IMG/VR virus record: IMGVR_UViG_2703718817_000003
Source of the DNA: a virus
Taxonomy: Duplodnaviria; Heunggongvirae; Uroviricota; Caudoviricetes
Strand: one strand, 5' to 3'
DNA length: 64,000 nucleotides
This document shows, one piece after another, positions 1-64,000 of the stretch. Position numbers and translations under genes: made by a program. How positions within the stretch are numbered: position 1 is the first letter of the stretch; the number at the start of each line of letters is the position of its first letter. A model generated the notes under the pieces. It made no database searches. It was given only the letters and a program-made list of their open reading frames with translations, and had not been told where the DNA came from.

Positions 1-1
1 C

Positions 2-208
2 CGCAACCTGGTCAACGCTTACCGGATACCCACTGATACGCATGAGTTTTTGACGCCAGAGGGGGTATTGTCGCGTCGTACTATTGTGGCCTTATCTCCC
101 TTCATGAATGCCTTTACCCTGATGATGTCGGAGGCTGAACACCGAGGAAAACGCTGGTATCACCCAAGGATGGGACAATTCCAGGTGATCGGTTGGGGAG
201 GCGAGTGA
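2..208 (+). CDS. 3' fragment of a Rha-family regulator/antirepressor-like gene, truncated by the window edge; ends at TGA 206-208
   Basis: Frame-2 translation RNLVNAYRIPTDTHEFLTPEG...KRWYHPRMGQFQ parallels the C-terminal part of the 41191-42132 protein (CRNLVNAYRIPTDTHEFLTPDG...KRWYHPRMGLFQ); DNA roughly 80-90% identical by eye. Confidence 0.5.
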   Translation, partial: RNLVNAYRIPTDTHEFLTPEGVLSRRTIVALSPFMNAFTLMMSEAEHRGKRWYHPRMGQFQVIGWGGE

Positions 209-405
209 TGGACATCATGCAGGCGGTAAAAAAAATCAGGGAAGGACAGGCTGAAGTGTGCCGCCGTAAAGCATGGAGTGTTGGTATATGGATCTGGCCT
301 GATAATTGCTCTACTACCGGATGGTTTTGTATTAATGGATGCCAGATCCGGGAAGTCGATTTATCGATGGCGGATGCAGTCGGTAATGATTGGATCGTAA
401 CTTGA
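208..405 (+). CDS. Small DUF2829-like (Tad2-family-like) domain protein; ATG 208 overlaps the upstream stop (TGATG)
   Basis: ORF track 193-405 (TTG) with in-frame ATG at 208; product MDIMQAVKKIREGQAEVCRRKAWSVGIWIWPDN...NDWIVT resembles the C-terminal domain of the 41191-42132 protein and the DUF2829 pattern (K-x-RR-x-W ... DW-I-V). Confidence 0.4.
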   Translation: MDIMQAVKKIREGQAEVCRRKAWSVGIWIWPDNCSTTGWFCINGCQIREVDLSMADAVGNDWIVT

Positions 406-436
406 AGTGTGATGCCCCGGCCTGGCCGGGGCTTTT

Positions 437-922
437 TCATGCCTCATTAGTTGAGGTTGCTGCGTCTCCGACAGGTAACAGAGCTGTATTGCGTGGTTCG
501 CCAGCAGGCCAGCGATAGCCAGACACTCTTGATGTTGGGAATGCGCGAATATTAACAGCATCCCCCTGGTTCCCACCCAAGACAAGCAGATCGCCATTGG
601 CGCGGCGTCCGACAACAAAGCCTACATGCCCACCGCCTGCGCGAGTAAATACAACGATACATCCGTATGCCGGTGTATCTAATTTCTCGCCCCAATCCAG
701 ATAGGATTTTGCCGACTCAAATCTTGTTGAGCGGATACCTACACGTTCCAGCATTGCACCAACAAATGCAGCGCACCACGGCGTTTCGTCGTCTTTAATT
801 CCGCTGCGCTTAATATCCCGCCAGAACTGGACGATCTCAGGATTGTGTTTCGCTCCTTTTATTTCGGTGACTCCAATATTTTTACGGGCCTCAATAAGCC
901 AACGAGGTTCATTGTTTGCCAT
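437..922 (-). CDS. CHAP/NlpC-P60-like cysteine peptidase domain protein (TIGR02594-like)
   Basis: 161 aa ORF; Cys in TPWCAAFVGAM and His in GGGHVGFVVG are spaced as in CHAP-type peptidoglycan amidases. Confidence 0.45.
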   Translation of the reverse strand: MANNEPRWLIEARKNIGVTEIKGAKHNPEIVQFWRDIKRSGIKDDETPWCAAFVGAMLERVGIRSTRFESAKSYLDWGEKLDTPAYGCIVVFTRAGGGHVGFVVGRRANGDLLVLGGNQGDAVNIRAFPTSRVSGYRWPAGEPRNTALLPVGDAATSTNEA

Positions 923-1059
923 ATATTTCTCCCGGTCATGGGTTAATAAGTAGGCAAACTATGGTGAGTATATGATTTTGACGGTAGTATCGTTCATCCC
1001 TGAAAATAACATTCTCCATACCCTCTCAAACCGTACCGCTTAAGGCGGATTTAACGGTT

Positions 1060-4000
1060 TTGAGGGGGCTTCCTTTGGACAAAATAATTGATTCAATTAG
1101 CCAGGCCACCAGCATTGGGGCGCTGATTGAAATTGTTAGTCGGTTGCATAAACCGCGAGCTGTAGTGACCTTTGGCGTTAAGAAAGTCGATGGCGTCAGT
1201 ATTCAGAAAACACGCCGGGCAGCAAACAACGCCGCAGTAAATCTTCTTAATTCCCTTCCGCCTGGCTTCGATGGGGCGAAATTAACTGACGAACAGCGTC
1301 AGATTCTTGCCGGGTATACCGGTGAAGGCGGCCTGACAGATGGTGAGGGCAGCCAATACGAATACTATACGCCACAGTTTATGGCAGAAGGTATATGGGA
1401 TCTCTTCGGCGACTACGGTATTGATAGCGGTCACGTACTGGAACCGTCAGCAGGCACAGGTATTTTCCAGGAGACAAAACGGCAGGGCATGATAATGACC
1501 AGCGCCGAACTGTCTCCGATCTCCGGTCGAATAAACCAGCTTTTGCACCCGGAAGATGATGTGAATATCGGGGCGTTTGAGGCGCTGGCGGCGAAAGATG
1601 CAATGTATGACCACGCAGTTGGTAACGTACCGTTTGGCGAAGGGCGTTCCGGCGTCGCCGGGCTTGATCCGGCATATGCAAACGAGAAGAACGTTGGCAA
1701 TTATTTTGTGCTGCGCACGATCGACAAGGTTAAGCCTGGTGGACTAATTGTATTGGTGGTGCCGAATGGCATGACCGATGGTACGAAATACAAAAAATTG
1801 CGCGATAAAGTCAGCCGTAAAGCGGAATTTTTGGGCGCGCATCGTATGCCTTCTGGTACGTTCAGCGAATCCGGTACAGATACCGTGGTGGACGTATGGG
1901 TATTGCGTAAACACCCGGAAACCTTCCTGGAGATGATCCCCGACACGGATGATGCAACGCTCAAATCGGCAAACGTCCTTTGGGATACCTTCCTCAAAGG
2001 GAAATGGTTTACAACCGAAGGGAAGCGATTTGTTTACGGCGACATGGAACGCACCAGCTTCCGCAATACCCTGGTGGTGAAAAAGGACGGTCGTGTATCC
2101 AATGAGTCGATGAAAACCGCGTTATCACGCCGCTTTGAAAGCCGTATTAATTGGGATTTGCTCGGAGTAACTACCCAGGCATGGCAGGGCGCAAAAGTAG
2201 GGGATAAGCGTCTTGTAGGCGGTATCTGGCATGAGTTTGATGGCCTGAAATGGGTTAAGGACACGACAACCAAATCCTCCGCGCTTGATGTAAGTCGATA
2301 TGGTGTTTCGACGTTTGGCGATCTGCAGATCGCGTTCCAGTCAACAAACGGGATTCTGGCTTTGTCATGGGACCAGATATCGGCGATCGCGTCCGACTAT
2401 CCATCGGTTGTCAGTGATGAAGTGGCAGCAATGATTCGCTTTGCTGGCAAACAGCGAGAAAAAGACAGGGAGCGCGTTATGCGCGGTGCACTGATAGGTC
2501 AGTTGATCAACAAGGCACTTGATTTGCGTAACCTGGGGGTGAACGTTGATGACAAACTGGCAGATGCATCCCGCCTGGCGGCAGCAGAAGTTGCGAAGTA
2601 TGGACCACCGCACGCGATTAAGCTGAATGGGCTTGCAGAAGCTGGAGCTAAAAACTGGATGACGTTCACTGGCAATGTGAAACAGGATGGTTCCACTTCT
2701 GACCTTCTGGCAGGGCGACTTGATGTAACGGATGGTGCTGCCGGTATTGACTTTACACGTCCGGAACAAGTGATAGCACATCTTTTCAGTGATGTAGCCC
2801 TTTATCCTATAACGCTGGGCGACTTTCGTGAGGCGTTTGCTGGTGAACTGCCAGAGGACGACGACGCGGCCCTTGAATACCTGGCGAAATTTGATGATAT
2901 CGCTATTGATGGGTATGGCTGCCTGCTGCCGATGGACCGCGCCACCAGCGGCGATATTGCAACCAAAACAACATTGCTGGTGGGCTGGCGTGATGCGTCA
3001 ACAGGTGAACAGAAAGCGAACTTTGAGCGTCAGTTGGCGAAAATCGAAGAGAAACGCATTTTCACGCCACTAAATAAAGTCACCGTTAATCTGAACGCCC
3101 GCTGGCTGGATCGCCGCTTGATAAAAGAGTTCCTGGCAGAGCAGGGCTATGACGAGTTTAAGTACACTGAACCTGATCTGAAGGTCGTCGATGGCATTCT
3201 GGTATCTCCGGACGATTACGAAGGTAAGGACGGGGTATTTACCGGCTATCAGCTACGAACCGTAAACGGCAAAAACGGGAATGAGTTCAAGAAGGCCAAC
3301 AATAAAGACGGCTTCCTGAACCAGTTAGAAAACTACCTGAACGGTGTTAAACCGCGTGGGCAGAACGCTAACGAGTACCTGGATAAAATTGCTCAACTGG
3401 AAGTTAGCTTTAACGACTGGTTACGCACCCACCCGCAGGCGGATCAGATAGCCCGTGACTATAACGACGCATTCAATGGCTTCATTCCGTTCACGCACTC
3501 TAACGCACCGCTTGGCCTGGAAGGGATTAGTGGAAAGCGCATTCCTCTGACTTATCAGAATGAAGAAGTTCGTCGCTTGTCAGAAGATGGGCGCGGCATC
3601 ATGGGATTTGGTACCGGGCTGGGTAAAACCACGACCGCGCTTGCGCTTGAGGCGTATAACTTCGAAACAGGTCGTACTAAACGCACGTGTATTGTTGTTC
3701 CGAAGGCGGTTTATCAGAACTGGTATCACGAGGCACAGAGCTTCTACAGTGCTGATGCCTTCGCCAATATGATGTTTATCGGTCTGGATGAAGTTCGTGA
3801 TGAAGACGGCAATATTCTGACCGCGCCGGTGCTTGATGAAAATGGCGAACCCCGCCTCGACAGTAACGGGCAGCCTCTTACCAGAAATGTTGTGAAAGAG
3901 TCCGCCAGCGCCGTTATCGTTCAGCGCATGAACATGATCCCGTCGTCAAATTGGCGAACGGTCATCATGACAAAAGAACAATTCGCGTCTATCCCGCTAC

Positions 4001-7000
4001 GAGAAAAAACCATCGAGGAGAACTCACAGCAAGCTGTCTTTAATGCTGTGGAAATGGGGCGTCTTGACCTGGCGTCTGGTAAACACCGTGATGCGCAGAA
4101 GAAGAACAAGATTAAGGATCAGGCCGCGAATACCGGTACAACGAAGAAGCAGAATATCCCGTACTTTGAGGATATGAACTTCGATAGCGTGATTGCCGAC
4201 GAGGGGCATAACTACCGCAACTCCTTTAATGCCGGGCGTGAAGCGGGACAACTGGCATATTTGCCTAACCCGGCAGTATCCAAGATGGCCCGCGACATGG
4301 CTGTAAAAGCTGCGTACATGATGAAACGCAACAACGGGCGTGGTGTAGTCATGCTGACGGCAACTCCGCTGGTGAACAGTCCGATTGATGCCTTCAACAT
4401 GCTGTCTACTGTCATTCCGCAGGAAGAGTGGATGCGCATGGGCATTATTACGCCGGATGATTTCGTTCGCGTGTTCGGCAAAACAGCCACAGTTCAGGTT
4501 CAGAAAATTTCCGGTGAGGTGGAAGAGAAGCAGGGGCTGGTGGGCTTCCAGAACCTTGATGGTCTGCGTGGTATTTTCCACCGTTGGACCACTCTGAAGA
4601 CTGCCGCAGATGTCGGAGCGACGGTTAAAATTCCCGACATCATCGAGAACACCTTGCAGATCCCGATGACAGGGGAGCAGGAGGCTGCTTATGAAGAGCT
4701 TCGTAAGCGTGCTCAGGAGTTAAGTCGCAATGATGAGCTGACAGTCGATGAAAACGGGCATATCACTAACGACAAACCGGATGATTTCATCTTCTCCATC
4801 ATCCGCGACATGGATAAGGTTGCTATAGATCCGGATCTGTATGCCAGTGCGATTACATTCCAGTTCCCCGTTGAGCTTGCAGACAAGGTAAAAGCTATTG
4901 CGGATGCCCTGCCAAAAGTCGCAGGCGGTAAAGTGGCAGATGATGCAGACGAGGCCGAAGAAGACGGCGCTGGTGGACTGGTCAGTACGCGTACCAGCAA
5001 GGTAGTGAAGACCACCTTTAGTGAACATCCGGCGCATGTTGAAATACGCGCCAGCATTGAACTGGAAGCTGAAATACTGAAGGCCATTGCTGCCGCCGGG
5101 ATTGATCTGCAGCAGGTATCACACCCCATCCCGCCGAAGTATGCCGCGCTGATCGAAAACCTTCGTGAAGGTTTGAAGAACGGTAAACAAATTGTCTTCA
5201 TTGATGAAAAAGCCCAGCACCAGAAGCTGCGCCGTATTATCGCCAGTGCACTGCAAATGCCGGAGCAGGAGATAGGCATTATCAATGCGACGACCGTTAG
5301 CCAGGCTGGCGGCATCAAGCTGAAGAAGGTGAATAAGCCGACTGAACCTACTCCGAATAAAAACGGTGAATACAAAGAAGGGGCATGGGAAACCTACTAC
5401 AGCAAACTTGCCCAATATGAGGATTATCTCTCAGCTAAAAATGATGCTGGCCTTGAGGGTATGGAAGGCATTGCCGCCGACTATAACGAAGGGCGCACGC
5501 GCATCATTATCTGTAACAAGAAGGCTGAAGTAGGTATTAACCTGCATATCGGGACAACCGATATCCACCACCTGACACTACCCTGGACACCAGCCAGTAT
5601 CGACCAACGAAATGGGCGCGGTGCGCGCGTAGGTTCACCGCAAGAGAAGGTCAATGTTCACTACTATTGTGGCAAAGGCACATTCGACGACTTCCGTCTG
5701 GATACGCTGAAACGTAAGAAAGACTGGATCAAGATGGTGATGACCTCCGACATGTCAGAGATCGCCAATGGTGATGCGGATGATGCTGATGAACGCGCCA
5801 TTATGCTGGCGGCAAACCCGGAAGAACGCCGCGCAATCATGGCTCGCCAGGCGCAAGAGCGCGAAGAACGTCTGAAACTGAAAGCACAGCGCGAGGCCAA
5901 CAATGCTCTCGATATCTACCTGAAAGCGGCAAACGCCGCTGGAAAAGATATCGGCATGATGGAGACAGAACTGAAAAGCGCGATGGAACAGATAGAGTAT
6001 TACCAGCGAAATCTTGACGACCTGATAAAAGCGGGTACGAACAGGAATGGGCAAAAATTCGCGCTTGAGCAGTTGAGTAGCTACAGAAAACGTGCGCGGG
6101 TGCTGCGGTTTGCGATCACCAGGGCAAAAGACGCGGATACCATAATGAAACGCTCTCGTGGTGATGTGGAGCGAGCTATTAAGTCTGGTGTGCTGGATAT
6201 CAGTATCGATGTTATTCAGAACCCACAGGAATATATGCGCACTGACAAGAATATCCTGTTGCATAAAGGTAGTTATTACCGTGCAGTCATTGATGATCGC
6301 GAAACAACAGCGATTGTCCGGGTGGAAAAAATTGACGGTGAAAAAGCACAATACCTCTGCCGTATCGCCTGGCTGGATAGAGCAAGTCGTTACGCTCGAT
6401 CACCGGGGTCAATCGTTACATTGCCGTTTGACTCTGTGATTGAAGCGGTAACTTTTGAAGAGGGGGTAGCTGAATCGCGCGCAACGGCTGCGCGTGGTGT
6501 TCAGTGCCACCAGCTATCAACAATACTTACTCGCGATCAGTTCTATGATGCTATTCGCAATGGGGTAATGAATGTTATTGCTGGTAAACCTGGTAATGCA
6601 TGGGGCGGTGGGTCAGCTATTAAATACTGGGCATATCGCACAGATGATGGTCAGATCGCGCTGTCATCGGCCTATGATGGCGTGATAGGCCAAAAAATCG
6701 GGCGAGCATCGGATATAGCACCTGAACGATGGATATATCCAGATGGCAACGATGAGGCGCTGAAGCGTGAAGTGGCAAAAATACAAGCCAGTGATAACCC
6801 GCTGAATATCGTGGACGGCGAGGGATTCCTCCAGGCATTGTATGGGTATGATTACATCCAGGGAATGCAGGCATGGGGCGCACAGGCAACGATGGATGAT
6901 GTTGTCCAGGAGTTCGAAAACTGGATGGCTGGGCGTGGTCTGTCAGGTCGTTCGCTTAATAAAGTCACTTCTGAAGATATTCTTAGCTTGTTCCGCAAAC

Positions 7001-7911
7001 CGTCCGGAGAAGGTCTGGAATCATTCTGGAGGACCGTGCTGGCATACCGTTTATTCAAGGGCAGAATGAAAGCCTTTAGCAATATCGATGATATTGAACG
7101 GATGTTTAATCAGGTCAAGATCGCGAAAATTAAGACGAAGATCGAAAAAACACGTTCTGCGCTGGTGGCCTGGCGCGATGCATTGTTTGAGCAATATAAA
7201 TCACTCAGTGATGCAGATGGATGGGCGGCATTGGAACAGTTGGCGAATAATGGGGTAGATGGAGCGAAACTCGCCATAGTCCAGGCTGATAACCCCCTGG
7301 AATCACCGGCAGCACAGTGGATTAAGGTGGGGGCTGTCATCAATGCATTTGATGAAAAACACATTAGTAAGGACGATTTTGCTGATGCTGTTTCTGTTAA
7401 TCGCCTGGTAGAAATGGCTACCCGCCGCGCCCGTGAGTTGAAAGACGGTGACTATGTGAATGAGTTGCCGGATGCGCTCAAATCAGCAACGTGGCAAGAC
7501 TATGTATCGCTGAAAAACGGCGGGGCCACCGAATCAGAGATCGCGGAAAGGCTTGAACAGGCTGAAAGCAAAAGAGAAGAGCAGGCGGCAGTGGCTGAAG
7601 CCAGAGCTGATGAAGCGGCGAATGATGACTATATCATTGTGGTTAATGATAAGCCGATTCGCGCTAAGGCGCGTGTTCGCGGGCGCTGGTGGAGTGTCAG
7701 CGAGGACGTCGGTGCGGTTTATCTCATTGCCGACCAACCTGGTTCCTCGACAATACGGAACGCCAAAGACGCGATTAAGAAGATTGGCGGGCGTTTCTGG
7801 AATTTTGAAGCAAACCCGGTTGCTGATGTGAACTTTGACCGTCCGGCATGGATGGTATCTACGCGTTACTCGGTAGATGAACTGCGTAAAATAATCGCCG
7901 ATGCGGCCTAA
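1060..7911 (+). CDS. darB: DarB-like giant antirestriction protein: N-terminal N6-adenine methyltransferase domain plus SNF2-type helicase domains
   Basis: 2283 aa ORF. AdoMet motif LEPSAGTGIF and catalytic-like NVPFGE near the N-terminus; Walker A GFGTGLGKTTTA, DEGH box (IADEGHNYRN) and helicase motif VI QRNGRGARVGS. Size and architecture match P1 DarB. Start (TTG at 1060) is uncertain. Confidence 0.8.
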   Translation: MRGLPLDKIIDSISQATSIGALIEIVSRLHKPRAVVTFGVKKVDGVSIQKTRRAANNAAVNLLNSLPPGFDGAKLTDEQRQILAGYTGEGGLTDGEGSQYEYYTPQFMAEGIWDLFGDYGIDSGHVLEPSAGTGIFQETKRQGMIMTSAELSPISGRINQLLHPEDDVNIGAFEALAAKDAMYDHAVGNVPFGEGRSGVAGLDPAYANEKNVGNYFVLRTIDKVKPGGLIVLVVPNGMTDGTKYKKLRDKVSRKAEFLGAHRMPSGTFSESGTDTVVDVWVLRKHPETFLEMIPDTDDATLKSANVLWDTFLKGKWFTTEGKRFVYGDMERTSFRNTLVVKKDGRVSNESMKTALSRRFESRINWDLLGVTTQAWQGAKVGDKRLVGGIWHEFDGLKWVKDTTTKSSALDVSRYGVSTFGDLQIAFQSTNGILALSWDQISAIASDYPSVVSDEVAAMIRFAGKQREKDRERVMRGALIGQLINKALDLRNLGVNVDDKLADASRLAAAEVAKYGPPHAIKLNGLAEAGAKNWMTFTGNVKQDGSTSDLLAGRLDVTDGAAGIDFTRPEQVIAHLFSDVALYPITLGDFREAFAGELPEDDDAALEYLAKFDDIAIDGYGCLLPMDRATSGDIATKTTLLVGWRDASTGEQKANFERQLAKIEEKRIFTPLNKVTVNLNARWLDRRLIKEFLAEQGYDEFKYTEPDLKVVDGILVSPDDYEGKDGVFTGYQLRTVNGKNGNEFKKANNKDGFLNQLENYLNGVKPRGQNANEYLDKIAQLEVSFNDWLRTHPQADQIARDYNDAFNGFIPFTHSNAPLGLEGISGKRIPLTYQNEEVRRLSEDGRGIMGFGTGLGKTTTALALEAYNFETGRTKRTCIVVPKAVYQNWYHEAQSFYSADAFANMMFIGLDEVRDEDGNILTAPVLDENGEPRLDSNGQPLTRNVVKESASAVIVQRMNMIPSSNWRTVIMTKEQFASIPLREKTIEENSQQAVFNAVEMGRLDLASGKHRDAQKKNKIKDQAANTGTTKKQNIPYFEDMNFDSVIADEGHNYRNSFNAGREAGQLAYLPNPAVSKMARDMAVKAAYMMKRNNGRGVVMLTATPLVNSPIDAFNMLSTVIPQEEWMRMGIITPDDFVRVFGKTATVQVQKISGEVEEKQGLVGFQNLDGLRGIFHRWTTLKTAADVGATVKIPDIIENTLQIPMTGEQEAAYEELRKRAQELSRNDELTVDENGHITNDKPDDFIFSIIRDMDKVAIDPDLYASAITFQFPVELADKVKAIADALPKVAGGKVADDADEAEEDGAGGLVSTRTSKVVKTTFSEHPAHVEIRASIELEAEILKAIAAAGIDLQQVSHPIPPKYAALIENLREGLKNGKQIVFIDEKAQHQKLRRIIASALQMPEQEIGIINATTVSQAGGIKLKKVNKPTEPTPNKNGEYKEGAWETYYSKLAQYEDYLSAKNDAGLEGMEGIAADYNEGRTRIIICNKKAEVGINLHIGTTDIHHLTLPWTPASIDQRNGRGARVGSPQEKVNVHYYCGKGTFDDFRLDTLKRKKDWIKMVMTSDMSEIANGDADDADERAIMLAANPEERRAIMARQAQEREERLKLKAQREANNALDIYLKAANAAGKDIGMMETELKSAMEQIEYYQRNLDDLIKAGTNRNGQKFALEQLSSYRKRARVLRFAITRAKDADTIMKRSRGDVERAIKSGVLDISIDVIQNPQEYMRTDKNILLHKGSYYRAVIDDRETTAIVRVEKIDGEKAQYLCRIAWLDRASRYARSPGSIVTLPFDSVIEAVTFEEGVAESRATAARGVQCHQLSTILTRDQFYDAIRNGVMNVIAGKPGNAWGGGSAIKYWAYRTDDGQIALSSAYDGVIGQKIGRASDIAPERWIYPDGNDEALKREVAKIQASDNPLNIVDGEGFLQALYGYDYIQGMQAWGAQATMDDVVQEFENWMAGRGLSGRSLNKVTSEDILSLFRKPSGEGLESFWRTVLAYRLFKGRMKAFSNIDDIERMFNQVKIAKIKTKIEKTRSALVAWRDALFEQYKSLSDADGWAALEQLANNGVDGAKLAIVQADNPLESPAAQWIKVGAVINAFDEKHISKDDFADAVSVNRLVEMATRRARELKDGDYVNELPDALKSATWQDYVSLKNGGATESEIAERLEQAESKREEQAAVAEARADEAANDDYIIVVNDKPIRAKARVRGRWWSVSEDVGAVYLIADQPGSSTIRNAKDAIKKIGGRFWNFEANPVADVNFDRPAWMVSTRYSVDELRKIIADAA

Positions 7912-7947
7912 CAGATAAGGAGCGGCCCCAACCGGGGCCGAATTTGA

Positions 7948-8382
7948 ATGACGACATTAATTGACACTGTAAAACCGACGGAATCCTACCTTGAGGACAT
8001 TTTGCCGCAGGCGCTCAATGGCAGGAGTGAAGAGGCGTTTCTGGATGCATATCTGGATGGCATGGCGGAAAGGCTGAAAAGAGATCCACAGCTTTATCAT
8101 CTTTATGGGCCGTGGTGGCCTGCGCTTAAAACGTTATTGCTGGAGCGCGGCGACATATCATTTGGACAAGTTGTAGATAGTGATGTGGCAGAAATCTACA
8201 AAATGAGTCGCCCGGCGCTTACGGTTTTAGCCGGGCATCTGTATTCGAGCGATCGCCTGGAAAATGACGCGGTATACAATCCCGTTCATGCTCTGGAAGT
8301 CGCGCCTTATGCTGATGATACAGAGCCATACGTATACACAAGTTACGACGAGTCTATAGAGAAATATCGAATCGTGGGGTAG
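7948..8382 (+). CDS. hypothetical protein
   Basis: 144 aa ORF immediately after the darB-like gene; no recognised motif. Confidence 0.5.
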   Translation: MTTLIDTVKPTESYLEDILPQALNGRSEEAFLDAYLDGMAERLKRDPQLYHLYGPWWPALKTLLLERGDISFGQVVDSDVAEIYKMSRPALTVLAGHLYSSDRLENDAVYNPVHALEVAPYADDTEPYVYTSYDESIEKYRIVG

Positions 8383-8384
8383 CC

Positions 8385-8645
8385 ATGCGAAAGAATCGTA
8401 GGTTTACGATCGACGACTTAAAAGCGTACTCACAAGGGAAGGGATACGCCCTTGAATACCACCGTTATAAGCGGGTATTTACCCTGCGGCATATAGAAAA
8501 CCCTTCGAAATGGGGATGGATTTATTTTCCGCACACTGACGATAAGCTGGTGGGGCTTGTTGATGATTTATCCTATGAAGGATGGATGATTGCTATCGAC
8601 AAGGCGGTTACGGAAATTAACGAACCGGATAAAATAAACCATTAA
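8385..8645 (+). CDS. hypothetical protein
   Basis: 86 aa ORF, 3 nt after the upstream gene. Confidence 0.45.
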   Translation: MRKNRRFTIDDLKAYSQGKGYALEYHRYKRVFTLRHIENPSKWGWIYFPHTDDKLVGLVDDLSYEGWMIAIDKAVTEINEPDKINH

Positions 8646-8831
8646 AAATAACAAGTTGGGTAAATGACATACAATTTACCCGGCTTGTTGACCCGCATCA
8701 CCATTTACTCTAAAAACAAGTCCGACCTGTTGCATCCGCTTATCTCTTCAGTAGTATTCCCCTCGGTTTTGATAAAACTAACGCTCTTGTTATTATCGTT
8801 TTCATGATTTCAGGAAGTTTGTGTTAGAAAT

Positions 8832-9278
8832 TTGATGCGAAGACGCAGGCATCATAGTGCGTATTCTGAAATATCCCCGCACGCTGCTGCACTAAGAGAG
8901 TTAGAAAGAAATCCTGACTTATTAAAACGGAATTACGAACATTACGAACAGGTTCGCGTTCTGGATTGGCTGTATCGCAACATGCGATACGTGTATGAGC
9001 ACACACACTCAACACCGAACGGCGGCCTGAGAGGCAAAAGGACAGCCATTAAGATGGTGGCAGAAGGTCAGAAGAAGGGCTATCCGGACCTTTCTATTGA
9101 CCTTGCTCGTGGTGGGTATCACGGAATGCGCATTGAGATGAAGCACGGGAGAAACCGTCTGACTCCCGAACAGCTCGTCTGGATGACCCGCCTCACGGAA
9201 GCAGGCTATTACTGCTTTGAGGCGCGCAGTGCCGATGAAGCCATAAAAGCTATCACGGAATATGTAAATCTTGATTAA
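8832..9278 (+). CDS. VRR-NUC domain nuclease-like protein
   Basis: 148 aa; GYPDLSIDL...EMKHGRNRLTPEQLVWM fits the VRR-NUC (PD-(D/E)xK) pattern G-x-PDL ... E-x-K ... Q. Confidence 0.55.
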   Translation: MMRRRRHHSAYSEISPHAAALRELERNPDLLKRNYEHYEQVRVLDWLYRNMRYVYEHTHSTPNGGLRGKRTAIKMVAEGQKKGYPDLSIDLARGGYHGMRIEMKHGRNRLTPEQLVWMTRLTEAGYYCFEARSADEAIKAITEYVNLD

Positions 9279-9292
9279 ACGGAGAAATAGTT

Positions 9293-9493
9293 TTGCGTTT
9301 ACTTAACGTGGCTGAACTTATCCCTGCCGGTGCTAACGTTGTTGCTCGTCGCTGCTCATGGCCTCATTCTTTCTGTATAGAGCTTAAAAAGATGGATGAT
9401 GGGGCATTAGAAGCCCGAAACATAGTTACCGGCGACAAGGTATGCATTACCCCGGAAAGCGCGAAAGCCAATGATTGGGAGTTTGTTCATTGA
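9293..9493 (+). CDS. hypothetical small protein
   Basis: 66 aa ORF in the same operon orientation. Confidence 0.3.
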   Translation: MRLLNVAELIPAGANVVARRCSWPHSFCIELKKMDDGALEARNIVTGDKVCITPESAKANDWEFVH

Positions 9494-9801
9494 GCAGAAA
9501 ACACCACGTAAATCTGACGTTTGCTGATGACGCCGGAAGAACCAGAAGCATAACCATGAAAGTTGCTTCCAGGAAAGTAACCGCTCCACTTATACGAGAG
9601 GCCGTAAGTGAACTTGATATGAGTGAGAATGCAGCTCTGTTATCGGTAAGCTGGCTTGGGAAAATGACGGATCAGGAATACTCGGATGGTATACCCCACG
9701 GTGAGCGGCAGATAGTAAAGCGCGCGTTTAGAATTTCAGAGGTAGTTGTCGTACTGATAGCTTTGATTTATATGGCATACATGCTACTCCAACACGTCTA
9801 A
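9475..9801 (+). CDS. hypothetical protein with C-terminal hydrophobic segment
   Basis: 108 aa ORF; C-terminus VVVLIALIYMAYMLL is membrane-like; followed by a terminator. Confidence 0.35.
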   Translation: MGVCSLSRKHHVNLTFADDAGRTRSITMKVASRKVTAPLIREAVSELDMSENAALLSVSWLGKMTDQEYSDGIPHGERQIVKRAFRISEVVVVLIALIYMAYMLLQHV

Positions 9802-9810
9802 ACGGTCATA

Positions 9811-9836
9811 AACCCGCCAGTTGGCGGGTTTTTTGT
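9811..9836 (+). terminator. Rho-independent terminator
   Basis: CCCGCCA-GT-TGGCGGG stem followed by TTTTTTG. Confidence 0.6.
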
Positions 9837-9875
9837 TGCCTGAGTCTTTTTATTGAAATTGCATACTAATAAAAT

Positions 9876-9890
9876 ATGTTAGAAAACTAA
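9876..9890. promoter_or_regulatory. Operator-like motif ATGTTAGAAAACTAA upstream of the 9911 gene
   Basis: Member of the recurring motif family ATGTTAGAAAATTAA (see findings). Confidence 0.45.
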
Positions 9891-9910
9891 TTTCAAGAAA
9901 GGGAACAAAC

Positions 9911-11119
9911 ATGAGTCAGCAAGTAGAATCATCAAGCCTGGAGATCATCTCAACCGCAATTGAAACGCTGCGGACACAAATCGCGCTTATACAGAAACGA
10001 AATCCGGGCGATGACCTGTCAAAGCGACTGCATGAGAGCGTCATTGCCACTACAGATAACCTGGTGGCGGAAATCAACCAGCTCCTTGATGATGGGGCAG
10101 TTGATTACAATAAGCTGGTGGATCAGTTTGAGGAGTATCAGCAAGCCGTTAATGATGGCTTGATCCGTTTTTCTCAAGTCACTGGTGTATCAGCGACAGT
10201 TGAAAGCCTGGGGGATGCAGTTAATCAATTTGCCGCGAATATGCGTAATGAGATCGGCAATCTGGAGGCGCGTCTTGAGCAGGCAAATACACTGCGCAAA
10301 TCTGCTGAAGTCGATTTGAGTCGTTACAAAAAAGACTATCCGCCAAGCCTGACAAAACGACTGGATGTTGCGGAGAAAGATAACCGCACGCTGAAAAGAG
10401 AGCGTCGCGAACTAAAAGAGCGTTTAACCAAGCTAAATCAGCAATGCGTTGAGTATCAAGGCGAACTCGTCACACTGCGTAAAAAGTTAGCAGCGGCGCA
10501 GAGCATTATTGAAACATTGAAACGAGAGTGCTCAGAGCTTGGTCATGATCTGAATCGCGCCTGTGGCATGGGGCAAAGGCCAGAGACATTCCCGCTAATG
10601 TATGACGGAAGAGAAGCTATTGCCTATATCCATGAGTTTCCGCATGGTCTGGTCGCGGAGACTGGGCAACGTGGCGAAGCGTTGCTGACGGCAAATTACC
10701 ATCAGCAAATCAGAACCAGCCGCCTGCTGACGATGGATGTGATCCCGTCAGTATGGGGAACGCCGCTTTACTACCGAATTCCTGGCTTCGAAACTGACTG
10801 GAATACCGACATAGACGAATGTCTGGCAGATAAAATTATGGCGTACCTTGAAACGGATTTTCCACGCTTGCATCGCCGGATTATGGACTCTAAGGATGCA
10901 CCGATCGACGAATTGAAAATGCGTCCAGAGACGTTGGAGGCAATCAAGCAGACTGAGTTTGATACAGTGTTCAGTGTGGCCTGCATTCCAAGCAGCTTTC
11001 ATGAAAGCATTCCGTTCATGCAGGGCGATCGCCGTCAGGAAATAATTGATGCTTGCCGGGTATGGGCGAACGAGTGGGATAAGAAGAACGGTGGAGTTGA
11101 AAATCTTTACGGGAAATAA
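9911..11119 (+). CDS. hypothetical protein, N-terminal coiled coil
   Basis: 402 aa ORF with good ATG context (gaaagggaacaaacATG); heptad-rich N-terminal half; bracketed by operator-like motifs. Confidence 0.55.
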   Translation: MSQQVESSSLEIISTAIETLRTQIALIQKRNPGDDLSKRLHESVIATTDNLVAEINQLLDDGAVDYNKLVDQFEEYQQAVNDGLIRFSQVTGVSATVESLGDAVNQFAANMRNEIGNLEARLEQANTLRKSAEVDLSRYKKDYPPSLTKRLDVAEKDNRTLKRERRELKERLTKLNQQCVEYQGELVTLRKKLAAAQSIIETLKRECSELGHDLNRACGMGQRPETFPLMYDGREAIAYIHEFPHGLVAETGQRGEALLTANYHQQIRTSRLLTMDVIPSVWGTPLYYRIPGFETDWNTDIDECLADKIMAYLETDFPRLHRRIMDSKDAPIDELKMRPETLEAIKQTEFDTVFSVACIPSSFHESIPFMQGDRRQEIIDACRVWANEWDKKNGGVENLYGK

Positions 11120-11120
11120 T

Positions 11121-11152
11121 ATGTTAGAAAATTAAAATTGTTTTTCTAACAT
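11121..11152. promoter_or_regulatory. Inverted pair of operator-like motifs (ATGTTAGAAAATTAA ... TTTTCTAACAT)
   Basis: Near-perfect palindrome directly after the 9911-11119 stop. Confidence 0.5.
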
Positions 11153-11980
11153 ATTGATTATGGGGTTAACTTAACATAGAATTTTTCGTGCTGGTGGGGA
11201 GCTTCCCATGTCGCTTGCGGGTTTGATAGTCACTTCATTGTCTTTCCCCACCAGCATCAAACAAATTTAAGTGTTAGAAAGTAAATTTTAAGGTAAGGGA
11301 AAGCTCCGGCACCGTGCAAATACATGCCCGGCAGGTTTAGTGCGTAAAGTGGCTTCAGCGAGAGCATTTTACGGAGTAAACGACAGTGACTTGAGCCACG
11401 GAAGGTCTTTTTATGGTGTTCATTGATGATGATCTGGCAGTGAGTATGTTAAGTGGGCCAGGCTGCATCGGGTCATCATCAGTGCACATCCTCAACGTTA
11501 AGGAGGCGCAGAGTTGGGTTTTCCTCTTATTTTGCTGACTCTGAGTCTCCTTAACGTTGCGGTAATGCACCTATGCGGATGTGGCCTTGCATTGTGTCTT
11601 GAAAGAATGGGGTAAGGCCGGGGATATCCCCAGGGGGAGGCACCCCCGCTGCAACGAACAGCCACAGACGGCAGTCGAGTGATGGAAACGTGCAAAGACT
11701 TTAAACCTCGTTACGGCTGGCGTGGCAAACGCGACAACCGAGACAGAGCGGTGACGGGCGGAGAGAGAGCCGCTTCAAGATAAAAGCCGACTATGGATTC
11801 CTTTCTGCGGGCCTTTGAAAGTGAATCTTGCTCAGGCAGTCGGCTTTTATGTTGATACGTAGCGATAGCCGCGACAGGCGCGGCGGCAAGTATGGCGGGG
11901 TAGTGACTCCTTCCCCCTTATGACGCCGATTTGCCAGGCTGGCCATACGCCTAAGTGGCAATACCGCGAGTGGGATATTT

Positions 11981-12006
11981 GCCCACCTTCGGGTGGGTGT
12001 TTTTTC
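11981..12006 (+). terminator. Rho-independent terminator
   Basis: CCCACC-TTCG-GGTGGG stem followed by TGTTTTTTC, inside an ORF-free region. Confidence 0.55.
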
Positions 12007-12466
12007 AGGGTTTTCGTCATGGTTAGCGACTTTGCGGCGGTTTAGAACCCGACCATTAAAGTAAATGCAAACGATGATCTGATGATGGTAGCGGCCTAAG
12101 AAGCCTGACGCCACGGGGTATGAGTCGTCCCCCGTCAAAAAATCGACCGCAGAGTGTCCCCGTCTGTGTATTAGGGAACGGGGAGGCATAACAGGCAAGG
12201 GCGCTGGTGTGATTAACCAGATGAATGAGAAGGGTCAGGTCTTTCTGGTCAGCGCCCTTACCTGTTACGTCCTTACCGCGTAACAGCCATTGGTTAATGG
12301 CTTTCTGGAATAATGTCTTGTAACGGGTATATCCCGTCATGCTGAAGGCGCTAATCACGCTGGAAGCCAGGGTTATGCATCCCCTGTTACCGAATTGCAG
12401 CCAGGGCGCGGTGCGCCGAAAAGCATACGGAGGTGGAAGCCCTCGCCGGAGACGTACCCGGCAAGT

Positions 12467-12543
12467 GATGGTGTAGCTCAGTAGGATAGAGCAGCAGCCT
12501 TCTAAGCTGTCGGTCGGTGGTTCGAATCCACCCACCATCGCCA
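12467..12543 (+). tRNA. tRNA-Arg (anticodon UCU)
   Basis: Manual cloverleaf: acceptor GATGGTG/CACCATC, D-arm GCTC...GAGC, anticodon loop CTTCTAA, T-arm GGTGG-TTCGAAT-CCACC, encoded CCA. Confidence 0.8.
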
Positions 12544-12548
12544 ATTTA

Positions 12549-12635
12549 GGGGAGTTAGTCCGTAGGGGTAGCGGGGTAGACTGTAAATCTACTGTCATTG
12601 CGACTCGGATGGTTCGACTCCATCACTCCCCACCA
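12549..12635 (+). tRNA. tRNA-Tyr (anticodon GUA), class II with long variable arm; D-arm atypical
   Basis: Acceptor GGGGAGT/ACTCCCC, anticodon arm GTAGA-CTGTAAA-TCTAC, variable arm TGTCATTGCGACTCG, T-arm GATGG-TTCGACT-CCATC, CCA encoded. Confidence 0.6.
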
Positions 12636-12639
12636 AATT

Positions 12640-12715
12640 GCCGGTTTAGCTCAGTTGGTAGAGCAGTCGCTTTGTAAGCGAATGGTCAGCGGTTCGATCC
12701 CGTTAACCGGCACCA
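12640..12715 (+). tRNA. tRNA-Thr (anticodon UGU)
   Basis: Acceptor GCCGGTT/AACCGGC, D-arm GCTC-AGTTGGTA-GAGC, anticodon loop TTTGTAA, T-loop TTCGATC, CCA encoded. Confidence 0.85.
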
Positions 12716-12903
12716 ACACAACAGGTAAGGGTATTTTGCGACATCGGAGATCGCCGAGCTTGGCAGAGGGTTCGAATCCCTACGAAGTACCCTTGCCGTT
12801 GTGATGAATGCACAGGCTGATGTGCCGCAACTACAGTAGTGCGCGCTTTGCGGGGCTTGCTACAACCCTGTGTCGGAGTTCAGCACCGACCATCACAATC
12901 ACT

Positions 12904-12990
12904 GGAGAGTAGGGAGCATGGTGCTCAAGCGGTCTTGAAAACCGTCCCATTGCGCAAGCGATGATGGTTCGATTCCATTACTCTCCGCCA
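12904..12990 (+). tRNA. tRNA-Ser-like (anticodon UGA), class II; D-arm noncanonical
   Basis: Acceptor GGAGAGT/ACTCTCC plus GCCA; anticodon arm GCGGT-CTTGAAA-ACCGT; long variable region; T-arm GATGG-TTCGATT-CCATT. Confidence 0.55.
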
Positions 12991-13419
12991 GCGCAACGTT
13001 AAGAGTATTTGGCTAATTAAGCGAATGCCGGAAGCAGAACCGGATCACCAAATGCGTACAGGCGTCATCGCCGCCCAGTCAGCCAAATGCTCTTACCATT
13101 GCGGTGAATGCGGCTAAGCGCACGCGGAACAGTTAAAACAGTAAAGGTGGTCTTTTTACTGGCGTAACGAGCATCCATAAGTGATCCGGCGTTAATTGTT
13201 AACTGGTTAACGTCACCGGGAGGCACCCGGCACCGCAACCTAACAGCAATGGCGTTTTGTCTTAAAAGGTGGCTGCAAGTGATGGATTTTTGGGCGTTTG
13301 CCGATAAAAACCCGGAGTGGACATTATTGTTTCTGCTGGTGGTTGCATACGGGGTAGAGCAAGCGGCAAAAGCCTTACGCGGTTCTGGCAAAAAGCGTAA
13401 GCGTAATTAACAGTAATCT

Positions 13420-13495
13420 GGCCCTTTAGCTCAGTGGTTAGAGCGGGCGACTCATAATCGCACGGTCACCGGTTCAAGTCCGGTAGGGGCCACCA
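13420..13495 (+). tRNA. tRNA-Ile2-like (anticodon CAU, lysidine type) or tRNA-Met
   Basis: GGCCCTTTAGCTCAGTGGTTAGAGC...CTCATAA...GGTTCAAGTCCGG...AGGGGCCACCA; closely resembles enterobacterial ileX from memory. Confidence 0.75.
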
Positions 13496-13949
13496 CATTT
13501 GGTTGTAACACGGCGTATGGCACATGCGTCGTTAGCGGTCTGGTGTAGCTGTTAGGTGCCTTACTAACACTGCATGGGCACACCAGGTAGCCGGAATGTG
13601 CAAGTCACCGTTGGAGGGATAGCGGACTCAGGGACTCACCATCCTGGCGATTCGGTGTGACAGCCGGAATAGCACGGCGTACAACAGGAAAAGGTGTTTA
13701 ATTAATACGAGCGCCTTCTCCGTTGTGGTAATTGCGGCTATGCGCTCGTGACGAAGCCATTTTCATTCACTACGTTCTGATAAGTGTCGTCGCCGGGCGT
13801 GGCTAACCTGGCAGGTGGAGGCACCACCGCCACAACTCCTTTCAATTCATCATATAGCCGCTCAGGCTGTAACCCTTAATTAATACGAAGTTACGACGTC
13901 ACTACCGGTTCAGCCGGGGGATAGTCGCGCGTGTAAAAAAGGAGACGTT

Positions 13950-14525
13950 ATGTTAACGGCGAACGATAACGCGTATTCAGAAGATGATCTCGTTTTGAGT
14001 GACTTTATAGGGCGACGAGAATGCTGGACGCAAAAGCGCGAGGAGCTTTATGCAGCGTTAGTTCGTAAAGGCGTCAACATCGAAACCGCACAGAACGGTG
14101 ATATGACAGTGGTAAGTGTTGGACTGCACGGCGTAAGCGTGTCAGCAATCAATCATGAGCCGTACATTGCGTTATCCGAGTCAATGGTAAGGTTAGTTAA
14201 GTTCCTGAAGTACACAGAAGCGAATAACGTGCTCATCGCCAAAAAGAACATCCCGTTCTCATCGGCCTTTTACTGGATGATGAAGGGGCTTGATGCCCGG
14301 CGAACATCATGGCCTAAAGGGAGCTATATATCGATGCTCCGTGGCAGTGTTGGCAGCAAAGAAAAGCTCGTCGAATTCCTGCCGGAAGAGGCATTCGATA
14401 TTGTTGAAGGTTGTGATGTGATGGTTATGCCTCGCCTGGTAATGATGAATGGGGATTTACAGGCACAGACAGACTGGTTTGCAACTGGTGTTGATATTAT
14501 CGCTACTGACTGGGAGGTTTTTTGA
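13950..14525 (+). CDS. hypothetical protein with C-terminal DUF2829-like domain
   Basis: 191 aa; C-terminal FSSAFYWMMKGLDARRTSWPKGSY...TDWFATGVDIIATDWEVF has the W...RR..W...DW-x-V pattern. Confidence 0.5.
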   Translation: MLTANDNAYSEDDLVLSDFIGRRECWTQKREELYAALVRKGVNIETAQNGDMTVVSVGLHGVSVSAINHEPYIALSESMVRLVKFLKYTEANNVLIAKKNIPFSSAFYWMMKGLDARRTSWPKGSYISMLRGSVGSKEKLVEFLPEEAFDIVEGCDVMVMPRLVMMNGDLQAQTDWFATGVDIIATDWEVF

Positions 14526-14905
14526 TGTACGAGGCTACTAAATTACGCATTGAGGATGCGATGCACATTGGTTGGGACATCATCACCTGCAAGATAACAT
14601 CATGCAAGGCTACACGCACAGACGCCGGACACAAGAGCACAATATCAGGTTATGTCGTGATGTCAGTCAGGAGTGTGCGCATACGCTTCAGATGGAAAGC
14701 CTGCCAGGTTACATCATCAATGCCGCTTACCGTCGAGCAGGATTACTTATGCTTACCTGAAATAGACGGAGCGTTGCTGGTGGGTAATAGTGGTCGAAAA
14801 GCCGATTTTGAAGCCAGTCTGAAGATGGCCCAGACGGTGATCAACAAACATAAAGGGAAGTGGGAGGCAAAAGTTAAGCATGTTGTTCGTTTATCCCGCT
14901 GGTAG
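14522..14905 (+). CDS. hypothetical protein
   Basis: 127 aa ORF overlapping upstream stop by 4 nt (ATGA). Confidence 0.45.
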   Translation: MMYEATKLRIEDAMHIGWDIITCKITSCKATRTDAGHKSTISGYVVMSVRSVRIRFRWKACQVTSSMPLTVEQDYLCLPEIDGALLVGNSGRKADFEASLKMAQTVINKHKGKWEAKVKHVVRLSRW

Positions 14906-14936
14906 TGTTAGTAAATTAATATTAATTTTCTAATAC
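14905..14936. promoter_or_regulatory. Inverted pair of operator-like motifs (GTGTTAGTAAATTAA ... TTAATTTTCTAATAC)
   Basis: Palindromic copy of the recurring motif between the 14522-14905 gene and the pacAB operon. Confidence 0.45.
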
Positions 14937-15012
14937 ATCATGTTTTTGACAGTCTTCTCAGTATTAACAAGCTGATTATCATCCCCTCGGTCTTTTTCTA
15001 TCCGGGGGATAA

Positions 15013-15405
15013 ATGGAGCAAATCAGTAGCGCCGAAATAGCGGATATCATGATCAGGGCTGACTGCTATCTGACGGTCACCGAAATCACCAGCCGTGCAA
15101 AAGCACAATATCCTCACCTTCATGTGTCGCGCGTAAACGTAAATAACATCATACGTTTTTTTGTTCGTTCCAGTCGTGCCATTTGCGAAATAGACGACCG
15201 CGTATACCCCCGGAAATATTGGTTACATGGCCTGAATGGATACCAGTTCAAGGTGCGCGGGCGCACTCCTGAATTCGGTCGGCTGTTGGTGAAAAACACC
15301 AACCGAAAGATAGAAGCTCAATTACGAAAGGAGCAGCGTCAGTTGGTGGCGATGACTAACCAGCTATGGAACGCCGCTGTGAAAAAACGTGAGGCTTCCC
15401 TATGA
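15013..15405 (+). CDS. hypothetical protein upstream of pacA (position of P1 lpa)
   Basis: 130 aa ORF overlapping pacA start by 4 nt; function inferred from position only. Confidence 0.4.
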   Translation: MEQISSAEIADIMIRADCYLTVTEITSRAKAQYPHLHVSRVNVNNIIRFFVRSSRAICEIDDRVYPRKYWLHGLNGYQFKVRGRTPEFGRLLVKNTNRKIEAQLRKEQRQLVAMTNQLWNAAVKKREASL

Positions 15406-16766
15406 CGTTAATTAACTGGGAAGCGCATCGAGCTAAGTTCCTGGAGTTAAGAGAAGAAACCGGGATCACCATAAAAGAATATTGCGAGCAGCATGACCTC
15501 AGCTTTAACACCGCCAGAAAGCATCTCAATATGAAAAAAAATGAGGTTAAGGCGAAAGCAAAGGCTGCCGGGAAAAGTACAAAACAGCGCGCAAAAAGCA
15601 GCGCCACCGGCTCAAAAAAAGAGCAAAAAAAGGCTGATAAAAGCACAGAATTTACAAAAACTGACAAATCGTTAGCTGGTGGACGGTTCCGCGCCATGCC
15701 GCAAAAACAAAATGCGGATCACAAAGAAAAGCCAAGTAATAACAACAAGATACACAAGGATGTGAAGGGATCATTTTGTGATGAAATGGGAGAAATGATC
15801 CCTAAAAGCAGCGAAAAAGCCCAACGAAACAAGGGATCATTGCAAATGATCCCTGACTCATCAGCTCAAAGCGCCACTTTGCCTGCCACCAACGTCGCCC
15901 GTGAGATGATGAAGAACGGCGCGACTGAACATTTACGACTTGCGATACAGATGGCGCAGGAACGAGCAATTCAGTATCAGGCCATCGTTGACCAGGAAGC
16001 GGAGCGACTACAGGAAGAGATTGACGCCCTCGGCGATACACAGCCAGAGGGGATGCACCCAGGGCAGCGTCTTCTCGGCCTAATAAGCGATGCGGCCTAC
16101 TACATGAATGACTTTATCAGTAGGTTGGCAGCCATCTACCAGACCGAGCAGAAGCTACGCCAGGGGGATGAAAAACTTGCGCAGGGCGCGCGTCAGCAGG
16201 CATTCAGGGAGGCTGAGGCCAGAGAAAAACTGGCGATTGCCCGCCTGCAGGCCGAGCAGCGTGGCAAGGAGATTGAGTATCGCATTGGCGCTGACGCACG
16301 CGCCGCCAGGGTTATCGCCGCCGCTATACGTATGCGTGAGCGCGAGGAGCTGGACGATATAGGCGTAGCTGAATATATCGAGCGGCAGGGCGTCAGTGTC
16401 CCAGCTATCCTGGCGGCACGAGCGGCAAAAGCGATCTCACTTCTGGAGCCTCCGGTTTCTGACGTTAACGATGTTGATGATGAGCAACTGGATAAAGAGG
16501 CGAAGCAGTTTGCCGAGCAACAAGCTGGACTACCACAATGGCTTGCACAACGCCGGGCTGAAGTAGCGAAAATCGTTGATAGGCTTGGGATGGGGGATTA
16601 CGACCGGAACGGAGAACGTAAAGCCGGTGAATTTGAGGCCAATGATGAAGACCTGAATATAGACCCTTCCGCCACGGCTGATATCTACGGTGATTATGAC
16701 GCGGGGGATACCGGTTTTGATGCTGTAGATGACGAGATTGTGATAGACCAGCCGGAGGATGACTAA
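15402..16766 (+). CDS. pacA: Terminase small subunit PacA-like
   Basis: 454 aa; N-terminal HTH-like segment; lysine-rich linker; acidic C-terminus; translationally coupled to the large subunit (TAATG); contains a GATC cluster. Confidence 0.65.
   Translation: MTLINWEAHRAKFLELREETGITIKEYCEQHDLSFNTARKHLNMKKNEVKAKAKAAGKSTKQRAKSSATGSKKEQKKADKSTEFTKTDKSLAGGRFRAMPQKQNADHKEKPSNNNKIHKDVKGSFCDEMGEMIPKSSEKAQRNKGSLQMIPDSSAQSATLPATNVAREMMKNGATEHLRLAIQMAQERAIQYQAIVDQEAERLQEEIDALGDTQPEGMHPGQRLLGLISDAAYYMNDFISRLAAIYQTEQKLRQGDEKLAQGARQQAFREAEAREKLAIARLQAEQRGKEIEYRIGADARAARVIAAAIRMREREELDDIGVAEYIERQGVSVPAILAARAAKAISLLEPPVSDVNDVDDEQLDKEAKQFAEQQAGLPQWLAQRRAEVAKIVDRLGMGDYDRNGERKAGEFEANDEDLNIDPSATADIYGDYDAGDTGFDAVDDEIVIDQPEDD
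15765..15855. other. Candidate pac site: four GATC-containing elements in alternating orientation inside pacA
   Basis: GGGATCATT (15769), AATGATCCC (15797), GGGATCATT (15835), AATGATCCC (15848) within about 85 bp; P1 pac is a cluster of Dam-methylatable hexamers inside pacA. Confidence 0.45.
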
Positions 16767-18274
16767 TGGCTGGTGGTCGTAAGATTAAGTGCGTCACCAG
16801 TGATCCACGTTGGCGCGATATGGTTATCAGGTATCGATACAACTTTACCCAGGCGGTTGTCGATATTTTTGGGATGTTCCCCTCCCATCAGCAGCAGCAG
16901 ATCATTCAGTCAGTGCAGGAGACGGGGAGCAGGACGACCGTTACGTCCGGACACGGAACGGGTAAGTCATCCCTTACCGCGATGTTGCTACTAATTTTTA
17001 TGATCCTGTTCCCCGACGCCCGCGTCATTATTGTTGCGAACAAAATAGGCCAGGTAAAAACAGGCGTATTCAAATACGTGAAACAGTTTTGGGCGAATGC
17101 TGTTAAGCGCCACGGCTGGTTACAGACCTATTTTGTCCTGTCTGACACCATGTTTTATGAGCGTTCCCGTAAAGGGATATGGGAAGTGCTCTGTAAAGGT
17201 TATCGACTCGGTAACGAAGAGGCACTGGCGGGGGAGCACGCGGAGCATTTACTGCTAATCCTTGATGAAGCATCGGGCATATCCGATAAGGCGATTAACG
17301 TCATGACGGGGGCGTTAACGCAGAAAGATAACCGTATGCTCATGCTTTCCCAGCCTACGCGTCCAAGCGGTTACTTTTATGAATCCCACCATTCAAGGGC
17401 AAAGGCAGAAGGCAATCCGGAAGGAGTCTGGACGGCAATAGTCCTTAACTCTGAAGAATCTCCATTCGTTGAACCGAGCTTTATTCGTGAGAAATTGCTG
17501 GAGTACGGCGGCAGGGATTCGCTGGAGTACATGGTTAAGGTGCTGGGCCAGTTCCCGCGTGCAATTAACGGGTATTTGCTTGGTCGTGATGAGTGCGACC
17601 GCGCCGCACGGCGTAAAGTGTTGCTGGAGAAAGATTGGGGCTGGGTAGCGACCGCTGACGTCGGTAATGGTCGCGACAAATCGGTGCTCAATATATGCAA
17701 AGTATCCGGTTATCGTGAGAAACGACGCGTTGTGAACTTTAAGATACTGGAGATGCCAGGCACTATGGACCCGTTGGCTTTTGCCGACTTTATCTATAAC
17801 GAATGCACTCCTGATAAATACCCGAACATCACCATTGCTGTGGATGCTGATGGCTTTGGTTCAGATACGTGTGCGCAGCTTGTCCGCCGTGGTGCTAATC
17901 CCGTTCGCATCCGTTGGGGTAAGCCTATGTTTGCGCTAAGAGACAGAGAACGCTTTGTCAATCAGCGTGCTTACGCCAATATTATGGCAGGGGATGCCAT
18001 TAAATCAGGGCGTATGCGTATCGATAGTGACCCCAAAACCGCAGATCAGGCATCAAAAATCCCGTATATGCTTAACGAAGAAGGGAAGGTAGCGATGATG
18101 CGCAAGGAGCACATGCGGCAGAAGTTAAACATCAAGTCGCCGGACAGATGGGATACCTACTGCTTCACTATGCTGGTGGATTACGTGCCTGCTAATGAAG
18201 ACATTGGCGCAGAACTCGCAACATTCCGCGATCAGGTGTTGGCAGAAGTGGATATTCCTGATATTGACATTTAA
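16766..18274 (+). CDS. pacB: Terminase large subunit PacB-like
   Basis: 502 aa; Walker A TSGHGTGKSS; acidic motif LLLILDEASGI; position after pacA. Confidence 0.8.
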   Translation: MAGGRKIKCVTSDPRWRDMVIRYRYNFTQAVVDIFGMFPSHQQQQIIQSVQETGSRTTVTSGHGTGKSSLTAMLLLIFMILFPDARVIIVANKIGQVKTGVFKYVKQFWANAVKRHGWLQTYFVLSDTMFYERSRKGIWEVLCKGYRLGNEEALAGEHAEHLLLILDEASGISDKAINVMTGALTQKDNRMLMLSQPTRPSGYFYESHHSRAKAEGNPEGVWTAIVLNSEESPFVEPSFIREKLLEYGGRDSLEYMVKVLGQFPRAINGYLLGRDECDRAARRKVLLEKDWGWVATADVGNGRDKSVLNICKVSGYREKRRVVNFKILEMPGTMDPLAFADFIYNECTPDKYPNITIAVDADGFGSDTCAQLVRRGANPVRIRWGKPMFALRDRERFVNQRAYANIMAGDAIKSGRMRIDSDPKTADQASKIPYMLNEEGKVAMMRKEHMRQKLNIKSPDRWDTYCFTMLVDYVPANEDIGAELATFRDQVLAEVDIPDIDI

Positions 18275-18296
18275 AAGCCCCGGCGATTCGGGGCTT
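18275..18296. terminator. Bidirectional hairpin terminator between convergent pacB and the 18312-19349 gene
   Basis: AAGCCCCG-GCGATT-CGGGGCTT, A/T runs on both sides. Confidence 0.5.
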
Positions 18297-18311
18297 GTGG
18301 GTGGTTTGCGA

Positions 18312-19349
18312 TTACCAGAGTTTTGCCGCGTACATCGTTTGTGTGAATGTGTACCCATAGCGTTCTTCAACGCTTTTACCGTATTTTTTCCTGGCTTCAG
18401 TAAGGCGGATGCCTGTCAGGTCATCGCCGGAGGCAATCATAACTTCCAGTAGTTCCAGGTCCATTTTATCCAGCCTTGCCATTGCATCTTTAGCCTCTTG
18501 AATTTTCCGGCTAACGATCTGGTGTATGGCTGGATCGGCTTCGGCCAGCATTTTATCTGATTTGTTTTTTAAACTCTGATTGCGGATATCAATGTTTCTC
18601 AGGATATATGACTTCACGACATAGCTTGGCTGCTGCTTTTCCAGATCACGAACCCGATAAAGGTCAAATTCGCCGAGAAGTCCGCACGGAAGCGGTTTAA
18701 TGCCAGTGTAAATGGTAAGGGTACGGCGCTCACCAACGTTGTTAACAACGGGAATCTCTGTGTTTGCTTTTCTTGCAAAGATCAGCGCACCGTGCGCACC
18801 CACTCGGAAGCGTGAAAGTCCATTGTTGCCCTCGATATTGGTGGTAATCACCACATCGGTATAACCTTCTTTTCTTGCGCGGTATACCTCGCCCTCACGT
18901 TCAGCGGCGAAGAATCTGCGTTCTTCTTCAAGCGCACCGACAACCTGTGAAAATATCCTGTTTTTCATGCTTTTCTTTATAGTTTTATCGTATTTTTTCA
19001 GCAGGTCTTCGCGCGTAAATGTTCTCGTTGTGGTTGCGCTTTGCATAACGATATGCGTACTCTGATTAGTATCCTCAACAATGAATGGGATCGGTAAATA
19101 AACCGACTCAACAATGTTTGAGGCTTTGTCATCATCCTTGCGACACAGATCAACAAAGGCTTTCCATTCGGCTATGCATTTTTCAGCTTCTTCTAATACA
19201 GCCGGATCATGTGTTAATGCAACATGGCGAAATTCCTCGCCAACATAACTGGTATCATGGAAAACAGAGTTTGCGACCACCAGCTCTTTCCACCGTTCGG
19301 CGGTTTGCAGGAACCGTTTGTACTCATTCTCGATCGACTTCTTACTCAT
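18312..19349 (-). CDS. hypothetical protein; candidate C1-like immunity repressor by position
   Basis: 345 aa from ATG at 19349 (MSKKSIENEY...); the longer track ORF to 19637 is rejected. Lies between pacB and the lox-like site/cre, the position of c1 in P1; operator-like motif at 19364-19378 directly upstream. Confidence 0.4.
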   Translation of the reverse strand: MSKKSIENEYKRFLQTAERWKELVVANSVFHDTSYVGEEFRHVALTHDPAVLEEAEKCIAEWKAFVDLCRKDDDKASNIVESVYLPIPFIVEDTNQSTHIVMQSATTTRTFTREDLLKKYDKTIKKSMKNRIFSQVVGALEEERRFFAAEREGEVYRARKEGYTDVVITTNIEGNNGLSRFRVGAHGALIFARKANTEIPVVNNVGERRTLTIYTGIKPLPCGLLGEFDLYRVRDLEKQQPSYVVKSYILRNIDIRNQSLKNKSDKMLAEADPAIHQIVSRKIQEAKDAMARLDKMDLELLEVMIASGDDLTGIRLTEARKKYGKSVEERYGYTFTQTMYAAKLW

Positions 19350-19363
19350 TATTCCTACTCGAT

Positions 19364-19378
19364 TTAGTTTTCTAACAT
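19364..19378. promoter_or_regulatory. Operator-like motif TTAGTTTTCTAACAT upstream of the candidate repressor gene
   Basis: Recurring motif family; consistent with autoregulation. Confidence 0.45.
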
Positions 19379-19545
19379 AAAAGTCCTGTGACAAATTTAT
19401 GCTGAATAACAAGGTGAGTAAAGGATAAAACCGCTTTTTTTTGATTGTTCCTATTAGAAAATGTAGCCAGGAACGGCTACCGCATGGCTGACGGATTTGC
19501 GAAGTGATCTGGTCGGTGTTTTTTTGGGAAAAAAGCCCCGATTCC

Positions 19546-19575
19546 AACTTTAAATAATTGGCATTATTTAAAGTT
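19546..19575. other. lox-like recombination site candidate (perfect 13-4-13 palindrome, readable as 11-8-11)
   Basis: AACTTTAAATAAT-TGGC-ATTATTTAAAGTT, 155 bp upstream of the Cre-like gene; arm AACTTTAAATA matches 8 of 11 positions of the loxP arm AACTTCGTATA. Confidence 0.4.
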
Positions 19576-19728
19576 AGGCTATAATCTCCAGTAAACAGGT
19601 AGTATTGACAAGGATGAAAAATCATGCCTCGAATCAAAGGCTTGAATTTTGAAAATTAACTTATAACTACCCTGTCAGTTTTCTATTTTTCATGTAGCGT
19701 TATCTGTATATAGAGGTTTAATAGTTTC

Positions 19729-20757
19729 ATGGGTGAACTAGTTATCTCCGGCGGTTCTGGTGGTTTTCTGCGCGATATTGGCACCGAATACCAGGAAGCT
19801 GCAAAAAACTTTATGCAGTTCATGAACGACCAGGGAGCTTATGCCCCAAATACGCTTCGAGATCTCCGTCTGGTGTTTCATTCCTGGGCGCGGTGGTGTA
19901 ACTCGCGCCAGCGCCCCTGGTTCCCGATTACGCCGGAAATGGCCCGCGAGTATCTTCTCCAGTTGCATGAGGCCGATCTGGCTTCGACCACCATTGATAA
20001 GCACTATGCCATGCTTAACATGCTGCTTTCGCAATGTGGCCTCCCGCCGCTCTCGGACGATAAAAGTGTGTCTCTGGCCATGCGGCGCATCCGGCGCGAA
20101 GCGGCAACGGAAAAAGGCGAGCGAACAGGCCAGGCTATACCGTTGCGGTGGGATGATCTGAAATTGCTCGACGTGTTGCTGTCCCGTTCCGAGCGGCTGG
20201 TGGACCTGCGCAATCGGGCGTTTCTCTTCGTGGCATACAATACCCTGATGCGTATGTCAGAAATCTCGCGCATCCGCGTCGGAGATCTGGAACAAACAGG
20301 TGACACTGTAACGCTGCATATTTCACACACGAAGACCATCACGACCGCCGCCGGACTTGATAAGGTGCTTTCTCGTTACACTACCGCCGTACTGAACGAC
20401 TGGCTGGAGGTGTCCGGACTTCGAGAACATCCGGACGCGGTGCTATTCCCGCCAATACACCGCAGTAATAAGGCCAGAATCACGACAACGCCCCTTACTG
20501 CACCTGCAATGGAGAAAATATTCAGCGATGCCTGGGGGTTGCTGAACAAACGAGATGCCACGCCGAACAAAGGAAGATACCGGACGTGGACAGGCCATAG
20601 TGCGCGTGTTGGTGCGGCAATTGATATGGCTGAGAAACAGGTGTCAATGGTCGAGATCATGCAGGAAGGCACATGGAAAAAGCCCGAAACACTTATGCGA
20701 TATTTGCGCCGTAGCGGGGCATCCGTTGGTGCAAATAGTCGCCTGATGGATTCATAA
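19729..20757 (+). CDS. cre: Cre-like tyrosine site-specific recombinase
   Basis: 342 aa; colinear with P1 Cre as recalled (WFP...E...REYLL, AYNTLMRMSEISRIRVGDL, GHSARVGAAIDMA, C-terminal catalytic region). Confidence 0.9.
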   Translation: MGELVISGGSGGFLRDIGTEYQEAAKNFMQFMNDQGAYAPNTLRDLRLVFHSWARWCNSRQRPWFPITPEMAREYLLQLHEADLASTTIDKHYAMLNMLLSQCGLPPLSDDKSVSLAMRRIRREAATEKGERTGQAIPLRWDDLKLLDVLLSRSERLVDLRNRAFLFVAYNTLMRMSEISRIRVGDLEQTGDTVTLHISHTKTITTAAGLDKVLSRYTTAVLNDWLEVSGLREHPDAVLFPPIHRSNKARITTTPLTAPAMEKIFSDAWGLLNKRDATPNKGRYRTWTGHSARVGAAIDMAEKQVSMVEIMQEGTWKKPETLMRYLRRSGASVGANSRLMDS

Positions 20758-20758
20758 A

Positions 20759-20773
20759 TTAATTTTCTAACAA
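20759..20773. promoter_or_regulatory. Operator-like motif TTAATTTTCTAACAA just after the cre stop
   Basis: Recurring motif family; precedes the 20830 operon. Confidence 0.4.
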
Positions 20774-20829
20774 TCTTTTTAGACAGTGCATTTTAATGTA
20801 AAGTACCCTCGCCTATTGCGGAGGGTACT

Positions 20830-21174
20830 TTGCACAATCGTATTACGGAATCAAAACGCTTCACTGTTGACGGTTACACCATAACCTTCACTGCGGGCGT
20901 TAAGCGCGACCAGGCGGTCGTGGTGTTCGGTGTTATGACCGGACTTGATGCCGTTCCCGTATTTACCCTCGAAAAAAACTGGCGAAATCTGGAGGAAGCT
21001 GAACGCTACGTCCGGAAAGTAACCGTCATTGCTGCTGAAAAACTCCTGGCCCACTATCAGGAAAATTATCGCGCTATGACCGAGAAAATTAACCATGTTT
21101 TCACTCGCCCCACCAGCGGCTTCATTGCCCCTGATGCGAATGCCGGGCGCTATCCGGCAAGGGGGCGCAAATGA
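20830..21174 (+). CDS. hypothetical protein (cre-adjacent)
   Basis: 114 aa ORF. Confidence 0.45.
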   Translation: MHNRITESKRFTVDGYTITFTAGVKRDQAVVVFGVMTGLDAVPVFTLEKNWRNLEEAERYVRKVTVIAAEKLLAHYQENYRAMTEKINHVFTRPTSGFIAPDANAGRYPARGRK

Positions 21175-21659
21175 AAACTTACTACCCATCTCTGAACTGC
21201 TATCCAACCACTAATCCTGAGCTGTCAGGGAAACTTCTGTCCCTCCTGGCTGATAGTCCTGATGAATGGCATAAGCCTGGTGATATCAACACACAGTTCC
21301 CTGAGTACGGGTGTATCCGCACCCGAAATGAGCTGAAGAACCTCATTGCTCACGGTTTTGTCCGTCACCGTAGCGGGAAAGGCTATCAGTTGGCTATCCC
21401 ACAAGGAGAGGCAAGAGAACTCTTTGGCTATCGAGAAAGCCAGACGCAAGCGCGGGTGATCGCAGAAATTATCCGTAATGGCAGCGTCTATGCCCGCAAA
21501 TTCTGGCTGTCTGGCGGTGGCGATGCATCACAGTTCTTGCGTGCTGTGCGATCGCTGGAGGAACAAGGTGTAATCGAGAATACCTGCGTCTCCGTTCCGA
21601 CCGCTCCGCATATCAAACGCCGGATTTATACATTTACCCGGAGAGCTAAAAAGCAATGA
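21171..21659 (+). CDS. hypothetical protein
   Basis: 162 aa ORF, 4-nt overlaps with both neighbours. Confidence 0.5.
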   Translation: MKTYYPSLNCYPTTNPELSGKLLSLLADSPDEWHKPGDINTQFPEYGCIRTRNELKNLIAHGFVRHRSGKGYQLAIPQGEARELFGYRESQTQARVIAEIIRNGSVYARKFWLSGGGDASQFLRAVRSLEEQGVIENTCVSVPTAPHIKRRIYTFTRRAKKQ

Positions 21660-22150
21660 TTAACGTGAAAGTGAAACGCCTTCATCCGGCGGCAAAACTC
21701 CCCGTTTACGCCACCGCCGGATCGGCGGCGATGGATTTTGTTGCTGTTGAAATAACGCCTGGTATCGATAGCAATGGCGCTATTTCCTCAAGCTGGTGGG
21801 TGCATACCGGCCTCGCTATGGCGATCCCTCCTGGCTGGTGTCTGAAACTTTATCCTCGTTCCGGATTGGGCTGCAAAAAGCATACGCGCCTGGCTAACTG
21901 CGTAGGAATTATCGACGCCGATTATCGCGGTGAAATCATGGCAAAACTGATTACAGATCCTGGTGGTGAAGGTGTTTGCCTCAAGCCTGGAATGGCGGTC
22001 ATGCAAGGCATTTTTGAGCGTGTTGAACCGGTATCGCTGGTAGAAGTTGATGAACTCGATGAAACAGAGCGAGGTGCTGGTGGCTTTGGTAGCACATCGG
22101 AAGACCGCATTGAAATCAAGCGTACACCGCTTCAGTACGAAAAGTTTTAA
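21656..22150 (+). CDS. dut: dUTP diphosphatase (dUTPase)
   Basis: 164 aa; motif 3 GIIDADYRGEI and C-terminal motif RGAGGFGSTS. Confidence 0.8.
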   Translation: MINVKVKRLHPAAKLPVYATAGSAAMDFVAVEITPGIDSNGAISSSWWVHTGLAMAIPPGWCLKLYPRSGLGCKKHTRLANCVGIIDADYRGEIMAKLITDPGGEGVCLKPGMAVMQGIFERVEPVSLVEVDELDETERGAGGFGSTSEDRIEIKRTPLQYEKF

Positions 22151-22164
22151 GTAGAGGAAAGATT

Positions 22165-22851
22165 ATGGCCAGCACTTTTCAGGTGTTCCCCAAATACAAA
22201 AGCCACAGCATCATTCGGGCATCGAAAATCAAAGATATTGTTATTGTCGGCGAAGCTTATGCGCCCATTTTTGGCAGTATCGAAGTCGTGGAGCCAAAAG
22301 GAATGACGCTTCGTGTTGATGGTGTGTTCTTGGAAAAATTCCGACCGCAAATAGGAGGATATCTCGTCACTGCTGAAAATGGCTATCTGGTCTATGTGCC
22401 AGAGAAAGCATTTGAAAAATGCTATAGCCGGGTTAACGACGCCTCCGAAAATGGGGTATCGCTCAGCATTGAAGGTCACAATGGGGTGACATTCATTACA
22501 GCCAGGGACGTAACTATTTCTGCAGGCGGTATCGCTACTCTACAAGAAGAAATCGACCTTGAAGCAGCCGACTTTTCTGACGCGCTGATGTGGCTGAAGG
22601 ATGGCAAGAAAGTTGCCCGGCGCGGGTGGAATGGCGAAAACCAATTCTGCTGGCTGGTTCCAGACAAACAGGGCGCTTCAAGACTAACCCCTATAAAACA
22701 TGCCATCAATGGAGAGCTTGAAATCAATTTCGACTCTCCTCTTGCTCCTTATGGTACGCATTTCGCTTTGAAAAATGCACAAGGTGTAGTTGTTCCGTGG
22801 GTGCCTTCAGTTGGCGACCTGCTGGCCTGTGACTGGTTTGTTGTGGAGTGA
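22165..22851 (+). CDS. Two-domain protein with C-terminal DUF2829 (Tad2-family-like) domain
   Basis: 228 aa; C-terminal FSDALMWLKDGKKVARRGWNGENQFCWLV...VVPWVPSVGDLLACDWFVVE matches the DUF2829 pattern as recalled. Confidence 0.55.
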   Translation: MASTFQVFPKYKSHSIIRASKIKDIVIVGEAYAPIFGSIEVVEPKGMTLRVDGVFLEKFRPQIGGYLVTAENGYLVYVPEKAFEKCYSRVNDASENGVSLSIEGHNGVTFITARDVTISAGGIATLQEEIDLEAADFSDALMWLKDGKKVARRGWNGENQFCWLVPDKQGASRLTPIKHAINGELEINFDSPLAPYGTHFALKNAQGVVVPWVPSVGDLLACDWFVVE

Positions 22852-22857
22852 TTTAAC

Positions 22858-23655
22858 GTGGAAAATACCAAGAACATTCAATATCGCCTGCGTAACGGCC
22901 TGCTGGTGGATGTAAACGATGATATGTCCCTGCCCTTTGCCACCATTGAGCGAACCATCCTTACATACCTGGGTTTAGACGAAGAGTTAGATAGTGAGAA
23001 TGGCATTGCTATCTGGCGTGACGGAAAAACGGGAGTCAGACGTTTTATTACGGCAAGAGGCATTCAGTGCACACAGGAAGAATTGTTTGAACTGGCGCAG
23101 TCTTATGGATGCATCGCGTTAGATCCCCTGCATGACCCAGCCATAGCGCAACAACTCATTCGAGAGCTGTCGCTTTCGGTCACGCCAATAATCTTCCGCC
23201 AGGGAACCTTAACCGGCACATGGCGTGTAGAACGCATCTCTAAATATCAGCCATATAATATCCATTTGAACGGCACTATTACTGGTGTGGATCAACCAGT
23301 AGCAGGTGAAAACAAAGACCTGGAACTTGCAGTAATGATGGCTGCTTGTCGCGTGCTTGGCCTGGGCAAGCAGATGTTTATCCATTTCCCAAACGGCGCG
23401 GAAGGCGAAGTAGAGCTGATTTCCTGCGACTTTTCCTTAACCTGGATGCTTGATGAATTCCTGGACAAAACAGTATTCCGTGCTGAAGAACTGGATATGT
23501 ATGTCACCTCAAGTATTCCTAATGACGTGAAAGTTGAGGCCATCGCTACAGCCAGGGCGAAATGCCGTGCGGCGATTGCAGAACAGGCCAAAGAAGAACA
23601 GTCCGATGAAGTCGCGGCAGATGTGGAAGCAGAGGATGCTGATGCTGACGCCTAA
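22858..23655 (+). CDS. hypothetical protein with acidic C-terminal tail
   Basis: 265 aa; GTG start; C-terminus EEQSDEVAADVEAEDADADA. Confidence 0.5.
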   Translation: MENTKNIQYRLRNGLLVDVNDDMSLPFATIERTILTYLGLDEELDSENGIAIWRDGKTGVRRFITARGIQCTQEELFELAQSYGCIALDPLHDPAIAQQLIRELSLSVTPIIFRQGTLTGTWRVERISKYQPYNIHLNGTITGVDQPVAGENKDLELAVMMAACRVLGLGKQMFIHFPNGAEGEVELISCDFSLTWMLDEFLDKTVFRAEELDMYVTSSIPNDVKVEAIATARAKCRAAIAEQAKEEQSDEVAADVEAEDADADA

Positions 23656-23735
23656 AAGCAAGAAATTAGCTGGCTGACAGCAGAAAAAATCATTGAGTGA
23701 TAGTAGGAAGCCCGCTTGGTTGAGCGGGCTTCTTT

Positions 23736-24116
23736 TCAAATATTGGAACCATATAGTTCACGTAGTTTTTCCGCTACTGAAGATACGGGGATTTCACCAG
23801 TTGCAGCCCCCACCGCAAGTTCCACCAGCACGGGAGAATCATATACCTGTATACCGTTACGGCGTAGAAATAGCAGCGCACTGTTTAGCGCGGTACGCTT
23901 ATTGGCATCATTGAATATATGCCCTCTCGCAGTAGCCACCAGGTAGGTGGCGGAGACTTCGAAAAGGCCGGTGATCTCTTCGTAGGCAACTCTGGCCTGA
24001 ACTCTCCCGATAATGGCCTCTGCCCTACCCGGATCTGACATTCCCGGCAGGCCGCCGTAGCGGTTTATATTCGCATCATGAAGCGCAATAAGTTCTTCCG
24101 GTGATATATGCCTCAT
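23736..24116 (-). CDS. doc: Doc toxin (Fic-fold kinase) of the phd-doc addiction module
   Basis: 126 aa; near-identical to P1 Doc as recalled ([38 protein letters not shown]). Confidence 0.9.
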
Positions 24117-24337
24117 TATCGGTTAACCAGTTCCTTGTTAGTGGAGTCCAGGGTGTCAAACAGGGATGCAAATTCAGCATCCAGCGCCGCTTTTTTGTAG
24201 GCTTCGAAAGTAGCCTTGCTGACAATTACTGCTGGCTCACGGCCTCTGCGGGTGATTTCAACCTCTTCACCGGCTTCAACATTGTTGAGCACTTCAGAAA
24301 GGTTGCCACGCGCGGTACGGAAGTTAATGGATTGCAT
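24116..24337 (-). CDS. phd: Phd antitoxin
   Basis: [49 protein letters not shown]... matches P1 Phd as recalled; ATG at 24337 preferred over track start 24343; stop overlaps doc start. Confidence 0.9.
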
Positions 24338-24409
24338 AAACACCTCGTGTACTCGTTATGTGTACACAATTATAAACTTCACAGGCATAAAGCACCAGCA
24401 CTTTGCAGC

Positions 24410-24799
24410 TTAAATAACCGGACAATCATCAAATTCCCCACTCCGGGCATCATTGATGATGTGAGTGATCACGCCAAACACAGCATTGCTACCAGTATAT
24501 CCATCATCATCCACTGGCAACGCCTCTTTCTTCCCGGTGCTTAAATCTTCCAGGTGCTGGCTCGGATGCTTCCGGTATCTCTTTATGCGATATTCCCCCT
24601 CTATAGCGCATACAAGCAGTGAACCATCAACCGGAGTAAGTGAGGAATCAACCACCAGCAAAGCACCTTGCAATATTCCCTCACGGTGATGGCTGTCTGC
24701 CGCCCGCATGAAGTAGGTCGCTGAAGGATGTCTGATTAGTTGCTGATCAAGAGAAATACGGCTCTCTGCATAATCCGCCGCAGGAGAAGGGAAGCCCAT
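24410..24799 (-). CDS. humD: UmuD-like SOS mutagenesis protein (HumD-like)
   Basis: 129 aa; LexA/UmuD-type peptidase fold (...VVDSS...GSLLVCAIEGEYRIKRY...); gene order hot-lxr-humD-phd-doc as in P1. Confidence 0.75.
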   Translation of the reverse strand: MGFPSPAADYAESRISLDQQLIRHPSATYFMRAADSHHREGILQGALLVVDSSLTPVDGSLLVCAIEGEYRIKRYRKHPSQHLEDLSTGKKEALPVDDDGYTGSNAVFGVITHIINDARSGEFDDCPVI

Positions 24800-24898
24800 A
24801 GCGTTTTACCTCAATGATACTGTTTATTCATACAGTATACATTGAAAAGGCATAGTTTGTGAAAGCGGGGTTTGTACGCGCGCCACGCTGGGGGCTAA

Positions 24899-25249
24899 TC
24901 ACATTGGTGGCGTGAACGTGCCATTCATATATTGCAAAATGCTTGACTCGATTTTTTCATTAAAATCAGAATGATGCTCCTCAAGGACAAAGCGCGCCTT
25001 ATTGTTGCGCACAATAACCTCCGCCAACGGCTTAACCAGAGATGTGGAGTTAGAGATTTTCTCGGCGCGCTCTACATCGCTTTTAAACGTTACGATGAAG
25101 TGCTGGTGGCCTGGTGACCGGCGACACAACATGCGTCGCACTTCCACGGTATCTTCACGGCCTTGAGTATGTACAGGAAAGCTATCGACCACCGCTGTAT
25201 TGGTGCGGATTGTCTGCATAGAACGCGTGTTGTCGTGATAGTTAAGCAT
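24899..25249 (-). CDS. hypothetical protein (position of P1 lxr)
   Basis: ORF 24899-25291; start placed at ATG 25249 (MLNYHDN...), which has a GGGGGAG Shine-Dalgarno and avoids overlap with hot. Confidence 0.45.
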   Translation of the reverse strand: MLNYHDNTRSMQTIRTNTAVVDSFPVHTQGREDTVEVRRMLCRRSPGHQHFIVTFKSDVERAEKISNSTSLVKPLAEVIVRNNKARFVLEEHHSDFNEKIESSILQYMNGTFTPPM

Positions 25250-25274
25250 GTTTAATGTCTCCCCCATCTTGCCG

Positions 25275-25526
25275 TTATTTTTTTGGTGCATCCTCGTTCT
25301 GATACACCGGATCGCTCCCTTTTGGCAGCAGGAGGCTTAACTGCCGGTAGTGCCGTAGCCGTTCCATGAAATAGGCGCGCAGGTTTTCCGGTTGCTCACG
25401 GGCCACCTGCTCTGCAATCACAGGTATATTCAGTCGTTCTTTGTAAGCAACGCCGCTGGCGGCAAGGTCTACGTTCACCTTGTCTCGCTCTTCCTGGCTT
25501 TTAGCTGCTATATTTCGATCTGACAC
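25275..25526 (-). CDS. hot: Hot: homolog of DNA polymerase III theta subunit (HolE)
   Basis: 83 aa; [43 protein letters not shown] parallels E. coli HolE as recalled. Confidence 0.8.
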
Positions 25527-25558
25527 AAGAAACCTCCCGGAGTTAGTGGATCAGGCAC

Positions 25559-25909
25559 ATGCACAATAACGTTCTCAATGTTAGCCGTTCAATTCAGACA
25601 ATCAGAGACTGCACCAGTGTGGTGGCATCAATCCCATTGCGAAACAGCATAGACGAACTGCAAATTCGTGTATTGAATCTGAATCAGGCTAATAAGCAAT
25701 TGCGCTTTATTTTGACGCTGAAAAGTGAAACAGAGGGGATAAAGCACAGCGTAAAAGTATTTTCTGAGGCCATTCTGCTTAATGGGAAGCTCCGGCATCT
25801 GGTAAGGCCAGAACGTCAATATCCTGACGTCCTGGCGCGTGAAAAAGACCTTCTTTCCGAAGTTCAGAATAGGGTGATCGATTTCGTTAAATGCCACCCA
25901 CTACAATGA
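25559..25909 (+). CDS. hypothetical protein (uncertain; only plus-strand ORF in a minus-strand block)
   Basis: 116 aa ORF, largely overlapped by the antisense ORF 25628-25897. Confidence 0.3.
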   Translation: MHNNVLNVSRSIQTIRDCTSVVASIPLRNSIDELQIRVLNLNQANKQLRFILTLKSETEGIKHSVKVFSEAILLNGKLRHLVRPERQYPDVLAREKDLLSEVQNRVIDFVKCHPLQ

Positions 25910-25965
25910 TTTGTAGTAACCAGGGGTACTGCGGGTAGCCAAAACTACAAGCTCACCAGTCATCA

Positions 25966-26781
25966 TTAATACCGGCATTCATAGCATGAGTATCTCCACT
26001 GTTCATGGTCAAAGCACCAGAATGCTTCCCTGGGCAGATTGTGTTTGTTCATTAGCGCCAATACTTGCGTAGGCGTATTCGCGGGAATTTCTGGTAGTAA
26101 AGCCTTCGCCATTTCATGAACCAACATGGCATCAATGACGCCTAGCGTATGGCCTGCCTTAATCTTTAATGCAGTTTCAAGATAGCTCCTTTCCAGAGTT
26201 GTGCTTACTCTTGGCTTCGGCACCTCTTGTGGATGAGTATCCAGACGGTTGCCAGATTCATAGGCTACCCGCAGCCAGTGCATGAATGTTTCAGTAGACA
26301 CACAACCGCAGTCCAGGTCGATTTTTTCGCGTTGTTGCCCCAGCCATTGCTCAAAATTTAACTTATTGGATGCTTCAAGAGCCTCTTCGTATTGTTTGCG
26401 CGAAATTATTTCCGTGTATTCCTCGCGATAAAGGTTACTTATCGGAAGCCTGACCTCAAGGCAAAAATTGCGCCCACACGGGCTTTTCGCTGGATCAGAG
26501 CCAAAAGCAAAGAAACCATATGATGGTTCACAGCAGTCCTCTCTAACCATGCGACAATCGAGCATATCATCAGGCCACCCTCCACGCTTTGGCAGCTCCT
26601 GCACCAACAAGTCAATCAGCTTTATACTCTCACCGTCTTTGCAGGTTGCTAACGCTATTTGGGCAAGCTCCAATACCTCATCTGCCGTGTATCCAGCGCC
26701 GTGTCCATACATTTCGATGCGTGCAATAATCTCTGATATGCGGAATTTAGTGATTTTAGTCATAGTTTTATTTCCTTGCAT
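25966..26781 (-). CDS. hypothetical protein, Cys-rich
   Basis: 271 aa; several CxxC-like pairs; no recognised domain. Confidence 0.5.
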   Translation of the reverse strand: MQGNKTMTKITKFRISEIIARIEMYGHGAGYTADEVLELAQIALATCKDGESIKLIDLLVQELPKRGGWPDDMLDCRMVREDCCEPSYGFFAFGSDPAKSPCGRNFCLEVRLPISNLYREEYTEIISRKQYEEALEASNKLNFEQWLGQQREKIDLDCGCVSTETFMHWLRVAYESGNRLDTHPQEVPKPRVSTTLERSYLETALKIKAGHTLGVIDAMLVHEMAKALLPEIPANTPTQVLALMNKHNLPREAFWCFDHEQWRYSCYECRY

Positions 26782-26969
26782 GGTTCGCCTTTACGGCATA
26801 CAGCTACACGGTCATTTCTTACATTAACCACTGTCACCGTTCCGTCATCACATTGAATAACGATGAAAGGGTGTTCATTCTCTTTTGTGCAATGTTGCTG
26901 TTCTCCAGCCATTGCAGCCGGAGGAGCAAATAGCGCCAGAACAAATGCCAACCTTAAAAAATGCTTCAT
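26760..26969 (-). CDS. small secreted Cys-containing protein
   Basis: 69 aa; signal peptide MKHFLRLAFVLALFAPPAAMA; overlaps downstream gene by 22 nt. Confidence 0.45.
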   Translation of the reverse strand: MKHFLRLAFVLALFAPPAAMAGEQQHCTKENEHPFIVIQCDDGTVTVVNVRNDRVAVCRKGEPCKEIKL

Positions 26970-27210
26970 TTGGCCTTATCCGTTATCAAAATTGGAATAT
27001 CCGTTATCACGAGCGTGATATCCGTTATGAAGGGGGTAATAAAATTACTTAGTAATACCCTCCTCCAGACTGAACGCCAGCGATAACCCAGGCTGCAAGA
27101 AGCGTAAATCCACTCCCAGCTTCACATTCAAGCGTTCCCCATTCAACACCACCAGCCAACAAAACAAATAACAAACAAAAAAGTAATCCAAAATTTCTTT
27201 CTGTTTTTCA

Positions 27211-27510
27211 TTATGGTTGACTCCAGTTATCTTCAATAACAATGCTCAATCTTTGTAGCCATTCTGCTAACTTCAGCATTGCTTCTCTTTCGCTTAAACC
27301 ACGAGGGAAATCATCAAGCGATATTGTTGGCTTGAAATTCCCGAAATTATCCATTTCAACGGTCAGATTTTGCTCCAGCACGGTATTCCTTACGCGGCTA
27401 TTGTGCCGGAGCAAATATACTGAGCGCGATTTATTGGTTTTGTGGTCTAGCTTATATTCGGTAAGTATCATATGGCTTCTGCCATGATTATTACCGCGCC
27501 ACATAATCAC
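27211..27510 (-). CDS. hypothetical protein
   Basis: 99 aa ORF. Confidence 0.4.
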   Translation of the reverse strand: MIMWRGNNHGRSHMILTEYKLDHKTNKSRSVYLLRHNSRVRNTVLEQNLTVEMDNFGNFKPTISLDDFPRGLSEREAMLKLAEWLQRLSIVIEDNWSQP

Positions 27511-27516
27511 TCCGTG

Positions 27517-27918
27517 TTAATAAGAAAAGTAGACCGTTGCGACTCTGTTATATTGATCGAACGAAATAGCATTTACTTCATAGCTGGTGGGTATCTTTTC
27601 GCCAAGAATGTAACCAGGCCATGATTTCCACGGAATTTCTGCTCGTTCGTCATGCCACACTGCGCAACCAAGAGAACCGACCGTCTCTCCATACCGTTTT
27701 CCGCAAGTAACAAAGCCTATATTTGGCTTATCTTGCGTGACTGCTACAGTGGTAGTATTTGCGGATGCATTGATTGCAGTGCGTTGCTCCTGCTCGCTTG
27801 CGGCTGAGGCGCTAATTGCTGCCGTTGTTGCGGCGGTTGCAACAATAACCGATGCATGTGATAAATGGCAGGCAGATAACATTGCCAGAAAAATAATAGT
27901 TCTCCGAAATTTAGCCAT
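27517..27918 (-). CDS. secreted protein (signal peptide)
   Basis: Start chosen at ATG 27918 (MAKFRRTIIFLAMLSACHLSHA...); Ala/Thr-rich linker then Cys-containing domain. Confidence 0.45.
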   Translation of the reverse strand: MAKFRRTIIFLAMLSACHLSHASVIVATAATTAAISASAASEQEQRTAINASANTTTVAVTQDKPNIGFVTCGKRYGETVGSLGCAVWHDERAEIPWKSWPGYILGEKIPTSYEVNAISFDQYNRVATVYFSY

Positions 27919-28094
27919 TGATTTACCCTTTATTGCGAACATATTTAGCTGTGTGTTGCCGATGCGCGGAGATTCTCTTATATCAATTCCACGCGCTCTG
28001 CTAACGAGCAATCCAAATAATCATCCGGATGCTTGTCGGTGTTATTAATGATGCGAATCCTCAAATCTTTTCACCTTTGAGGATAAGTTGCAGG

Positions 28095-28773
28095 TTAGCC
28101 ACGGTTAACTCCTTGCTGTGTGGCGTCGAGTAATAAATCCCACAACCGCTGAGAGCAATTTCCGCATGTACAGCGTTGACCCACAACGTTTATCGCGTTG
28201 CTGATTTCCGGCGTTACCTGTTTAGGAACCATAACCCAACCATCCGGAGTTACCGGAAGCGAGAACGGCAGCACATCTCTGTGAACAAGTTTTTGCTGTG
28301 ACAGGTTATCCAGAACTTTCTGTACTGCTGCATCACCGAATACACCAAGCGCATCTGCCATAACTCCTACAACCTGATAAGCCTCAGCGCATACCGTGGA
28401 TAAACCATCCGGAATTACCGGAGAGTTGCCTGCCAGTCTACGCAAAACAGTCTTAACCGCCTCAATACGGTCATCATCGCAACTTTCCAGCGTATCTATG
28501 CGATCGAGCATGATGATGGCGTTATCAATATCAGGATTGCCGGTCCACTCATTACCGCGATTGGATTCGGCAGCCTGGTTGCCGCGTACTGGTTGATTCT
28601 CGGCTTTACCCTGTCTGTCGTCGCTGCATGAATGCCCTTCCAGCCAGACCAGTGCTTGTCGCATGAAATACGCAATATGCTTGCCGTGGTAATCGTCTTC
28701 ATCGATGTGAAAAGCGATACTGCGGATATATTCAATTGCGTTTTCAATGGCCTCCGGCGTTATCGGTGCTGAC
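28095..28773 (-). pseudogene. 3' portion of a gene split by the IS2 insertion
   Basis: Reading frame stays open from 28664 up to the IS2 boundary at 28773 and is in phase with the 5' portion at 30105-30477 once one CTGAC copy is removed. Confidence 0.6.
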
Positions 28774-28784
28774 TGGATTTGCCC

Positions 28785-29690
28785 CTATATTTCCAGACAC
28801 CTGTTATCACTTAACCCATTACTGGCCTGCTGCCGCAGATATTCCCGTGGCGAGCGATAACCCAGTGCACTATGCGGATGCCATTCGTTATAATGCTCGA
28901 ACGCCTCTGCAAGGTTCTTTGCTGCCGTTAACCCGTCTGGTTTAGGCATGATACTGATGTAGTCACGCTTTATCGTTTTCACGAAGCTCTCTGCTATGCC
29001 GTTACTCTCCGGACTCCGCACCGCCGTGTTCTTCGGTTCAAGCCCCAACATCCGGGCAAACTGCCGTGTTTCATTAGCCCGGTAGCATGAACCATTATCC
29101 GTCAGCCACTCTACTGGAGACGCCGGAAGCTCGTTGCCGAAGCGGCGTTCCACCGCTCCCAGCATTACGTCCTGTACTGTTTCACTGTCGAAGCCGCCCG
29201 TAGTGACTGCCCAGTGCAGTGCCTCACGGTCACAGCAGTCCAGCGCGAACGTGACTCGCAGTTTTTCTCCGTTATCACAGCGGAACTCGAACCCGTCAGA
29301 GCACCATCGTTGATTGCTTTCTTTCACGGCCACTTTGCCAGTATGTGCCCGTTTCGATGGCGGTACAGCGGTTTTTCGCTCAAGCAACAGCGCATTCTGG
29401 CGCATGATCCGGTAAACACGTTTGGCATTGATCGCAGGCATACCATCAAGTTCGGCCTGTCTGCGAAGCAGCGCCCATACCCGACGATAACCATACGTGG
29501 GCAGCTCTCCGATAACATGGTGTATACGGAGAAGCACATCCGTATCATCTGAGTGACGGCTGCGGCGACCATCTTTCCAGTCATCGGTTCGTCTGAGAAT
29601 TACGTGCAACTGCGCACGCGACACCCGGAGACAACGGCTGACTAAGCTTACTCCCCATCCCCGGGCAATAAGGGCGCGTGCGCTATCCAC
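28785..29690 (-). CDS. insD: IS2 transposase OrfB (InsD), DDE integrase core
   Basis: 301 aa; IS3-family catalytic region (...[25 protein letters not shown]...[14 protein letters not shown]...). Confidence 0.85.
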
Positions 29691-30013
29691 TTTTTTGCAC
29701 GCCCGTATTCAACGGCTTCTTTAAGGAGTTCATTTTCCATCGTTTTTTTGCCGAGCAGGCGCTGGAGTTCTTTAATCTGCTTCATGGCAACAGCAAGTTC
29801 AGAGGCAGGAACGACCTGCTCTCCTGCGGCCACAGCAGTAAGACTTCCCTCCTGGTATTGCTTGCGCCAGAGAAATAACTGGCTGGCTGCCACACCGTGT
29901 TGCCGGGCAACAAGGGAGACCGTCATTCCCGGTTCAAAACTCTGCTGAACAATAGCGATCTTTTCCTGTGTAGTACGCCGTCTGCGTTTCTCCGGTCCTA
30001 AGACATCAATCAT
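29648..30013 (-). CDS. insC: IS2 transposase OrfA (InsC), HTH
   Basis: [53 protein letters not shown]...; start at ATG 30013 with GGAGAG Shine-Dalgarno. Confidence 0.85.
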
Positions 30014-30104
30014 CTGCTCTCCAATGACTAGTCTAAAAACTAGTATTAAGACTATCACTTATTTAAGTGATATTGGTTGTCTGGAGATTCAGGGGGCCAG
30101 TCTA

Positions 30105-30477
30105 CTGACATATTTTTATTTTGGAGTGCCAAGACGCGGCTGGCATCCTCTACGCCTTTAACTGCATCTGCGCAGTAGTTATAGCGATTGCATTCCACTA
30201 ACTTCTGCTTGAGATTTTCAATTGCTTGTGCGACATCAGCCTGCAATTCCGGAACTGGCGGAGTGGCATATAACGGCACCCACTTTGGTGCTTTATCCCC
30301 GACCGAACGCTGATACCAGTCACCCGGTTTGTATTCATAAAAATCACCAACTGGCTCTGCTTCCAGAGATGCCAGCGCAATTTCATAAGCACGGCGCTCA
30401 ATATTGTCTCGCACGTCCAGACTGCCTATGCGCTCTTTGATTTCTTTAATCAGTTCTTTGTCGGTTAAAGTGGTCAT
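30105..30477 (-). pseudogene. 5' portion of the gene split by IS2
   Basis: 124 native codons (MTTLTDKELIKEIKERIGSL...) then read-through into the IS2 end; see finding. Confidence 0.6.
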
Positions 30478-30487
30478 AAATTATGCC

Positions 30488-31021
30488 TCAGTTGTATCCG
30501 ATTGGATTAACCGCAACAATAACGCCATCCGCGAACAAATCTTTAATGAGGTGTTCGCTCGGCTCGCCTTTTTCGTACTCTTCAATAAGGTAAGTGTCTC
30601 CATCCTCATTGATATAAACTGGAAGAATGGAACCGTTGATGAAGTAGGTTCCGTTGTTATCGAGGATTTTTGCCTCGGCGATTTGTTTTTTGGTAAAACG
30701 ATCTTCTTTTTTCAAAGTTGCCATATCTGTTTCCTTATGTGGGTTAATTTTATTGTGTAGCTTCCTGAATGGGGTCCACACTATATCGATATACAGTTCA
30801 ACTAACGGTTCAAATACTTTCCCCATTAGAACAGTCACTAATATTGAGGCTATTGGTATCAGCAACACGAAAAACAGAATGATAAACAGCAATTCTAGTG
30901 CTCTACTCTTTCGCGGATATTCTTTTCTGAATAAAGTGGGCATTTCCTCCCCATTAAATGCCTCAATGATTTCTCCAGTGTTTTGCGCTGCACCTGAATT
31001 ATCTTTAAATCCTTCTTTCAT
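30488..31021 (-). CDS. membrane protein, hypothetical
   Basis: 177 aa with one strong transmembrane segment (LLFIILFFVLLIPIASILVTVLMG). Confidence 0.45.
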   Translation of the reverse strand: MKEGFKDNSGAAQNTGEIIEAFNGEEMPTLFRKEYPRKSRALELLFIILFFVLLIPIASILVTVLMGKVFEPLVELYIDIVWTPFRKLHNKINPHKETDMATLKKEDRFTKKQIAEAKILDNNGTYFINGSILPVYINEDGDTYLIEEYEKGEPSEHLIKDLFADGVIVAVNPIGYN

Positions 31022-31716
31022 CGTTTGCTATCTTCCTCACACCCAAGATATGAAAGAGATGTAATTGCTTTTGCACGGAAACCACCAACCTTGCTAAGTG
31101 CGCTTTTAAGTGCGTCAAGGTCAGATTGTGATTTGATCATGAAAGTTAACCGCGCAATTCCAGACATAGAGTCAGAACCATTCACTGCGTTGTAGTGATA
31201 TATGTATCGGGTGACTGATTGAGTCACGCCCTCCTGCTGGTGGTTTATATTGGCGTCCTGTCTTGTGTTGGCCTGCTCCAACTCTTCGATACGTTCAGCC
31301 ATCGCAGCACACTCTTCAAAGTTGCTTAATGCTTTTCGCTCCGATTCAGCGCATTGTTTTTCCAGTTCTGCTATGCGCTTACCTCCATCCGCGATTACTC
31401 CCTCGTAATGCTCGCGCTGCTCGTTGAGTTTTGATTTTGCCGACTCCAGTTGTTTTGTTAGTTCCACAATACGGCAAACATCGTTGATACGCGTTTCCTC
31501 TAATGCGTTGATCTCATCCAGTAGTGCCAAAGCAACCTTGGGATTAAAGGCAGCAATAAATTCAGCGTTGTTTTTCAGAACGTGTTGCGCAATGGCCTGA
31601 CTACTTAGTCGGACCTCATAACCACGTGCGCCACGGTGTGGTTTATATGAGTCCCAGTCTCCCCACGTTGCTTTCACTGCCGCCTCACGCAGTGCCTGGT
31701 AATTAATTTCGCTCAC
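31018..31716 (-). CDS. Ead/Ea22-like coiled-coil protein
   Basis: GTG start; N-terminus [15 protein letters not shown] shared with the 31703 and 37245 paralogs; coiled-coil centre. Confidence 0.55.
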   Translation of the reverse strand: MSEINYQALREAAVKATWGDWDSYKPHRGARGYEVRLSSQAIAQHVLKNNAEFIAAFNPKVALALLDEINALEETRINDVCRIVELTKQLESAKSKLNEQREHYEGVIADGGKRIAELEKQCAESERKALSNFEECAAMAERIEELEQANTRQDANINHQQEGVTQSVTRYIYHYNAVNGSDSMSGIARLTFMIKSQSDLDALKSALSKVGGFRAKAITSLSYLGCEEDSKR

Positions 31717-32161
31717 TGGTTGCCTCCTTATTAATCAGTTTATACAGGTGCACCACAGTCACAGAGAGTGCATCCATCGCTCGTTTATCCAGGCGCGGGG
31801 CCAGAGCAACCAGTTCATTTATTGCAATCTGAATACGCTGCTCCGCCGCCAGCGTCGCGCGATTGCTCTCCAGTTCTGCAATTCGGCACATGGCATCAAT
31901 ATTTGCGTCTTCCAGGCGCTTAATTTCGCCCAGTAGCGCCAGCGCAACTTTTGGTGGGATAGCCGCGATATAACGGGCATTGGCACCAGCGTTTCTCAGC
32001 CCATCAATACCAGGCCAGTCAATAAAGTATCCGCAATGCCTACCCTCAGACGTGCGCGCAGGATAAATGCCGTTATGACCCGGCAAAATATATGCTACCC
32101 ATTCATCTTGCGTTGCCTGTTCCGCCGCCTCGCGCAGTTCTTGATAGTTAATTTTGATCAC
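31703..32161 (-). CDS. Ead/Ea22-like coiled-coil protein
   Basis: GTG start; N-terminus IKINYQELREAAEQA; coiled coil CRIAELESNRATLAAE. Confidence 0.55.
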   Translation of the reverse strand: MIKINYQELREAAEQATQDEWVAYILPGHNGIYPARTSEGRHCGYFIDWPGIDGLRNAGANARYIAAIPPKVALALLGEIKRLEDANIDAMCRIAELESNRATLAAEQRIQIAINELVALAPRLDKRAMDALSVTVVHLYKLINKEATSERN

Positions 32162-32414
32162 TGGTTGCCTCCGCTTCCCACGTTTTCAGACTTTCACCAC
32201 AGAACGGGCAAAATGAAATTCGAATCGGCGATTTAGAAAACTCGCCTGACCGCAGCATGATCAGGTCTTGTGAATGAATTAATGCATGGTTATAGATTTT
32301 GTATTTCAGCAGACCTTTTCGCGTCGTGTATTCAGCGTCATGTTCCAGGGATTGCGTCAACGCCGCGCACGGTTCTATCTTGTTGCCATTAATTTGGCAT
32401 TTTGACTCACTCAC
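32148..32414 (-). CDS. small zinc-ribbon-like protein
   Basis: Start placed at GTG 32414 after GGAGG (SESKCQINGNK...); C-terminal CPFCGESL plus upstream Cys residues. Confidence 0.4.
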   Translation of the reverse strand: MSESKCQINGNKIEPCAALTQSLEHDAEYTTRKGLLKYKIYNHALIHSQDLIMLRSGEFSKSPIRISFCPFCGESLKTWEAEATSDQN

Positions 32415-32650
32415 TGGTTGCCTCCTTTGCGGAGTTGCGCTGCGATGCACGAAAAAAAAGACTCCCGAGTATGACAGTTAAGAGCTGGTGCGAACGCCGC
32501 GTTAAGAACGGCGGCATCACAGCCGTCATCAATATAGAGCGCAATTTTTTTCTCCAGGCGCGCTTTGGCTTCCTGCAACTGCATACCCCGGCACGCACGC
32601 GGGATATAATCAGCAATTTGAGCGATAGCTTTTTCGTTCTGTTTAAACAT
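32411..32650 (-). CDS. hypothetical protein ending in QLRKGGNQ
   Basis: 79 aa; C-terminus [10 protein letters not shown] shared with the 36213 and 37727 proteins; stop overlaps downstream GTG (GTGA). Confidence 0.45.
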   Translation of the reverse strand: MFKQNEKAIAQIADYIPRACRGMQLQEAKARLEKKIALYIDDGCDAAVLNAAFAPALNCHTRESFFSCIAAQLRKGGNQ

Positions 32651-32846
32651 GCTTCACCTCGATAGGCTTGATGGTGTCTAACAGCAGTCGGCGGCGCGTA
32701 TTTTCTGCAAAATGGCGGCGTCCAGTTTCTTTGTGGTAAAACTCGTTTTTGCCAACGACCCACATCCGCTCTGTTTGGTGCAGTTTTTTTACCTGCGGGC
32801 CATCTTTGGTGATCACGGTACCGGTATGGGTTTTTACGATTGTCAT
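32643..32846 (-). CDS. hypothetical small protein
   Basis: 67 aa ORF, 8-nt overlap with downstream gene. Confidence 0.4.
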   Translation of the reverse strand: MTIVKTHTGTVITKDGPQVKKLHQTERMWVVGKNEFYHKETGRRHFAENTRRRLLLDTIKPIEVKHV

Positions 32847-32895
32847 GCCACTACCTATTCGAACAGATGAACGAGATTTGATGCATACTCACGGT

Positions 32896-33624
32896 TTATT
32901 CCTGAATGCGCTTAAACTCGATTACCCACACCCAGGGATTAGCGTTCCAGCTTTCTTCACCATAGATGGATTCCCACAGGCGCTGGAACGCAACCTTGGC
33001 CATTGCGAAATCCCCCTTGGGAGTAAGGAATGTTCCCGGGTGATCAGGGAGCAAACTTCCAGCAGGCGGAACGCCCTCATCCCTTGCATCGCATTCGCTG
33101 ATATCGTTCAACCGCTCAACGCGCACGTTGGTAATTTCCAACAGGATGCGTGATGCCCATCGCGGCATGTGAATTGATGGACGCCACCCACCATCAAACT
33201 TTTCATTCACAGTGTGAGGTTTCCAGTCGGCATCATCGGGTATCGACCATAAACCGTAATCACCAGGCTTTTGCTCACAACTGGCCCGATAAATCCTTGC
33301 TGCGTTCTTCTCATCGCCACGACAAAGGTTGTCGTTCCAGTCCACACTGCAACCATCTTCATTGCCTAATATCGCCCATGTTTCACGAACCCAAATTCGA
33401 TCGCCGACGATACCAAAGGGGCAATTGAAAACACTGCTTACACCATCAGCCCCGTACCACTGAAAACCTGCACCAATTTCCCTAACCATCACTGGTGCTT
33501 CTGGACCAACTTCCGCAGGCTGATTTTTCATTATCCGCCGCGTCTGCGTTTTCCTTCCTTCGAGGATGGCTCGGACCATCTCATCGTTAAAAATCATCCC
33601 GCGTTCTTTCATTTTTTGATCCAC
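32896..33624 (-). CDS. ASCH-like domain protein (hypothetical)
   Basis: 242 aa; N-terminal FNDEMVRAILEGRKTQTRR resembles the ASCH/PUA-like signature (ILxGxKTxTxR). Confidence 0.45.
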   Translation of the reverse strand: MDQKMKERGMIFNDEMVRAILEGRKTQTRRIMKNQPAEVGPEAPVMVREIGAGFQWYGADGVSSVFNCPFGIVGDRIWVRETWAILGNEDGCSVDWNDNLCRGDEKNAARIYRASCEQKPGDYGLWSIPDDADWKPHTVNEKFDGGWRPSIHMPRWASRILLEITNVRVERLNDISECDARDEGVPPAGSLLPDHPGTFLTPKGDFAMAKVAFQRLWESIYGEESWNANPWVWVIEFKRIQE

Positions 33625-33628
33625 ACCA

Positions 33629-34624
33629 TCAGTTATTGAACGTGATCACTCCGCGCTCGATGGCGAAGTCGAAAAGCTGGTTGGCGGCTACGTAAAGGCG
33701 TATGCCATGTGCTTTTTCCCATGCCCGGACATCGTTTTCTGCGCTTCTGGCGCATTCATCGCAAAGAGGAACGGCCCAGCGATCGTGTTCGTTTAACGAG
33801 CGGGCGCGGTACATGAACGGGTGATTAACTTTGCCTCCGCATCCGATGCACGGACGAGAAATCACAAACCGGAGATAAGCCGGGCTTTTACCGAGAACCG
33901 CTTTTGGTCGGCGCATATACAGCAGGCCGGAATCCTCATCTACAGACAGGTTGACGATCTGCTCTGCGGTTATGTCCACCAGCTCACGGGTGCTGTGCTC
34001 CCAGGTGATATCCGATTCTTTCAGTGTGCCGGTAGGGATTTCCTGTTTTGGCTGACAAAATGCAATGCGACCGGCTTCATCTGGCAGCTCGTCTTTCAGA
34101 TTCCGGCGAATGGCCCAAAAAGTGAGTTCAACCATGCTCAGATCGCGTTCTGGCGGTAGTTTTAACTCGCTCGCAGCCCAGTTCATAACCCAGTTGGCAC
34201 GATTCAGGGATAACTGGTCATCCAGCTTGCCGTACCCCTTCATCATGTATTCCGCATCATGCTTCCAGCACAGGCGAACGGCAGAGCCGTTATAGAAATG
34301 AGTGGTTAGCTGGTGGCTGCAATCGCGCTTATCGTGCGCCTGGCAATCGTGGATATTGGAACTTACCCAATGAACAAGCGAATCTTCACCGCCTAATGCG
34401 TTAAATACGCGCTCGCTTTGAAAAAATGCTTTCAGAGACTGGTTGGCAACCAGCGAATAGTTCAGATCCACTACGCCATCTGGCGTGTTTTCAGCCTGTT
34501 CGCGCGGAAGTGGAGAGATAATGAAACGGCGACCTGCGCCAATGTAGTTGCTGGTGGGCTTGTCTACCGGAAAGACAGCCACACCAGCTCCGTTTACGAA
34601 ATGAGGTGTGATTATTGCACTCAT
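33629..34624 (-). CDS. hypothetical protein with C-terminal Cys cluster
   Basis: 331 aa; CIGCGG...PLCDEC suggests a zinc-binding module; first gene downstream of an operator-like palindrome. Confidence 0.5.
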   Translation of the reverse strand: MSAIITPHFVNGAGVAVFPVDKPTSNYIGAGRRFIISPLPREQAENTPDGVVDLNYSLVANQSLKAFFQSERVFNALGGEDSLVHWVSSNIHDCQAHDKRDCSHQLTTHFYNGSAVRLCWKHDAEYMMKGYGKLDDQLSLNRANWVMNWAASELKLPPERDLSMVELTFWAIRRNLKDELPDEAGRIAFCQPKQEIPTGTLKESDITWEHSTRELVDITAEQIVNLSVDEDSGLLYMRRPKAVLGKSPAYLRFVISRPCIGCGGKVNHPFMYRARSLNEHDRWAVPLCDECARSAENDVRAWEKAHGIRLYVAANQLFDFAIERGVITFNN

Positions 34625-34665
34625 AATGTATACCGACTCTGTTTTGTTCCGAGCGGTAAAATAAT

Positions 34666-34697
34666 ATGTTAGAAAATTAAAATCAATATTCTAACAC
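34666..34697. promoter_or_regulatory. Inverted pair of operator-like motifs (ATGTTAGAAAATTAA ... ATATTCTAACAC)
   Basis: In the gap between the ppp gene stop and the 33629-34624 gene start. Confidence 0.5.
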
Positions 34698-34728
34698 GGT
34701 TTTGAGTGCATAAACGATGTGTTCAGGA

Positions 34729-35445
34729 TTACGGCTGGCCTCCCTTCACCTGCTTTAGCGTCAGATTTCCGCAAAAAACCGCGCCAGTGTCTATGTAGTG
34801 CTGGTTCCAGAAAGATTTCGGGCTGTTTACTGGCGTATGCCCGAAAATAAAGCTATCTGCACCAGTGATCATTCCACCAACACCATCAACCGCGTCATAA
34901 AATCGCTCACGCCGCCAGGTAACATTGAGATCGCTAACAGGTTTACCAAACTGGTATTCGTTATCAGGATAGTCGGCATGGGCTATAACGATAGTTTCAT
35001 GCCCGGTGTTCAACTCAATGATATAGGGTAAACGTCTTACCAGCTCCACCAGCGCCCTGGCTAATATTTCCCGATCAGCGTCCAGCATGAAGAACCATTG
35101 GCCGCCATTCATTAGCCAGTTATTCACGTTGCCTGCGGGGCTTAACGCATCGATCATTAATCGCTCGTGGTTTCCCATAACCGACCGAAACCAGGGCATC
35201 TGCAATAGCTCCAGGCATTCAACATTTTCGGTGCCGCGATCGATAAGGTCGCCAACCGATATCAGTAAATCCTGTGTCGGGTCAAAGTCCACACGATGAA
35301 GTTCAGACATCAATCTGGTGTAGCAACCATGCAGATCACCAACAACCCATATGTTTCTGTAGCCTGAACCATCAATACTGCTATATAAATTCACTTCATG
35401 CAGCGCCTGGGTCATGCGGCAACCTTCTCCCGCAGCCAGATACAA
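34729..35445 (-). CDS. ppp: Ser/Thr protein phosphatase (lambda PPase/calcineurin-like; P1 Ppp-like)
   Basis: 238 aa; metallophosphatase motifs GDLHG, GDLIDRG, GNHE. Confidence 0.8.
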
Positions 35446-35723
35446 ACCGGGCCATCTTCAGTGTCATGAATAGAGCCAACAAACCATCCTTCGCCCTCTG
35501 GTCGCTCTGGTTCCCAGGCGGCAATATCGGGACCATCTGCGTCCAGATTAAAATGATCTTCATCCATACTGCGAATAGTCCACTGAAGATTATTTTCCTT
35601 CATCCAGGCGTCAAATTCCTCAGTGGATATATATTCACGACCTGCGCAAAACTTTTCATACTCCGGATGTGTCCAGCAGCCATATTCATCACGTTCTACC
35701 GGCATTTCTTTAATGATGCTCAC
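35412..35723 (-). CDS. hypothetical protein
   Basis: 103 aa ORF in operon context. Confidence 0.4.
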
Positions 35724-35944
35724 TCTTCATCCTCCAAGTCGGCAACGGCCTCCATCACATCAGAACCGCGAATAACCTCAAAAGCACGGCAGGCCATTTC
35801 AAACACCTGTTGTTCTTGCGGATGCGGTGACTCCCAATACTTAAAACCAGGTCGATGCTCGTAACCCAACATGGAATAAAAATCGCCAGCAAGCTCAATC
35901 GCGGCATCAACAAGTTCGCGATTTGTCATCGTCTGTTCTGTCAT
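35720..35944 (-). CDS. hypothetical protein
   Basis: 74 aa ORF; 4-nt overlaps with both neighbours. Confidence 0.4.
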   Translation of the reverse strand: MTEQTMTNRELVDAAIELAGDFYSMLGYEHRPGFKYWESPHPQEQQVFEMACRAFEVIRGSDVMEAVADLEDEE

Positions 35945-36216
35945 TTTGTTTTCTCCTGTCTGAACATCACTATCATCAGGTCGCCTTTTGTCGCTATCCT
36001 GGCTGTTGTACCTGGTTCAATGCGGCTAAGCTCAAATGCGTCATAGAACGCTTCTAATGCCTTCTGGCGTAGTTCCTGTTTGCGCCGTTTTTTCCACTGT
36101 TTCAGGAAAATGGAACCCAGCCATCGCCATGTACGGGACATGATGTAAAGCCAACCGAGAAGTGCCAGACCGGTATTTAGGAGCGTATCGATCGTTATTG
36201 TCGTGTCGATATTCAC
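35941..36216 (-). CDS. small membrane protein
   Basis: 91 aa; GTG start in the conserved GGAGGCAGCCAGTGA junction; hydrophobic N-terminal half. Confidence 0.45.
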   Translation of the reverse strand: MNIDTTITIDTLLNTGLALLGWLYIMSRTWRWLGSIFLKQWKKRRKQELRQKALEAFYDAFELSRIEPGTTARIATKGDLMIVMFRQEKTK

Positions 36217-36923
36217 TGGCTGCCTCCTTTGCGAAGCTGTTCAGCAATACTTACGCATATCTCTGCGCCTCTAATCAGCCCCGGAACGTTCTTGTTTGGC
36301 CCAACTTCACCATCGACAAAATCAATCATCGCGTTACGAGCCATATCCACGCCCTGCGCACGTACTTCAGCCAGGAAAGCATCGGTGGCTGGGGTATCAA
36401 CACGGATACTGTCGCGCAAGATGAAAAATGCATTGAGCATTCCAGTCTCTGGCACTTCATCCTGATGCTTCTCATACGCATCAAGAGCCTTCATCATCTC
36501 AGCTCCGAATGGTTGAGGGTGCACAGACTTCAGCTCCGCATTCTCCGCCGCCAGCACCGCGCGTTCGCTCTCCAGTTCTGTAATGCGCCGTCTTGCAGCA
36601 TCCAGTTCAATCGACAATTTTCCCAACTGCTCTTTATGCTTCTTGTATTCCTGATATGCGTGCCAAGACTGACCTTTGCGCACACTATCCGTGATATCAG
36701 TAATCTGTTCTGGTGTTAGCGTGGTCAGTGGCTGTGCTGGGAAAATCAGCACTTTCCCGGCATCCCAATCAAAACCCACCTGAATTGACTGAACCTCAAC
36801 TGATGGTGTTGAACCGATGCGACCAGGCGAATGAACAACGATCGTTACATCCATATCGCGACGATGGCTGTGGTTGTTGGACAAAATACGATTCACCAAC
36901 TCAGAAAATTTGGAAAATTTCAT
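36213..36923 (-). CDS. Ea22-like coiled-coil protein ending in QLRKGGSQ
   Basis: Start placed at ATG 36923 ([10 protein letters not shown]...), overlapping the upstream stop (ATGA); coiled coil [30 protein letters not shown]. Confidence 0.5.
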
Positions 36924-37276
36924 GCTGATTCCCTTTGCTCTTCCAGGATAATGTTGTTGCAATCTTTCACGCACTCGTTGCAGATGAAAACGTTGTCCCC
37001 GGCAATTAACTTTTTAACGGTGTGCTGGGATTTGTTGCAGAAGCTGCAATAAAGCGTTGGACTGGCTGATACGGATGGTGCGCCAGATGTCAGCCGCGCG
37101 ATGTCGTTCTTGCGACGCAATATCACACGGCTGCACTCGACCAGCATCTCCGGGGATATATCCTCCTCCGTGGCGAGCGCCTCCAGACGTTCGAGCAAGC
37201 GAAATACTTTTTCCCGGGTGATTGCAGAATGCGATGTGGTCATCTCACTCTCCTTTGAGGCGAATGCCTGTTGCAA
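36920..37276 (-). CDS. ClpX-type zinc-finger domain protein
   Basis: 118 aa; C-terminal [26 protein letters not shown] matches the ClpX zinc-finger pattern. Confidence 0.5.
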
Positions 37277-37730
37277 TGCTGTTTATGATGCTGTCAGTGC
37301 ATGGGGTAGAAAGCTGGGCATCTCCAGCAATTTTCATGACCTCAACATCTGCATATCGAATACCGAGGTGTATCAGACCGGCTATGCCTGACTTAAGCCG
37401 AGCATTTTCCATAAATAGAACCTTTGCCCGCTGTTTTTCTGCTTCAAGCTCAACGCGCAGCTTCCCTACCGTTAGCGCAATATCCTCGTTCTCCTGGTCG
37501 CGGCGTTTGATGTATTGCTGGTTTCTTTCCCGTTCATCCAGTAGTGCCAGCACGGTTTCTGGTCCGGCCAGAAATTTGAAGGCGTTGAGCGCATCAATAT
37601 CCACACCGTAATCTTTAAGTTCCTGTTCACTTAACAAATCATCATCAGCTGGCAACATTAACAGGCGTTCCATTGCTGGAATTGCACGTTCCGCCGCCTC
37701 ACGCAGTGCCTGGTAATTAATTTCGCTCAC
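37245..37730 (-). CDS. Ead/Ea22-like protein
   Basis: GTG start overlapping upstream stop; first ~50 bp of gene plus junction identical to the 31018-31716 paralog. Confidence 0.55.
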
Positions 37731-38401
37731 TGGTTGCCTCCTTTGCGAAGCTGGGCAGCGAACCTATCAGCTGCATCCGCGCAAGCAGAAGCAACGGAAT
37801 CAAAAAATGGATCATCTCCTGTATCGCGCATCGTCAAAGCGAATGCCTCCACCCCTTGTGCCTGTATTTCTACAAGGGATGCCTTAGATGTAGTGCTTTT
37901 CGCCTCGCCTAATTCGTTATGAGCGATGTTCGCTATACATGCGATGTCTATATCTGGATGATTAATTGGGCAATGGCTAAGAATTGCCTCAAGTGCTGCT
38001 TTTTTGCTTTGGCATTCCGCCACCAGCGCCCCGCAATTGCTTTCCAGCTCTGCAATACACTTTTTAGCGGCCTCCAGCTCAACACGCAGATTCTCAAGCG
38101 TTAGAGCCTTCTCCACGTTCTCGTCCAGCAGTTCAATCACATCAGGATCGCTACCATCAACTACTGATATGCGCGAATTTTTGTAATGCTCGTCAGCATA
38201 AGTTCGTCCAGTTTTGAAGCATCCGTCATCCTCCATGCCGGAACAGGCATAAACAACATGTGATCCAGATATGCGCTGCATTGACATTTCCTCGCCACAA
38301 ACAGGGCATTTAGGCGCTGGTTTCGGTGAATAACGTTCACGTAACGGATAGTAAAGCTCGATCTCCGCCAGTTGCTCTGGCGTTAAACCTTCAGACTTCA
38401 T
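37727..38401 (-). CDS. zinc-ribbon / coiled-coil protein ending in QLRKGGNQ
   Basis: 224 aa; N-terminal CPVCGEE...C...C ribbon; coiled coil; shared C-terminal domain. Confidence 0.5.
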   Translation of the reverse strand: MKSEGLTPEQLAEIELYYPLRERYSPKPAPKCPVCGEEMSMQRISGSHVVYACSGMEDDGCFKTGRTYADEHYKNSRISVVDGSDPDVIELLDENVEKALTLENLRVELEAAKKCIAELESNCGALVAECQSKKAALEAILSHCPINHPDIDIACIANIAHNELGEAKSTTSKASLVEIQAQGVEAFALTMRDTGDDPFFDSVASACADAADRFAAQLRKGGNQ

Positions 38402-38708
38402 GTACTCTCCTTTCGAAATAAACGTACTGATTAATCATTCCCAGGGGCATTTCGAGTTTTTCTGCGATCTCACGGCGGGGAACACCACACTGATGAAGCT
38501 GCCGCGCCAGTTCTATATCGCTCTGCCGGTATTTGGCTGACTGGTGAAAGTCTCCTTTCAGAATCATGCTGATCCGCAGTTGCCGCGCTTTAGTCCTGAC
38601 AGCACCACCGGTACGCCCGATCAGTCTCCCAATACCCTCGACTGTCATAGTCCCGGCGCACTGGCGGAGCATCATGATTTCTGCCCTTCCCCATCCCCGC
38701 CAGCTCAC
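38391..38708 (-). CDS. helix-turn-helix protein (hypothetical regulator)
   Basis: 105 aa; two HTH-like segments. Confidence 0.45.
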   Translation of the reverse strand: MSWRGWGRAEIMMLRQCAGTMTVEGIGRLIGRTGGAVRTKARQLRISMILKGDFHQSAKYRQSDIELARQLHQCGVPRREIAEKLEMPLGMINQYVYFERRVHEV

Positions 38709-39316
38709 GCAGAACTCCTTCTAACCAAAAGAACGCCATCTTCAGAAACAATGTTGCAGGACTTCAGGTAATTCATTGCTACTTTCGGTAATGGATTCTT
38801 TGGATCGGCGTTTGCCAGGGATTTCGATAACCTCATGATAAATTTGATCATTACCTTCTGACGGAGCTTGTGCTCATGAGATGCAGACAGGTAATAGGAA
38901 ATGGTATGGGCTAAACGCTCACGAAGCTGTTCTGTGCCGTGATATACAGCAGCGATATCACGCAGTGCATTGACCAGTTCCCGGTAAATATGCGGAGCAA
39001 CCTGGCATTCAATGTTGGTTGGTGACTCATAAATTACATTCAGCCCCAGCTTTTGAGCCAGCTCGTGCTCTGCACGAGCGCCAACTGATTCCTCCCACCC
39101 CTTGAGCAAATAGACCGCATTAGCCGAACGCACCATTGCAAGGCAAATATCCATGTATTCGCTCTCGCAGAGGCCAGCAGGTAACAGCGCCGGATTCAGA
39201 ACAATATGCCCTACCTCCATCAGCTCTTTTGCTTTCGAAAAAAACGCTGTGCGGTTGTAGTCGGGATAACCAGTCATCGGCCCTGCGATGTAAATTTTCA
39301 TAATGCGTTTTGACAT
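38705..39316 (-). CDS. DUF4406-like (nucleoside 2-deoxyribosyltransferase-like fold) protein
   Basis: Start placed at ATG 39316 (MSKRIMKIYIAGPMTGYPDYNR...), overlapping the upstream small ORF stop. Confidence 0.5.
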   Translation of the reverse strand: MSKRIMKIYIAGPMTGYPDYNRTAFFSKAKELMEVGHIVLNPALLPAGLCESEYMDICLAMVRSANAVYLLKGWEESVGARAEHELAQKLGLNVIYESPTNIECQVAPHIYRELVNALRDIAAVYHGTEQLRERLAHTISYYLSASHEHKLRQKVMIKFIMRLSKSLANADPKNPLPKVAMNYLKSCNIVSEDGVLLVRRSSA

Positions 39317-39471
39317 CAAAGTTTCCCCAGGAACGTTACGCAAAAGTTGATGAGAGCAAAGAGTTCAATGCCCAGCTCAAACAACGCCAGGACAGTGAAA
39401 AACAGGGCATATAGCAACCCAATTTCTGTACCGGATTGCTGGTGGATTGCACTTATTGCGACAAGCATCAT
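39316..39471 (-). CDS. small hydrophobic protein (51 aa), first gene downstream of the 39512 operator
   Basis: Not in ORF track (<60 aa). ATG 39471 preceded by AGGAGG; product MMLVAISAIHQQSGTEIGLLYALFFTVLALFELGIELFALINFCVTFLGKL; TGATG coupling to next gene. Confidence 0.35.
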   Translation of the reverse strand: MMLVAISAIHQQSGTEIGLLYALFFTVLALFELGIELFALINFCVTFLGKL

Positions 39472-39511
39472 GACCTCCTGATATAGCGTCTGAAAAAAGT
39501 ATCTTCATTTT

Positions 39512-39543
39512 GTGTTAGAAAATCAATTTTGATTTTCTAACAC
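39512..39543. promoter_or_regulatory. Near-perfect operator palindrome GTGTTAGAAAATCAA-TT-TTGATTTTCTAACAC in a divergent promoter region
   Basis: Best-formed copy of the recurring motif, between the minus-strand operon head and the Ref-like gene. Confidence 0.55.
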
Positions 39544-39587
39544 GTTTGATCAACCATAGCGGCGATGTAGACAAACCGGGTATTTCT

Positions 39588-40163
39588 ATGAAGCAAAGCT
39601 ATTGGGAGAAACAGACACAAAAAGCCCTGCAAAAACTGGCTGATCCGAAATGGCGGGAGGAACAAAGGGCAAAGCGTCTTCAGCAAGCTCAACGCCTGCA
39701 GCAGCGTGCGCGAGAAAAAGCCGCATCGCCTGAATATCGGCAAAAGAAAATTGAAAAAGCGAAGCAATATGAACAGCGAAGAAAAGAGAAGGCCGCTTCT
39801 GCTCCTGTCAAAAAAACTCGCGCGTCACGCGGCCTGAAAGGCAGAACACTCACAGCAGATGAGCGCCGGATACAAACTGCCATCGGTGCTCTCCCCTGCA
39901 TTGCCTGCCATATGCACGGACAGCATAGCCCTGTGGTATCCCTGCACCACATCTTCGGAAGAACAGCAGAGAACGCGCATAAATACGTCCTCCCTTTGTG
40001 TAAATGGCACCATCAACACGCAGCGCCAGCAGAGATCCGCGAGCAATACCCCTGGTTGGTTCCTGTTCATGCTGATGGAAAAATAGGCGGCAAAGCAGAT
40101 TTCAGGCGGCACAATGCTGATGAAATGACGTTGTATCAGATGGTGACTGAATTAATAAATTAA
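39588..40163 (+). CDS. ref: Ref-like HNH endonuclease (basic disordered N-terminus plus HNH/His-Me finger)
   Basis: K/R/Q-rich N-terminal ~75 aa; C-terminal CIACHMHGQHSPVVSLHHIFGR...LPLCKWHHQH HNH-type motif; alternative TTG start at 39546. Confidence 0.55.
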   Translation: MKQSYWEKQTQKALQKLADPKWREEQRAKRLQQAQRLQQRAREKAASPEYRQKKIEKAKQYEQRRKEKAASAPVKKTRASRGLKGRTLTADERRIQTAIGALPCIACHMHGQHSPVVSLHHIFGRTAENAHKYVLPLCKWHHQHAAPAEIREQYPWLVPVHADGKIGGKADFRRHNADEMTLYQMVTELIN

Positions 40164-40174
40164 TTTTCTAACAT
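40160..40174. promoter_or_regulatory. Operator-like motif TTAATTTTCTAACAT overlapping the ref stop
   Basis: Recurring motif family. Confidence 0.4.
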
Positions 40175-40494
40175 TTTAAGTTGAATTGTGAGATCCGCCG
40201 TTGTACATTCACAACCGATTGGTACACCGGTCAACTTTTTGAGACAAACCGTTTGGTTTTTCGTATGATTGCCGCCGCCATACCAATGGCGGTGCAATAT
40301 AGGTGGCTGAAAAGCCCCCGTTGACTCACGGTGTTCCAACCTTTATTGCGCCGCCACCAGACCGTGGAACAGTCGATGGCGGCTCCGAAAGCAAGGAGTC
40401 ACTACACTATGAACAGCTACTGTCTTTTCCCATCACTCGTTATCCGCCACTCACGCGATAATCTGCATTCTTTACTCGCGCTGGGGGTGTCAAA

Positions 40495-40662
40495 ATGACC
40501 GTTCGCTATCTCAACTTTCAAATCCAGAACATCACTGGCGGTTGCTATGACTGGTTTGTCACTCTCGGAAAAGAAGTGATCACCGGAAAGCTGGATGAAG
40601 TGAAAGCTAAAGCAATGGCCTACGCCTGCAAGCAAGCCCAAAAGAAGAAAAGAAAAGCATAA
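40495..40662 (+). CDS. small basic protein (55 aa), hypothetical
   Basis: Not in ORF track; MTVRYLNFQIQNITGGCYDWFVTLGKEVITGKLDEVKAKAMAYACKQAQKKKRKA; followed by a terminator. Confidence 0.3.
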   Translation: MTVRYLNFQIQNITGGCYDWFVTLGKEVITGKLDEVKAKAMAYACKQAQKKKRKA

Positions 40663-40763
40663 TAAAACACACAGTTGCGCCCTGGCATTATCGTGGGGTA
40701 TATTTCTACGGCACCTTAGAAAAACGGGTGCCGGGATTGGAACCCCGGATAATGTCAAAGGCG

Positions 40764-40796
40764 ACACAGACGCCGAAAGCGTCTTTTTTTGTGTCA
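40764..40796 (+). terminator. Rho-independent terminator
   Basis: GACACAGACGC-CGAAA-GCGTCTTTTTTTGTGTC. Confidence 0.6.
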
Positions 40797-40975
40797 TGCC
40801 ATCGCGCAGCCATACGTAGCGTTTAGCTCAGAGATCAATGGTAGTGCTGGCTGGGCTGCCGAAAGGCAGGCCGGTTCCCTTTGACGCCGGTAGTTCCAAC
40901 CCAGTCAGTGCTACCGCCATTGAGATTGGAACCTCACGCGGTAGCTCCTTAACTTAGTCAAAGGAGGCTGCCAAT

Positions 40976-41191
40976 ATGGCTACTATCCCCACCCCAACTC
41001 ATTCTGAATTTATCTGGCGTTTCTATTCCTGCCAAAAACACCTCTATATCTGCGTCATGGCTGCTACCGAAGCAGAAGCGCGCTCATACCTTCCCGAAGA
41101 ACCCTGCATTTTTGCTGCTCGCTTCACTCTTGATGCGATGGAGATCCTCAATTACTGGAATCTGCCGATGAACTGCGTGGAGGTGCACTGA
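40976..41191 (+). CDS. hypothetical small protein
   Basis: 71 aa ORF with AAAGGAGG Shine-Dalgarno; coupled to the next gene. Confidence 0.45.
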   Translation: MATIPTPTHSEFIWRFYSCQKHLYICVMAATEAEARSYLPEEPCIFAARFTLDAMEILNYWNLPMNCVEVH

Positions 41192-42132
41192 TGAATCTGT
41201 CCATCTCTCAAAAAGCGACAATGACCAGTATTGAAATCGCGGAACTGGTAGGTAAGCGTCATGATAATGTGAAGCGTACCATTGAAGTATTAACTAAAGG
41301 TGGTGTCATTCAATTTCCTCAAATTGAGGAAATTGAAAATAAACAATCAGTTGGCCCTCGTCGATTTTCCAAGGCTTACATCTTTGAAGGCGAACAAGGC
41401 AAGCGTGACAGTATCATTGTCGTTGCGCAGCTCTCTCCGGAATTCACCGCCCGGCTGGTGGACCGCTGGCGCGAACTGGAGAATGCCAGGGGACCGTTAA
41501 AATCAAAAGCCGAAATCCTGGCTGAAATGGCGCAAATGCATCTTGAGCATGAACGCCGGATCAACGCTGTTAATGCCCAGGTAGCCGAAGTATCGGCACA
41601 AGTGTCCAAAGTCGCTGAAACCGTCGAGCAGATCAAGAAAGGCAACATACCAGAAGGTTACATTGGCTATCGCCAGTTAGCGGCGAAATGCGGCCTGACT
41701 GAAGCCAAATGCCGCAACCTGGTCAACGCTTACCGGATCCCCACAGATACGCATGAGTTTTTGACTCCCGACGGTTTGCTTGCGCGACGCTCAATTGTGG
41801 CCCTGGCCCCCTTCCGGAAAGCCTTTAAGCAGGTGATGTCGGAGGCAGAACCACGTAACAAACGCTGGTATCATCCCAGGATGGGGCTATTTCAGGCCAT
41901 TCACCATCCTGTGCCTGAAAGTCCAAAGGCAAACCTGTCGTTGCATACCGCCAGAGAGAAGATTAAAACAGGGTATGCAACCGTATGCCGTCGAGCATCC
42001 TGGCCTGAAAGTGTCTGGGTATGGCCCGAAAGAGGCTCACGGAAAAACTGGCGCACCATTCGCGACGGCAAGATCTGTGCGATTGATTTACAGCCAGAAG
42101 ATGTAGCAGCGACCGACTGGATTGTTAGTTAA
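41191..42132 (+). CDS. Rha-family phage regulatory protein (antirepressor-like) fused to a C-terminal DUF2829-like domain
   Basis: 313 aa; N-terminal TSIEIAELVGKRHDNVKRTIEVL matches the Rha signature; central coiled coil; C-terminal ...VCRRASWPESVWVWPE...ATDWIVS. Confidence 0.6.
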   Translation: MNLSISQKATMTSIEIAELVGKRHDNVKRTIEVLTKGGVIQFPQIEEIENKQSVGPRRFSKAYIFEGEQGKRDSIIVVAQLSPEFTARLVDRWRELENARGPLKSKAEILAEMAQMHLEHERRINAVNAQVAEVSAQVSKVAETVEQIKKGNIPEGYIGYRQLAAKCGLTEAKCRNLVNAYRIPTDTHEFLTPDGLLARRSIVALAPFRKAFKQVMSEAEPRNKRWYHPRMGLFQAIHHPVPESPKANLSLHTAREKIKTGYATVCRRASWPESVWVWPERGSRKNWRTIRDGKICAIDLQPEDVAATDWIVS

Positions 42133-42170
42133 TAGATTTGCCCCGGTCATGCCGGGGCTTTAACTACTAA

Positions 42171-42509
42171 GTGACCGGACACAGCAAAATGTATGCCACG
42201 AAAAAAATTGATTTCACTTATTCTTCCGCCACAATTGAGCGGCGCTTCACCCTCATTAGAGAGTTGGAACTGTCAAAAGTCTGGTATCAAATTCTACTGG
42301 ATGAAGAGTTCTCACTGATGATAATGGCTGAAAAAGAAGCAATGCCGAATGACCGGCATAAAGTCATTGCCAGCCTTGACCTGGTGACAAACAGATACTG
42401 GGAGACAGAGGAACTGCGTGAAGCGGGAGTAATTCGTGACCTGATGGAGAGTTCCGTTCCCCGCCGCTATCGTGCGGGAAACGAAATCTCCGTGATTAAA
42501 GGGGCTTAA
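42171..42509 (+). CDS. hypothetical protein
   Basis: 112 aa ORF. Confidence 0.4.
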   Translation: MTGHSKMYATKKIDFTYSSATIERRFTLIRELELSKVWYQILLDEEFSLMIMAEKEAMPNDRHKVIASLDLVTNRYWETEELREAGVIRDLMESSVPRRYRAGNEISVIKGA

Positions 42510-42898
42510 AGCTCACCAGCACGCTGTTTTTCAAGCGTAGATTTAACATTGGGCGCTTTCCCTTTAAAAGAATGGAAAGTGCCACATTTTTCTGTTTTAA
42601 CCTCGCGCAGAGCTTCGCCATCGGCATTCTGCCATTGATGAGATAACGTCATATCACCACGAGAAGGAACATCCAGCGAGTACAACGTGTAAGTTCCCCC
42701 CATCTCGGCATACTCCTGGAACACATAGCTCATTACGTCAGATTCAGTTTTCCGGTGCGCGTTATCGACCTTATTCCCATTCAGAAATATGGCGTTCGGA
42801 TAGATTTTTATATCAAACCTACCGCACTTCACTTGTAAATTCCCGGCATGAGCGATCAAAGGGAAAGCTGCCAATAAAGCAATAGCTAATCTTTTCAA
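42506..42898 (-). CDS. secreted protein (signal peptide), hypothetical
   Basis: 130 aa; MKRLAIALLAAFPLIAHA signal peptide. Confidence 0.45.
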   Translation of the reverse strand: MKRLAIALLAAFPLIAHAGNLQVKCGRFDIKIYPNAIFLNGNKVDNAHRKTESDVMSYVFQEYAEMGGTYTLYSLDVPSRGDMTLSHQWQNADGEALREVKTEKCGTFHSFKGKAPNVKSTLEKQRAGEL

Positions 42899-42918
42899 TT
42901 CTGCCTCCGCTGCGTAAC

Positions 42919-43539
42919 TTATTGCCCGTATTGTTTACACCATTGCTCTGCCATTTGTGGGGCTAAAGGCCCAGCCACTGCGCTGTATTCTGCTGTTTTG
43001 CTTTGCACGCATGAGGCAGATGGTTTTTTATTGCGCTGTTCCTTGAGTTGTTTTTCATAGGCAACGATGGCATCGAAACCAGCTACATCTTCCTCCCTCA
43101 TGAACCCTTTCTTGATCAGAAACTGCTGACCTTCCGGCACCAATGCTAGAGCATACAACGGCTGCAACAGCTCCCCCAATCCTTCCCGGCTATAAACTTG
43201 AAACTGCATCCAGCTTTTACTTAACGCTGTCATAGTGTCTTTGGTGGAATAGCCAGCCTTGCGTATAGCCTTGTCTAATCGATCTGCTGAATACGCAAAC
43301 AAACAGAAATCGCCCTTTCCTGTAAACCCCGGTTCAACCGGTTGCAACGTGATATTTTCTTTTTCGCAAAAGTCTATAAATTCATCAGGTCTATCGGTTT
43401 TATAGTCCCGCAATACCTTCAGTCCAGCCTCATACTTTGCAGGTAACGCGCCTGCATAGGCAGCATTAAGAGAAACTCCCCCCAATATAACCGCGAGCAC
43501 TGCTCCCAAAACCCTTAACTTCACAAAACCATCCTTCAT
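42919..43539 (-). CDS. secreted protein (signal peptide), hypothetical
   Basis: Start placed at ATG 43539 (MKDGFVKLRVLGAVLAVILGGVSLNAAYA...). Confidence 0.45.
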   Translation of the reverse strand: MKDGFVKLRVLGAVLAVILGGVSLNAAYAGALPAKYEAGLKVLRDYKTDRPDEFIDFCEKENITLQPVEPGFTGKGDFCLFAYSADRLDKAIRKAGYSTKDTMTALSKSWMQFQVYSREGLGELLQPLYALALVPEGQQFLIKKGFMREEDVAGFDAIVAYEKQLKEQRNKKPSASCVQSKTAEYSAVAGPLAPQMAEQWCKQYGQ

Positions 43540-43804
43540 GTAAAAAAACTGAAGTTTTATGTTACAAAAGCAAACATGTACGCCAAAATGACCTAGGCCA
43601 AATTCAGCGCGAATAAAAAATTCAAAAAAATTGTTGACACTATTCTGGAAATCACAATCTGGACAAAATCCATTACGCAAACGGCTCCCGTTGAAGGTTC
43701 TTTTGACGACTAACTTTCAGCCGATGCGCGGTAGGGAGTCATAACGCCAAAGCAGGCCGCCATGTGCGGCCTTTTTTTGTGCCTGCTATCGTGGAGTAAA
43801 AGCC

Positions 43805-44458
43805 ATGCAAAAGATCGCAATATTCAGCCTTTCTACTAACAAGCCGCTGATGGCTACAGCAGTCCTGAAAGACGGCGCGCTTGTAATTGACAAAGTAAAG
43901 CCCCTCCCTGCATCTGCAATTGAGCAAAAACGAAAAATTCCACCAGCAATTGCCGAGCTGCGTAAAAGTGAATTTAAGGTGCTGGTTGACGAAATCACGC
44001 CAACCATTTCAGCCGGTACAGGGGCCAGTCAGGTAACATTAAAAACACGGCACGCCGACGGCAGAGCGGCGATCATTGTCGGCATGGAGAGATACCGAGA
44101 GCTGAAACTACAAAGACTGCTATCCCTGCCTGACAAGAACAAAGGGGCATTCGAGATCCCCGACTCTATCGTCGATACCGAATACAACGGCAACGGTGAA
44201 GAGGTTTATCGAGTTAACTGGCAAGATATCCGACCAGAGCACATCCTGATGATTCTGTGCTGCTATGCAACGGTATACCACAATGTTGCCAGCGCGGATT
44301 ACCTGAAACAAATGACAGGAGCGGTAGAGAAAGAAAACAAAGCAGGGATAATGGCCTCGTTCCTGTCAATTATCAGCGATCAAAAAGCTAAAGCAGGAAA
44401 TACCCAACCAAAATCGCTGGCCGGGCAAGTAATTGATGAAGATACGGTGATACTTTAA
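43805..44458 (+). CDS. hypothetical protein
   Basis: 217 aa ORF preceded by a hairpin terminator-like element. Confidence 0.5.
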   Translation: MQKIAIFSLSTNKPLMATAVLKDGALVIDKVKPLPASAIEQKRKIPPAIAELRKSEFKVLVDEITPTISAGTGASQVTLKTRHADGRAAIIVGMERYRELKLQRLLSLPDKNKGAFEIPDSIVDTEYNGNGEEVYRVNWQDIRPEHILMILCCYATVYHNVASADYLKQMTGAVEKENKAGIMASFLSIISDQKAKAGNTQPKSLAGQVIDEDTVIL

Positions 44459-44794
44459 TCAACTCAGTAGCTTTGTTAACTCCCTTAATACAAGGTAGAA
44501 GAGTAACAAAAACACTGACGTGGATACCTGCTGAGTTAAAGAAGCACTAATGAATTTATTCAATAAATCAATCAGCTTATTAAAAATATTCATCTTTTCG
44601 AATCCATTCGATCGGTAAATAACACCCAGCTCACTATCGAGCTGGTCCATGCCTTAAGATTAATGAAAGTCACTTGTTGACAGTCAATAAATTCCAGGGC
44701 GGCGAAAAAACTCTGTCTATACGGATAGTGCTTGCATTTTGCTCTTTCTGCGTGTAGCGTATATACACAGGTTACACGCACGAATGGAATTATT

Positions 44795-45076
44795 TTGATT
44801 AAGTCATTTCGCCATAAAGGGCTTGAACGCTTTTTCAAGACAGGTTCAACCGCAGGCATTCAGGCCAAACATGCGGTTAAGCTACGCATTCAATTGACTG
44901 CGCTTAATACAGCTAAACGCCCGGACGATATGTCTGCGCCTGGATGGGAATTGCACCCTCTAAAGGGGGCGGACCTTAAAGGTCACTGGGCAATATCGGT
45001 AAACGGTAACTGGCGACTTACCTTCCGATTTGAAGGAGAAGACGCAATTCTAGTTGACTATCAGGATTATCATTGA
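44795..45076 (+). CDS. higB: HigB-like (RelE/ParE superfamily) toxin
   Basis: [39 protein letters not shown]...[41 protein letters not shown] matches the plasmid-killer HigB pattern; start uncertain (TTG 44795 or upstream ATG 44732). Confidence 0.7.
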
Positions 45077-45084
45077 GGAACACT

Positions 45085-45366
45085 ATGAGTCGTATGCATA
45101 ATCCCGCGCATCCAGGCGCGGTTCTTCGTGAATATTTGGGAGACATGTCAGTCACAGACGCCGCTGCTGCATTAGGCATTACTCGCACGGCGCTTTCCCG
45201 AATTCTGAACGAAAAAGCAGGTATTTCTGCTGATATGGCACTTCGTCTGGAGTCCGCTCTTGGAACCAGTGCCGAAATGTGGACCGGTATGCAATCCCAG
45301 TATGAGCTTTGGGTTGCTTCGCAAACCACTCGCCCAAACATCCGTCCATTATTTTTCCACGCATAA
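45085..45366 (+). CDS. higA: HigA-like HTH antitoxin
   Basis: [66 protein letters not shown] matches the HigA antidote pattern; toxin-first order typical of higBA. Confidence 0.7.
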
Positions 45367-45458
45367 TTTCACAGCGTCACCAAGCCAGGTGGCGCTGCTT
45401 TCTCGCATTTCACACCCTGCATACAGTTCCCCCCAGGTTATGACTGTGAGGAACTGTT

Positions 45459-45788
45459 ATGAGTTACAGCAGGCTCGACGATCGATGCATTGAAGACGAT
45501 GTGCTGCGCGCACTATTCCATCAGGAGATGATCAAGCGGGTATCGGAGTATCACTCCGATAATTTCCAGTACACGATAAAAATTGATGAGGTTTATCGCT
45601 CAGACCTGGCGGCCTATCGCGCCTATGGCAACGCTGATTTGCGCTGGGTATTTCGCGTGCTGGTGGGCCATGAGTCAGAAATGGAAGAAATGCCGGTCGG
45701 GACAACGTTAACTCTTCCTGACGCAGCATGGCTAAGAAACAAGATTCGCGATTACGCTGGCTCGGCACCGGAGATAGAAAATGCCTGA
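45459..45788 (+). CDS. hypothetical protein
   Basis: 109 aa ORF overlapping the next gene by 8 nt. Confidence 0.45.
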   Translation: MSYSRLDDRCIEDDVLRALFHQEMIKRVSEYHSDNFQYTIKIDEVYRSDLAAYRAYGNADLRWVFRVLVGHESEMEEMPVGTTLTLPDAAWLRNKIRDYAGSAPEIENA

Positions 45789-46986
45789 CTTCCTGAAAAA
45801 TCAGGACGGGCGATATATCACTGACGGCCTGTCCTCTAAGGATTTCACACGCGTATTTGAACTCATCAGGAAAGAGCAAAACCGCAAACGCCGCCAGGCG
45901 CACAGGACACTCACGCCGGGCAGGCTTAGGAATAAATCAGCCGAAGACATTCTTAAGCTGGGGAAAAAGAAAGGCGGCACGTTCTTTACGCGTGACGATC
46001 TGAAAGGCTTCGAAAAGCTGCGAAGCAAAGCTCGCGAAAAATACGACAGCAAGACGGCTGGCATTACATACGCACAACTGGTAGCGTCCAGCCAGGCTAT
46101 CGATATTAAGCGAGCAAATAACGCCGTAGACGACGGTTCTGGTATCAAAAGAGCTACGCCCGTATCTCTTCGTCACAATGTGATTAATATCCGCGTGGAA
46201 GCGTCCGATATATCCGTTCACCAGCACCACATTGTCCGGGTACGTTTTGAAGAATGGGATCAGATGGTCGATGACATCGCAGAAGACGATAAATCAGCCC
46301 TGAAAGTCACAAAATCACTGTGTGCCGGGCGAGTGTCTTTCGATTGTGACTGCGGTCGCCATCAATACTGGTATCGCTACATCGCCACTGCGGGTAACTT
46401 TGCCCTGGCCCCGCCAAAAGAATACGCCTATCCAAAAGTTCGCAACCCTAAGCTGCAAGGCGTCGCCTGTAAACATGTGATCCACTCAATGACACGACTA
46501 CAGTCTGCCAGTTGGCAGATGAGTATTGCTCGCGCCCTGCAAAAAGCTGCAACGCAAGTTGCCTTTGGTGACGATCGCCGCCGCACGACAAAACACTTCA
46601 CAAAAGAAGACGAGAAGGCGTTCAATCGAAACCGTAGCAGCAAAACGAATGTTGAGGCAGCTAAACGTGAATGGAAGCTCTATCAGAAACGCCAGGCCGC
46701 TTTAAGCTCAAAACTGGCAAAGGACAACGGTAAGATCGACAAGCTGCGCGACCAACTGACCAGGGCCAGAAAGTTATCCGACGCACAGAAAAAACGGGCA
46801 GCGGCAAAAGAAGCTGCTTTGCAACGGGAGAAGCAGAAAAACAAGGAACTTCAGCAACGCCTTGCTGATCAGTTCGCACTGAAGAAGCAGGCGTTCATTG
46901 ATGCGCTTGTTATGGCAGGAACACCACCAGCACAAGCCGAAAAGATGTTCATGGCGTATGTGAAGAACAACGTAAAAAATGTATAA
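45781..46986 (+). CDS. SWIM zinc-finger-like protein with basic coiled-coil C-terminus
   Basis: 401 aa; CDCGRHQYWYRY...CKHVIH fits the CxCxnCxH SWIM pattern; K/R/Q-rich coiled coil at the C-terminus. Confidence 0.5.
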   Translation: MPDFLKNQDGRYITDGLSSKDFTRVFELIRKEQNRKRRQAHRTLTPGRLRNKSAEDILKLGKKKGGTFFTRDDLKGFEKLRSKAREKYDSKTAGITYAQLVASSQAIDIKRANNAVDDGSGIKRATPVSLRHNVINIRVEASDISVHQHHIVRVRFEEWDQMVDDIAEDDKSALKVTKSLCAGRVSFDCDCGRHQYWYRYIATAGNFALAPPKEYAYPKVRNPKLQGVACKHVIHSMTRLQSASWQMSIARALQKAATQVAFGDDRRRTTKHFTKEDEKAFNRNRSSKTNVEAAKREWKLYQKRQAALSSKLAKDNGKIDKLRDQLTRARKLSDAQKKRAAAKEAALQREKQKNKELQQRLADQFALKKQAFIDALVMAGTPPAQAEKMFMAYVKNNVKNV

Positions 46987-47187
46987 GTGTTTGCAAGGAC
47001 ATGAATAGTACACTATTATGATGGTGAAGGAATGGTACATGTTGAACCAAACCTTCGAGGATGCAGCAGACTGAAGAAATTCAGACATCCCGCAACCAGC
47101 TATCATAACAGGTCAAACCAGTTGTGATACTTGGTCAAGGCAAAGTCCGGTAATGGCGTTCTGAATACCAGAAAATAATTTCTGGCG

Positions 47188-47217
47188 AAGCCCACCTTAA
47201 GGTGGGCTTTGTTATTT
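47188..47217. terminator. Bidirectional Rho-independent terminator
   Basis: AAGCCCACC-TTAA-GGTGGGCTT with T-rich tracts on both sides, between convergent genes. Confidence 0.6.
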
Positions 47218-47751
47218 TGGTGGCTTAGGAAGCGGTTTGTTCCTTAACAGATTGTATGCGATTGCGAAAAACTTCACTGACCTGCCATTTGGTTTTTCTG
47301 ATACCGGGTAGGCGCTAGTGATGTGTAACCGCAACTTTTTCTTTTCCCTGAAAGCCTTAAACGCAACAAAATAATACTCCTTGTTACCCTCCCCAATATT
47401 TACCTCAATAACGGCATAGCTTCCGTATCCGGCATGGATCACCTTACCTTCCGACAATGACAGAATTGCCTCTTTTAAGTGAAGTTTGGCAAGATTATAG
47501 CGACGCTCACAAAATGGACGAGACTCTTTAGGGGCGTGGTACATTAACGCCAGTTTCTCTTCCTCAGTCTGGTGTGCATAGTCTTTTGTGAAGCAGTGAA
47601 AAGAGTACGTAACCCAAAAGCGATACTCTATCGGTTGCTTTCCTTCTTGTTGCTGAACAAACACAGCCTGATGAGCATCAAGAAATGACAAATCACGAAT
47701 AACACCATCAGGGTGTTCAAATGCTCGCCACTTTTCAACTTCCTGACTCAC
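47212..47751 (-). CDS. hypothetical protein
   Basis: 179 aa ORF. Confidence 0.45.
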   Translation of the reverse strand: MSQEVEKWRAFEHPDGVIRDLSFLDAHQAVFVQQQEGKQPIEYRFWVTYSFHCFTKDYAHQTEEEKLALMYHAPKESRPFCERRYNLAKLHLKEAILSLSEGKVIHAGYGSYAVIEVNIGEGNKEYYFVAFKAFREKKKLRLHITSAYPVSEKPNGRSVKFFAIAYNLLRNKPLPKPPK

Positions 47752-47890
47752 TGTCTCTCCTTAAATTTCAACCGAGCAATGATACCGCACCTCTGATAGT
47801 TTTCGCCTCCCCAATCTACATAAATCTCCTGTCAGCAAACAAATCACAATCTCCCGAAAATCTTCCTTTCGATACCTGATAAATCGACCT

Positions 47891-48697
47891 TTGAGGACGC
47901 TTATGGGCCGTTTTGATGAATGGCTTGCTGATGATGCAAGCCTGATGAGAAAGGGAACAGAACATGACAGCACGCAGAGAGAAGAGACAACGACGGTTGA
48001 AGCGAATGAAGGAAGCACAACGGAAAATGGGAAGGTCAGTACAGGGCCATTCAGTATTCTGGAAGAACGCGCTGCCACCGAAGCAGATAGCCGCCATGAT
48101 AATTGGTCTGATAATGCTGGTGACTCTGTTACGGAAGTGATTGAACCTGACATCGCTCCCCTACCGGCATCGCTCGCTAACAGAGAACCAAACCAGCAGC
48201 TTAAAACCCGATATAACGGACACAAAGCGTTCAACGACCAGATCCGCGCCGATTGGATGCTCATTATTGAATCAAGCCCTGACGCATTCGAGGCGCTTTT
48301 ATATCGCCCGGCTGATGGCACCTATGGCGTCGTAAACGATGAAACAGGTGAAGAGTCATTCACGCAACTGGACAACAACCAGCGTGAGCTTACCTATCTG
48401 GAACCGGAAATCGTATACGTCCTGGACAACCCGGACGGAAGGGATTCGTTTCATGCCATTGATGCCGATGGAGAACAGGATGGTCTTGCTGATGAAGTGC
48501 TAATCCTGCGTATTGCTGCAAACAACGTACCTGTTGGTTCAATCCTGGAATGGAACGAAGAAATGGCGAATGGCCTCGCCCGCCGCTGGTGGTACGTGCA
48601 CCGAATCTTCAGCTACGGAACACAACACGTCGGCTCCCTTTATTACTGCATCCCGGCCAGGAACTTTGATACCACTCAAAACGGAGTGATCGAATGA
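47891..48697 (+). CDS. hypothetical protein (probable virion/baseplate operon member)
   Basis: 268 aa; first gene of a coupled plus-strand block ending in the gpV-like spike gene. Confidence 0.5.
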   Translation: MRTLMGRFDEWLADDASLMRKGTEHDSTQREETTTVEANEGSTTENGKVSTGPFSILEERAATEADSRHDNWSDNAGDSVTEVIEPDIAPLPASLANREPNQQLKTRYNGHKAFNDQIRADWMLIIESSPDAFEALLYRPADGTYGVVNDETGEESFTQLDNNQRELTYLEPEIVYVLDNPDGRDSFHAIDADGEQDGLADEVLILRIAANNVPVGSILEWNEEMANGLARRWWYVHRIFSYGTQHVGSLYYCIPARNFDTTQNGVIE

Positions 48698-49461
48698 CAT
48701 CCAACAAAACTCTCCTGTCCCGCATTGGCGAGTGGCAGACAACGCGTACTGGAAAATTCCAGACAACTGGTCTGGAAAGAGTGGATAACGCTTTTGCTAC
48801 GCTAATCAGCGACATTTTTTCTGACGTAACGCTGGTGGAACCAGCAAAAGAAGAAAGGCGCTTTGCATCATTCCTGAGTCGCCCACCAGCGGAGCGTGTT
48901 TATGTTGCCCGTTTTGATAACGCGGTCGAGTTCCTTAAATCGGTTCGCCGTGCTAATGCCGGGCAAGGGAGAAAGCCAGAGAATCCGAACATTAATCGCG
49001 ATGCGCTCCCTCTGATTAATATCTCGCGCTCAATGGATATCAGCTATATCAACAATGACCAGCAGATAGACCGCAAAAGCTGTGATCACTTCTGCGAACC
49101 TGGCAGCGGTATGCCTTTAGTAGCCCTGGAATACACCCAGGCAAATCTGACGTATGACGTTACGTTAATGGCGACGGATAAGGCGACCATGAGTCTGATG
49201 TGTAATTCGCTAGGAGCACGTCTTCGCTTGATGGCAGGAACGCAGTTTGAAGCAACAACCCCGCTGGTACGAGTACCCGTCCCGCTAATTTGCGCGATTC
49301 AGGATGCTAAAGACATCAGTTTTACTGATGTTTCAGCCCCAATTGGGGAAGAGCGTATTTATGCTGCACAAACGGCAATTAGTGTTATAGCAGACGTGAT
49401 CACCGCCTGGGAGCTGGACGCGAAACGAATTATTACTGAAACCTCTCTGAGAATGGGGTAA
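48694..49461 (+). CDS. hypothetical protein (baseplate operon)
   Basis: 255 aa; 4-nt overlap with upstream gene. Confidence 0.5.
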   Translation: MTSNKTLLSRIGEWQTTRTGKFQTTGLERVDNAFATLISDIFSDVTLVEPAKEERRFASFLSRPPAERVYVARFDNAVEFLKSVRRANAGQGRKPENPNINRDALPLINISRSMDISYINNDQQIDRKSCDHFCEPGSGMPLVALEYTQANLTYDVTLMATDKATMSLMCNSLGARLRLMAGTQFEATTPLVRVPVPLICAIQDAKDISFTDVSAPIGEERIYAAQTAISVIADVITAWELDAKRIITETSLRMG

Positions 49462-49464
49462 GCC

Positions 49465-50445
49465 ATGTCCCAGGAGCTACAGCAATACTTTCTACAGTCC
49501 GTTACCATCAACGGAAACAAAGTACCCAGGGAGTGGATATTCACTGCCGTATATGTGGAAAAGGCAAACCTGCGTGCACCATTGCTGAAACTGGAAATTC
49601 ACGACATTACCGGCACCATAATTGATGACTGGAAAACAAAATACGGCGCAGCACTGGTTGCAGAGATGGGAGATCCACAAGGCAATTCAGGCACGTTTAA
49701 AACAACTTTTTTCGTAACATCTGCGGTGCTGGCTGGTGATGTCATCACGGTCATTGCAGTCAGTGAAGACGTTCGGATATTTAAGATCCCCGCTATACGG
49801 GCTAACCTGCATACAAATAAAACGCCTGATACCATTTTCAAGACGTATACCGGTACACTGAAAATCGCCTCCAGCGCATTGAAACGAAGCTGTACGTACC
49901 ATCTTTCCGCCGGGGAAAAACCCTCCAAAATGCTATCTGAAATGGCCCGCGACAAAGGCGCTTTATGCTGGGCCTGCCGTGGTCAGTTTAACTTTTATAC
50001 ATTAGCTGACCTTATGAAAGCCAAACCATCATTCACCTATGAAGGGAACAACCCCAGGGCGGAATACACGATTTCAAAAATGAGGCTTATACAGCAAGAG
50101 TATGCCGTTACGGCAAATACTCAGTATCGATTTACCGGCTATTCAATGACTGAAGGCTATGTCGAATATGGCGATAGCTCACTTCCAATACGCTATATAT
50201 CCGATCCGGATATGGAAACTCTGCGCAATATGCAATTGTCGCTCGTACCCAAAATGGATATTGAGGTCGCGGGTAATCCCGACATCACGCCGGGAATGGT
50301 TATTGAGATCCTCGTGTATCGTTACGACCAGGAAAATAAGCTGGACGAATCGTTGCCTCGTAAGCTGTTGGTGAAAAACGTAGCCCATTTTGAGGACCGG
50401 ATCGGATATACAACACGAATGATATTAGGAGTACCCAACCAGTGA
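49465..50445 (+). CDS. putative tail/baseplate protein (gpD-like position)
   Basis: 326 aa; immediately upstream of and overlapping the gpV-like spike gene. Confidence 0.45.
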   Translation: MSQELQQYFLQSVTINGNKVPREWIFTAVYVEKANLRAPLLKLEIHDITGTIIDDWKTKYGAALVAEMGDPQGNSGTFKTTFFVTSAVLAGDVITVIAVSEDVRIFKIPAIRANLHTNKTPDTIFKTYTGTLKIASSALKRSCTYHLSAGEKPSKMLSEMARDKGALCWACRGQFNFYTLADLMKAKPSFTYEGNNPRAEYTISKMRLIQQEYAVTANTQYRFTGYSMTEGYVEYGDSSLPIRYISDPDMETLRNMQLSLVPKMDIEVAGNPDITPGMVIEILVYRYDQENKLDESLPRKLLVKNVAHFEDRIGYTTRMILGVPNQ

Positions 50446-51119
50446 AACGCAGAGCGCAAATCGTAGGGACCAAACACCCTGCCGGACTTATGCGAGCGCA
50501 GGTCCGCATACTGCCTGACTGGAACGGTGTACCGGATGAAGACCTCCCATGGGCAGAGTATCAAATGCCTATCGGTAACGCCTTTACACCTACAGTCAGC
50601 GGCGATTTAGTCTGGGTAGAATTTCCTTATCTGGATGCTAAAGGCAGGATAGACACGCGCCGACCTTTAATCGTTGGTGCGGCGCAGGATGCCCCAGGAG
50701 GCGTACCAAATGTGCCTCCGGAAGCCTCCGGACAAGGAAGTGGATGGTCGCCAGAAGAAGTTGATGGTGCTCCTGCCCGCCCCCAGTTTTCGGCGACTGA
50801 AGATTTTGTTATTCACCGAAACAATATCCTTGAGGTCAGAACGGCTGGCGGTGGCTATGAAATAGCAAACACCGCCGCAGGATCAAGGATAGGGATGAAC
50901 GAATCCGGCCAGATTTACATAATCGGCCCGGCGAATATAGTGCTTAATGCTGGAGGTGAGGTTAACGTCAAATCAAGCAGCAAAACCAATGTATCCTCTG
51001 ATGGAGACGTTAATGTAAAAGGCAGCAATGTAACCGTCGCCGCTGATGGTGATATAGCCCTGAAAGCTGGTGGCGCGCTAAAAGCAACAGCGAGCAATTT
51101 CTCCTTTGTGAAGGGATAG
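50442..51119 (+). CDS. Baseplate spike protein, gpV / Mu gp45-like (OB-fold plus beta-helix)
   Basis: 225 aa; N-terminal GLMRAQVRILPDWNGVPDEDLPWAEYQMPIGN...GDLVWVEF; C-terminal repeats NVKSSSKTNVSSDGDVNVKGSNVTVAADGDIALKAGG. Confidence 0.6.
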   Translation: MKRRAQIVGTKHPAGLMRAQVRILPDWNGVPDEDLPWAEYQMPIGNAFTPTVSGDLVWVEFPYLDAKGRIDTRRPLIVGAAQDAPGGVPNVPPEASGQGSGWSPEEVDGAPARPQFSATEDFVIHRNNILEVRTAGGGYEIANTAAGSRIGMNESGQIYIIGPANIVLNAGGEVNVKSSSKTNVSSDGDVNVKGSNVTVAADGDIALKAGGALKATASNFSFVKG

Positions 51120-51133
51120 CAAAATGCAAAACT

Positions 51134-51165
51134 GTGTTAGATAATTGAGTTTTATTTTCTAACAC
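51134..51165. promoter_or_regulatory. Inverted pair of operator-like motifs (GTGTTAGATAATTGA ... TTATTTTCTAACAC)
   Basis: Directly upstream of the rdgC-like start. Confidence 0.5.
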
Positions 51166-51178
51166 AGTTTTGCGAAAC

Positions 51179-52084
51179 ATGAGATTAGTCGCCTTTAAAA
51201 ACATATACGTCTATCGCCTTGCCCGCGAAATTAAACTGGACTCAACCACCGTTAGTGATGCCTTAAGCCAATTCACATTCACTCCATGCGCATCACAAGA
51301 AATGGCAAAAGTCGGATGGGTGCCGGTTCTGGCTGACAACCTGATCCATGAATACCACGGTTTTCTACTTCTCCAGCAACAGCGAGAAATTAAGCTCCTG
51401 CCCTCTCATGTCATTAAGGAGGAAGTGCAGAAAAAAGTGGAAAAGCTCGAAAATGAGCAATCTCGTAAGCTGAAGAAGTCGGAAAAAAACACCCTGAAGG
51501 ATGAAGTTCTCCACTCTTTGTTGCCTCGCGCATTCACTCGCAAATCATTGTCGCGAATCCTTATTGATCGCGACAACTATCTGGTCTTCGTAGAAGCTTC
51601 CAGCGCCAGAAAAGCAGAAGAAATGCTGGCGCTCTTACGTAAATCACTTGGCAGCCTGCCAGTGATTCCATTCACGCCGATAGAACCGCTCGAAATGACT
51701 ATGACCGAATGGTTCAAGTCAACATTTCCTCAAGGCTTTAAAGCAGGCGAAGAAGCCATATTGAAATCGCTGTTCGATGACGGCGGCGCAGTTCGTTGCA
51801 AGAAAGTAGACCTACAGTCAGAGGAAATAATGACTCATATTGAAGCCGGAAAAGTTGCAACAACAGTTGCAATCAACTGGCAGGACCGCGCGACCTTCAG
51901 GTTAAACGATGATATGAGCATCAAAGCACTGACGTTTTGCGATGATCTCTATGACCAGAACGATGACATCGACCGTGAAGATGTTGCCCAGCGATTTGAT
52001 GCTGACTTCATTCTGTTCACAAGCGAATTATCCGCGATGTTTAGCTCGCTGGTGGAGGCCATTGGCGGTGAAGCAGAGCATTAA
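51179..52084 (+). CDS. rdgC: RdgC-like recombination-associated protein
   Basis: Colinear with E. coli RdgC as recalled (FKNIYVYRL, LKDEVLHSLLPRAF, LALLRKSLGSLPV, IEAGKV, DQNDDIDREDVAQRFDADFIL); ATG 51179 preferred over TTG 51170. Confidence 0.8.
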   Translation: MRLVAFKNIYVYRLAREIKLDSTTVSDALSQFTFTPCASQEMAKVGWVPVLADNLIHEYHGFLLLQQQREIKLLPSHVIKEEVQKKVEKLENEQSRKLKKSEKNTLKDEVLHSLLPRAFTRKSLSRILIDRDNYLVFVEASSARKAEEMLALLRKSLGSLPVIPFTPIEPLEMTMTEWFKSTFPQGFKAGEEAILKSLFDDGGAVRCKKVDLQSEEIMTHIEAGKVATTVAINWQDRATFRLNDDMSIKALTFCDDLYDQNDDIDREDVAQRFDADFILFTSELSAMFSSLVEAIGGEAEH

Positions 52085-52100
52085 TAACCGACCGCTGGCG

Positions 52101-52748
52101 GTGAGTCTTTGTGATTATACAGGGAATATGGTTTCCCCCTGGCTGGAACACGGCATTGATGCAGTCATTGTCGATCCGCAACACCAGGAGTCCGGCAGCC
52201 AATTGATGGAGTCAGGTGCTGTACTCACACGTATCAGCGCAATTATTGACAGTGATGAGGTCTACAATTTCCTTCGGAAAAATTTGCACAGAGTTGTATT
52301 TTTAGCCGGTTTCCCTCCATGTACTGACCTGGCTGTATCTGGCGCACGCTGGTTCGCAGATAAAGCGAAAAAAGATCCGGTTTTCCAGTTCAAAGCAATG
52401 CAGGTTGTCTGGCAGTGTTACGACATTGCAAAGATGATTGGTTGCCCGTACATGATTGAAAACCCGGTCAGCCAAATATCGACATTCTGGCGTAAACCTG
52501 ATCACATATTCCATCCTTATCACTTCACTGCATATTGCAAGGAAGACAATTACACCAAAAAAACATGCCTGTGGAGCGGACAAGGATTCATCATGCCAAC
52601 TCCGCGAATCGACGAGTCGTTAGGTGATCCAGACAACCGAATACACAAGGCACCGCCAGGACCTGAAAGAGCGAATTTTCGTAGCGCAACACCTTACGGT
52701 TTTGCAAGAGCTGTATTTGAAGCAAATAAGGAGGGAATCCGTGGCTGA
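52101..52748 (+). CDS. Short DNA (cytosine-5)-methyltransferase-like protein
   Basis: Motif IV-like GFPPC...SGA and motif VI-like YMIENPV; shorter than typical C5-MTases; GTG start inferred. Confidence 0.45.
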   Translation: MSLCDYTGNMVSPWLEHGIDAVIVDPQHQESGSQLMESGAVLTRISAIIDSDEVYNFLRKNLHRVVFLAGFPPCTDLAVSGARWFADKAKKDPVFQFKAMQVVWQCYDIAKMIGCPYMIENPVSQISTFWRKPDHIFHPYHFTAYCKEDNYTKKTCLWSGQGFIMPTPRIDESLGDPDNRIHKAPPGPERANFRSATPYGFARAVFEANKEGIRG

Positions 52749-52815
52749 TATTGGTGCTAAATTTATTTCTTATAGCGACAATCATCGTCCTGCGGCGGAA
52801 GCCACTATCAACCAT

Positions 52816-53658
52816 ATGCGACGTATTCGCTCGGAGGACGAATTTGATCGCCCCGTCTTTAAGTGGGTCGGCGGCAAATTTTCTGCACTGCCCATTATCT
52901 TCGAACACCTGCCCCACGGAAAACGGTTGATAGAACCTTTCGTTGGAGGTGGCGCTGTTTTCACTAATGCCGGATTTAAAAGCAACCTGCTGAACGATAT
53001 CAATAATGACCTGATTAACTTCTATCAGACATTGCAGCGTGAAGGGCATTCTCTTATCACACTGGCATATCGTTTTTTTCAGGATTACAACTCTGCTGAT
53101 GCATTTTTGAATGTTCGCAATGCATTCAACAATGGTGCTTATGATTCTCTTCACCATGCGGCGGCGTTCCTGTATCTCAATCGTCATTGTTTTAATGGCG
53201 TCACTCGCTATAACCGTAAAGGAGAGTTCAACGTCGGATATGGAAAGCAGAAATCTCCCTACTTCCCTCTCGCGGAAATGGAGGCGTTCCTGGATGACGA
53301 TATTTCAAAGTATTCGGAGTTTGTGTCCGGCGATTTTGCTGGTGTAATTGAGGCTGCCGGGAATGATGATGTGATTTTCTGCGATCCCCCCTATGAACCA
53401 TTGCCTGACACTACCGGATTTACAAATTACTCAGGGCATAGCTTTAGGTTTGAAGATCAACAACGGCTGGTGTCACTGCTGGTGGATGCCCACAGACGCG
53501 GAGCGAAAATTGTGATAACAAACAGTGGTGCGCCTAACATTCGCGAACTTTACGTTGGCAATGGCTTCAAGGTGTATCCTATGCCATCCCGTCGCTCTGT
53601 ATCCTGTAAAGCATCAACGCGAATGATAGCTAACGACATTATAGCCACGCTTAATTAA
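52816..53658 (+). CDS. dam: Dam-family DNA adenine (N6) methyltransferase
   Basis: FKWVGGK, EPFVGGGAV, NDINNDLINFY and catalytic DPPY; alternative in-frame GTG start at 52741. Confidence 0.8.
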   Translation: MRRIRSEDEFDRPVFKWVGGKFSALPIIFEHLPHGKRLIEPFVGGGAVFTNAGFKSNLLNDINNDLINFYQTLQREGHSLITLAYRFFQDYNSADAFLNVRNAFNNGAYDSLHHAAAFLYLNRHCFNGVTRYNRKGEFNVGYGKQKSPYFPLAEMEAFLDDDISKYSEFVSGDFAGVIEAAGNDDVIFCDPPYEPLPDTTGFTNYSGHSFRFEDQQRLVSLLVDAHRRGAKIVITNSGAPNIRELYVGNGFKVYPMPSRRSVSCKASTRMIANDIIATLN

Positions 53659-53660
53659 GA

Positions 53661-53683
53661 AAAGCCCCATATGGGGCTTTTAT
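53661..53683. terminator. Bidirectional terminator
   Basis: AAAAGCCCCAT-ATGGGGCTTTTAT perfect palindrome. Confidence 0.6.
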
Positions 53684-53793
53684 AACATCAAACAAGCACC
53701 GTTACGGTACACTAATAACACCATTCTGGTACTAAAAAGGAACCAAAGCAGCCTCAAAATAACACATGGAACCAAAACGGTGTTATTCCGGCG

Positions 53794-54081
53794 TCATTTT
53801 GTATCCTCAGACTCTGCAAGCATGAGGATAGCATGGCGGATCATATTCAATTTGCTGCGATTATGCTTTTTGCTTAACGCATCAAGTACCTGGTACTCGT
53901 ATTCATTGAAGCCAACACGAATGGATTTAAAATCACGTGGGGCGTCCTTATCGAGCACTTTGTTGTCTTCTGGTTGCTCACCCGGCACCAAATCAGCTTT
54001 GCTGGCAAAAGCCTCAATTCGGCGTTCAAGATCGAGGTCTTTTACTTCGGGGGCTTTTACCGATTTACGAGGCTTAATCAC
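53794..54081 (-). CDS. ParG-like ribbon-helix-helix centromere-binding protein (type Ib partition)
   Basis: 95 aa; C-terminal RHH-like FKSIRVGFNEYEYQVLDALSKKHNRSKLNMIRHAIL; follows a small ParA-type ATPase gene. Confidence 0.55.
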   Translation of the reverse strand: MIKPRKSVKAPEVKDLDLERRIEAFASKADLVPGEQPEDNKVLDKDAPRDFKSIRVGFNEYEYQVLDALSKKHNRSKLNMIRHAILMLAESEDTK

Positions 54082-54715
54082 TTAATAACTCCTTAACCAA
54101 CATCTGGATTTCACCTTTAGCTTTCCCGTTGTCCATCTCAACAACGCCCTTCCCTTCAGCCATACAATCGCGGTAAACCTTGCGATCGCGAATGATGGTT
54201 TTCAGCAACTTCAGTTGCGGATATTCAGCAAGGTACTCTTTGGCCTCATTGGCTTCATTCACAACCGGATTGGATGGGGCCATTGTTAAGACTGCGCACG
54301 CCTTAATGCTAGGATTAGGCATCAGATCCAAAGCCTCTTCAAAGACTTCAACAAAATGCGCCAGCGTGTCTAAATCTGGCTGAGATGGCCTGAATGGAAC
54401 AAGCAAAACATCCGCCGCAGTAATACCGGTGCGCATCTCTTTGCTATCACGACCAGCGGTATCAACAACCACAAATTCATAACGCTTGTCCAGATCAAGA
54501 AGTGTTTCACGAATATTCCCAAACTTCTGGACGCAATGAATTACTGGAGAAACCTCTGCCGCATTACGGTCCGATGCCCAACGGGCAGATGTTCCTTGCT
54601 TATCTGCATCAAGTAGAACTACGTCCTTATTTGCGCGGGCAAGCTCCGCACAAATGTTTACGCTGGTGGTTGATTTGCCACAGCCACCTTTTTGGCTGGC
54701 TACCAATATAATCAT
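54074..54715 (-). CDS. parA: ParA/ParF-type partition ATPase
   Basis: 213 aa; deviant Walker A SQKGGCGKSTTS; Walker B VVVDTAG. Confidence 0.85.
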   Translation of the reverse strand: MIILVASQKGGCGKSTTSVNICAELARANKDVVLLDADKQGTSARWASDRNAAEVSPVIHCVQKFGNIRETLLDLDKRYEFVVVDTAGRDSKEMRTGITAADVLLVPFRPSQPDLDTLAHFVEVFEEALDLMPNPSIKACAVLTMAPSNPVVNEANEAKEYLAEYPQLKLLKTIIRDRKVYRDCMAEGKGVVEMDNGKAKGEIQMLVKELLSD

Positions 54716-55000
54716 ATCCGTTCCTCGGTGTTATTTTGGTATCAAAATGGTTCCAAACAGAAGCCTTATTGATGCGGTTTTGGCTCTATAGTGGAGTCAC
54801 TATGCTTTGCAAAAGTATAACACTAAACACTCTAAATTTGCCCTCTGTTGCATCCTGTTTAACACGAAATCAGCCTCAAAGTGGAACCAGACACAAAACA
54901 GCACCATAACAACACCGTTTTGGTACTAAAAGAACACCAAATTAGAACCATAACAGTATAAAAAAGGCTGCAAATTGCAGCCTTTGAAGATGTAGATTTG
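54716..55000. repeat. Repeat-rich centromere/operator-like region upstream of parA
   Basis: Repeated GGTACTAAAA, GGAACCA/TGGTTCC and AACACC motifs (54726-54757, 54871-54938); related repeats recur downstream of the parG-like gene at 53720-53790. Confidence 0.4.
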
Positions 55001-55366
55001 TTAATCAGGGAGTGAGTTTGCCAAATTCTGTGCAGAGCGGCTTTTCGAAACGCCAGGTTTTTTAACATCCGCTGAGGCAGAGGGGTTTCCTTCAGGGTTT
55101 TCCCGAACTTCAGGCGAAATTTCAAGAAATGAAACCAGCATTTTTCTGATCACTTCAGGGCTATTATCACCGGATAAAAGCGATGCCAACATGGGAGGTA
55201 ATCTGCTATCAACCTCGCCAAGAGCGATACCTGCAAGCATCGCTGTGCGCGCCATATCATTGCGATCTCTTAATGGATGGCCCTCAAGTTTTGCATCAGC
55301 ATATTGCTCACTGGCGTTAAGACCAGGACGAAGATAAAACAATACTTTTCGACGTTCCTGAGACAT
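55001..55366 (-). CDS. parR: ParR-like centromere-binding adaptor (type II partition)
   Basis: 121 aa ORF immediately downstream of the ParM-like gene. Confidence 0.5.
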   Translation of the reverse strand: MSQERRKVLFYLRPGLNASEQYADAKLEGHPLRDRNDMARTAMLAGIALGEVDSRLPPMLASLLSGDNSPEVIRKMLVSFLEISPEVRENPEGNPSASADVKKPGVSKSRSAQNLANSLPD

Positions 55367-55376
55367 GGCAACCTCA

Positions 55377-56336
55377 TCAACCGATAGATTTTAGACCATA
55401 GACAAGAGCAAGTTGTGGATCATCAGCAACGAAAAACCTATCGTCACGAATGTTTACCTGCTCACGGATAGCATCAGCAACAAGCGGCGCGCCGCCACCA
55501 ATGACCATAACATGCGTGTATCCTTTGAAATCACTGATCACATCCAGTACGCGTGTACGGAGTCGTTCTATGCTTGACGAAATGGCTTTCTTAACATCAT
55601 CAATAGCAGACGGATCGTTAATATTGTCGGTCAAATAATCCTCATCATCACGATTAATGATTAATTGATCGACATTATAATTAGAGGTTTCGGTATTCGC
55701 TTTTGCAAGTGCCTGTCTGACCTCTTTAGTTACCAGCGAAACGCCGAGATTAGAATCGCCAAATACGCGAGAAACGGCGGTCATTTGCCCGGCGACCATC
55801 GACACATCCAGAGTAGTCCCACCAAGATCAACAATAAGCACAGAATGCGCTGGCACAAGGCTGTCGCACAGACCGATCCCTGCGGGTATTGACTCCGGGC
55901 GCACAGTCACTTTTTTGATAGTAAAAACCTGACCTTTGTTAAGGGTGACTGGTCGCATCAGGCTGGCCTTTTTCCGCTCAATATTTTTCATGTTGTATTG
56001 TGCGTCGTCGTCATAAAACTCTGCCAGTGGCAACGTGACAACTATTTCCACTTCTTGAGGCTCAATGCCACTTGTAAGCAGGGCATGATGAACAGCAAGC
56101 ACATTAAGCGGGCTGTATTGCCATTCAACGTTATTCGTCGGCAGCACATCCGGCGAGATCAAGTCATATGAATATTTTTCGTCATCAATGATGTAGTTAA
56201 ACGGCTTTCCTGCGCCAAATGTGGCGGACCATCCACGTTTAAAACTGTTCGGACAGATATGGGTTCGAGTTTCCCCGTCTTGTTCCCACAGCATTTTGAT
56301 ATTGGTAGAACCATCGTCGATAAAAATGCGCATCAT
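55377..56336 (-). CDS. parM: ParM/StbA-like actin-type segregation ATPase
   Basis: Start at ATG 56336 (MMRIFIDDGSTNIK...); actin-fold phosphate motifs (IFIDDGSTN, VLIVDLGGTTLD, VMVIGGGA). Confidence 0.75.
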   Translation of the reverse strand: MMRIFIDDGSTNIKMLWEQDGETRTHICPNSFKRGWSATFGAGKPFNYIIDDEKYSYDLISPDVLPTNNVEWQYSPLNVLAVHHALLTSGIEPQEVEIVVTLPLAEFYDDDAQYNMKNIERKKASLMRPVTLNKGQVFTIKKVTVRPESIPAGIGLCDSLVPAHSVLIVDLGGTTLDVSMVAGQMTAVSRVFGDSNLGVSLVTKEVRQALAKANTETSNYNVDQLIINRDDEDYLTDNINDPSAIDDVKKAISSSIERLRTRVLDVISDFKGYTHVMVIGGGAPLVADAIREQVNIRDDRFFVADDPQLALVYGLKSIG

Positions 56337-56393
56337 ATTGCTCCACTTCTGAGACACATTTGAGAAAGAATTGAATTTTATATGAGAAAACAA

Positions 56394-56585
56394 AATAAGA
56401 CCAGAAGTTAGATAGCGTAAAAAGCATCAAACTAGAGACGTAAAAGAGACACAAAAGAGACTTAGATGATACATGATGTACCCACGATACCCATTTGAGA
56501 CAAATCAGAGACAAATATGAGAAGTAAGAAATCTGAAGAGTGAAAATCACAAAGTGGAGAAGATTTAAGAAAAAGGAGGTGTTAG
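56394..56585. repeat. parC-like iteron array upstream of parM
   Basis: AGAGAC-containing units at roughly 11-bp spacing (tagagacgtaa aagagacacaa aagagacttag ... tttgagacaaa tcagagacaaa). Confidence 0.5.
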
Positions 56586-56870
56586 ATGAGTGCAATAGCG
56601 ACCAGTGACACAGTTTGTTCTGGTCATGGAGGATTCCCTCCGCGACCTGTAGCAGAAACAGTTTCCTGGTTTACCGTAAATGGAAAGCCAGTGGTTGTAG
56701 ATGGGGGAGCGTTCCCCAGCCATACAGACGGAAATAGCGCGCACCCCGGATCAGCCGTATCGACGCGCTCATGGTTTGCAATAGGCGGAAAAGGAGTTGT
56801 TTGTGTGGGAGATCCCCTTTCTTGTGGCTCAGTCATCGCCAATGGTGAGGCAATTTTTCAGGTGTCATAA
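56586..56870 (+). CDS. PAAR-like spike-tip protein
   Basis: 94 aa; Gly/His/Cys-rich with repeated motifs (GHGGFPP..., VVVDGG, HPGSAV, CVGDPLSCGS); strong AAGGAGG Shine-Dalgarno. Confidence 0.45.
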   Translation: MSAIATSDTVCSGHGGFPPRPVAETVSWFTVNGKPVVVDGGAFPSHTDGNSAHPGSAVSTRSWFAIGGKGVVCVGDPLSCGSVIANGEAIFQVS

Positions 56871-57664
56871 TGCTTGATTCAATCGCTGAAGTTAATGCAT
56901 TCAAAATTCTAAATGCATCAGGCACAACTACGCCTGCATCTATCACGCTAAGTAAAACAGCGTCATCCAATGCCAGTTCTCTGGAAGAGAATATCCAGGC
57001 TCTTATCCTGAAGGATAAAGCATACCCGGCGTCGGTGGTTTCATGGGTCAATCAGCTTTCTGTCTTTTCAGAACAACTGAAAACTGTCAGTGCAGAAGCA
57101 ACCAATTTAGCCGACTCGCTGTCTCCGTATACTTCGCCAACTGAATTACTTCAGATGAAAATTGGCTGGGAATGTTACGTCAAAGGTAATGAGTTATCTC
57201 CTGCGCCAGAATTTGCTCTCGTAACAGTTATGGGAGATACCCTGCATCCGCAATCGCTTATTGACGCGTTGGCTGCATTTGAACTGGTGCCAATCACTTC
57301 AGCCATGGCCGCTATAAATGCAAAAGTTCAGGCGTCAAGCGGGGAGGCTTCAGGCAACGGAAGTTCCACCGGAACAACACAGCAACCAGCACTAACAGAA
57401 GAAGAGATCAAAGCACTAAAAGACGCTGTGGAAGCAGCAACAGAACAAATAAATGCAATAAACAACACGAGCAGTAGTCTCTCAACACTTGCACAGCAAG
57501 TTAAGGACTCTACCGGAAAAGCCAAACAGGGACTGGAAAATGCTGTAGCTATTACGTTAACCGGTTCTCTACTGGGCGATGAAGTAATGAGTCCGGCAAT
57601 CAGTTTGATCATGCCACAAGGTGTAATCGATGCGCTCCAAAGCAACACTAAAAAGGAATCATAA
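56870..57664 (+). CDS. hypothetical protein
   Basis: 264 aa ORF, ATG overlaps upstream TAA. Confidence 0.5.
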   Translation: MLDSIAEVNAFKILNASGTTTPASITLSKTASSNASSLEENIQALILKDKAYPASVVSWVNQLSVFSEQLKTVSAEATNLADSLSPYTSPTELLQMKIGWECYVKGNELSPAPEFALVTVMGDTLHPQSLIDALAAFELVPITSAMAAINAKVQASSGEASGNGSSTGTTQQPALTEEEIKALKDAVEAATEQINAINNTSSSLSTLAQQVKDSTGKAKQGLENAVAITLTGSLLGDEVMSPAISLIMPQGVIDALQSNTKKES

Positions 57665-57734
57665 CCACACCATTTAAGCCCATAAATGGTTACAAATTGG
57701 TACACATATCACACCAACAAAAAATCTGAAGAGG

Positions 57735-58193
57735 ATGGTTTTGAAAAAGATAATTTTGATAGTAGTTGCGCTTTTAGCCATTTATGGAATTTACCGTACT
57801 ACGGCGGCAGTTATCGATCACATCAGGTATATCCGTTCCCTGGAAGACTCAAAATCACAACTTGAAAGCGAGAACAACACGCTTTCTACCGCATTGCAGT
57901 TAAGTGAAAAATCGCGATCTGCCATGATGGCTGAAAACGAAAGAATTAAAACACTGGAGAAGGAGTACCAGCGCAAAACAGCAGAACTGAATACCAGCCT
58001 GATCAAACAACGGGAGGAAAGCCAGAATGAAATCAATCGTCTTGAAACTGCGTTACGTAATGCCGGGGTTAATGATGTGCGTGTGCCTGATGACGTTATC
58101 AGGATGCAGCGGGAACGGGCAAAAGAAATCAATCAGCGTGCCAATGCAAATTACCGTAGAAGCCACCAGCAAACCGCAGGGAAATCTGATTGA
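57735..58193 (+). CDS. i-spanin (Rz-like): N-terminal transmembrane anchor plus periplasmic coiled coil
   Basis: 152 aa; KKIILIVVALLAIYGIY membrane segment then heptad-rich region. Confidence 0.55.
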   Translation: MVLKKIILIVVALLAIYGIYRTTAAVIDHIRYIRSLEDSKSQLESENNTLSTALQLSEKSRSAMMAENERIKTLEKEYQRKTAELNTSLIKQREESQNEINRLETALRNAGVNDVRVPDDVIRMQRERAKEINQRANANYRRSHQQTAGKSD

Positions 58194-58359
58194 TTATACC
58201 CCTTGCATAGTGCCAGAGGACACACCTGTGCTGTTAAACAAGTATCCGGCATACACTGAACAGTTATTCAGCACTATCGATGAATGCAACCAACGAAATG
58301 CACTGAATAACCAAAGGAACAGGGAAATTTGGGAAGGGAAGGGGGATCACGGCTCCTGA
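58027..58359 (+). CDS. o-spanin (Rz1-like) lipoprotein, overlapped with the i-spanin gene in another frame
   Basis: ATG 58027 after GGAGG; lipobox LMTLSG-C; starts inside the i-spanin gene and extends past its stop. Confidence 0.45.
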   Translation: MKSIVLKLRYVMPGLMMCVCLMTLSGCSGNGQKKSISVPMQITVEATSKPQGNLIDYTPCIVPEDTPVLLNKYPAYTEQLFSTIDECNQRNALNNQRNREIWEGKGDHGS

Positions 58360-58829
58360 AGCCAGATATCCTGGCTGTCAGCTTCTTCAAAACCGTGACA
58401 GACGTTAAAGTCACTCAAGCGATACTGGCGCTGACGGCCTCTATTTCGCTCATGCCAATGCATATATCCACCGGCAAATGCCAGCGGACAATCGCTATAG
58501 TCGATGTAGCCAATACCATTACCCAAACGCGCTTCGCGCGCCCCGGCTTTCCAGGACAGTAGAAAAGAGTCACGATCTGCCAGCATGACTACAAAATCAT
58601 CTGGATCGCCTATGCAGTGAAGAATGCCTGCCTTGCATAACTGTTTGAGTGCCTTAGACTGGCTCAGGATGTCTTCACCGTAATACTGAAAACAATCATC
58701 AACAATAGCGGGATAGCCAGCGGGTGGATTCAGGCTGGTTGGTATAGCTGACGCGATAGCCAGCATTAAACGATATTGTGTTTTCGATGGGTTCGCGTGA
58801 CTCATGTTTCCTCTACTCACTGTCTCCAT
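58347..58829 (-). CDS. hypothetical protein
   Basis: 160 aa ORF. Confidence 0.5.
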   Translation of the reverse strand: METVSRGNMSHANPSKTQYRLMLAIASAIPTSLNPPAGYPAIVDDCFQYYGEDILSQSKALKQLCKAGILHCIGDPDDFVVMLADRDSFLLSWKAGAREARLGNGIGYIDYSDCPLAFAGGYMHWHERNRGRQRQYRLSDFNVCHGFEEADSQDIWLQEP

Positions 58830-59209
58830 GCATTTTTCAGCTCCGGAATATCAGCCATTTCCACTAACTTCCGAAGCCCCGCGCTGACCTTCCCATTACC
58901 AACCGCAGCAAGCCAATCCCTTACTGACTTCGGCATATAAAGAGTGGTCGTTACAGGATCTTCCACTCTTACAGGCGTGCCAATTTGAGGCCACTTAACA
59001 GATGCCAAAACGTCAGAAGGCGGGGTAAGCGCGGGAACATTAAGAATAGCCTTTCCTGAATGGAGAATCACGATTCGTTCAGCCAGGGAAAGAATGTCTC
59101 TTTCAGTAAGGATTGATGACAGTTGAGCTTCTACAAGGCATCTGCTGCTTGTATTCAGAGAATGGCTTTTAGCACCATTTTTGTATGAAACGAAGATCTT
59201 GTACGCCAT
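58817..59209 (-). CDS. hypothetical protein
   Basis: 130 aa ORF; start faces the operator-rich region at 59211-59290. Confidence 0.45.
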   Translation of the reverse strand: MAYKIFVSYKNGAKSHSLNTSSRCLVEAQLSSILTERDILSLAERIVILHSGKAILNVPALTPPSDVLASVKWPQIGTPVRVEDPVTTTLYMPKSVRDWLAAVGNGKVSAGLRKLVEMADIPELKNAWRQ

Positions 59210-59224
59210 TTGTTCTAATGTTTT

Positions 59225-59290
59225 ATGTTAGAAAATTAAGATTAAAACATACTAACACAAGATTGTTAACGAAAATTATTTTTCTAATGC
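59225..59290. promoter_or_regulatory. Cluster of operator-like motifs in a divergent promoter region
   Basis: ATGTTAGAAAATTAA (59225-59239), AACATACTAACAC (59246-59258) and TTATTTTTCTAATGC (59277-59290). Confidence 0.5.
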
Positions 59291-59368
59291 TATTGACTAA
59301 ATAACAAAGTGAGTATTGTCACCTCGTCAAAAGAATCTTCACGCCGCGCCCGAATTTAGGGTTTAACC

Positions 59369-61066
59369 GTGAACAAGAACATTGAGCCAGCTCGTAAGCG
59401 CGAGCGCGAGATTATGAATCGGGCGGCAAGCGTCATGGCTATGACCGTCGATCCAACCACTGATGCTGCCGGTAACATGATTGCCGACAACGAAGTGATG
59501 ATGGCTAACCTGGAAAAAGCTATCCAGAAAGAGCCTATGTTTGAAGGCGTTGAACCAGAAGCAGCTCGCCAGATCATTGGTAGCTGGGCCATGTCTATTC
59601 ATGAATACAAACGCCAGTATGGGCATTATCCGGCAAGCGATGTATTAGCCAACGCCCATGTAGCACTTGAGCGCCTGATGATGGAGTCCGCTAAAGAGAC
59701 TCATGAAGGCGCTGGCAAAGCCATGTTTGAATCAGTAGCCAAGGACATGCGCACCTCCGATGGTGTAATGAAGGTTGCACAATATGCCGCACTGATCCTG
59801 CCTGCTTCTCTCGGCGCAGCCACCAGCGACGCATGTACGTTTATCCCTTGTGATCGTGATGAAACCAATATTTACGAGCTGACCAACGTTGCTGGTACAA
59901 AATTCGGTACATTCGAGCAGGGCGATGAACTGAACATGCAGTCTGCTGGAGTGTATTCGCAGATGAAACGCCTGTACATCCTGACCGAAAAAGGAGATGG
60001 CAGCAAAACCACCTTCCAGTTTGATATCCAGAACTTCGAAGGCCAGGCCTGCCCACTGCGCCAGGGCTACAACAAACTGCTGATTAACCGCAAACCGTCC
60101 AAAGTAGATGATGGTGACGGCAACCTGTATTTCAACGACAAAGACGTCAACGGCAACTCTTTCTCTGTGACGGCAAAGGTTCGATACGATACCGGCGTTA
60201 TCGATATCACCTTTAATGAAGCACCAGCAGAAGGCACAGAAATCGCTGTTCAGGTTGAAATCAACATTGAACGCAATCCGAACCTGATACCTGTCATTAA
60301 CCAGTCCATGCGCAATTACGCCCTGCGCCCGTCGGAGTACGTGATCGCATCCGAACATACGGTTATGGCTGCATCTGACCTGAGCCGTGAACACGGACTC
60401 GAACTGGCAGCATTGCAATTCTCTGCAATGCGCAACTGGATTTCCCACGAAATCGATATGATGCGCCTGCGCACTCTGGTATTCCACACCGTTTACGGTC
60501 GTGAATTTGATGTGGCACTGCCAGAAGCGCAGAACTACGAGTCGTGGGTTGGTTTAATTCGCCATGTTGTGAACGCGCTGTCACAGGAGATGGCTGACCG
60601 CACCCTGACTACCGGTATCCGTGGTGGCTTTGCTGGTGGCGATGCTGCTAACTTCCTGCGTTCCTTACCGCCGCAGCACTTCCAGTTGGCACCGGGCTAT
60701 GTACAGTCGCCGTACATTCAATACATCGGCACCCTGTTTGGTTCCATTCGTATCTACGAAGTGCCGAAGCCTATCTGCAAACAATTCCAGAAATATGGCT
60801 ACGACTTCGGCCTGGACGACATCTATTTCTATGGTCGTGGCGAAGGCATTGGTAAAGCAGGCCTGGTCGCAGGTGATGCTGTGCCTGCTATTCCGTATGT
60901 CCACGAAACAAATCCAGCCCTGGTGAACCGCACCACTTTCTGGGGCAAAGCAATCAACGATGTGCATCCGCGCAACGGTGAGAACTATTTCACTCGCCTT
61001 CGCCTGACACGTTCGAAAGAAGGTGCGATTGACATGTTGAGCGGGCAAATCAACGAAAAAAAGTAG
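59369..61066 (+). CDS. putative major capsid protein (P1 gp23-like by size and position)
   Basis: 565 aa ORF (GTG start) heading the structural block before the Ig-like and sheath genes; assignment is positional. Confidence 0.45.
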   Translation: MNKNIEPARKREREIMNRAASVMAMTVDPTTDAAGNMIADNEVMMANLEKAIQKEPMFEGVEPEAARQIIGSWAMSIHEYKRQYGHYPASDVLANAHVALERLMMESAKETHEGAGKAMFESVAKDMRTSDGVMKVAQYAALILPASLGAATSDACTFIPCDRDETNIYELTNVAGTKFGTFEQGDELNMQSAGVYSQMKRLYILTEKGDGSKTTFQFDIQNFEGQACPLRQGYNKLLINRKPSKVDDGDGNLYFNDKDVNGNSFSVTAKVRYDTGVIDITFNEAPAEGTEIAVQVEINIERNPNLIPVINQSMRNYALRPSEYVIASEHTVMAASDLSREHGLELAALQFSAMRNWISHEIDMMRLRTLVFHTVYGREFDVALPEAQNYESWVGLIRHVVNALSQEMADRTLTTGIRGGFAGGDAANFLRSLPPQHFQLAPGYVQSPYIQYIGTLFGSIRIYEVPKPICKQFQKYGYDFGLDDIYFYGRGEGIGKAGLVAGDAVPAIPYVHETNPALVNRTTFWGKAINDVHPRNGENYFTRLRLTRSKEGAIDMLSGQINEKK

Positions 61067-61195
61067 CAGTGGCGAACGTGTCAGTTTCACCAACGGCAAT
61101 TGAAGTAAACGAAGGTGAAACTATCGCCGCGAGCACTTCAAAGACACGAAAAACACCCAAAAAGAAGTAAAACCAGCCCCTGAATAGGGGGCTAT

Positions 61196-61486
61196 ATGGA
61201 GGAAAAAATGGCTGATATCAAAGTAACTATTACCCCACCAAATGCGACAGATAAAACTTTCACTGTCGAATCCGATCATCCGGAAATTGTGAGAGTTGAT
61301 GGAACCACATGCACCGCAGTATCTGCTGGTACTGCGGTACTAACCATCAAAACTACAGATGGAAATAAAACCGCAACGTGCACTGTAACGGTTAATGAAG
61401 CCGTAGTAAGTGTCGACTCTGTCAGCGTTGATCCGTCAACCAAAGAAGTGACGGTAGGTGACAGCTTCACGGTCGGCGAAGCCTGA
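61196..61486 (+). CDS. Ig-like (Big_2-type) domain protein, possible virion decoration protein
   Basis: 96 aa; beta-sandwich pattern TFTVESDHPEIVRVDGTTCTAVSAGTAVLTIKTTDGNKTATCTVTV. Confidence 0.55.
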   Translation: MEEKMADIKVTITPPNATDKTFTVESDHPEIVRVDGTTCTAVSAGTAVLTIKTTDGNKTATCTVTVNEAVVSVDSVSVDPSTKEVTVGDSFTVGEA

Positions 61487-61488
61487 TA

Positions 61489-61522
61489 AAAGCCTCCCCA
61501 TGCAAATGGGGAGGCTTCTCTC
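61489..61522 (+). terminator. Hairpin terminator/attenuator
   Basis: AGCCTCCCCAT-GCAA-ATGGGGAGGCT followed by TCTCTCAT (weak T tract). Confidence 0.4.
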
Positions 61523-61551
61523 ATCCGCTCGATAAAGAGGAAAAGAGCAGC

Positions 61552-63207
61552 ATGAATAAAATTGGTTTTTCTGTTGGTCAGGCTGCGGGCGTTGCGGTAG
61601 CGGACGTTAATGCCGATGCTACTCTGACTAACACATCTGGCGGTGCTTCCGTCTTTGCCGGGCTGGTCATTTCCCGCAGAGGGGCGCCAGGTAAGGTTTT
61701 GCAGGTTACAGCAGCCAACTATCAGAGCGTGTTAGGTTCACCTCTTCACCCGCGCACCGGGGCCGCATTTGAACCATATCGCCACGTTGAACGCGCAGTA
61801 AAAGGCGGCAGCGGTTATGTGGTTCGCGTATGCGCAAAAGACATGAAAGTACCGGGCATTGCCGTTTCTGTTCAGGCCAAGTCGAAAAGCACTAAGTCTG
61901 CAAAAACTCTGCAAATTGCTCCGACCGAAGCAACGGTAAACATCGGCGATACACTGACCGTTCGTGCCGTTTCTGGTGCCACTTCTACGGTAACTTTCGC
62001 TGCAAGCGAAACACCTGAAATTTCCGGCAGTGAACTGGCTATTTTCTACATAAAGGACGGTGATGCTTCGACAAACCGCACGTTATCACTGACCCGTGAG
62101 GACGAAGAAAATGACCTGTTCACTCTGGAACTGAAAGAGACACAGACCGATGGTTCTGTAGAAACTCTGGAAAGCTACCAGGTTTCTTTCGATCCGGATG
62201 CAACGAACGATATGGGCCAGCCAGCATGGATTCCTGCGTTGTTAGAAAGTCAGTCCACCAGGCTTGGAGCTGTACTGGCTGATGGTGCCGAAGACTCCGC
62301 TCACTTGCTGACTTTCGAAGATGTAGCGTTTGAAGGCGGTACAGATGGCGATCTGTCCTCAATTGACGCTGATGATTATCTGAAAGCGTTAGAGGTTCTC
62401 GAAGCGTCAGAAGTTAATTATACCGCGCTGCTTTCTCTGGGCTGCTACGACGCATCCGTGCTGGCAAAAATCAATTCGCTGGCAGAAGACGTTCGCGTGG
62501 ATATGTTCTACGACCTGAAATGTGCTCAGACTGGTGAAAACGCTATCGCAGAAGCTAAATCACATGGTTTCGGCAAATCCCACCAGGCTGCACGTTATCA
62601 CTTCCCGTACTCATGCCGTGACACTTTCAGCGGTATGAATGTGGTTTACGGAATCAGTTGCGACGCATTTGTGGCAAAAGCGAAAGGCGTTGCGCTTGTG
62701 TCTGATGTAGGCGGCTGGCATTACGCCCCGGCTGGTCTGTCTCGCGCAATCATTGATCGCCAGAACATCACCAGACTCTCCGGGATTGGCACAATCGATC
62801 GTGAAGCGTATGTAACCGCTCGTATTAACCCTGTAAGCGTTGCAGCGGATGGTTCTGTCTACATCGACGACTCCCTGACGACATACAGCAAAAATAACCA
62901 TCTGCGATTCCAGCACGTTTCATCACTGATGAATGCAATTGCCCGCAATTTCTATGAAGTTGCTCAGGCAATCAAGCATGAACCTGATGGCGTAACGCAG
63001 GAAAGTCTGACTAACGCACTGACAGATCTTCTGGACCGTTTTTATGCGGCTGGTGCGCTGGTTACACCACGCGATGAATCTCAAGGTTCAGACCCTTATG
63101 TGGTCAAGGTAACTCAAAAAGACATCGACTTGTGGGAAGTGGAATGGTCCGTGTGCCCAACAGGCACTGCTCGTCGAATCCTCGGCAAACCAATCCTGAT
63201 GCGTTGA
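61552..63207 (+). CDS. Tail sheath protein with an inserted Ig-like domain
   Basis: 551 aa; C-terminal region has the contractile-sheath pattern (GWHYAPAGLSRAI, ARINPV, HEPDG, WEVEWSVCPTGTARRILGKPILM); internal Big_2-like segment. Confidence 0.55.
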   Translation: MNKIGFSVGQAAGVAVADVNADATLTNTSGGASVFAGLVISRRGAPGKVLQVTAANYQSVLGSPLHPRTGAAFEPYRHVERAVKGGSGYVVRVCAKDMKVPGIAVSVQAKSKSTKSAKTLQIAPTEATVNIGDTLTVRAVSGATSTVTFAASETPEISGSELAIFYIKDGDASTNRTLSLTREDEENDLFTLELKETQTDGSVETLESYQVSFDPDATNDMGQPAWIPALLESQSTRLGAVLADGAEDSAHLLTFEDVAFEGGTDGDLSSIDADDYLKALEVLEASEVNYTALLSLGCYDASVLAKINSLAEDVRVDMFYDLKCAQTGENAIAEAKSHGFGKSHQAARYHFPYSCRDTFSGMNVVYGISCDAFVAKAKGVALVSDVGGWHYAPAGLSRAIIDRQNITRLSGIGTIDREAYVTARINPVSVAADGSVYIDDSLTTYSKNNHLRFQHVSSLMNAIARNFYEVAQAIKHEPDGVTQESLTNALTDLLDRFYAAGALVTPRDESQGSDPYVVKVTQKDIDLWEVEWSVCPTGTARRILGKPILMR

Positions 63208-63250
63208 TTTATCTTCCCCGCTGAAACGCGGGGATGAATGAGGTTTCCTA

Positions 63251-63997
63251 ATGAAAAACTATTCTGTTGTTGATCCATTCATGCGCGCGCTATTTGCAGG
63301 CAAAACAGCCGATAACGCAGATACAGCCATACTGGAAAGCGCCAAAGATTCTGGTTGTTTTGAAAGTGGCGATAACGCCATCCTGGAAAGTGCCAAGAAT
63401 GGAACCGATGGCGCGGATATCGAAGCCGCAATGATGGAAGCGGTGGAATCCCGTGCACAAAGTGACATCCGCAGTCTGGCAGCTTCAATGCTGGCGAGCT
63501 GGGTAGAAGATGGCGACCCTGAAGCGGATTCATTTGATGCGCTGGCAATCACAATGGCTGGCCTGGCCGACATTGACGAAGACACAGAACTGACCGACGA
63601 ACAGGTTGACGCATATAACGACGCACTCGCGGCGTTGGCTAACGCGGCTGTGGCCCTGGGCGCTGATCAGGACGACGTCACCGAGATGATCGATGACGAA
63701 GATGACGCGGCAGCAGAACGCGTATTTGACGCACTGTCAGAAAGCGATAGCGAAATGATGGAAGAAGCCATTGCAATTTACACCGTTGCTGGTGGCAATA
63801 CAGCAATGCTCGAAGCTGTAAGCAAAAAAGTCGTCCGTGATGGCAAGGTTACTATCATCCGCAAACGCCCGCGCCCGCGTCGCATGACGTCCTTACAAAA
63901 GCAGGCGCTGAAAAAAGCGCGCCTTAAGGCGCATACGTCGATAGCTAACACTCGCCGCCGGAAGTCTATCCGCATTCGCAAAAAACGCGGCCTGTAA
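63251..63997 (+). CDS. hypothetical acidic protein with strongly basic C-terminal tail
   Basis: 248 aa; D/E-rich body and C-terminus RKRPRPRRMTSLQKQALKKARLKAHTSIANTRRRKSIRIRKKRGL. Confidence 0.5.
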   Translation: MKNYSVVDPFMRALFAGKTADNADTAILESAKDSGCFESGDNAILESAKNGTDGADIEAAMMEAVESRAQSDIRSLAASMLASWVEDGDPEADSFDALAITMAGLADIDEDTELTDEQVDAYNDALAALANAAVALGADQDDVTEMIDDEDDAAAERVFDALSESDSEMMEEAIAIYTVAGGNTAMLEAVSKKVVRDGKVTIIRKRPRPRRMTSLQKQALKKARLKAHTSIANTRRRKSIRIRKKRGL

Positions 63998-64000
63998 TTA

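Follow-up and report, generated by a model that had tools for sequence, protein, structure and literature searches.

The window analysed here, i.e. the whole 64,000 nt stretch of viral DNA, belongs to a D6-like (P1 subgroup 2) phage-plasmid of E. coli that carries lambdoid ea-region cassettes. Its backbone is shared with phage D6 and the P1-subgroup-2 phage-plasmids (NC_050154; PMC10879196); a classification of the window as lambdoid prophage was rejected on these grounds. The array of accessory genes (Table 1) is placed as in D6, with the ref/DUF4406 side on one flank and the pmgU/hot/humD side on the other. D6 itself already has two Ead genes, together with genes whose annotation points to lambdoid and phiV10 counterparts. 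Neighbouring genes overlap at 12 of the 18 junctions of the array. The array had been taken for one operon but probably represents two transcription units; a 104 nt gap containing a palindrome (34625–34728) splits it.

Table 1. Genes and sequence elements of the array; positions refer to the window.
Feature	Position	Strand	Remarks
Gene A, 224 aa	37727..38401	-	partial Ead_Ea22 match, coiled coil, QLRKGG-type tail; related to gene D
Gene B, 161 aa	37245..37730	-	full-length Ead/Ea22-like, PF13935 E 2e-32; ends GIRLKGE-stop
ClpX C4 zinc-finger-only protein, 107 aa	36920..37243	-
Gene D, 236 aa	36213..36923	-	HkaH/Eae-like, coiled coil, QLRKGG-type tail
DUF4752 membrane-type protein, 91 aa	35941..36216	-	non-Ead; begins at core GTG
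79-aa protein	32411..32650	-	QLRKGG-type tail
DUF6980-like zinc-finger protein, 88 aa	32148..32414	-	begins at one core, ends 14 nt beyond the next
Ead152, Ead/Ea22-like, 152 aa	31703..32161	-	PF13935 E 4e-18
Ead232, Ead/Ea22-like, 232 aa	31018..31716	-	PF13935 E 5e-21
Core copy 1, GGAGGCAACCAGTGA	37727..37741	-	exact; GTG overlaps TGA stop; sole copy with tail and head
Core copy 2, variant GGAGGCAGCCAGTGA	36213..36227	-	one substitution; gene D to DUF4752 gene; identical to HK620 hkaH/hkaG core
Core copy 3	32411..32425	-	exact; 79-aa gene to DUF6980-like zinc-finger gene
Core copy 4	32158..32172	-	exact; upstream DUF6980-like gene in +1 frame, downstream Ead152
Core copy 5	31713..31727	-	exact; upstream Ead152 in +1 frame, downstream Ead232
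Tail module (about -20 to -1, ~20 nt)	37742..37761	-	encodes FAAQLRK; homologous at 36228-36247, 32426-32445
Head module (+15 to +59, ~45 nt)	37682..37726	-	homologous at 32113-32157, 31668-31712
Internal segment of Ead152 (IAAxxPKVALALL)	31872..31954	-	homologous to 31460-31542 in Ead232
Shared coiled-coil segment (ELESxxAxLAAEN)	36543..36600	-	also 31841-31898, 38015-38072; shorter at 31349-31378
Second conserved boundary type AAAGGAGAGTGAGATG (KGE-stop, SD, ATG)	37241..37256	-	also breakpoint site ~37244
Palindrome TGTTAGAA-N14-TTCTAACA	34667..34696	none	inside the 104-nt gap

Five direct repeats of a 15-base element, GGAGGCAACCAGTGA in coding sense on the minus strand and TCACTGGTTGCCTCC on the plus strand, are found at exactly the positions named in the preliminary description, four of them perfect and one with a single mismatch. 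No further match with up to two mismatches exists in the window. By chance, 0.17 copies are expected, and none of 100 shuffled sequences reached five. In this core, a 6 nt spacer separates a Shine-Dalgarno (SD) sequence GGAGG from a GTG start; the TG of this codon and the following A make up the TGA with which the upstream gene stops. The core thus has the proposed anatomy of a coupled ribosome-binding site. The suggested GTGA overlap of start and stop (4 nt) is present at three of the five sites, but not at 32158 and 31713, where the upstream gene passes through the core in the +1 frame, shares 14 nt with the following gene and ends in EATSDQN-stop and EATSERN-stop, respectively. The same GTG starts and 4 nt overlaps are annotated by PGAP in related sequences, and in-frame extensions 5' of the GTG would add 3–18 codons only. 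Translational coupling at the core is predicted from this arrangement; as no sequestering structure is predicted at the junctions, it would have to work via reinitiation. In coupled overlapping genes of phage operons (ATGA/GTGA), the SD likewise lies inside the upstream coding sequence next to a 4 nt start/stop overlap. What differs here is that the same 15–21 nt are reused verbatim between unrelated gene pairs, with the upstream gene read in two frames.

The junction is composed of two independent modules which overlap in the core only. With the tail module, HkaH/Eae-like genes and some others terminate in the shared peptide QLRKGG(N/S)Q, which we confirmed for gene A, gene D and the 79-aa protein. 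The head module forms the start of Ead/Ea22 genes, MS(E/K)I(N/D)YQxLRE; the start peptide described earlier for gene B, Ead152 and Ead232 was recovered in all three, except that the third has V instead of E. Both conserved halves occur together at 37727 only, the other four sites having the core and one half. Conservation in tail and head shows third-codon-position wobble and is, therefore, largely at the protein level. In an unbiased sample of 41 Ead genes, the core is present in exact form in 26; conservation of the spacer (0.80–0.95) exceeds that of the third codon positions of the head (0.54–0.76).

According to the preliminary description, this junction stitches together an array of Ead/Ea22-like paralogs. 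Four members of the family are indeed present, judged by PF13935 scores above the gathering threshold of 27 bits (gene B, 112.9; Ead232, 76.3; Ead152, 66.8; gene A, 41.2 for a partial match without the head), but they do not make up one paralog array. The head belongs to Ead genes, the tail module to a second family (HkaH/Eae-like) and to unrelated genes (DUF2737). Directly downstream of two cores the non-Ead DUF4752 and DUF6980-like genes are located, and the 79-aa protein matches no Pfam family. As is typical for the family, a short N-terminal segment of the Ead proteins is conserved and precedes a coiled coil; beyond about +45 nt, the remainder of the genes can no longer be aligned. Their surroundings, a D6/P1-like phage-plasmid, are not the early-left exo-xis/ea region of a lambdoid phage. 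Early-left location and a pro-lysogenic effect, the latter at most putative for the copies in the window, are features of the Ead/Ea22 context and not of membership in the protein family.

One might think of a simple recent tandem duplication of a single Ead gene, with the repeats as remnants of whole-gene copies. Ead152 and Ead232 are adjacent, share the head as well as an internal segment, and a relative exists that carries one hybrid gene in their place. Such a duplication should leave roughly uniform identity over the duplicated unit, which the preliminary description had named as the finding that would speak against its reading, and which was not seen. The previously reported identity of about 50 bp was reproduced as 51 nt (31679–31729 and 37693–37743), within 1–3 nt of the coordinates then given, and the head copies of the 37727 and 31713 sites are identical over 34 nt. 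Past about +45 nt, matches between this best pair drop to 2–4 out of 15, which is the random level. Apart from a few internal blocks, identity is confined to 15–51 nt around the junction. Moreover, non-Ead genes follow two of the junctions, and every paralog is more closely related to genes of other phages than to the other copies in the window. Hence, this scenario appears very improbable.

The same junction exists in HK620 (hkaH/hkaG), in Stx, P22-like and lambda-like phages, and in 435 phage records. HK620 has the same tail type, the core variant of the 36213 copy and the head VSKIDYQALRE, and its hkaG/hkaF boundary is identical to the second boundary type of the window. Yet HK620, a lambdoid genome of the integrated type, contains one junction copy beside its recombination genes; here, a P1/D6-like plasmid prophage has five of them, distributed over two probable transcription units. 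In D6, the exact core occurs once. The window and the plasmids closest to it contain 2–6 junctions of the core type, in combinations that differ in nearly every plasmid.

Short conserved 'boundary sequences' in the early-left regions of lambdoid phages were reportedly described by Clark et al. 2001 (J Mol Biol 311:657), and a modular-exchange model is said to go back to Susskind and Botstein 1978. Boundary sequences of this kind are a known system (PMC3029335). The junction resembles them in being a short conserved boundary with differing flanking genes, at which mosaic breakpoints coincide, although not exclusively. Ea22 variants are mosaics of a short N-terminal segment, a coiled coil and unrelated C-terminal domains (PMC10834534), the same pattern as in the four Ead genes of the window, which resemble the Ea22/Ead family of the lambda exo-xis (ea) region. 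The K/RGE end motif given for the Ea22 family in PMC7093339 is present at the end of gene B. These two papers treat the protein; the text consulted does not deal with the junction at the nucleotide level, with non-Ead genes that use it or with multi-copy arrays in phage-plasmids.

Evidence for cassette exchange comes from 131 unique junctions in phage contigs, a viral-contig sample chosen on the exact core. Their flanks fall into 29 left and 38 right clusters, which occur in 88 combinations and give 64 complete 2x2 four-gamete tables. If either partner belongs to a different type, conservation ends at the edge of the core. For instance, a left flank ending in attcaGGGGGCAACCAGTGA leads into the zinc-finger gene in L002, L004, L005 and L006 and into an Ead head in L009, the switch being exactly at the core. 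Similarly, the tail of the 79-aa gene precedes the zinc-finger gene in the window and in L003, and Ead heads in L007 and L008. The core variants GGAGTCATCCAGTGA and GGGGGCAACCAGTGA travel with the left flank; thus, crossovers may often be located where the core ends on its right side, or within the head, instead of inside the 15-mer.

Alignments with 10 related plasmids have 93 ends, of which 23 are no more than 25 nt away from a core; 3.2 are expected (about 7-fold enrichment). Counted as unique positions these are 14 out of 54 (P = 4e-9, with related plasmids treated as independent). Breakpoints are also found at boundaries without a core, at 38401 (9 ends) and 37244–37276 (6 ends), and 40 of the 93 ends are inside genes, with the coiled-coil segment as an internal breakpoint zone (36524/36529). 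The core is one breakpoint hotspot among several. The recombination breakpoints looked for at the junction are, hence, enriched there, and exchange at the junction occurs in relatives; the earlier idea of shuffling at a fixed junction was too narrow, as other boundaries (38401, 37244) and intragenic segments take part too. Plasmid NZ_CP104667.1, with flanks 99% identical to the window, has one chimeric Ead gene in place of the tandem pair, consisting of the N-terminus of Ead152 and a remainder 100% identical to Ead232. The crossover zone is the internal segment common to both genes. This chimera is direct evidence of homologous exchange between paralogs of the array. Turnover is also seen in the distribution of the array: its exact form is absent from 5426 complete E. 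coli genomes, and parts of it are present in 3445 of these, mostly in the chromosome.

These patterns must be weighed against a Hendrix-type model, in which shared ancestry and constraints on protein and ribosome-binding site suffice, illegitimate recombination happens anywhere, selection keeps the joints at gene boundaries, and the junction itself plays no part. Agreeing with it are the wobble in tail and head, the many breakpoints at core-less boundaries or inside genes, and those 7 of the 41 Ead heads that follow an unrelated upstream sequence and still overlap a TGA. Illegitimate joints, however, should differ in sequence, and here all 88 partner combinations share the same 15–21 nt. Core junctions are enriched for breakpoints even against other gene boundaries (P = 9e-4, again treating related plasmids as independent), the spacer is conserved despite two upstream reading frames, and the sole recent event that could be reconstructed took place by homologous crossing-over inside a conserved segment. 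We regard this model as unlikely, though by no means negligible.

Rather probably, the repeat is a linker conserved at gene boundaries within the pool of early accessory 'ea' genes of temperate enterobacterial phages, and cassette exchange exploits it. Ribosomes finishing the upstream gene would reinitiate at the GTG, so that a cassette in the core slot might be expressed without a promoter of its own. Through the core with tail and/or head, neighbours that are otherwise unrelated would have about 35–95 nt in near-identical form. Host RecA or phage annealing proteins could use this stretch for homologous recombination in which whole genes are swapped, deleted or duplicated, be it among phages and prophages residing in the same cell or between direct copies within one genome, and each exchange would regenerate a working junction. 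Tail and head may be kept mainly by protein-level selection, the core by its function as ribosome-binding site. Recombination would exploit the conservation of the boundary but need not cause it, and selection for recombination is not required as an explanation. Cassette shuffling as such is supported by the flank combinations, the breakpoints and the chimera; exchange by homologous recombination within the boundary sequence receives indirect support from the four-gamete pattern and the one reconstructed crossover in an internal segment. Both conserved boundary sequences and the mosaicism of Ea22 have been described in earlier publications, and the array is a clear example of known phage mosaicism without a new mechanism.

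Direct repeats around gene-sized cassettes could also be expected for sites of a dedicated site-specific recombinase, such as integron attC or shufflon sfx, and QLRKGG tails allow a weak 4–5 bp stem of the Leu-Arg codons CUUCG/CUCCG with the SD, as for a structured RNA (processing site or regulatory hairpin). The inverted repeats or dyad symmetry of attC and sfx and their dedicated recombinase have no counterpart at the junctions of the window: none of them shows inverted repeats, and the junction occurs alongside unrelated integrases and in a plasmid replicon. Regarding RNA structure, folding energies are no better than those of shuffled sequences (z -0.9 to +1.0), no Rfam family matches, and the weak anti-SD stem is missing from the DUF2737-type tail (MWRKGGNQ). 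Either variant is hardly credible.

A more far-reaching reading of the linker is that the 15–21 nt SD-spacer-GTGA core does not simply result from the conservation of gene ends but is maintained as a frame-tolerant 'universal adaptor' and kept uniform through repeated recombination in a common accessory-gene pool. We consider this unlikely. If true, two of the three upstream frames would be closed (by the core TGA and, eight codons further into the Ead head, by a TAA/TGA), and translation would restart in the third; the gene pool would be common to chromosomal lambdoid prophages and P1/D6-like phage-plasmids, and the plasmid arrays would act as multi-slot cassette holders. Finally, the palindrome between the two putative transcription units has a second copy at the head of the array (39513–39542) and is a candidate operator or promoter element.

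The 15-nt core of the junction reads TCACTGGTTGCCTCC on the plus strand and GGAGGCAACCAGTGA in the sense of the genes, all of which are located on the minus strand. As the preliminary description had stated, it is present five times in the window, in exact form at 31713, 32158, 32411 and 37727 and with one substitution at 36213. One would expect 0.17 instances by chance according to shuffled sequences, none of 100 shuffles contained five or more copies, and no further match was found in the window with up to two mismatches. The ORF translations also show the common tail peptide on three upstream genes and the common start on three downstream genes that had been described. In an anchored comparison, 51 nt are identical between 31679–31729 and 37693–37743, made up of the 15-nt core with 2 nt upstream of it and 34 nt belonging to the downstream gene. 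Beyond approximately 45 nt this pair of junctions matches at only 2–4 of 15 positions, which is the random level, and the remaining pairs have only the core plus a partial tail or a partial head in common. Thus, identity is confined to the junction, as had been claimed, and does not extend uniformly over whole genes, which excludes a recent whole-gene duplication.

The junction is a composite of two modules, a tail and a head, placed around the core (Table). Only the copy at 37727 has both modules together. The upstream genes at 32158 and 31713 pass through the core in the +1 frame (...EATSDQN and ...EATSERN before the stop, respectively). Their stop codon is here a TAA within the Ile-Asn codons of the next gene and the overlap is 14 nt, not the 4-nt GTGA. 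Therefore, the same nucleotides are kept despite encoding different peptides. Judged by its sequence, the core makes a good ribosome-binding site, with GGAGG, six bases and GTG. Upstream of the core GTG the reading frames in the window could be extended by only 3–18 codons, and the PGAP annotation of the related plasmids uses the same GTG starts with 4-nt overlaps. Stop and start overlap at 12 of 18 junctions of the array, so that tight packing is general here; the core 15-mer is the most reused junction type in it. For annotation this means that the protein "motifs" ...RKGGNQ and ...KGE are largely ribosome-binding sites read as peptide, and that the true starts are the GTG codons overlapping the preceding stop. 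Upstream frames were classified by nucleotides together with the tail pattern, as a longest-open-frame heuristic mis-assigned some junctions. Overlapping with both the 79-aa and the 67-aa gene is an arginine-rich +1-frame ORF of 118 aa, which terminates with ...KEATSE at the core; it looks spurious as a gene, overlying the 79-aa gene. Long +1-frame ORFs of this kind (about 142–149 aa, ...SQRRSVKEATSEQD) are recurrent in many phage contigs.

Features of the junction, the array and its surroundings (positions in the window unless stated otherwise)
Feature	Position	Strand	Remarks
Tail module	about -20 to -1 relative to the core		ends the upstream gene with ...A(A/E)QLRKGG(N/S)Q and stop; at 37727, 36213, 32411
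Head module	+15 to about +59 relative to the core		5' end of Ead/Ea22 genes; at 37727, 32158, 31713
Second boundary type, AAAGGAGAGTGAGATG	37241-37256	-	Ead C-terminus ...IRLKGE and stop, SD, ATG
Gene A	37727-38401	-	PF13935 (Ead_Ea22), partial
Gene B	37245-37730	-	PF13935
ClpX zinc-finger-only protein	36920-37243	-	107 aa; PF06689, E 3e-17
Gene D	36213-36923	-	tail-bearing
118-aa ORF	32407-32763	-	+1 frame
Ead152	31703-32161	-	PF13935
Ead232	31018-31716	-	PF13935
30-bp palindrome, three copies	11122-11151, 34667-34696, 39513-39542		TGTTAGAA-N14-TTCTAACA
IS2 copy	28774-30104		InsC/InsD ORFs; target duplication CTGAC (5 bp) at 28769-28773 and 30105-30109
Match to C4 antisense RNA	40282-40361	+	RF01695; 42.3 bits, just below the gathering score of 45; E 1.8e-5

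The shuffling of cassettes proposed earlier can be followed in the flanks. Among 131 unique contexts of 315 nt, conservation is at background from the edge of the core onwards on that side where the partner differs in type. Furthermore, we compared the window together with ten related plasmids, for whose choice overall similarity counted and the motif did not. In this set, one and the same left flank can lead into different genes, with the change falling exactly at the core. The left flank ...attcaGGGGGCAACCAGTGA is followed by the zinc-finger gene (in the window the 88-aa DUF6980-like gene downstream of the core at 32411) in four plasmids and by an Ead head in plasmid L009. The tail of the 79-aa gene is followed by the zinc-finger gene in the window and in L003 and by Ead heads in L007 and L008, and one tail of 14 residues has three different partners. 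The junction is hence reused between unrelated gene pairs. Clustering of the flanks, for which sequence beyond the conserved modules was used, yielded 29 clusters on the left and 38 on the right, which occur in 88 combinations. These include 64 complete 2x2 tables, in which all four combinations are present and which require recombination or repeated independent joining.

Breakpoints are found in excess at the cores. Alignment of the window with the ten plasmids gave 93 ends, of which 23 are located within 25 nt of a core, compared to 3.2 expected. Counting unique positions, these are 14 of 54 (P = 4e-9), and against a null of ends spread evenly over gene boundaries 25 of 53 fall on 5 of 19 boundaries (P = 9e-4), with the relatedness of the plasmids ignored in both P values. 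Breakpoints also occur at boundaries without a core, at 38401 (nine ends) and about 37244 (six ends), and within genes (40 of 93), above all in conserved blocks such as the shared coiled coil. The site at about 37244 belongs to the second boundary type, which is a recurrent mosaic breakpoint too and is identical at the hkaG/hkaF boundary of HK620. A C-terminal "K/RGE" end has been reported for Ea22 proteins (PMC7093339); this published motif is probably the AAAGGAGAGTGAGATG ribosome-binding site read as peptide.

One exchange can be traced directly. The related plasmid NZ_CP104667.1 (L002), with flanks 99.2–99.3% identical to the window, has a single Ead gene of 243 aa (2619–3350) in place of 31018–32161. 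Over approximately the first 70 codons it matches Ead152 at 97–100%, and the remainder matches Ead232 at 100%, the switch point being the conserved segment IAAxxPKVALALL. This is one unequal homologous crossover (445 nt) between tandem paralogs, the direction of which can be either way. Core variants go along with the left flank, therefore crossovers may often fall where the core ends on its right side or within the head. In seven of the ten relatives homology to the window breaks at exactly 38363, inside the 5' end of gene A (38363–38401). Several relatives carry an extra 169-aa gene at this point (8924–9433 in L002), joined via the variant core GGAGTCATCCAGTGA. The N-terminus of gene A in the window thus differs and is probably secondary.

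What maintains the junction probably differs between its parts. Conservation of tail and head dips at third codon positions, so it is largely ordinary protein-level selection that keeps both. In an Ead sample drawn by protein similarity, with 41 unique heads, the exact core is found in 26, eight differ by 1–3 bases and seven have unrelated upstream sequence. The TGA overlap is kept in all 41, since it is built into xTG followed by an A-initial codon for Ser (AGC/AGT) or Ile (ATC). The spacer is conserved at 0.80–0.95 and hence above the synonymous sites of the head (0.54–0.76), although two different frames are used for it by upstream genes. Some constraint or homogenisation at the nucleotide level is thus indicated, which may stem from ribosome-binding-site context or from recombination. 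A structured RNA or a site-specific recombination site of the attC/sfx type is not supported: an E-value scan of 29500–40500 with Rfam matched no family at the junctions and had the C4 antisense RNA outside the array as its sole find, 121 nt around each junction fold no better than shuffles (z -0.9 to +1.0), and inverted repeats are absent from every junction. As a coupling device, an anti-SD hairpin involving the Leu-Arg codons was also considered. The stem is present in QLRKGG tails, but with 4–5 bp it is weak and it is absent from the DUF2737-type tail ...MWRKGGNQ, therefore it was rejected.

From this anatomy, ribosomes that end at the TGA, or 10 nt later at the TAA, would reinitiate at the GTG, and any gene in the slot would then be expressed from the promoter of the operon. 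The 35–95 nt of tail, core and head may furthermore serve RecA or annealing proteins of phages as a homology patch between otherwise unrelated neighbours while lambdoid prophages are co-resident. With five direct copies in the same genome, cassettes would also be prone to being deleted or duplicated in register. Conserved boundary sequences and modular exchange have been described before (Susskind and Botstein 1978; Clark et al. 2001 for HK620; both as cited in PMC3029335). Ea22 genes are known as mosaics which have the N-terminal segment and the coiled coil in common and carry unrelated domains at the C-terminus (PMC10834534), and P1-like phage-plasmids have a high gene flux (PMC10879196). 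This locus thus adds an instance, not a principle, and no new mechanism. Added here are the five copies of the HK620-type junction in a D6-like phage-plasmid, the two-module structure, the two-frame reading and the quantitative evidence for partner exchange. It is a clean, quantifiable case of temperate phages swapping single small genes with expression unbroken. The junction also provides ready homology arms for cassette swaps to probe Ead, HkaH/Eae-like and neighbouring unknown genes.

The junction also occurs in other phages. A query of 86 nt around 37727 matched 435 of 50,697 phage records, with Stx, HK-type, mEp, P22-like and epsilon15-like Salmonella phages and lambda ea22 itself. The hkaH/hkaG boundary of HK620 consists of the tail, GGAGGCAGCCAGTGA, which is the core variant of the window at 36213, and VSKIDYQALRE. 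In lambdoid phages the junction is located just downstream of the phage recombination genes. The exact 15-mer occurs in at least 120 IMG/VR contigs, a few of them probably by chance, because 13 of 131 unique instances are without either module. Of 185,579 species-representative genomes, a single one, from Escherichia, contained the 21-mer including the RK codons; this says little beyond a narrow host range. The whole array is present in none of 72,556 plasmids and none of 5,426 complete E. coli genomes (best coverage 82–89%). Matching plasmids number roughly 1,100. Parts of it are found in 3,445 of these 5,426 genomes, with 5,509 chromosomal and 1,248 plasmid locations. Turnover of the array is fast.

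According to Pfam, four genes of the array belong to PF13935, one of them partially (Table). Other results were the ClpX zinc-finger-only protein, DUF4752, a weak DUF6980 match and DUF4014. Relatives of gene D are HkaH of HK620 (E 5e-14), an Eae-like protein from a phage of the epsilon15 type (E 2e-7) and gene A (E 1e-6); gene D has a coiled coil, a 16-residue block and the tail in common with them. The 107-aa protein is essentially the C4-type zinc finger of ClpX alone, without the ATPase domain, and almost every related plasmid has it conserved at this place. A role as decoy or modulator in the binding of substrates or adaptors by ClpX is possible.

The naming as Ead/Ea22 implied a lambdoid prophage. 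This was rejected, as the best matches of the window are phage D6, which belongs to P1 subgroup 2 (PMC10879196), and roughly 90-kb non-mobilizable plasmids of E. coli and Salmonella from the P1 group. The lambdoid "ea" accessory-gene pool is also common to P1/D6-like phage-plasmids and is expanded there to several slots. The array is flanked by ref/DUF4406 on one side, with the Ref-family nuclease gene adjoining it, and by hot/humD/phd-doc on the other. A gap of 104 nt containing one copy of a 30-bp palindrome splits the array, which points to two transcription units rather than one operon; another copy heads the array. The three copies in the window compare with zero expected by chance, and the two at the array have promoter-like positions. 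In D6-type phage-plasmids this palindrome may serve as an operator or a promoter element. The RF01695 match fits a P1 immI-type c4-icd-ant region beside ref. At the distal end of the array the IS2 copy splits a DUF551 (EaA-like) gene, and L002, L003 and L005 are uninterrupted at this point.

What the first reader, a model, noticed from the sequence alone, without database searches (positions are those of the whole stretch)
39512..39543. Recurring 15-bp operator motif at ten or more intergenic sites: a candidate C1-like global repressor network
ATGTTAGAAAATTAA (reverse complement TTAATTTTCTAACAT), often as inverted pairs, occurs at 9876, 11121-11152, 11271, 14905-14936, 19364, 20759, 34666-34697, 39512-39543, 40160, 51134-51165 and 59225-59290. 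Every copy is intergenic, directly upstream of an operon head: the candidate repressor gene, the cre-downstream operon, pacAB, ref, rdgC/methyltransferases, the capsid gene and the long minus-strand operon. P1 C1 controls many dispersed operators; this motif differs from the P1 consensus ATTGCTCTAATAAATTT as recalled, so it may be an undescribed repressor-operator specificity.
Basis: partly seen in the sequence, partly recalled or inferred. Interest (0 to 1): 0.65.

Follow-up and report, generated by a model that had tools for sequence, protein, structure and literature searches.

The report
D6-type phage repressor operator network
A 15-19 bp sequence repeated at ten gene-free spots of this P1-like plasmid prophage is very probably the docking site of the phage's master repressor, a distant cousin of P1 C1 with a different DNA specificity, and that repressor is predicted to share the fold of Tus, the bacterial replication-terminator protein.

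Summary
tRTGTTAGAAAATTAAwwT occurs as 16 strong sites at 10 loci (5 single, 5 fixed-geometry inverted pairs). All are non-coding or straddle stop codons, where chance predicts about 1-2 weak matches.

The window is a D6-like relative of phage P1. The sites sit where P1 carries proven C1 operators: upstream of lpa, c1, ref, hrdC-dcm-dam and pmgS, at the end of ref ahead of the C4/icd/ant module, and (in D6) upstream of repL. The core is the conserved island in otherwise diverged intergenic DNA, even in plasmids whose C1 is only 40% identical.

Motif and repressor lineage change together. P1 uses TTAGAGCA, the D6 clade GTTAGAAA, and Leclercia/Citrobacter/Pantoea plasmids cCTTAGAAT. Late operons carry a separate box (AAATCACA-N7-TAnnnT), which rules out the late-promoter reading.

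This is a new operator specificity of a known kind of network. Binding itself was not tested.

The parts
18312..19349 (-). c1-type repressor gene (345 aa), the proposed binder of the motif
   Evidence: 81% identical to D6 'prophage repressor'. 21% identical to P1 C1, E 2e-7. NF041318 phage_rep_C1 E 2.5e-5 over residues 9-244. Syntenic between pacB and rox/cre. AF2 model pLDDT 84.5 with a Tus-like fold.
19364..19378 (-). single operator 15 bp upstream of the c1 ATG (autoregulation; counterpart of P1 Oc1)
   Evidence: 1 mismatch, 25.1 bits. Conserved in D6, Shigella and Enterobacter plasmids.
14905..14936 (.). inverted operator pair upstream of lpa (late-gene activator; lpa-pacA-pacB); counterpart of P1 Olpa
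   Evidence: 26.2 and 27.8 bits. lpa = PF25716, E 3.7e-50. One half-site is conserved in all four D6-clade genomes. Predicted promoter TTCTCA-16-TATCAT at 14955-14982.
39512..39543 (.). the flagged site: perfect 32-bp palindromic operator pair between the divergent orf88 operon (-) and ref (+); counterpart of P1 Oref
   Evidence: The left half-site is conserved in D6, Shigella and Enterobacter; the right half is decayed in D6 and Enterobacter.
40160..40174 (-). single operator straddling the ref stop codon, ahead of the immI-type module (isrK-like RNA 40711-40789, C4 RNA 40834-40921, icd 40976, antirepressor 41191); counterpart of P1 Omat/Oc4
   Evidence: Exact match, 30.1 bits. Rfam C4 77.1 bits. 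Footprint.
51134..51165 (.). inverted operator pair upstream of hrdC(rdgC)-dcm-dam; counterpart of P1 Odmt
   Evidence: 23.8 and 25.2 bits. ATTTTCTAACA is invariant in four genomes.
34666..34697 (.). inverted operator pair upstream of pdcB (minus-strand operon)
   Evidence: 30.7 and 23.5 bits. Orthologous pairs or sites in D6 (80707/80722), Shigella (34068/34083) and Enterobacter (27553).
11121..11152 (.). inverted operator pair just after pmgS, overlapping or abutting two predicted tandem promoters that face the tRNA cluster (12467-13492); resembles P1 bivalent Oban
   Evidence: 30.7 and 26.6 bits. Promoters TTGAAA-17-TATGTT (11097-11125) and TTGATT-17-TAGAAT (11154-11182). tRNAs.
11271..11285 (+). 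weaker single operator-like site
   Evidence: 3 mismatches, 20.0 bits.
9876..9890 (+). single operator overlapping the -10 of the predicted pmgS promoter (TTGAAA-16-TATGTT, 9853-9880); counterpart of P1 OpmgR
   Evidence: 29.4 bits. Promoter. Identical site in D6 at 10315.
20759..20773 (-). single operator at the cre/dre stop codon, upstream of the orf117-orf116-dut operon
   Evidence: 27.5 bits. Orthologous sites at D6 89946 and Shigella 44797.
59225..59239 (+). single operator 16 bp from the start of divergent orf52 (-) and 130 bp upstream of the capsid gene; a degenerate partner or second site lies at about 59273-59291
   Evidence: Exact match, 29.6 bits; weak site 16.2 bits. Footprint. The capsid gene has a separate late box at 59299-59319.
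8821..8835 (+). weak operator-like site immediately upstream of pmgM (position of P1 O26); uncertain
   Evidence: 3 mismatches, 12.9 bits.
15013..15405 (+). lpa, late-promoter activator: the key target through which repression of one operator would silence all late operons
   Evidence: PF25716, E 3.7e-50. 34% identical to P1 Lpa.

Best explanation
The motif is the operator of the D6-type C1 immunity repressor encoded at 18312-19349.

Proposed mechanism. One repressor molecule recognises one asymmetric site of about 15-19 bp (tRTGTTAGAAAATTAAwwT). Sites occur singly ('monovalent') or as a fixed head-to-head pair ('bivalent': a 32-bp palindrome with the TTAGA cores 21 bp, or two helical turns, apart). 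They sit on or beside the sigma-70 promoters of the early/lytic operons.

In the plasmid prophage state, C1 would shut off:
- lpa, and through it every late operon
- the immI antirepressor module
- ref
- hrdC-dcm-dam
- pmgS
- the tRNA operon
- pdcB
- the operon downstream of cre
- repL (in D6)
- its own gene, by autoregulation

Induction would have to go through the C4-RNA-controlled antirepressor, because Coi and Lxc homologs are absent.

The repressor is predicted to have the two-domain Tus fold, which would let a monomer clamp a long non-palindromic site.

Shown here: the motif statistics, its location, its conservation, its positional orthology to P1 operators, the repressor/motif co-variation, the homology of the protein, and the predicted fold.

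Inferred: that C1 is the binder, that binding represses, that the stoichiometry is one monomer per site, and which promoters are hit.
For: Enrichment and strict non-coding location.

The same motif is found at orthologous sites in D6 (C1 81% identical to the window's), a Shigella plasmid (69%) and an Enterobacter plasmid (40%). There it is the conserved island in diverged spacers.

Positions correspond to P1's annotated, experimentally based C1 operators: Olpa, Oc1, Oref, Omat/Oc4, Odmt, OpmgR, O26, Oban and OrepL. P1 C1 controls RepL and Lpa through dispersed 17-bp asymmetric operators (PMC8546580).

Co-variation table: TTAGAGCA is 16x in P1 and 0-1 elsewhere. GTTAGAAA is 13-16x in D6-clade genomes. 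CTTAGAAT is 9x in Leclercia, 7x in 41 kb of Citrobacter, and 0 in P1 and D6-clade genomes. All sit at the same gene junctions.

Whether a locus holds a single site or a pair changes between relatives, while the single site persists. That points to the asymmetric single site as the functional unit.

Operators overlap or abut predicted promoters at pmgS and the tRNA operon.

C1 homology. Tus-like fold in two independent models. Invariant Arg41, Arg157, Arg159 and Arg182 lie on predicted beta-strands.
Against: There is no binding or expression data of any kind.

Homology of the 345-aa protein to P1 C1 is weak (21% identity; NF041318 scores 23.9 bits against a curated cutoff of 500).

At most sites no good sigma-70 promoter could be called next to the operator. 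At lpa the pair lies about 20 bp upstream of the predicted -35 rather than on it.

The pair geometry (non-overlapping, 21 bp centre to centre, TTAGA...TCTAA) differs from P1 bivalent operators (overlapping, TCTAA...TTAGT, about 13 bp apart).

Another phage-encoded protein that co-evolves with the genome could in principle be the binder.

The Tus similarity rests on AF2 models from a 9-sequence alignment (pTM 0.54, TM-scores 0.34-0.45), with no sequence support (hhalign probability 0.3%).
Confidence: 0.82

Rival explanations
1. The motif is the operator of a different phage-encoded DNA-binding protein (a Cro-like lytic repressor, an antirepressor-linked factor, or an unannotated regulator) rather than of the C1 homolog; or it is shared by C1 and a second protein.
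For: Nothing here ties the motif physically to C1. The co-variation is between motif and whole-genome lineage, so any co-inherited regulator would show it. The window has many small ORFs of unknown function.
Against: The one gene always adjacent to a site, syntenic with P1 c1 and homologous to it, is the 345-aa protein. The regulon matches the P1 C1 regulon locus by locus. An autoregulatory site sits 15 bp from its ATG in all four D6-clade genomes.
Confidence: 0.1
2. The motif is the late-promoter element recognised by the Lpa activator (the D6 version of the P1 '-22 box').
For: Lpa is only 34% identical to P1 Lpa, so a changed box is expected. One site lies upstream of the capsid gene.
Against: Sites lie upstream of early/immunity genes (c1, lpa itself, ref, immI, hrdC-dam; repL in D6). 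They are absent from the 23-54 kb morphogenesis/lysis block of D6. Late operons carry a different, significantly enriched box, AAAT[C/A]ACA-N7-TAnnnT, placed like the P1 -22 box. D6 has 9 against 0.34 expected, upstream of darB, the PG hydrolase gene, prt, ddrB, lydA, R, pmgB, MCP and mat. The window has 4 against 0.14.
Confidence: 0.03
3. The palindromes act at the RNA level (hairpins, terminators, processing sites) or are small mobile or recombination repeats, not protein operators.
For: The five pairs fold into strong hairpins (-13.6 to -20.3 kcal/mol, z -5.6 to -8.2).
Against: Half the loci are single sites with no fold (0 to -1.2 kcal/mol). The same locus is a pair in one genome and a single in another, while the single-site sequence stays conserved. 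No T-run follows the hairpins. The sequence itself is conserved with no compensatory changes. There are no target duplications or flanking element ends.
Confidence: 0.03
4. The motif consists of chance AT-rich promoter-like sequences or binding sites for a host nucleoid protein.
For: The motif is AT-rich and intergenic DNA is AT-rich.
Against: About 25-30 bits per site. Zero PWM hits of >=9 bits in the 94.8-kb P1 genome, which has the same host and similar intergenic composition. About 1 hit per shuffled window at a far lower threshold. The motif is replaced by another at the same junctions in Leclercia and Citrobacter plasmids.
Confidence: 0.02

Closest known systems
Phage P1 (and P7) C1 repressor with its ~17-22 dispersed 17-bp asymmetric operators (ATTGCTCTAATAAATTT), immC/immI immunity system
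   Same: Distantly homologous repressor gene in the same place (pacB-c1-lox/cre). Many dispersed operators at the heads of the same operons (lpa, c1, ref, end of ref/c4, dmt, pmgR/S, repL). Asymmetric sites occur singly or as inverted pairs. Shared TTAGA core. C4 antisense RNA plus icd plus an antirepressor module are present.
   Different: Operator sequence: no P1-type operator in the window at <=3 mismatches, and no D6-type site in P1. Repressor is 345 aa against 283 aa, only 21% identical, with an extra C-terminal helical region. Pairs are non-overlapping with cores 21 bp apart in the opposite relative orientation. No Coi, ImcA/B, Lxc or Ant1 homologs. The antirepressor is of a different (Roi/KilA-like) type.
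Phage D6 (MF356679 / AY753669), the sequenced type phage of this clade
   Same: Same motif at the orthologous sites. C1 81% identical. Same gene order.
   Different: The window's phage is a distinct member (about 87-88% nucleotide identity, mosaic). Several loci are pairs here but singles in D6. Neither D6 GenBank record annotates any operator.
Tus-Ter replication fork barrier of E. coli (PDB 1ECR, 4XR0-2; Pfam PF05472)
   Different: No detectable sequence similarity (hhalign probability 0.3%; no PF05472 hit). Different biological role (transcriptional repression at many sites rather than polar fork arrest). No genuine Ter site in the window.
Lambdoid CI/Cro-type immunity repressors
   Same: Master lysogeny repressor that is autoregulated and opposed by antirepressors.
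   Different: Those are HTH dimers binding clustered palindromic operators at one or two control regions. Here the sites are asymmetric, dispersed over the whole genome and predicted to be bound by a non-HTH fold.

Membership tests
P1-type C1 repressor / dispersed-operator immunity network | Repressor homologous to P1 C1 and encoded in immC next to pacB and lox/cre | tested here: met
   BLASTP E 2e-7, 21% identity over 241 aa. NF041318 E 2.5e-5, residues 9-244, far below the equivalog cutoff. P0012 bridges both (29% identical to the window C1; E 3e-12 to P1 C1). Synteny.
P1-type C1 repressor / dispersed-operator immunity network | Operators match the P1 consensus ATTGCTCTAATAAATTT | tested here: not met
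   0 matches at <=3 mismatches in the window. 0 D6-type PWM hits in P1. Only the TTAGA/TCTAA core is shared.
P1-type C1 repressor / dispersed-operator immunity network | Many operators dispersed over the genome at heads of early/lytic operons, including lpa, repL and c1 itself | tested here: met
   10 loci in the 64-kb window. Orthologous to Olpa, Oc1, Oref, Omat/Oc4, Odmt, OpmgR, O26 and Oban. A repL site is present in D6.
P1-type C1 repressor / dispersed-operator immunity network | Asymmetric operator used singly (monovalent) or as an inverted pair (bivalent) | tested here: met
   5 single and 5 paired loci. Pairs always have the same spacing. Pair/single status is labile between relatives. 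The geometry differs from P1 bivalent operators.
P1-type C1 repressor / dispersed-operator immunity network | C1 protein binds the operators and represses transcription | not testable with these tools
   Needs EMSA or footprinting, ChIP and reporter assays.
P1-type C1 repressor / dispersed-operator immunity network | Accessory modulators Coi (inactivator) and Lxc (corepressor) | tested here: not met
   tblastn of P1 Coi, Lxc and ImcA/B against the window and the whole D6 genome gives nothing better than E 0.076. Lxc was also reported missing in D6-like pYU39_89 (PMC6799933). Only 64 kb of this phage was searched.
P1-type C1 repressor / dispersed-operator immunity network | immI module: C4 antisense RNA, icd, antirepressor | tested here: met
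   Rfam C4 77.1 bits at 40834-40921. icd E 7e-23. The antirepressor homolog is of D6 orf82 type, not Ant1.
Tus (Ter-binding protein) family, PF05472 | Tus two-domain fold | tested here: met
   [not shown]
Tus (Ter-binding protein) family, PF05472 | Sequence membership in the Pfam Ter family | tested here: not met
   No PF05472 hit at E <= 10. hhalign probability 0.3%. No PDB sequence hit at E <= 1.
Tus (Ter-binding protein) family, PF05472 | Monomeric binding to an asymmetric site, and polar arrest of replication forks | not testable with these tools
   Single asymmetric sites are compatible with monomer binding. Fork arrest is untested.

The most novel reading that the evidence does not exclude
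C1-family immunity repressors of P1/D6-like plasmid prophages are remote structural homologs of Tus. Each would be a monomeric two-domain clamp that reads a long asymmetric site through its interdomain beta-strands. The family has diversified into at least three operator specificities around a common TTAGA core (P1, D6 and Leclercia classes). [quoted passage not shown] C1-operator complexes might also have polar effects on replication forks.
Probability: 0.4. Interest if true: 0.8.

Novelty: new variant of a known kind. Interest (0 to 1): 0.58.

Why it matters
D6-like plasmid prophages are common in E. coli, Salmonella and Shigella: 153 plasmid records carry this repressor.

Knowing the operator gives four things:
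- the immunity specificity, meaning which phage-plasmids exclude each other
- the regulon
- an orthogonal repressor/operator set for the Dre/rox toolbox phage
- a natural series of three specificities for studying how a non-HTH repressor re-targets

The predicted Tus fold would explain the long-known oddity that P1 C1 reads asymmetric operators. It would also make the origin of Tus experimentally approachable.

Tried and rejected
(1) The P1 late-promoter box AAGTGACTT looked like a possible identity for the motif. The sequences are unrelated, and the window has only one exact P1-type box.

(2) I tested a fixed promoter register, with tATGTT of the motif as the -10. It holds only at 9876 and 11121 and not at the other sites. 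Strict sigma-70 scans near the remaining sites found nothing convincing.

(3) The unbiased 11-mer repeat discovery was swamped by Chi (GCTGGTGG) variants. It still ranked TGTTAGAAAAT as the top non-Chi repeat in the window and recovered the P1 operator in P1.

(4) CCTTAGAATTA at 2 mismatches was too short to be significant. Exact 8-mer counts replaced it.

(5) Sequence-level link to Tus: none.

(6) Literature: the D6 genome paper (PMC5800970), Sauer & McDermott 2004 (PMC534624) and Lobocka 2004 (PMC523184) are not held. Full-text searches for the motif, for D6 operators and for a C1-Tus link found nothing relevant.

(7) The afdb50 fold library was unavailable.

(8) The Pfam copy has no model for C1. 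PF27008 is listed only in the precomputed hits.

Full report
**What the window is.** Megablast places the window in the D6 lineage of P1-like plasmid prophages. It has about 87% identity to phage D6 over the alignable two thirds, and 98% to unnamed E. coli plasmids. Mapping D6 proteins onto the window with tblastn gives a gene map:
- darB, ulx, pmgM, pmgR, pmgS
- a tRNA cluster
- lpa-pacA-pacB
- c1 (18312-19349, minus strand)
- a rox-like site and the cre/dre recombinase
- dut, phd/doc, humD
- a long minus-strand block of small early genes
- ref
- an immI-type module
- mat, tail genes, hrdC-dcm-dam, partition genes
- the capsid and sheath genes

**The observation.** ATGTTAGAAAATTAA occurs 4 times exactly, with none in 100 shuffles. 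At up to 3 mismatches there are 19 matches against 2.2 expected. Every coordinate in the finding is correct, and 39512-39543 is a perfect 32-bp palindrome.

Aligning the sites extends the informative region to about 19 nt, tRTGTTAGAAAATTAAwwT, with near-invariant TGTTAGAAAA. A PWM gives 16 sites of 20-31 bits at 10 loci in the window, about 1 hit per shuffled window at a much lower threshold, and none in the whole P1 genome.

Against an over-inclusive ORF map (91% 'coding'), 8 of 10 loci are non-coding (P = 1.7e-7). The other two are artefacts of mechanically extended or spurious ORFs, so in effect all ten are intergenic or straddle a stop codon. An unbiased search for repeated 11-mers ranks TGTTAGAAAAT first after Chi-site variants, and the same method recovers the known C1 operator in P1.

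**What the motif is not.** P1 late promoters carry AAGTGACTT four bases upstream of the -10, which is unrelated to this motif.

The late operons of D6 and the window have their own enriched element, AAAT[C/A]ACA-N7-TAnnnT, placed like the P1 -22 box. D6 has 9 hits against 0.34 expected, upstream of darB, the peptidoglycan hydrolase gene, prt, ddrB, lydA, R, pmgB/sit, the capsid gene and mat. The window has 4 against 0.14. None coincides with a TGTTAGAAAAT site, and no such site lies in the 23-54 kb morphogenesis/lysis block of D6.

The paired sites fold as RNA hairpins, but the single sites do not, and pairing is not conserved between relatives. RNA structure is therefore not the selected feature. 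There is no P1-type operator and no Ter site in the window.

**What it is.** The sites fall where P1 carries its annotated C1 operators:

| Window position | Location | P1 counterpart |
|---|---|---|
| 14905-14936 | upstream of lpa | Olpa |
| 19364 | 15 bp from the c1 ATG | Oc1 |
| 39512-39543 | between ref and a divergent operon | Oref |
| 40160 | on the ref stop codon, ahead of isrK-like RNA, C4 antisense RNA, icd and an antirepressor | Omat / Oc4 |
| 51134-51165 | upstream of hrdC-dcm-dam | Odmt |
| 9876 | upstream of pmgS | OpmgR |
| 8821 (weak) | upstream of pmgM | O26 |
| 11121-11152 | ahead of the tRNA cluster | bivalent Oban |

D6 also has sites upstream of repL (OrepL) and of its second immI module. 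Further sites lie after cre (20759), upstream of pdcB (34666-34697), and next to the start of orf52, divergent from the capsid gene (59225).

In P1, C1 represses RepL and Lpa through dispersed 17-bp asymmetric operators (PMC8546580).

**Conservation and co-variation.** The same motif occupies the orthologous junctions in D6 (C1 81% identical), a Shigella plasmid (69%) and an Enterobacter plasmid (40%). In alignments of six intergenic regions, the TGTTAGAAAA core is the conserved island in otherwise diverged sequence.

Plasmids whose C1 is only about 30% identical (Leclercia, Citrobacter, Pantoea) carry a different repeated motif, cCTTAGAATyW, at the same junctions: c1 upstream, after cre, ref, rdgC, lpa-like and repL-like.

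Counts of the diagnostic 8-mers separate three classes cleanly:

| 8-mer | Where enriched | Elsewhere |
|---|---|---|
| TTAGAGCA | 16 in P1 | 0-1 |
| GTTAGAAA | 13-16 in the four D6-clade genomes | 5 in P1, 2 in Leclercia |
| CTTAGAAT | 9 in Leclercia, 7 in 41 kb of Citrobacter | 0 in P1 and the D6-clade genomes; 2 in 41 kb of Pantoea |

All three share TTAGA, so the operators look like diverged versions of one ancestral site. Motif class tracks repressor lineage.

**Architecture.** Five loci are single sites. Five are inverted pairs, always with the same register (15-mers separated by 2 bp; TTAGA and TCTAA cores 21 bp apart). The lpa, ref and pmgS-downstream loci are pairs here but singles in D6 or Enterobacter. 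The asymmetric single site is therefore the unit, as in P1's 'monovalent' and 'bivalent' operators. The pair geometry differs from P1, where half-sites overlap and face the other way.

Predicted sigma-70 promoters overlap or abut the operator at pmgS (the -10 is the tATGTT of the motif) and at the tRNA operon (two tandem promoters). The predicted lpa promoter lies about 20 bp downstream of the pair. Elsewhere no promoter could be assigned.

**The repressor.** The 345-aa product of 18312-19349 is 21% identical to P1 C1 (E 2e-7). It hits NCBIfam phage_rep_C1 at E 2.5e-5 over residues 9-244. It is linked to P1 C1 through the intermediate P0012. Homologs of Coi, ImcA/B, Lxc and Ant1 are absent from the window and from D6.

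There is no sequence-level similarity to Tus. Invariant arginines (R41, R157, R159, R182) lie on predicted beta-strands. In Tus, from my own knowledge, interdomain strands read the major groove of an asymmetric site as a monomer.

TerB lies directly upstream of tus. It reads GTATGTTGTAACTAA, and operators such as TATGTTAGAAAACTAA share ATGTT...AACTAA with it. I treat this as possibly coincidental.

I found no paper connecting C1 and Tus. [quoted passage not shown]

**Verdict.** It remains a prediction until binding is shown.

It is a new variant of a well-known kind of system, and a P1 specialist would expect D6 to have its own operators. It may already be noted in the D6 genome paper, which I could not read; neither D6 GenBank record annotates operators. 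The more surprising outcome of the follow-up is the predicted Tus fold of the C1 family.

Noticed in passing
[not shown]
   Followed up: yes
window 1004-1024 (+), 43649-43669 (+), 44617-44637 (+), 59299-59319 (+); D6 (L003/L004) record coordinates 19171, 19215, 25221, 27727, 31511, 38115, 45491, 54124, 72100: Candidate D6-type late promoter: box AAAT[C/A]ACA, 7 nt, then a -10-like TAnnnT, upstream of darB, the PG hydrolase gene, prt, ddrB, lydA, R, pmgB, the capsid gene and mat. D6 has 9 against 0.34 expected. It differs from the P1 Lpa box AAGTGACTT-N4-TAnnnT. P1 itself has one copy, at 31571-31591, just upstream of lydC.
   Followed up: partly
L011/L012 (Leclercia NZ_CP040893), L015 (Citrobacter NZ_CP114569), L014 (Pantoea NZ_CP134741): A third operator class, cCTTAGAATyW, sits at the same gene junctions in P1/D6-like plasmids whose C1 is about 30% identical to the window's. 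Examples: Leclercia record coordinates 10457, 13224, 66137, 77555, 78614, 78947, 85000.
   Followed up: partly
window 19450-19466: A second, degenerate operator-like element (ATTAGAAAATG; TTTTCTAA conserved in all four D6-clade genomes) lies about 100 bp upstream of c1. It is reminiscent of the multiple Oc1 operators of P1 and of possible looping.
   Followed up: partly
window 19550-19581 and 19558-19585 (+): A rox-like site, cAACTTTAAATAATTGGCATTATTTAAAGTTA, for the Dre-type recombinase. A near-consensus promoter (TTGGCA-16-TATAAT, 11/12) starts in its spacer and points at the recombinase gene.
   Followed up: no
whole window (e.g. 4533, 7682, 14773, 22073, 34547, 46924): Chi sites (GCTGGTGG and one-mismatch variants) are the most over-represented 11-mers in the window and in all P1/D6-like genomes examined.
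   Followed up: no
window 9858-9875: ATTGCATACTAATAAAAT in the spacer of the predicted pmgS promoter resembles the P1 operator ATTGCTCTAATAAATTT with a 2-nt insertion. It may be a decayed P1-type operator next to the D6-type one, or chance.
   Followed up: no
window 47025-47210 (+); 40711-40789 (+): Rfam hits above gathering score to sroH sRNA (113 bits, between tail genes g25 and g7) and to isrK (62.7 bits, immediately upstream of the C4 antisense RNA).
   Followed up: no
window 51127-51172: The hrdC operator pair is embedded in a longer 46-nt palindrome (CAAAACTGTGTTAG...CTAACACAGTTTTG; -20.3 kcal/mol as RNA), right after the last gene of the tail operon. A secondary role as a terminator or insulator is possible.
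   Followed up: no
window and D6 whole genome: No homologs of P1 Coi, ImcA/B, Lxc or Ant1. The antirepressor downstream of C4/icd is of a different (Roi/KilA-like) type, and D6 has two such immI modules. Control of C1 activity must therefore differ from P1.
   Followed up: partly

What the first reader, a model, noticed from the sequence alone, without database searches (positions are those of the whole stretch)
40175..40975. 800-bp region upstream of the Rha operon: unannotated 55-aa ORF, stable hairpins and a tRNA-like fragment
A 55 aa basic ORF (40495-40662) is followed by hairpins (CGGCACC...GGTGCCG; CCGGG-ATTGGAA-CCCCGG) and a strong terminator. The segment 40814-40924 contains GTTTAGCTCAG and GGTAGTGC, closely matching the D-arm of the tRNA-Thr gene at 12640, and ends in ...GCTACCGCCA. 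This looks like a tRNA-derived remnant or tRNA-like regulatory RNA.
Basis: seen in the sequence. Interest (0 to 1): 0.45.

Follow-up and report, generated by a model that had tools for sequence, protein, structure and literature searches.

The report
Phage antisense-RNA immunity switch, duplicated
The "tRNA-like fragment" and hairpins are the well-known C4 antisense-RNA switch that keeps a P1/D6-type plasmid prophage dormant; the only new item is a second, unannotated C4-like RNA just upstream that appears to gate the small 55-aa gene.

Summary
The window is a D6-like P1-type phage-plasmid, and 40175-40975 is its immI (antirepressor-control) region.

- **"tRNA-like" segment:** this is the C4 antisense RNA (Rfam RF01695, 77 bits, 40834-40921).
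- **Two hairpins plus terminator:** these are the isrK/a1b1 leader RNA (RF01394, 63 bits, 40711-40789).
- **Downstream genes:** icd and a Rha-type antirepressor follow.

The C4 loops match two target pairs, a1/b1 and a2/b2. Site b2 covers the icd ribosome-binding site. Loops and targets change together across seven lineages, P1 included.

C4 does mimic a tRNA end (acceptor-like stem, discriminator base, CCA), as expected for an RNase P substrate. The 11-mer shared with tRNA-Thr lies in a variable leader and is not conserved.

New here is a second C4-type RNA (C4*, 40282-40361, 42 bits, just below Rfam's cut-off). Its fold is supported by compensatory changes in 13 of 26 pairs. Its target sites cover the ribosome-binding site of a 29-codon icd remnant whose stop overlaps the start of ORF55. 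ORF55 is a real, narrowly distributed gene of unknown function.

The C4/isrK part is already known. The C4*/ORF55 module is a new member of a known kind.

The parts
40162..40174 (+). Operator-like 13-mer AATTTTCTAACAT, a candidate binding site for the D6-type C1 repressor, 7 nt upstream of a -35 box
   Evidence: The motif (up to 2 mismatches) occurs 16 times in the window against 2.3 expected, often as divergent pairs. The motif and promoter arrangement are conserved in the divergent loci L039 and L075. It is analogous to Oc4/Op51 in the P1 record. Binding is inferred.
40181..40209 (+). Promoter-like site, TTGAAT-17-TACATT (outer, presumably repressor-controlled immI promoter)
   Evidence: Read from the sequence. 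The hexamers are conserved while the spacers diverge in L039 (TTGATA-17-TACATT) and L075 (TTGACT-17-TACATT). Not tested experimentally.
40241..40269 (+). Promoter-like site, GAGACA-17-TATGAT, directly upstream of C4*
   Evidence: Found by the promoter scan. Conserved in L003 (GAGACA-17-TATCAT) and similar in L075.
40282..40361 (+). C4*, a second unannotated C4-type antisense RNA. The predicted mature RNA is G40288..A40359, ending in discriminator A plus CCA. b'* is UGACUC at 40322-40327 (hairpin-2 loop); a'* is UGUUCCA at 40332-40338.
   Evidence: Rfam C4 scores 42.3 bits against a cut-off of 45, E=2e-6. Homologues score 38-40 bits in D6 and other plasmids and 48.1 bits in L076/L077. Fold z-score is -5.65. 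13 of 26 pairs carry compensatory changes and 92.9% of cells are paired, against 32-54% in slid controls.
40365..40401 (+). Predicted C4* target pair: a2* UGGAACA (40365-40371) and b2* GAGUCA (40396-40401). The latter overlaps the Shine-Dalgarno AAGGAG (40393-40398).
   Evidence: Complementarity with shuffle P(both sites)=9.5e-4. This is the only occurrence of the bipartite pattern in 64 kb. The geometry matches a2/b2 of the main module. L075 has different sequences that are still complementary. L076 lacks downstream sites.
40409..40498 (+). 29-codon leader ORF, a remnant of an icd-like gene. Its stop overlaps the ORF55 start (ATGA).
   Evidence: In L003, L005, L012 and L075 the same position holds a full 61-aa Icd-like gene (NF033153, 47 bits). 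Frame and the ATGA overlap are retained in 25 of the 26 distinct sequences of this architecture compared, including variants with indels; in the 26th, L006, a 1-nt insertion fuses the leader in frame to ORF55. The peptide sequence is unconstrained: 6 synonymous against 38 non-synonymous differences.
40495..40662 (+). ORF55, a real small protein gene of unknown function (phrog_7786; D6 orf85)
   Evidence: Variable sites by codon position are 12/7/33. It matches phrog_7786 at E=9e-42 and no Pfam or NCBIfam family. Only 16 clusters at 90% identity and 14 representatives at 50% identity were found in the large protein databases. The AlphaFold2 model has pLDDT 85.5 (four strands plus a helix) with no PDB fold match.
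40675..40703 (+). Promoter-like site, TTGCGC-17-GTATAT, placing a transcription start near 40710, the 5' end of the isrK-like RNA
   Evidence: Read from the sequence. The isrK model match starts at 40711. The site is conserved among D6-like loci. Inferred.
40711..40789 (+). isrK / c4-a1b1 RNA: hairpin 1 (40710-40732), hairpin 2 presenting a1 UUGGAAC (40737-40743), b1 GUCAAAGG (40754-40761), and an intrinsic terminator (40768-40790)
   Evidence: Rfam isrK RF01394 scores 62.7 bits against a cut-off of 50; c4-a1b1 RF03163 scores 22 bits. The terminator was found by the scan. Fold. The a1/b1 complementarity to C4 has shuffle P=5.5e-4.
40791..40839 (+). Variable 5' leader of pre-C4. It contains the 11-mer GTTTAGCTCAG (40821-40831) shared with tRNA-Thr.
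   Evidence: The 22 nt that include the 11-mer are absent in L010, L023 and L039 and altered in D6 and RCS47.
40834..40921 (+). C4 antisense RNA. The predicted mature RNA is G40840..A40919. b' is CCUUUGAC at 40878-40885 (hairpin-2 loop); a' is GUUCCAA at 40893-40899.
   Evidence: Rfam C4 RF01695 scores 77.1 bits against a cut-off of 45, E=2.4e-13. Fold z-score is -5.9. 14 of 27 pairs carry compensatory changes and 97.9% of cells are paired, in an alignment that includes P1 c4. The 5' end is aligned to the annotated P1 c4 5' end.
40926..40967 (+). C4 target pair: a2 UUGGAAC (40926-40932, in the loop of a GAG/CUC hairpin) and b2 GUCAAAGG (40957-40964), overlapping the icd Shine-Dalgarno AAGGAGG (40961-40967)
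   Evidence: Shuffle P(both sites)=5e-5. The bipartite pattern occurs only at a1b1, at a2b2 and, as its complement, at C4 itself in 64 kb. a'/a1/a2 and b'/b1/b2 change together in 7 lineages, and the same procedure recovers the annotated P1 sites.
40976..41191 (+). icd-like gene (71 aa). Its stop overlaps the antirepressor start (TGATG).
   Evidence: NF033153 phage_ICD_like at 49.4 bits; phrog_1426. Overlap seen.
41191..42132 (+). Antirepressor (Rha/Ant family, 313 aa)
   Evidence: phrog_63 'anti-repressor Ant' at E=1.5e-60; Pfam Phage_pRha at 37.5 bits. D6 orf82 is annotated as anti-repressor Ant.

Best explanation
The region is the immI-type antirepressor-control region of a D6-like (P1-type) phage-plasmid. 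It is built from two tandem C4 antisense-RNA modules.

**Module 2 (40675-42132) is the classical P1 circuit.**
1. A transcript starts near 40710 and first forms the isrK/a1b1 RNA.
2. Most transcripts stop at its terminator. Read-through transcripts carry pre-C4.
3. RNase P cuts at G40840, guided by the tRNA-like acceptor stem and the G-CCA end.
4. Mature C4 pairs through a' (GUUCCAA) and b' (CCUUUGAC) with a2 and b2 on the same mRNA and occludes the icd ribosome-binding site.
5. Because icd and the antirepressor are translationally coupled, no antirepressor is made and the prophage stays repressed.
6. The a1/b1 sites on the leader or short RNA compete for C4.

**Module 1 (40162-40662) is a diverged paralogue.** An invariant C4* RNA pairs with a2*/b2* over the ribosome-binding site of a 29-codon icd remnant. 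Translation of that remnant is needed, through an ATGA overlap, to translate ORF55, a small conserved protein of unknown role.

**Shown here:** family membership, folds, covariation, complementarity, gene order and coding status.

**Inferred:** transcription starts, RNase P cleavage, the repression itself, and the function of ORF55.
For: **Identity of the element.** The region is 93.7% identical to phage D6. Similar sequence is found in 119 PLSDB plasmids, 112 of which cover at least 80% of the query.

**Rfam matches.** C4 scores 77.1 bits and isrK 62.7 bits, both above their cut-offs. C4* scores 42.3 bits.

**Folds.** Compensatory changes support both structures: C4 in 14 of 27 pairs (97.9% paired) and C4* in 13 of 26 (92.9% paired). 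No shuffle reached the observed values, and the slid-register controls show 29-54% pairing.

**Loop-target pairing.** Shuffle P(both sites) is 5e-5 for C4 downstream, 5.5e-4 for C4 upstream and 9.5e-4 for C4* downstream. The bipartite target patterns occur nowhere else in 64 kb.

**Covariation of loops with targets.** a'/a1/a2 and b'/b1/b2 change together in seven lineages. The same script recovers exactly the a1, b1, a2 and b2 coordinates annotated in the P1 record.

**Downstream genes.** icd is NF033153. The antirepressor is phrog_63/Phage_pRha. Their stop and start codons overlap.

**Leader ORF.** It is a remnant of a full icd-like gene that is present in L003, L005, L012 and L075. The ATGA coupling is retained in 25 of the 26 distinct sequences compared; in L006 a 1-nt insertion fuses the leader in frame to ORF55.

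**ORF55.** It is under purifying selection. It always lies next to a C4-type module, in four different architectures.

**Prior annotation.** isrK, c4, icd and rha are annotated in the same order in the D6-like plasmid pYU39_89 (PMC6799933 S1 table).

**Mechanism of c4.** PMC12197685 and the notes in the P1 record.
Against: - No expression data are available. Every promoter is a consensus match of only 8-9 of 12 positions.
- C4* falls below Rfam's cut-off in this window.
- The b'*-b2* helix is only 6 bp, with shuffle P=0.07 for that site on its own.
- Upstream a1*/b1* sites are weak in this window (P=0.06).
- In L076/L077, C4* has upstream sites but no convincing downstream sites at the ORF55 ribosome-binding site. 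Control of ORF55 by C4* is therefore not universal.
- In L039, ORF55 has no C4* at all.
- L075's C4* lacks the 3' CCA.
- ORF55 gave no functional clue from Pfam, NCBIfam, PHROGs or a fold search.
Confidence: 0.85

Rival explanations
1. One reading: 40814-40924 is a tRNA-derived remnant, or a tRNA-like RNA evolutionarily related to the phage's own tRNA-Thr.
For: - There is an exact 11-mer shared with tRNA-Thr, and GGTAGTGC resembles GGTAGAGC. The local alignment score is reached by 0.8% of shuffles.
- The predicted C4 is 76 nt plus G-CCA.
- ARAGORN at 80% of its default thresholds calls 40840-40915 'tRNA-Thr(ggt)'. Shuffled sequence gives 0.4 such hits per 951 nt.
Against: - ARAGORN at default settings and the Rfam tRNA model find nothing.
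- The segment scores 77 bits as C4, with the three-helix C4 fold supported by covariation.
- The 11-mer lies outside the mature RNA, in a leader that is deleted or altered in relatives.
- GGTAGTGC is the strand that pairs with GCTACC and reads GGTGGG or GGTGAC in other lineages.
Confidence: 0.03
2. C4* and the 29-codon ORF are a decaying duplicate of a C4-icd module with no regulatory role. ORF55 would then be expressed constitutively or from the outer repressor-controlled promoter alone.
For: - C4* is below the Rfam cut-off.
- Its icd partner is truncated in most elements.
- The b'*/b2* helix is only 6 bp, and the upstream sites are weak.
- L039 expresses an ORF55 homologue without C4*, and L076 lacks downstream sites.
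Against: - The C4* fold is maintained by compensatory changes in 13 of 26 pairs across lineages whose ORF55 is only 47-63% identical.
- The loops are invariant in all D6-like copies, while the flanks and the module-2 loops vary.
- The leader ORF keeps its frame and the ATGA overlap despite indels, even though its peptide sequence is unconstrained.
- L075 has different but still complementary a'*/a2* and b'*/b2* sequences.
- The L076/L077 copy passes the Rfam cut-off.
Confidence: 0.22
3. The isrK-like RNA is the primary trans-acting regulator, as in Salmonella Gifsy-1. The short terminated RNA would activate translation of the downstream ORFs on read-through transcripts by remodelling an inhibitory structure. 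The C4-shaped segment would act mainly as part of an mRNA (the 39-aa ORF 40838-40957, equivalent to Gifsy-1 orf45 and to RefSeq's 'ash family protein') rather than as a free antisense repressor.
For: - The isrK model match is 62.7 bits.
- Hershko-Shalev et al. 2016 showed trans-activation by short IsrK, pairing of IsrK G28/G31 with positions 159/162 of the downstream segment, and a stable processed RNA (STnc1160) downstream of IsrK (PMC4825925).
- RefSeq annotates the C4 gene as an 'ash family protein' CDS.
Against: - The 39-aa ORF matches no NCBIfam model at E<=0.1 and has no obvious Shine-Dalgarno sequence.
- The segment is a canonical C4 with the a2/b2 geometry identical to P1, where C4 is a demonstrated repressor.
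- Covariation tracks RNA pairing.
- The two views are compatible if IsrK/a1b1 acts by titrating C4. That reconciliation is my inference.
Confidence: 0.3

Closest known systems
immI operon of bacteriophages P1 and P7 (Oc4/Op51, P51a/b, a1 b1, c4, a2 b2, icd, ant1/2)
   Same: The order of elements is the same: a repressor operator next to a promoter, then a1/b1, a 77-nt-class C4 RNA with a closing stem and two hairpins, then a2/b2 with b2 over the icd ribosome-binding site, and icd overlapping the antirepressor start. The C4 fold co-varies with P1 c4. Specificity changes of a few nucleotides in the loops are matched in both targets, as in P1/P7 heteroimmunity.
   Different: The nucleotide sequence is not alignable to P1 outside icd. 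The antirepressor is a Rha-family protein rather than Ant1/Ant2. The a1/b1 segment ends in a strong intrinsic terminator (isrK type). A whole extra module (C4*, icd remnant, ORF55) precedes it, and P1 has no counterpart of that.
isrK-orf45(STnc1160)-anrP locus of Salmonella Gifsy-1 prophage (RF01394)
   Same: The leader RNA has the same covariance-model family, with two hairpins and a terminator. It is followed by a processed stable RNA and an antirepressor whose translation depends on an upstream small ORF (PMC4825925).
   Different: Here a separate icd gene lies between C4 and the antirepressor. The published model treats the C4-shaped segment as an ORF and gives IsrK an activating role. No AntQ-type antiterminator was identified next to this locus: ref lies upstream.
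Annotated immI-like region of D6-like plasmid prophage pYU39_89 (and phage D6 orf82-orf87)
   Same: The gene order is identical: ref, hypothetical protein (ORF55), isrK, c4, icd, rha, pmgF (PMC6799933 S1 table; D6 record).
   Different: Neither that re-annotation, nor the D6 GenBank record, nor RefSeq annotates the C4* RNA between ref and ORF55. RefSeq annotates no RNA here at all and calls the C4 gene 'ash family protein'. The window's C4 has a different specificity from D6: a is UUGGAAC against UUGAGAC, and b is GUCAAAGG against GCAAAAGG.
CI RNA / seqA-seqC immunity of satellite phage P4 (same Rfam clan, CL00128)
   Same: It is a processed small RNA flanked by upstream and downstream complementary sites. 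P4 DNA aligns to window 40829-41015 at 72% identity. Hershko-Shalev et al. note IsrK as a structural homologue of P4 seqA.
   Different: P4 CI acts by premature transcription termination of replication genes, not by blocking an icd/antirepressor ribosome-binding site (as described in PMC4825925). I did not test which mode applies here.

Membership tests
C4 antisense RNA (Rfam RF01695), main copy 40834-40921 | Covariance-model score at or above the curated cut-off (45 bits) | tested here: met
   77.1 bits, E=2.4e-13, full-length match 1-87
C4 antisense RNA (Rfam RF01695), main copy 40834-40921 | Long closing stem enclosing two hairpins, maintained by compensatory substitutions | tested here: met
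   97.9% of cells paired; 14 of 27 pairs changed on both sides; 0 of 500 shuffles as high; slid controls 29-52% (alignment includes P1 c4)
C4 antisense RNA (Rfam RF01695), main copy 40834-40921 | a' and b' complementary to downstream a2/b2, with b2 over the ribosome-binding site of the next ORF, and to upstream a1/b1 | tested here: met
   7-nt and 8-nt perfect matches at 40926/40957 and 40737/40754; shuffle P=5e-5 and 5.5e-4; pattern unique in the window; triple covariation in 7 lineages
C4 antisense RNA (Rfam RF01695), main copy 40834-40921 | 5' end generated by RNase P from a precursor; stable RNA of about 77 nt in lysogens | not testable with these tools
   Only the substrate features are visible: acceptor-like stem from G40840, G40916 plus CCA at 40917-40919, and a 5' end aligned with the annotated P1 c4 5' end
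C4 antisense RNA (Rfam RF01695), upstream copy C4* 40282-40361 | Covariance-model score at or above the curated cut-off (45 bits) | tested here: not met
   42.3 bits in the window and 38-40 bits in D6-like homologues. The homologous element in L076/L077 scores 48.1 bits.
C4 antisense RNA (Rfam RF01695), upstream copy C4* 40282-40361 | C4 fold maintained by compensatory substitutions | tested here: met
   92.9% paired; 13 of 26 pairs changed on both sides; 0 of 500 shuffles as high; slid controls 32-54%
C4 antisense RNA (Rfam RF01695), upstream copy C4* 40282-40361 | Loops complementary to a downstream site pair that covers a ribosome-binding site, and to an upstream pair | tested here: inconclusive
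   Downstream pair present (7 nt and 6 nt over the Shine-Dalgarno; P(both)=9.5e-4; unique in the window) and re-created with different sequence in L075. The upstream pair is weak in the window (P=0.06). L076 has an upstream pair but no downstream one.
isrK / c4-a1b1 RNA (RF01394 / RF03163) | Covariance-model score at or above cut-off; two 5' hairpins plus an intrinsic terminator | tested here: met
   isrK 62.7 bits against a cut-off of 50. Terminator 40768-40790. The c4-a1b1 model scores only 22.4 bits against 46.7, so membership holds for isrK and not for the narrower RF03163 model.
isrK / c4-a1b1 RNA (RF01394 / RF03163) | Hfq binding and trans-activation of downstream translation (Gifsy-1 IsrK) | not testable with these tools
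   Known only from PMC4825925 for Salmonella
P1-type immI operon | icd-like ORF translationally coupled to an antirepressor gene downstream of C4 | tested here: met
   icd is NF033153 at 49.4 bits. The antirepressor is phrog_63 at E=1.5e-60. Stop and start codons overlap (TGATG, 41189-41193).
P1-type immI operon | Outer promoter controlled by the C1 repressor through an operator | tested here: inconclusive
   A dispersed 13-mer occurs 16 times against 2.3 expected, with one copy abutting the TTGAAT-17-TACATT promoter-like site. Binding by the D6-type C1 was not tested.
tRNA / tRNA-derived element | Cloverleaf detectable by tRNA models (ARAGORN default, Rfam RF00005) | tested here: not met
   No hit in 40175-40975. 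There is only a relaxed-threshold ARAGORN call that coincides with the C4 closing stem.
tRNA / tRNA-derived element | tRNA-like sequence blocks conserved in relatives | tested here: not met
   The 11-mer GTTTAGCTCAG is altered in D6 and RCS47 and deleted in L010, L023 and L039

The most novel reading that the evidence does not exclude
D6-like phage-plasmids run a two-tier tandem antisense circuit inside one immunity operon.

- **Upstream tier:** a sequence-invariant C4 paralogue (C4*) gates a tiny, lineage-restricted protein (ORF55, a new family with no detectable fold relatives) through an icd-derived leader peptide.
- **Downstream tier:** a C4 that varies combinatorially gates icd and the antirepressor. 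At least five a/b specificity combinations occur among near-identical elements.

ORF55 would then be a new immunity-circuit effector. One possibility is that it stands in for a P1 immunity function that D6-like phages lack, since Lxc was reported missing in PMC6799933. In this window the two RNAs share the a' sequence (GUUCCA) and could cross-talk.
Probability: 0.35. Interest if true: 0.5.

Novelty: new member of a known kind. Interest (0 to 1): 0.3.

Why it matters
For the finding as written, very little is new. C4/isrK-controlled antirepressor operons have been textbook P1 biology since 1990, and Rfam detects them automatically.

Three points are still useful:

1. **Annotation error.** RefSeq annotates none of these RNAs in D6-like plasmids and instead calls the C4 gene an 'ash family protein' CDS. 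The eight best-matching complete E. coli genomes listed all carry this annotation; similar sequence occurs in 427 of 5426 genomes. This is a systematic error worth correcting.

2. **An overlooked regulatory module.** The unannotated C4* paralogue and its coupled leader-ORF55 unit sit in a widespread family of E. coli, Salmonella and Shigella phage-plasmids. They give the orphan 55-aa protein a testable regulatory context.

3. **A natural experiment in specificity.** The a/b specificity types of the main C4 vary combinatorially, while C4* is invariant. This offers a way to study how antisense specificity (heteroimmunity) diversifies.

Tried and rejected
**tRNA hypothesis.** ARAGORN at default settings, the Rfam tRNA model, pairwise alignment to all five tRNAs in the window, and relaxed ARAGORN with shuffled controls. 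Rejected as homology. Kept only as terminal mimicry for RNase P.

**ORF55 function.** All of the following were uninformative:
- Pfam, PHROGs and NCBIfam scans.
- The word-indexed protein search: 16 clusters, all D6-like.
- The exhaustive profile search: 14 hits, a few 48-57-aa relatives, and some repeat-protein artefacts.
- An AlphaFold2 model with a Foldseek search of the PDB: best E-value 1.8, with only weak Hfq/Sm-like and PWWP-like noise.

**RNAduplex on whole segments.** It gave misleading long helices that open the RNAs' own stems. I replaced it with exact loop-to-target matching and shuffles.

**Naming.** My first a/b naming was reversed relative to P1. I corrected it after reading the P1 record.

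**Upstream a1*/b1* sites for C4* in the window (40218-40236).** Not significant (P=0.06). The hairpin there may simply be the ref terminator.

**Unavailable sources.**
- The D6 genome paper (PMC5800970), the P1 genome paper (PMC523184) and Hartmann 1995 (PMC41593) are not held. Whether Gilcrease & Casjens already noted a second c4-like element next to ref could not be checked.

**Minus-strand ORF 40417-40797 (D6 orf84).** Considered spurious. It overlaps ORF55, whose codon-position pattern supports plus-strand coding, and it overlaps the isrK RNA.
Full report
**1. What the window is**

Positions 40100-41000 are 93.7% identical to Escherichia phage D6, a P1-like plasmid prophage. They are 99.3% identical to E. 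coli plasmids of about 94 kb. Similar sequence occurs in 119 PLSDB plasmids of Escherichia, Salmonella and Shigella, and 112 of them cover at least 80% of the query.

The surrounding genes, in order, are:
- ref (RecA-dependent nuclease, 39546-40163);
- the 800-bp region in question;
- an icd-like gene (40976-41191);
- a Rha/Ant-family antirepressor (41191-42132).

**2. Checking the observation**

- the 55-aa ORF at 40495-40662;
- the two hairpins at 40710-40732 and 40731-40748;
- the terminator at 40768-40790;
- the strings GTTTAGCTCAG (40821), GGTAGTGC (40840) and GCTACCGCCA (40910).

GTTTAGCTCAG really is an exact 11-mer also found in tRNA-Thr.

**3. What the pieces are**

A scan against all Rfam families gives two matches above the curated cut-offs inside the region:
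- C4 antisense RNA (RF01695) at 40834-40921: 77.1 bits against a cut-off of 45.
- isrK (RF01394) at 40711-40789: 62.7 bits against a cut-off of 50.

The annotated P1 record provides the reference anatomy: C1 operator Oc4, two promoters, a1, b1, the 77-nt c4 RNA, a2, b2 (over the icd ribosome-binding site), icd, and ant overlapping icd. The window has the same anatomy:

| Element | Sequence | Position |
|---|---|---|
| a' | GUUCCAA | 40893-40899 |
| a1 | UUGGAAC | 40737 |
| a2 | UUGGAAC | 40926 |
| b' | CCUUUGAC | 40878-40885 |
| b1 | GUCAAAGG | 40754 |
| b2 | GUCAAAGG | 40957 |

Site b2 overlaps the icd Shine-Dalgarno AAGGAGG.

Shuffling gives P=5e-5 for the downstream pair and P=5.5e-4 for the upstream pair. 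In 64 kb the bipartite pattern occurs only at a1b1, at a2b2 and, as its complement, in C4 itself.

Across seven lineages (window, D6, RCS47, L010, L039, L076, P1) the loops and both target sets change together. The same script returns exactly the a1/b1/a2/b2 coordinates annotated in P1.

The C4 fold has compensatory changes in 14 of 27 pairs.

Among the D6-like loci I collected, five a/b combinations occur. The window has the commonest one, and it differs from D6 at both sites.

**4. The tRNA idea**

C4 is not a tRNA by any model. GGTAGTGC is the 5' strand of the closing stem and pairs with GCTACC. It is followed by G40916 and CCA, that is, an acceptor-like stem, a discriminator base and CCA.

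This is the determinant expected for an RNase P substrate, which the C4 precursor is known to be (Hartmann et al. 1995, cited in PMC11143913). It also explains why ARAGORN at 80% of its default thresholds calls exactly 40840-40915 a tRNA.

The 11-mer shared with tRNA-Thr lies in the 5' leader that would be removed. It has three changes in D6 and one in RCS47. The 22 nt around it are missing in L010, L023 and L039. I treat it as coincidence.

**5. The part nobody had annotated**

A second C4-model hit lies at 40282-40361. It scores 42.3 bits, E=2e-6, just under the cut-off.

*Where else it occurs.* The same element is present in D6 and all D6-like loci at 38-40 bits. It is also present in a divergent 90-kb viral contig (L076/L077, whose ORF55 is only 47% identical), where it passes the cut-off at 48.1 bits.

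*The fold.* An alignment of six distinct copies shows 92.9% pairing. Compensatory changes occur in 13 of 26 pairs, against 32-54% pairing in slid registers. It is a maintained structure, not debris. It ends in A-CCA (40356-40359).

*The targets.* Its loops, b'* UGACUC and a'* UGUUCCA, match GAGUCA (40396, overlapping the Shine-Dalgarno AAGGAG) and UGGAACA (40365). The spacing mirrors a2/b2 of the main module. Shuffle P(both sites) is 9.5e-4, and this is the only such pair in the window.

*The leader ORF.* The ORF served by that Shine-Dalgarno sequence has 29 codons (40409-40498) and ends in ATGA on the ORF55 start codon.
- In L003, L005, L012 and L075 the same position holds a full 61-aa Icd-like gene (NF033153), followed by ORF55. 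The 29-codon ORF is therefore an icd remnant.
- Its frame and the ATGA overlap are retained in 25 of the 26 distinct sequences compared, including two with indels. In the 26th, L006, a 1-nt insertion fuses the leader in frame to ORF55.
- Its peptide sequence drifts freely: 6 synonymous against 38 non-synonymous differences.

This is the signature of a coupling ORF.

*ORF55 itself.* It is under purifying selection, with variable sites by codon position of 12/7/33.

*Caveats.*
- In L075 the loop and target sequences differ from the window but remain complementary.
- In L076 only upstream sites are evident.
- In L039 ORF55 has no C4*.

**6. ORF55**

It belongs to phrog_7786 (unknown function) and to no Pfam or NCBIfam family. 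The family is tiny: 16 clusters at 90% identity and 14 representatives at 50% identity in the two large protein searches.

The model is four short strands and a basic C-terminal helix (pLDDT 85.5), with no PDB fold match.

Its only functional clue is position. It is always next to a C4-type module, and in architecture A it sits where the antirepressor sits in P1.

**7. Transcription signals (inferred)**

- A 13-mer, AATTTTCTAACAT, occurs 16 times in the window against 2.3 expected. One copy lies at 40162-40174, abutting a TTGAAT-17-TACATT site. Motif and hexamers are conserved in L039 and L075 while their spacers diverge. This parallels P1's Oc4.
- Internal promoter-like sites precede C4* (40241-40269) and the isrK RNA (40675-40703, placing a start near 40710).

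**8. What is known and what is not**

- isrK, c4, icd and rha are already annotated, in this order, in the D6-like plasmid pYU39_89, with nothing annotated between ref and the ORF55 homologue (PMC6799933).
- The D6 GenBank record and RefSeq annotate no RNA here.
- RefSeq calls the C4 gene an "ash family protein" CDS.
- I could not read the D6 genome paper.

**9. Verdict**

The core is known biology, a P1-type immI circuit. The C4*, leader and ORF55 module is a new member of that kind. Its structure and conservation are well supported, but its regulatory role is only inferred.

Noticed in passing
window 8821-59237 (16 sites; for example 11121-/11140+, 14905-/14924+, 34666-/34685+, 39512-/39531+, 40162+, 51134-/51153+): The 13-mer AATTTTCTAACAT (up to 2 mismatches) occurs 16 times against 2.3 expected, often as divergent pairs 19 bp apart. 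It looks like the dispersed operator set of the D6-type C1 repressor. One pair sits just upstream of ref.
   Followed up: partly
window 40838-40957 (+); L004:3178-3297; L081:1879-1998: RefSeq/PGAP annotates a 39-aa 'ash family protein' CDS that is simply the translation of the C4 RNA gene. No ncRNA is annotated in these plasmids. The ORF matches no NCBIfam model at E<=0.1. By position it probably corresponds to Gifsy-1 'orf45'.
   Followed up: partly
L015:2680-2806 (IMGVR_UViG_2579778873_000001): One D6-like contig has a clean deletion between the a1 and a2 repeats (UUGGAAC), removing b1, the terminator and the whole C4 gene while keeping C4*, icd and the antirepressor. This could be a natural c4-less variant or an assembly artefact.
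   Followed up: no
L001, L002, L004, L006-L039, L076 (module-2 C4 loops): Closely related D6-like elements carry at least five combinations of a' (GUUCCAA, GUCUCAA, AGACCAA) and b' (UUUGAC, UUUUGC), each matched in both target sets. The C4* loops are invariant. RCS47, a Punavirus, shares this module at 94.8% identity, which implies exchange of immunity modules between D6-like and P1-like phages.
   Followed up: partly
L006 and proteins P0004, P0005, P0007 (83-85 aa): A 1-nt insertion (AAAATG to AAAAATG) fuses the 29-codon leader in frame to ORF55, giving products of about 84 aa in some elements.
   Followed up: no
L040-L042:3172-4861: An IS200/IS605-family element (TnpB/OrfB plus Y1 transposase) is inserted into the 3' end of ORF55. 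It changes the protein's C-terminus (P0014) and replaces the isrK-C4-icd-ant module.
   Followed up: no
window 47025-47210 (+) and 13100-13237 (+): There is a strong sroH RNA match (RF00372, 113 bits against a cut-off of 80). A sub-threshold STnc100-like match (40.8 bits against 47) lies inside the tRNA cluster.
   Followed up: no
window 40417-40797 (-): A 126-aa minus-strand ORF (D6 'orf84' is its shorter form) overlaps ORF55 and the isrK RNA. It is probably a spurious gene call in the D6 record.
   Followed up: no
pYU39_89 67900-69160 (not in this window): D6-like plasmids are reported to carry a further c4-icd_2-kilA-rha_2 module next to repL (PMC6799933 S1 table). With C4*, such elements would hold three C4-type RNAs. 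Only one above-threshold C4 is present in this 64-kb window.
   Followed up: no
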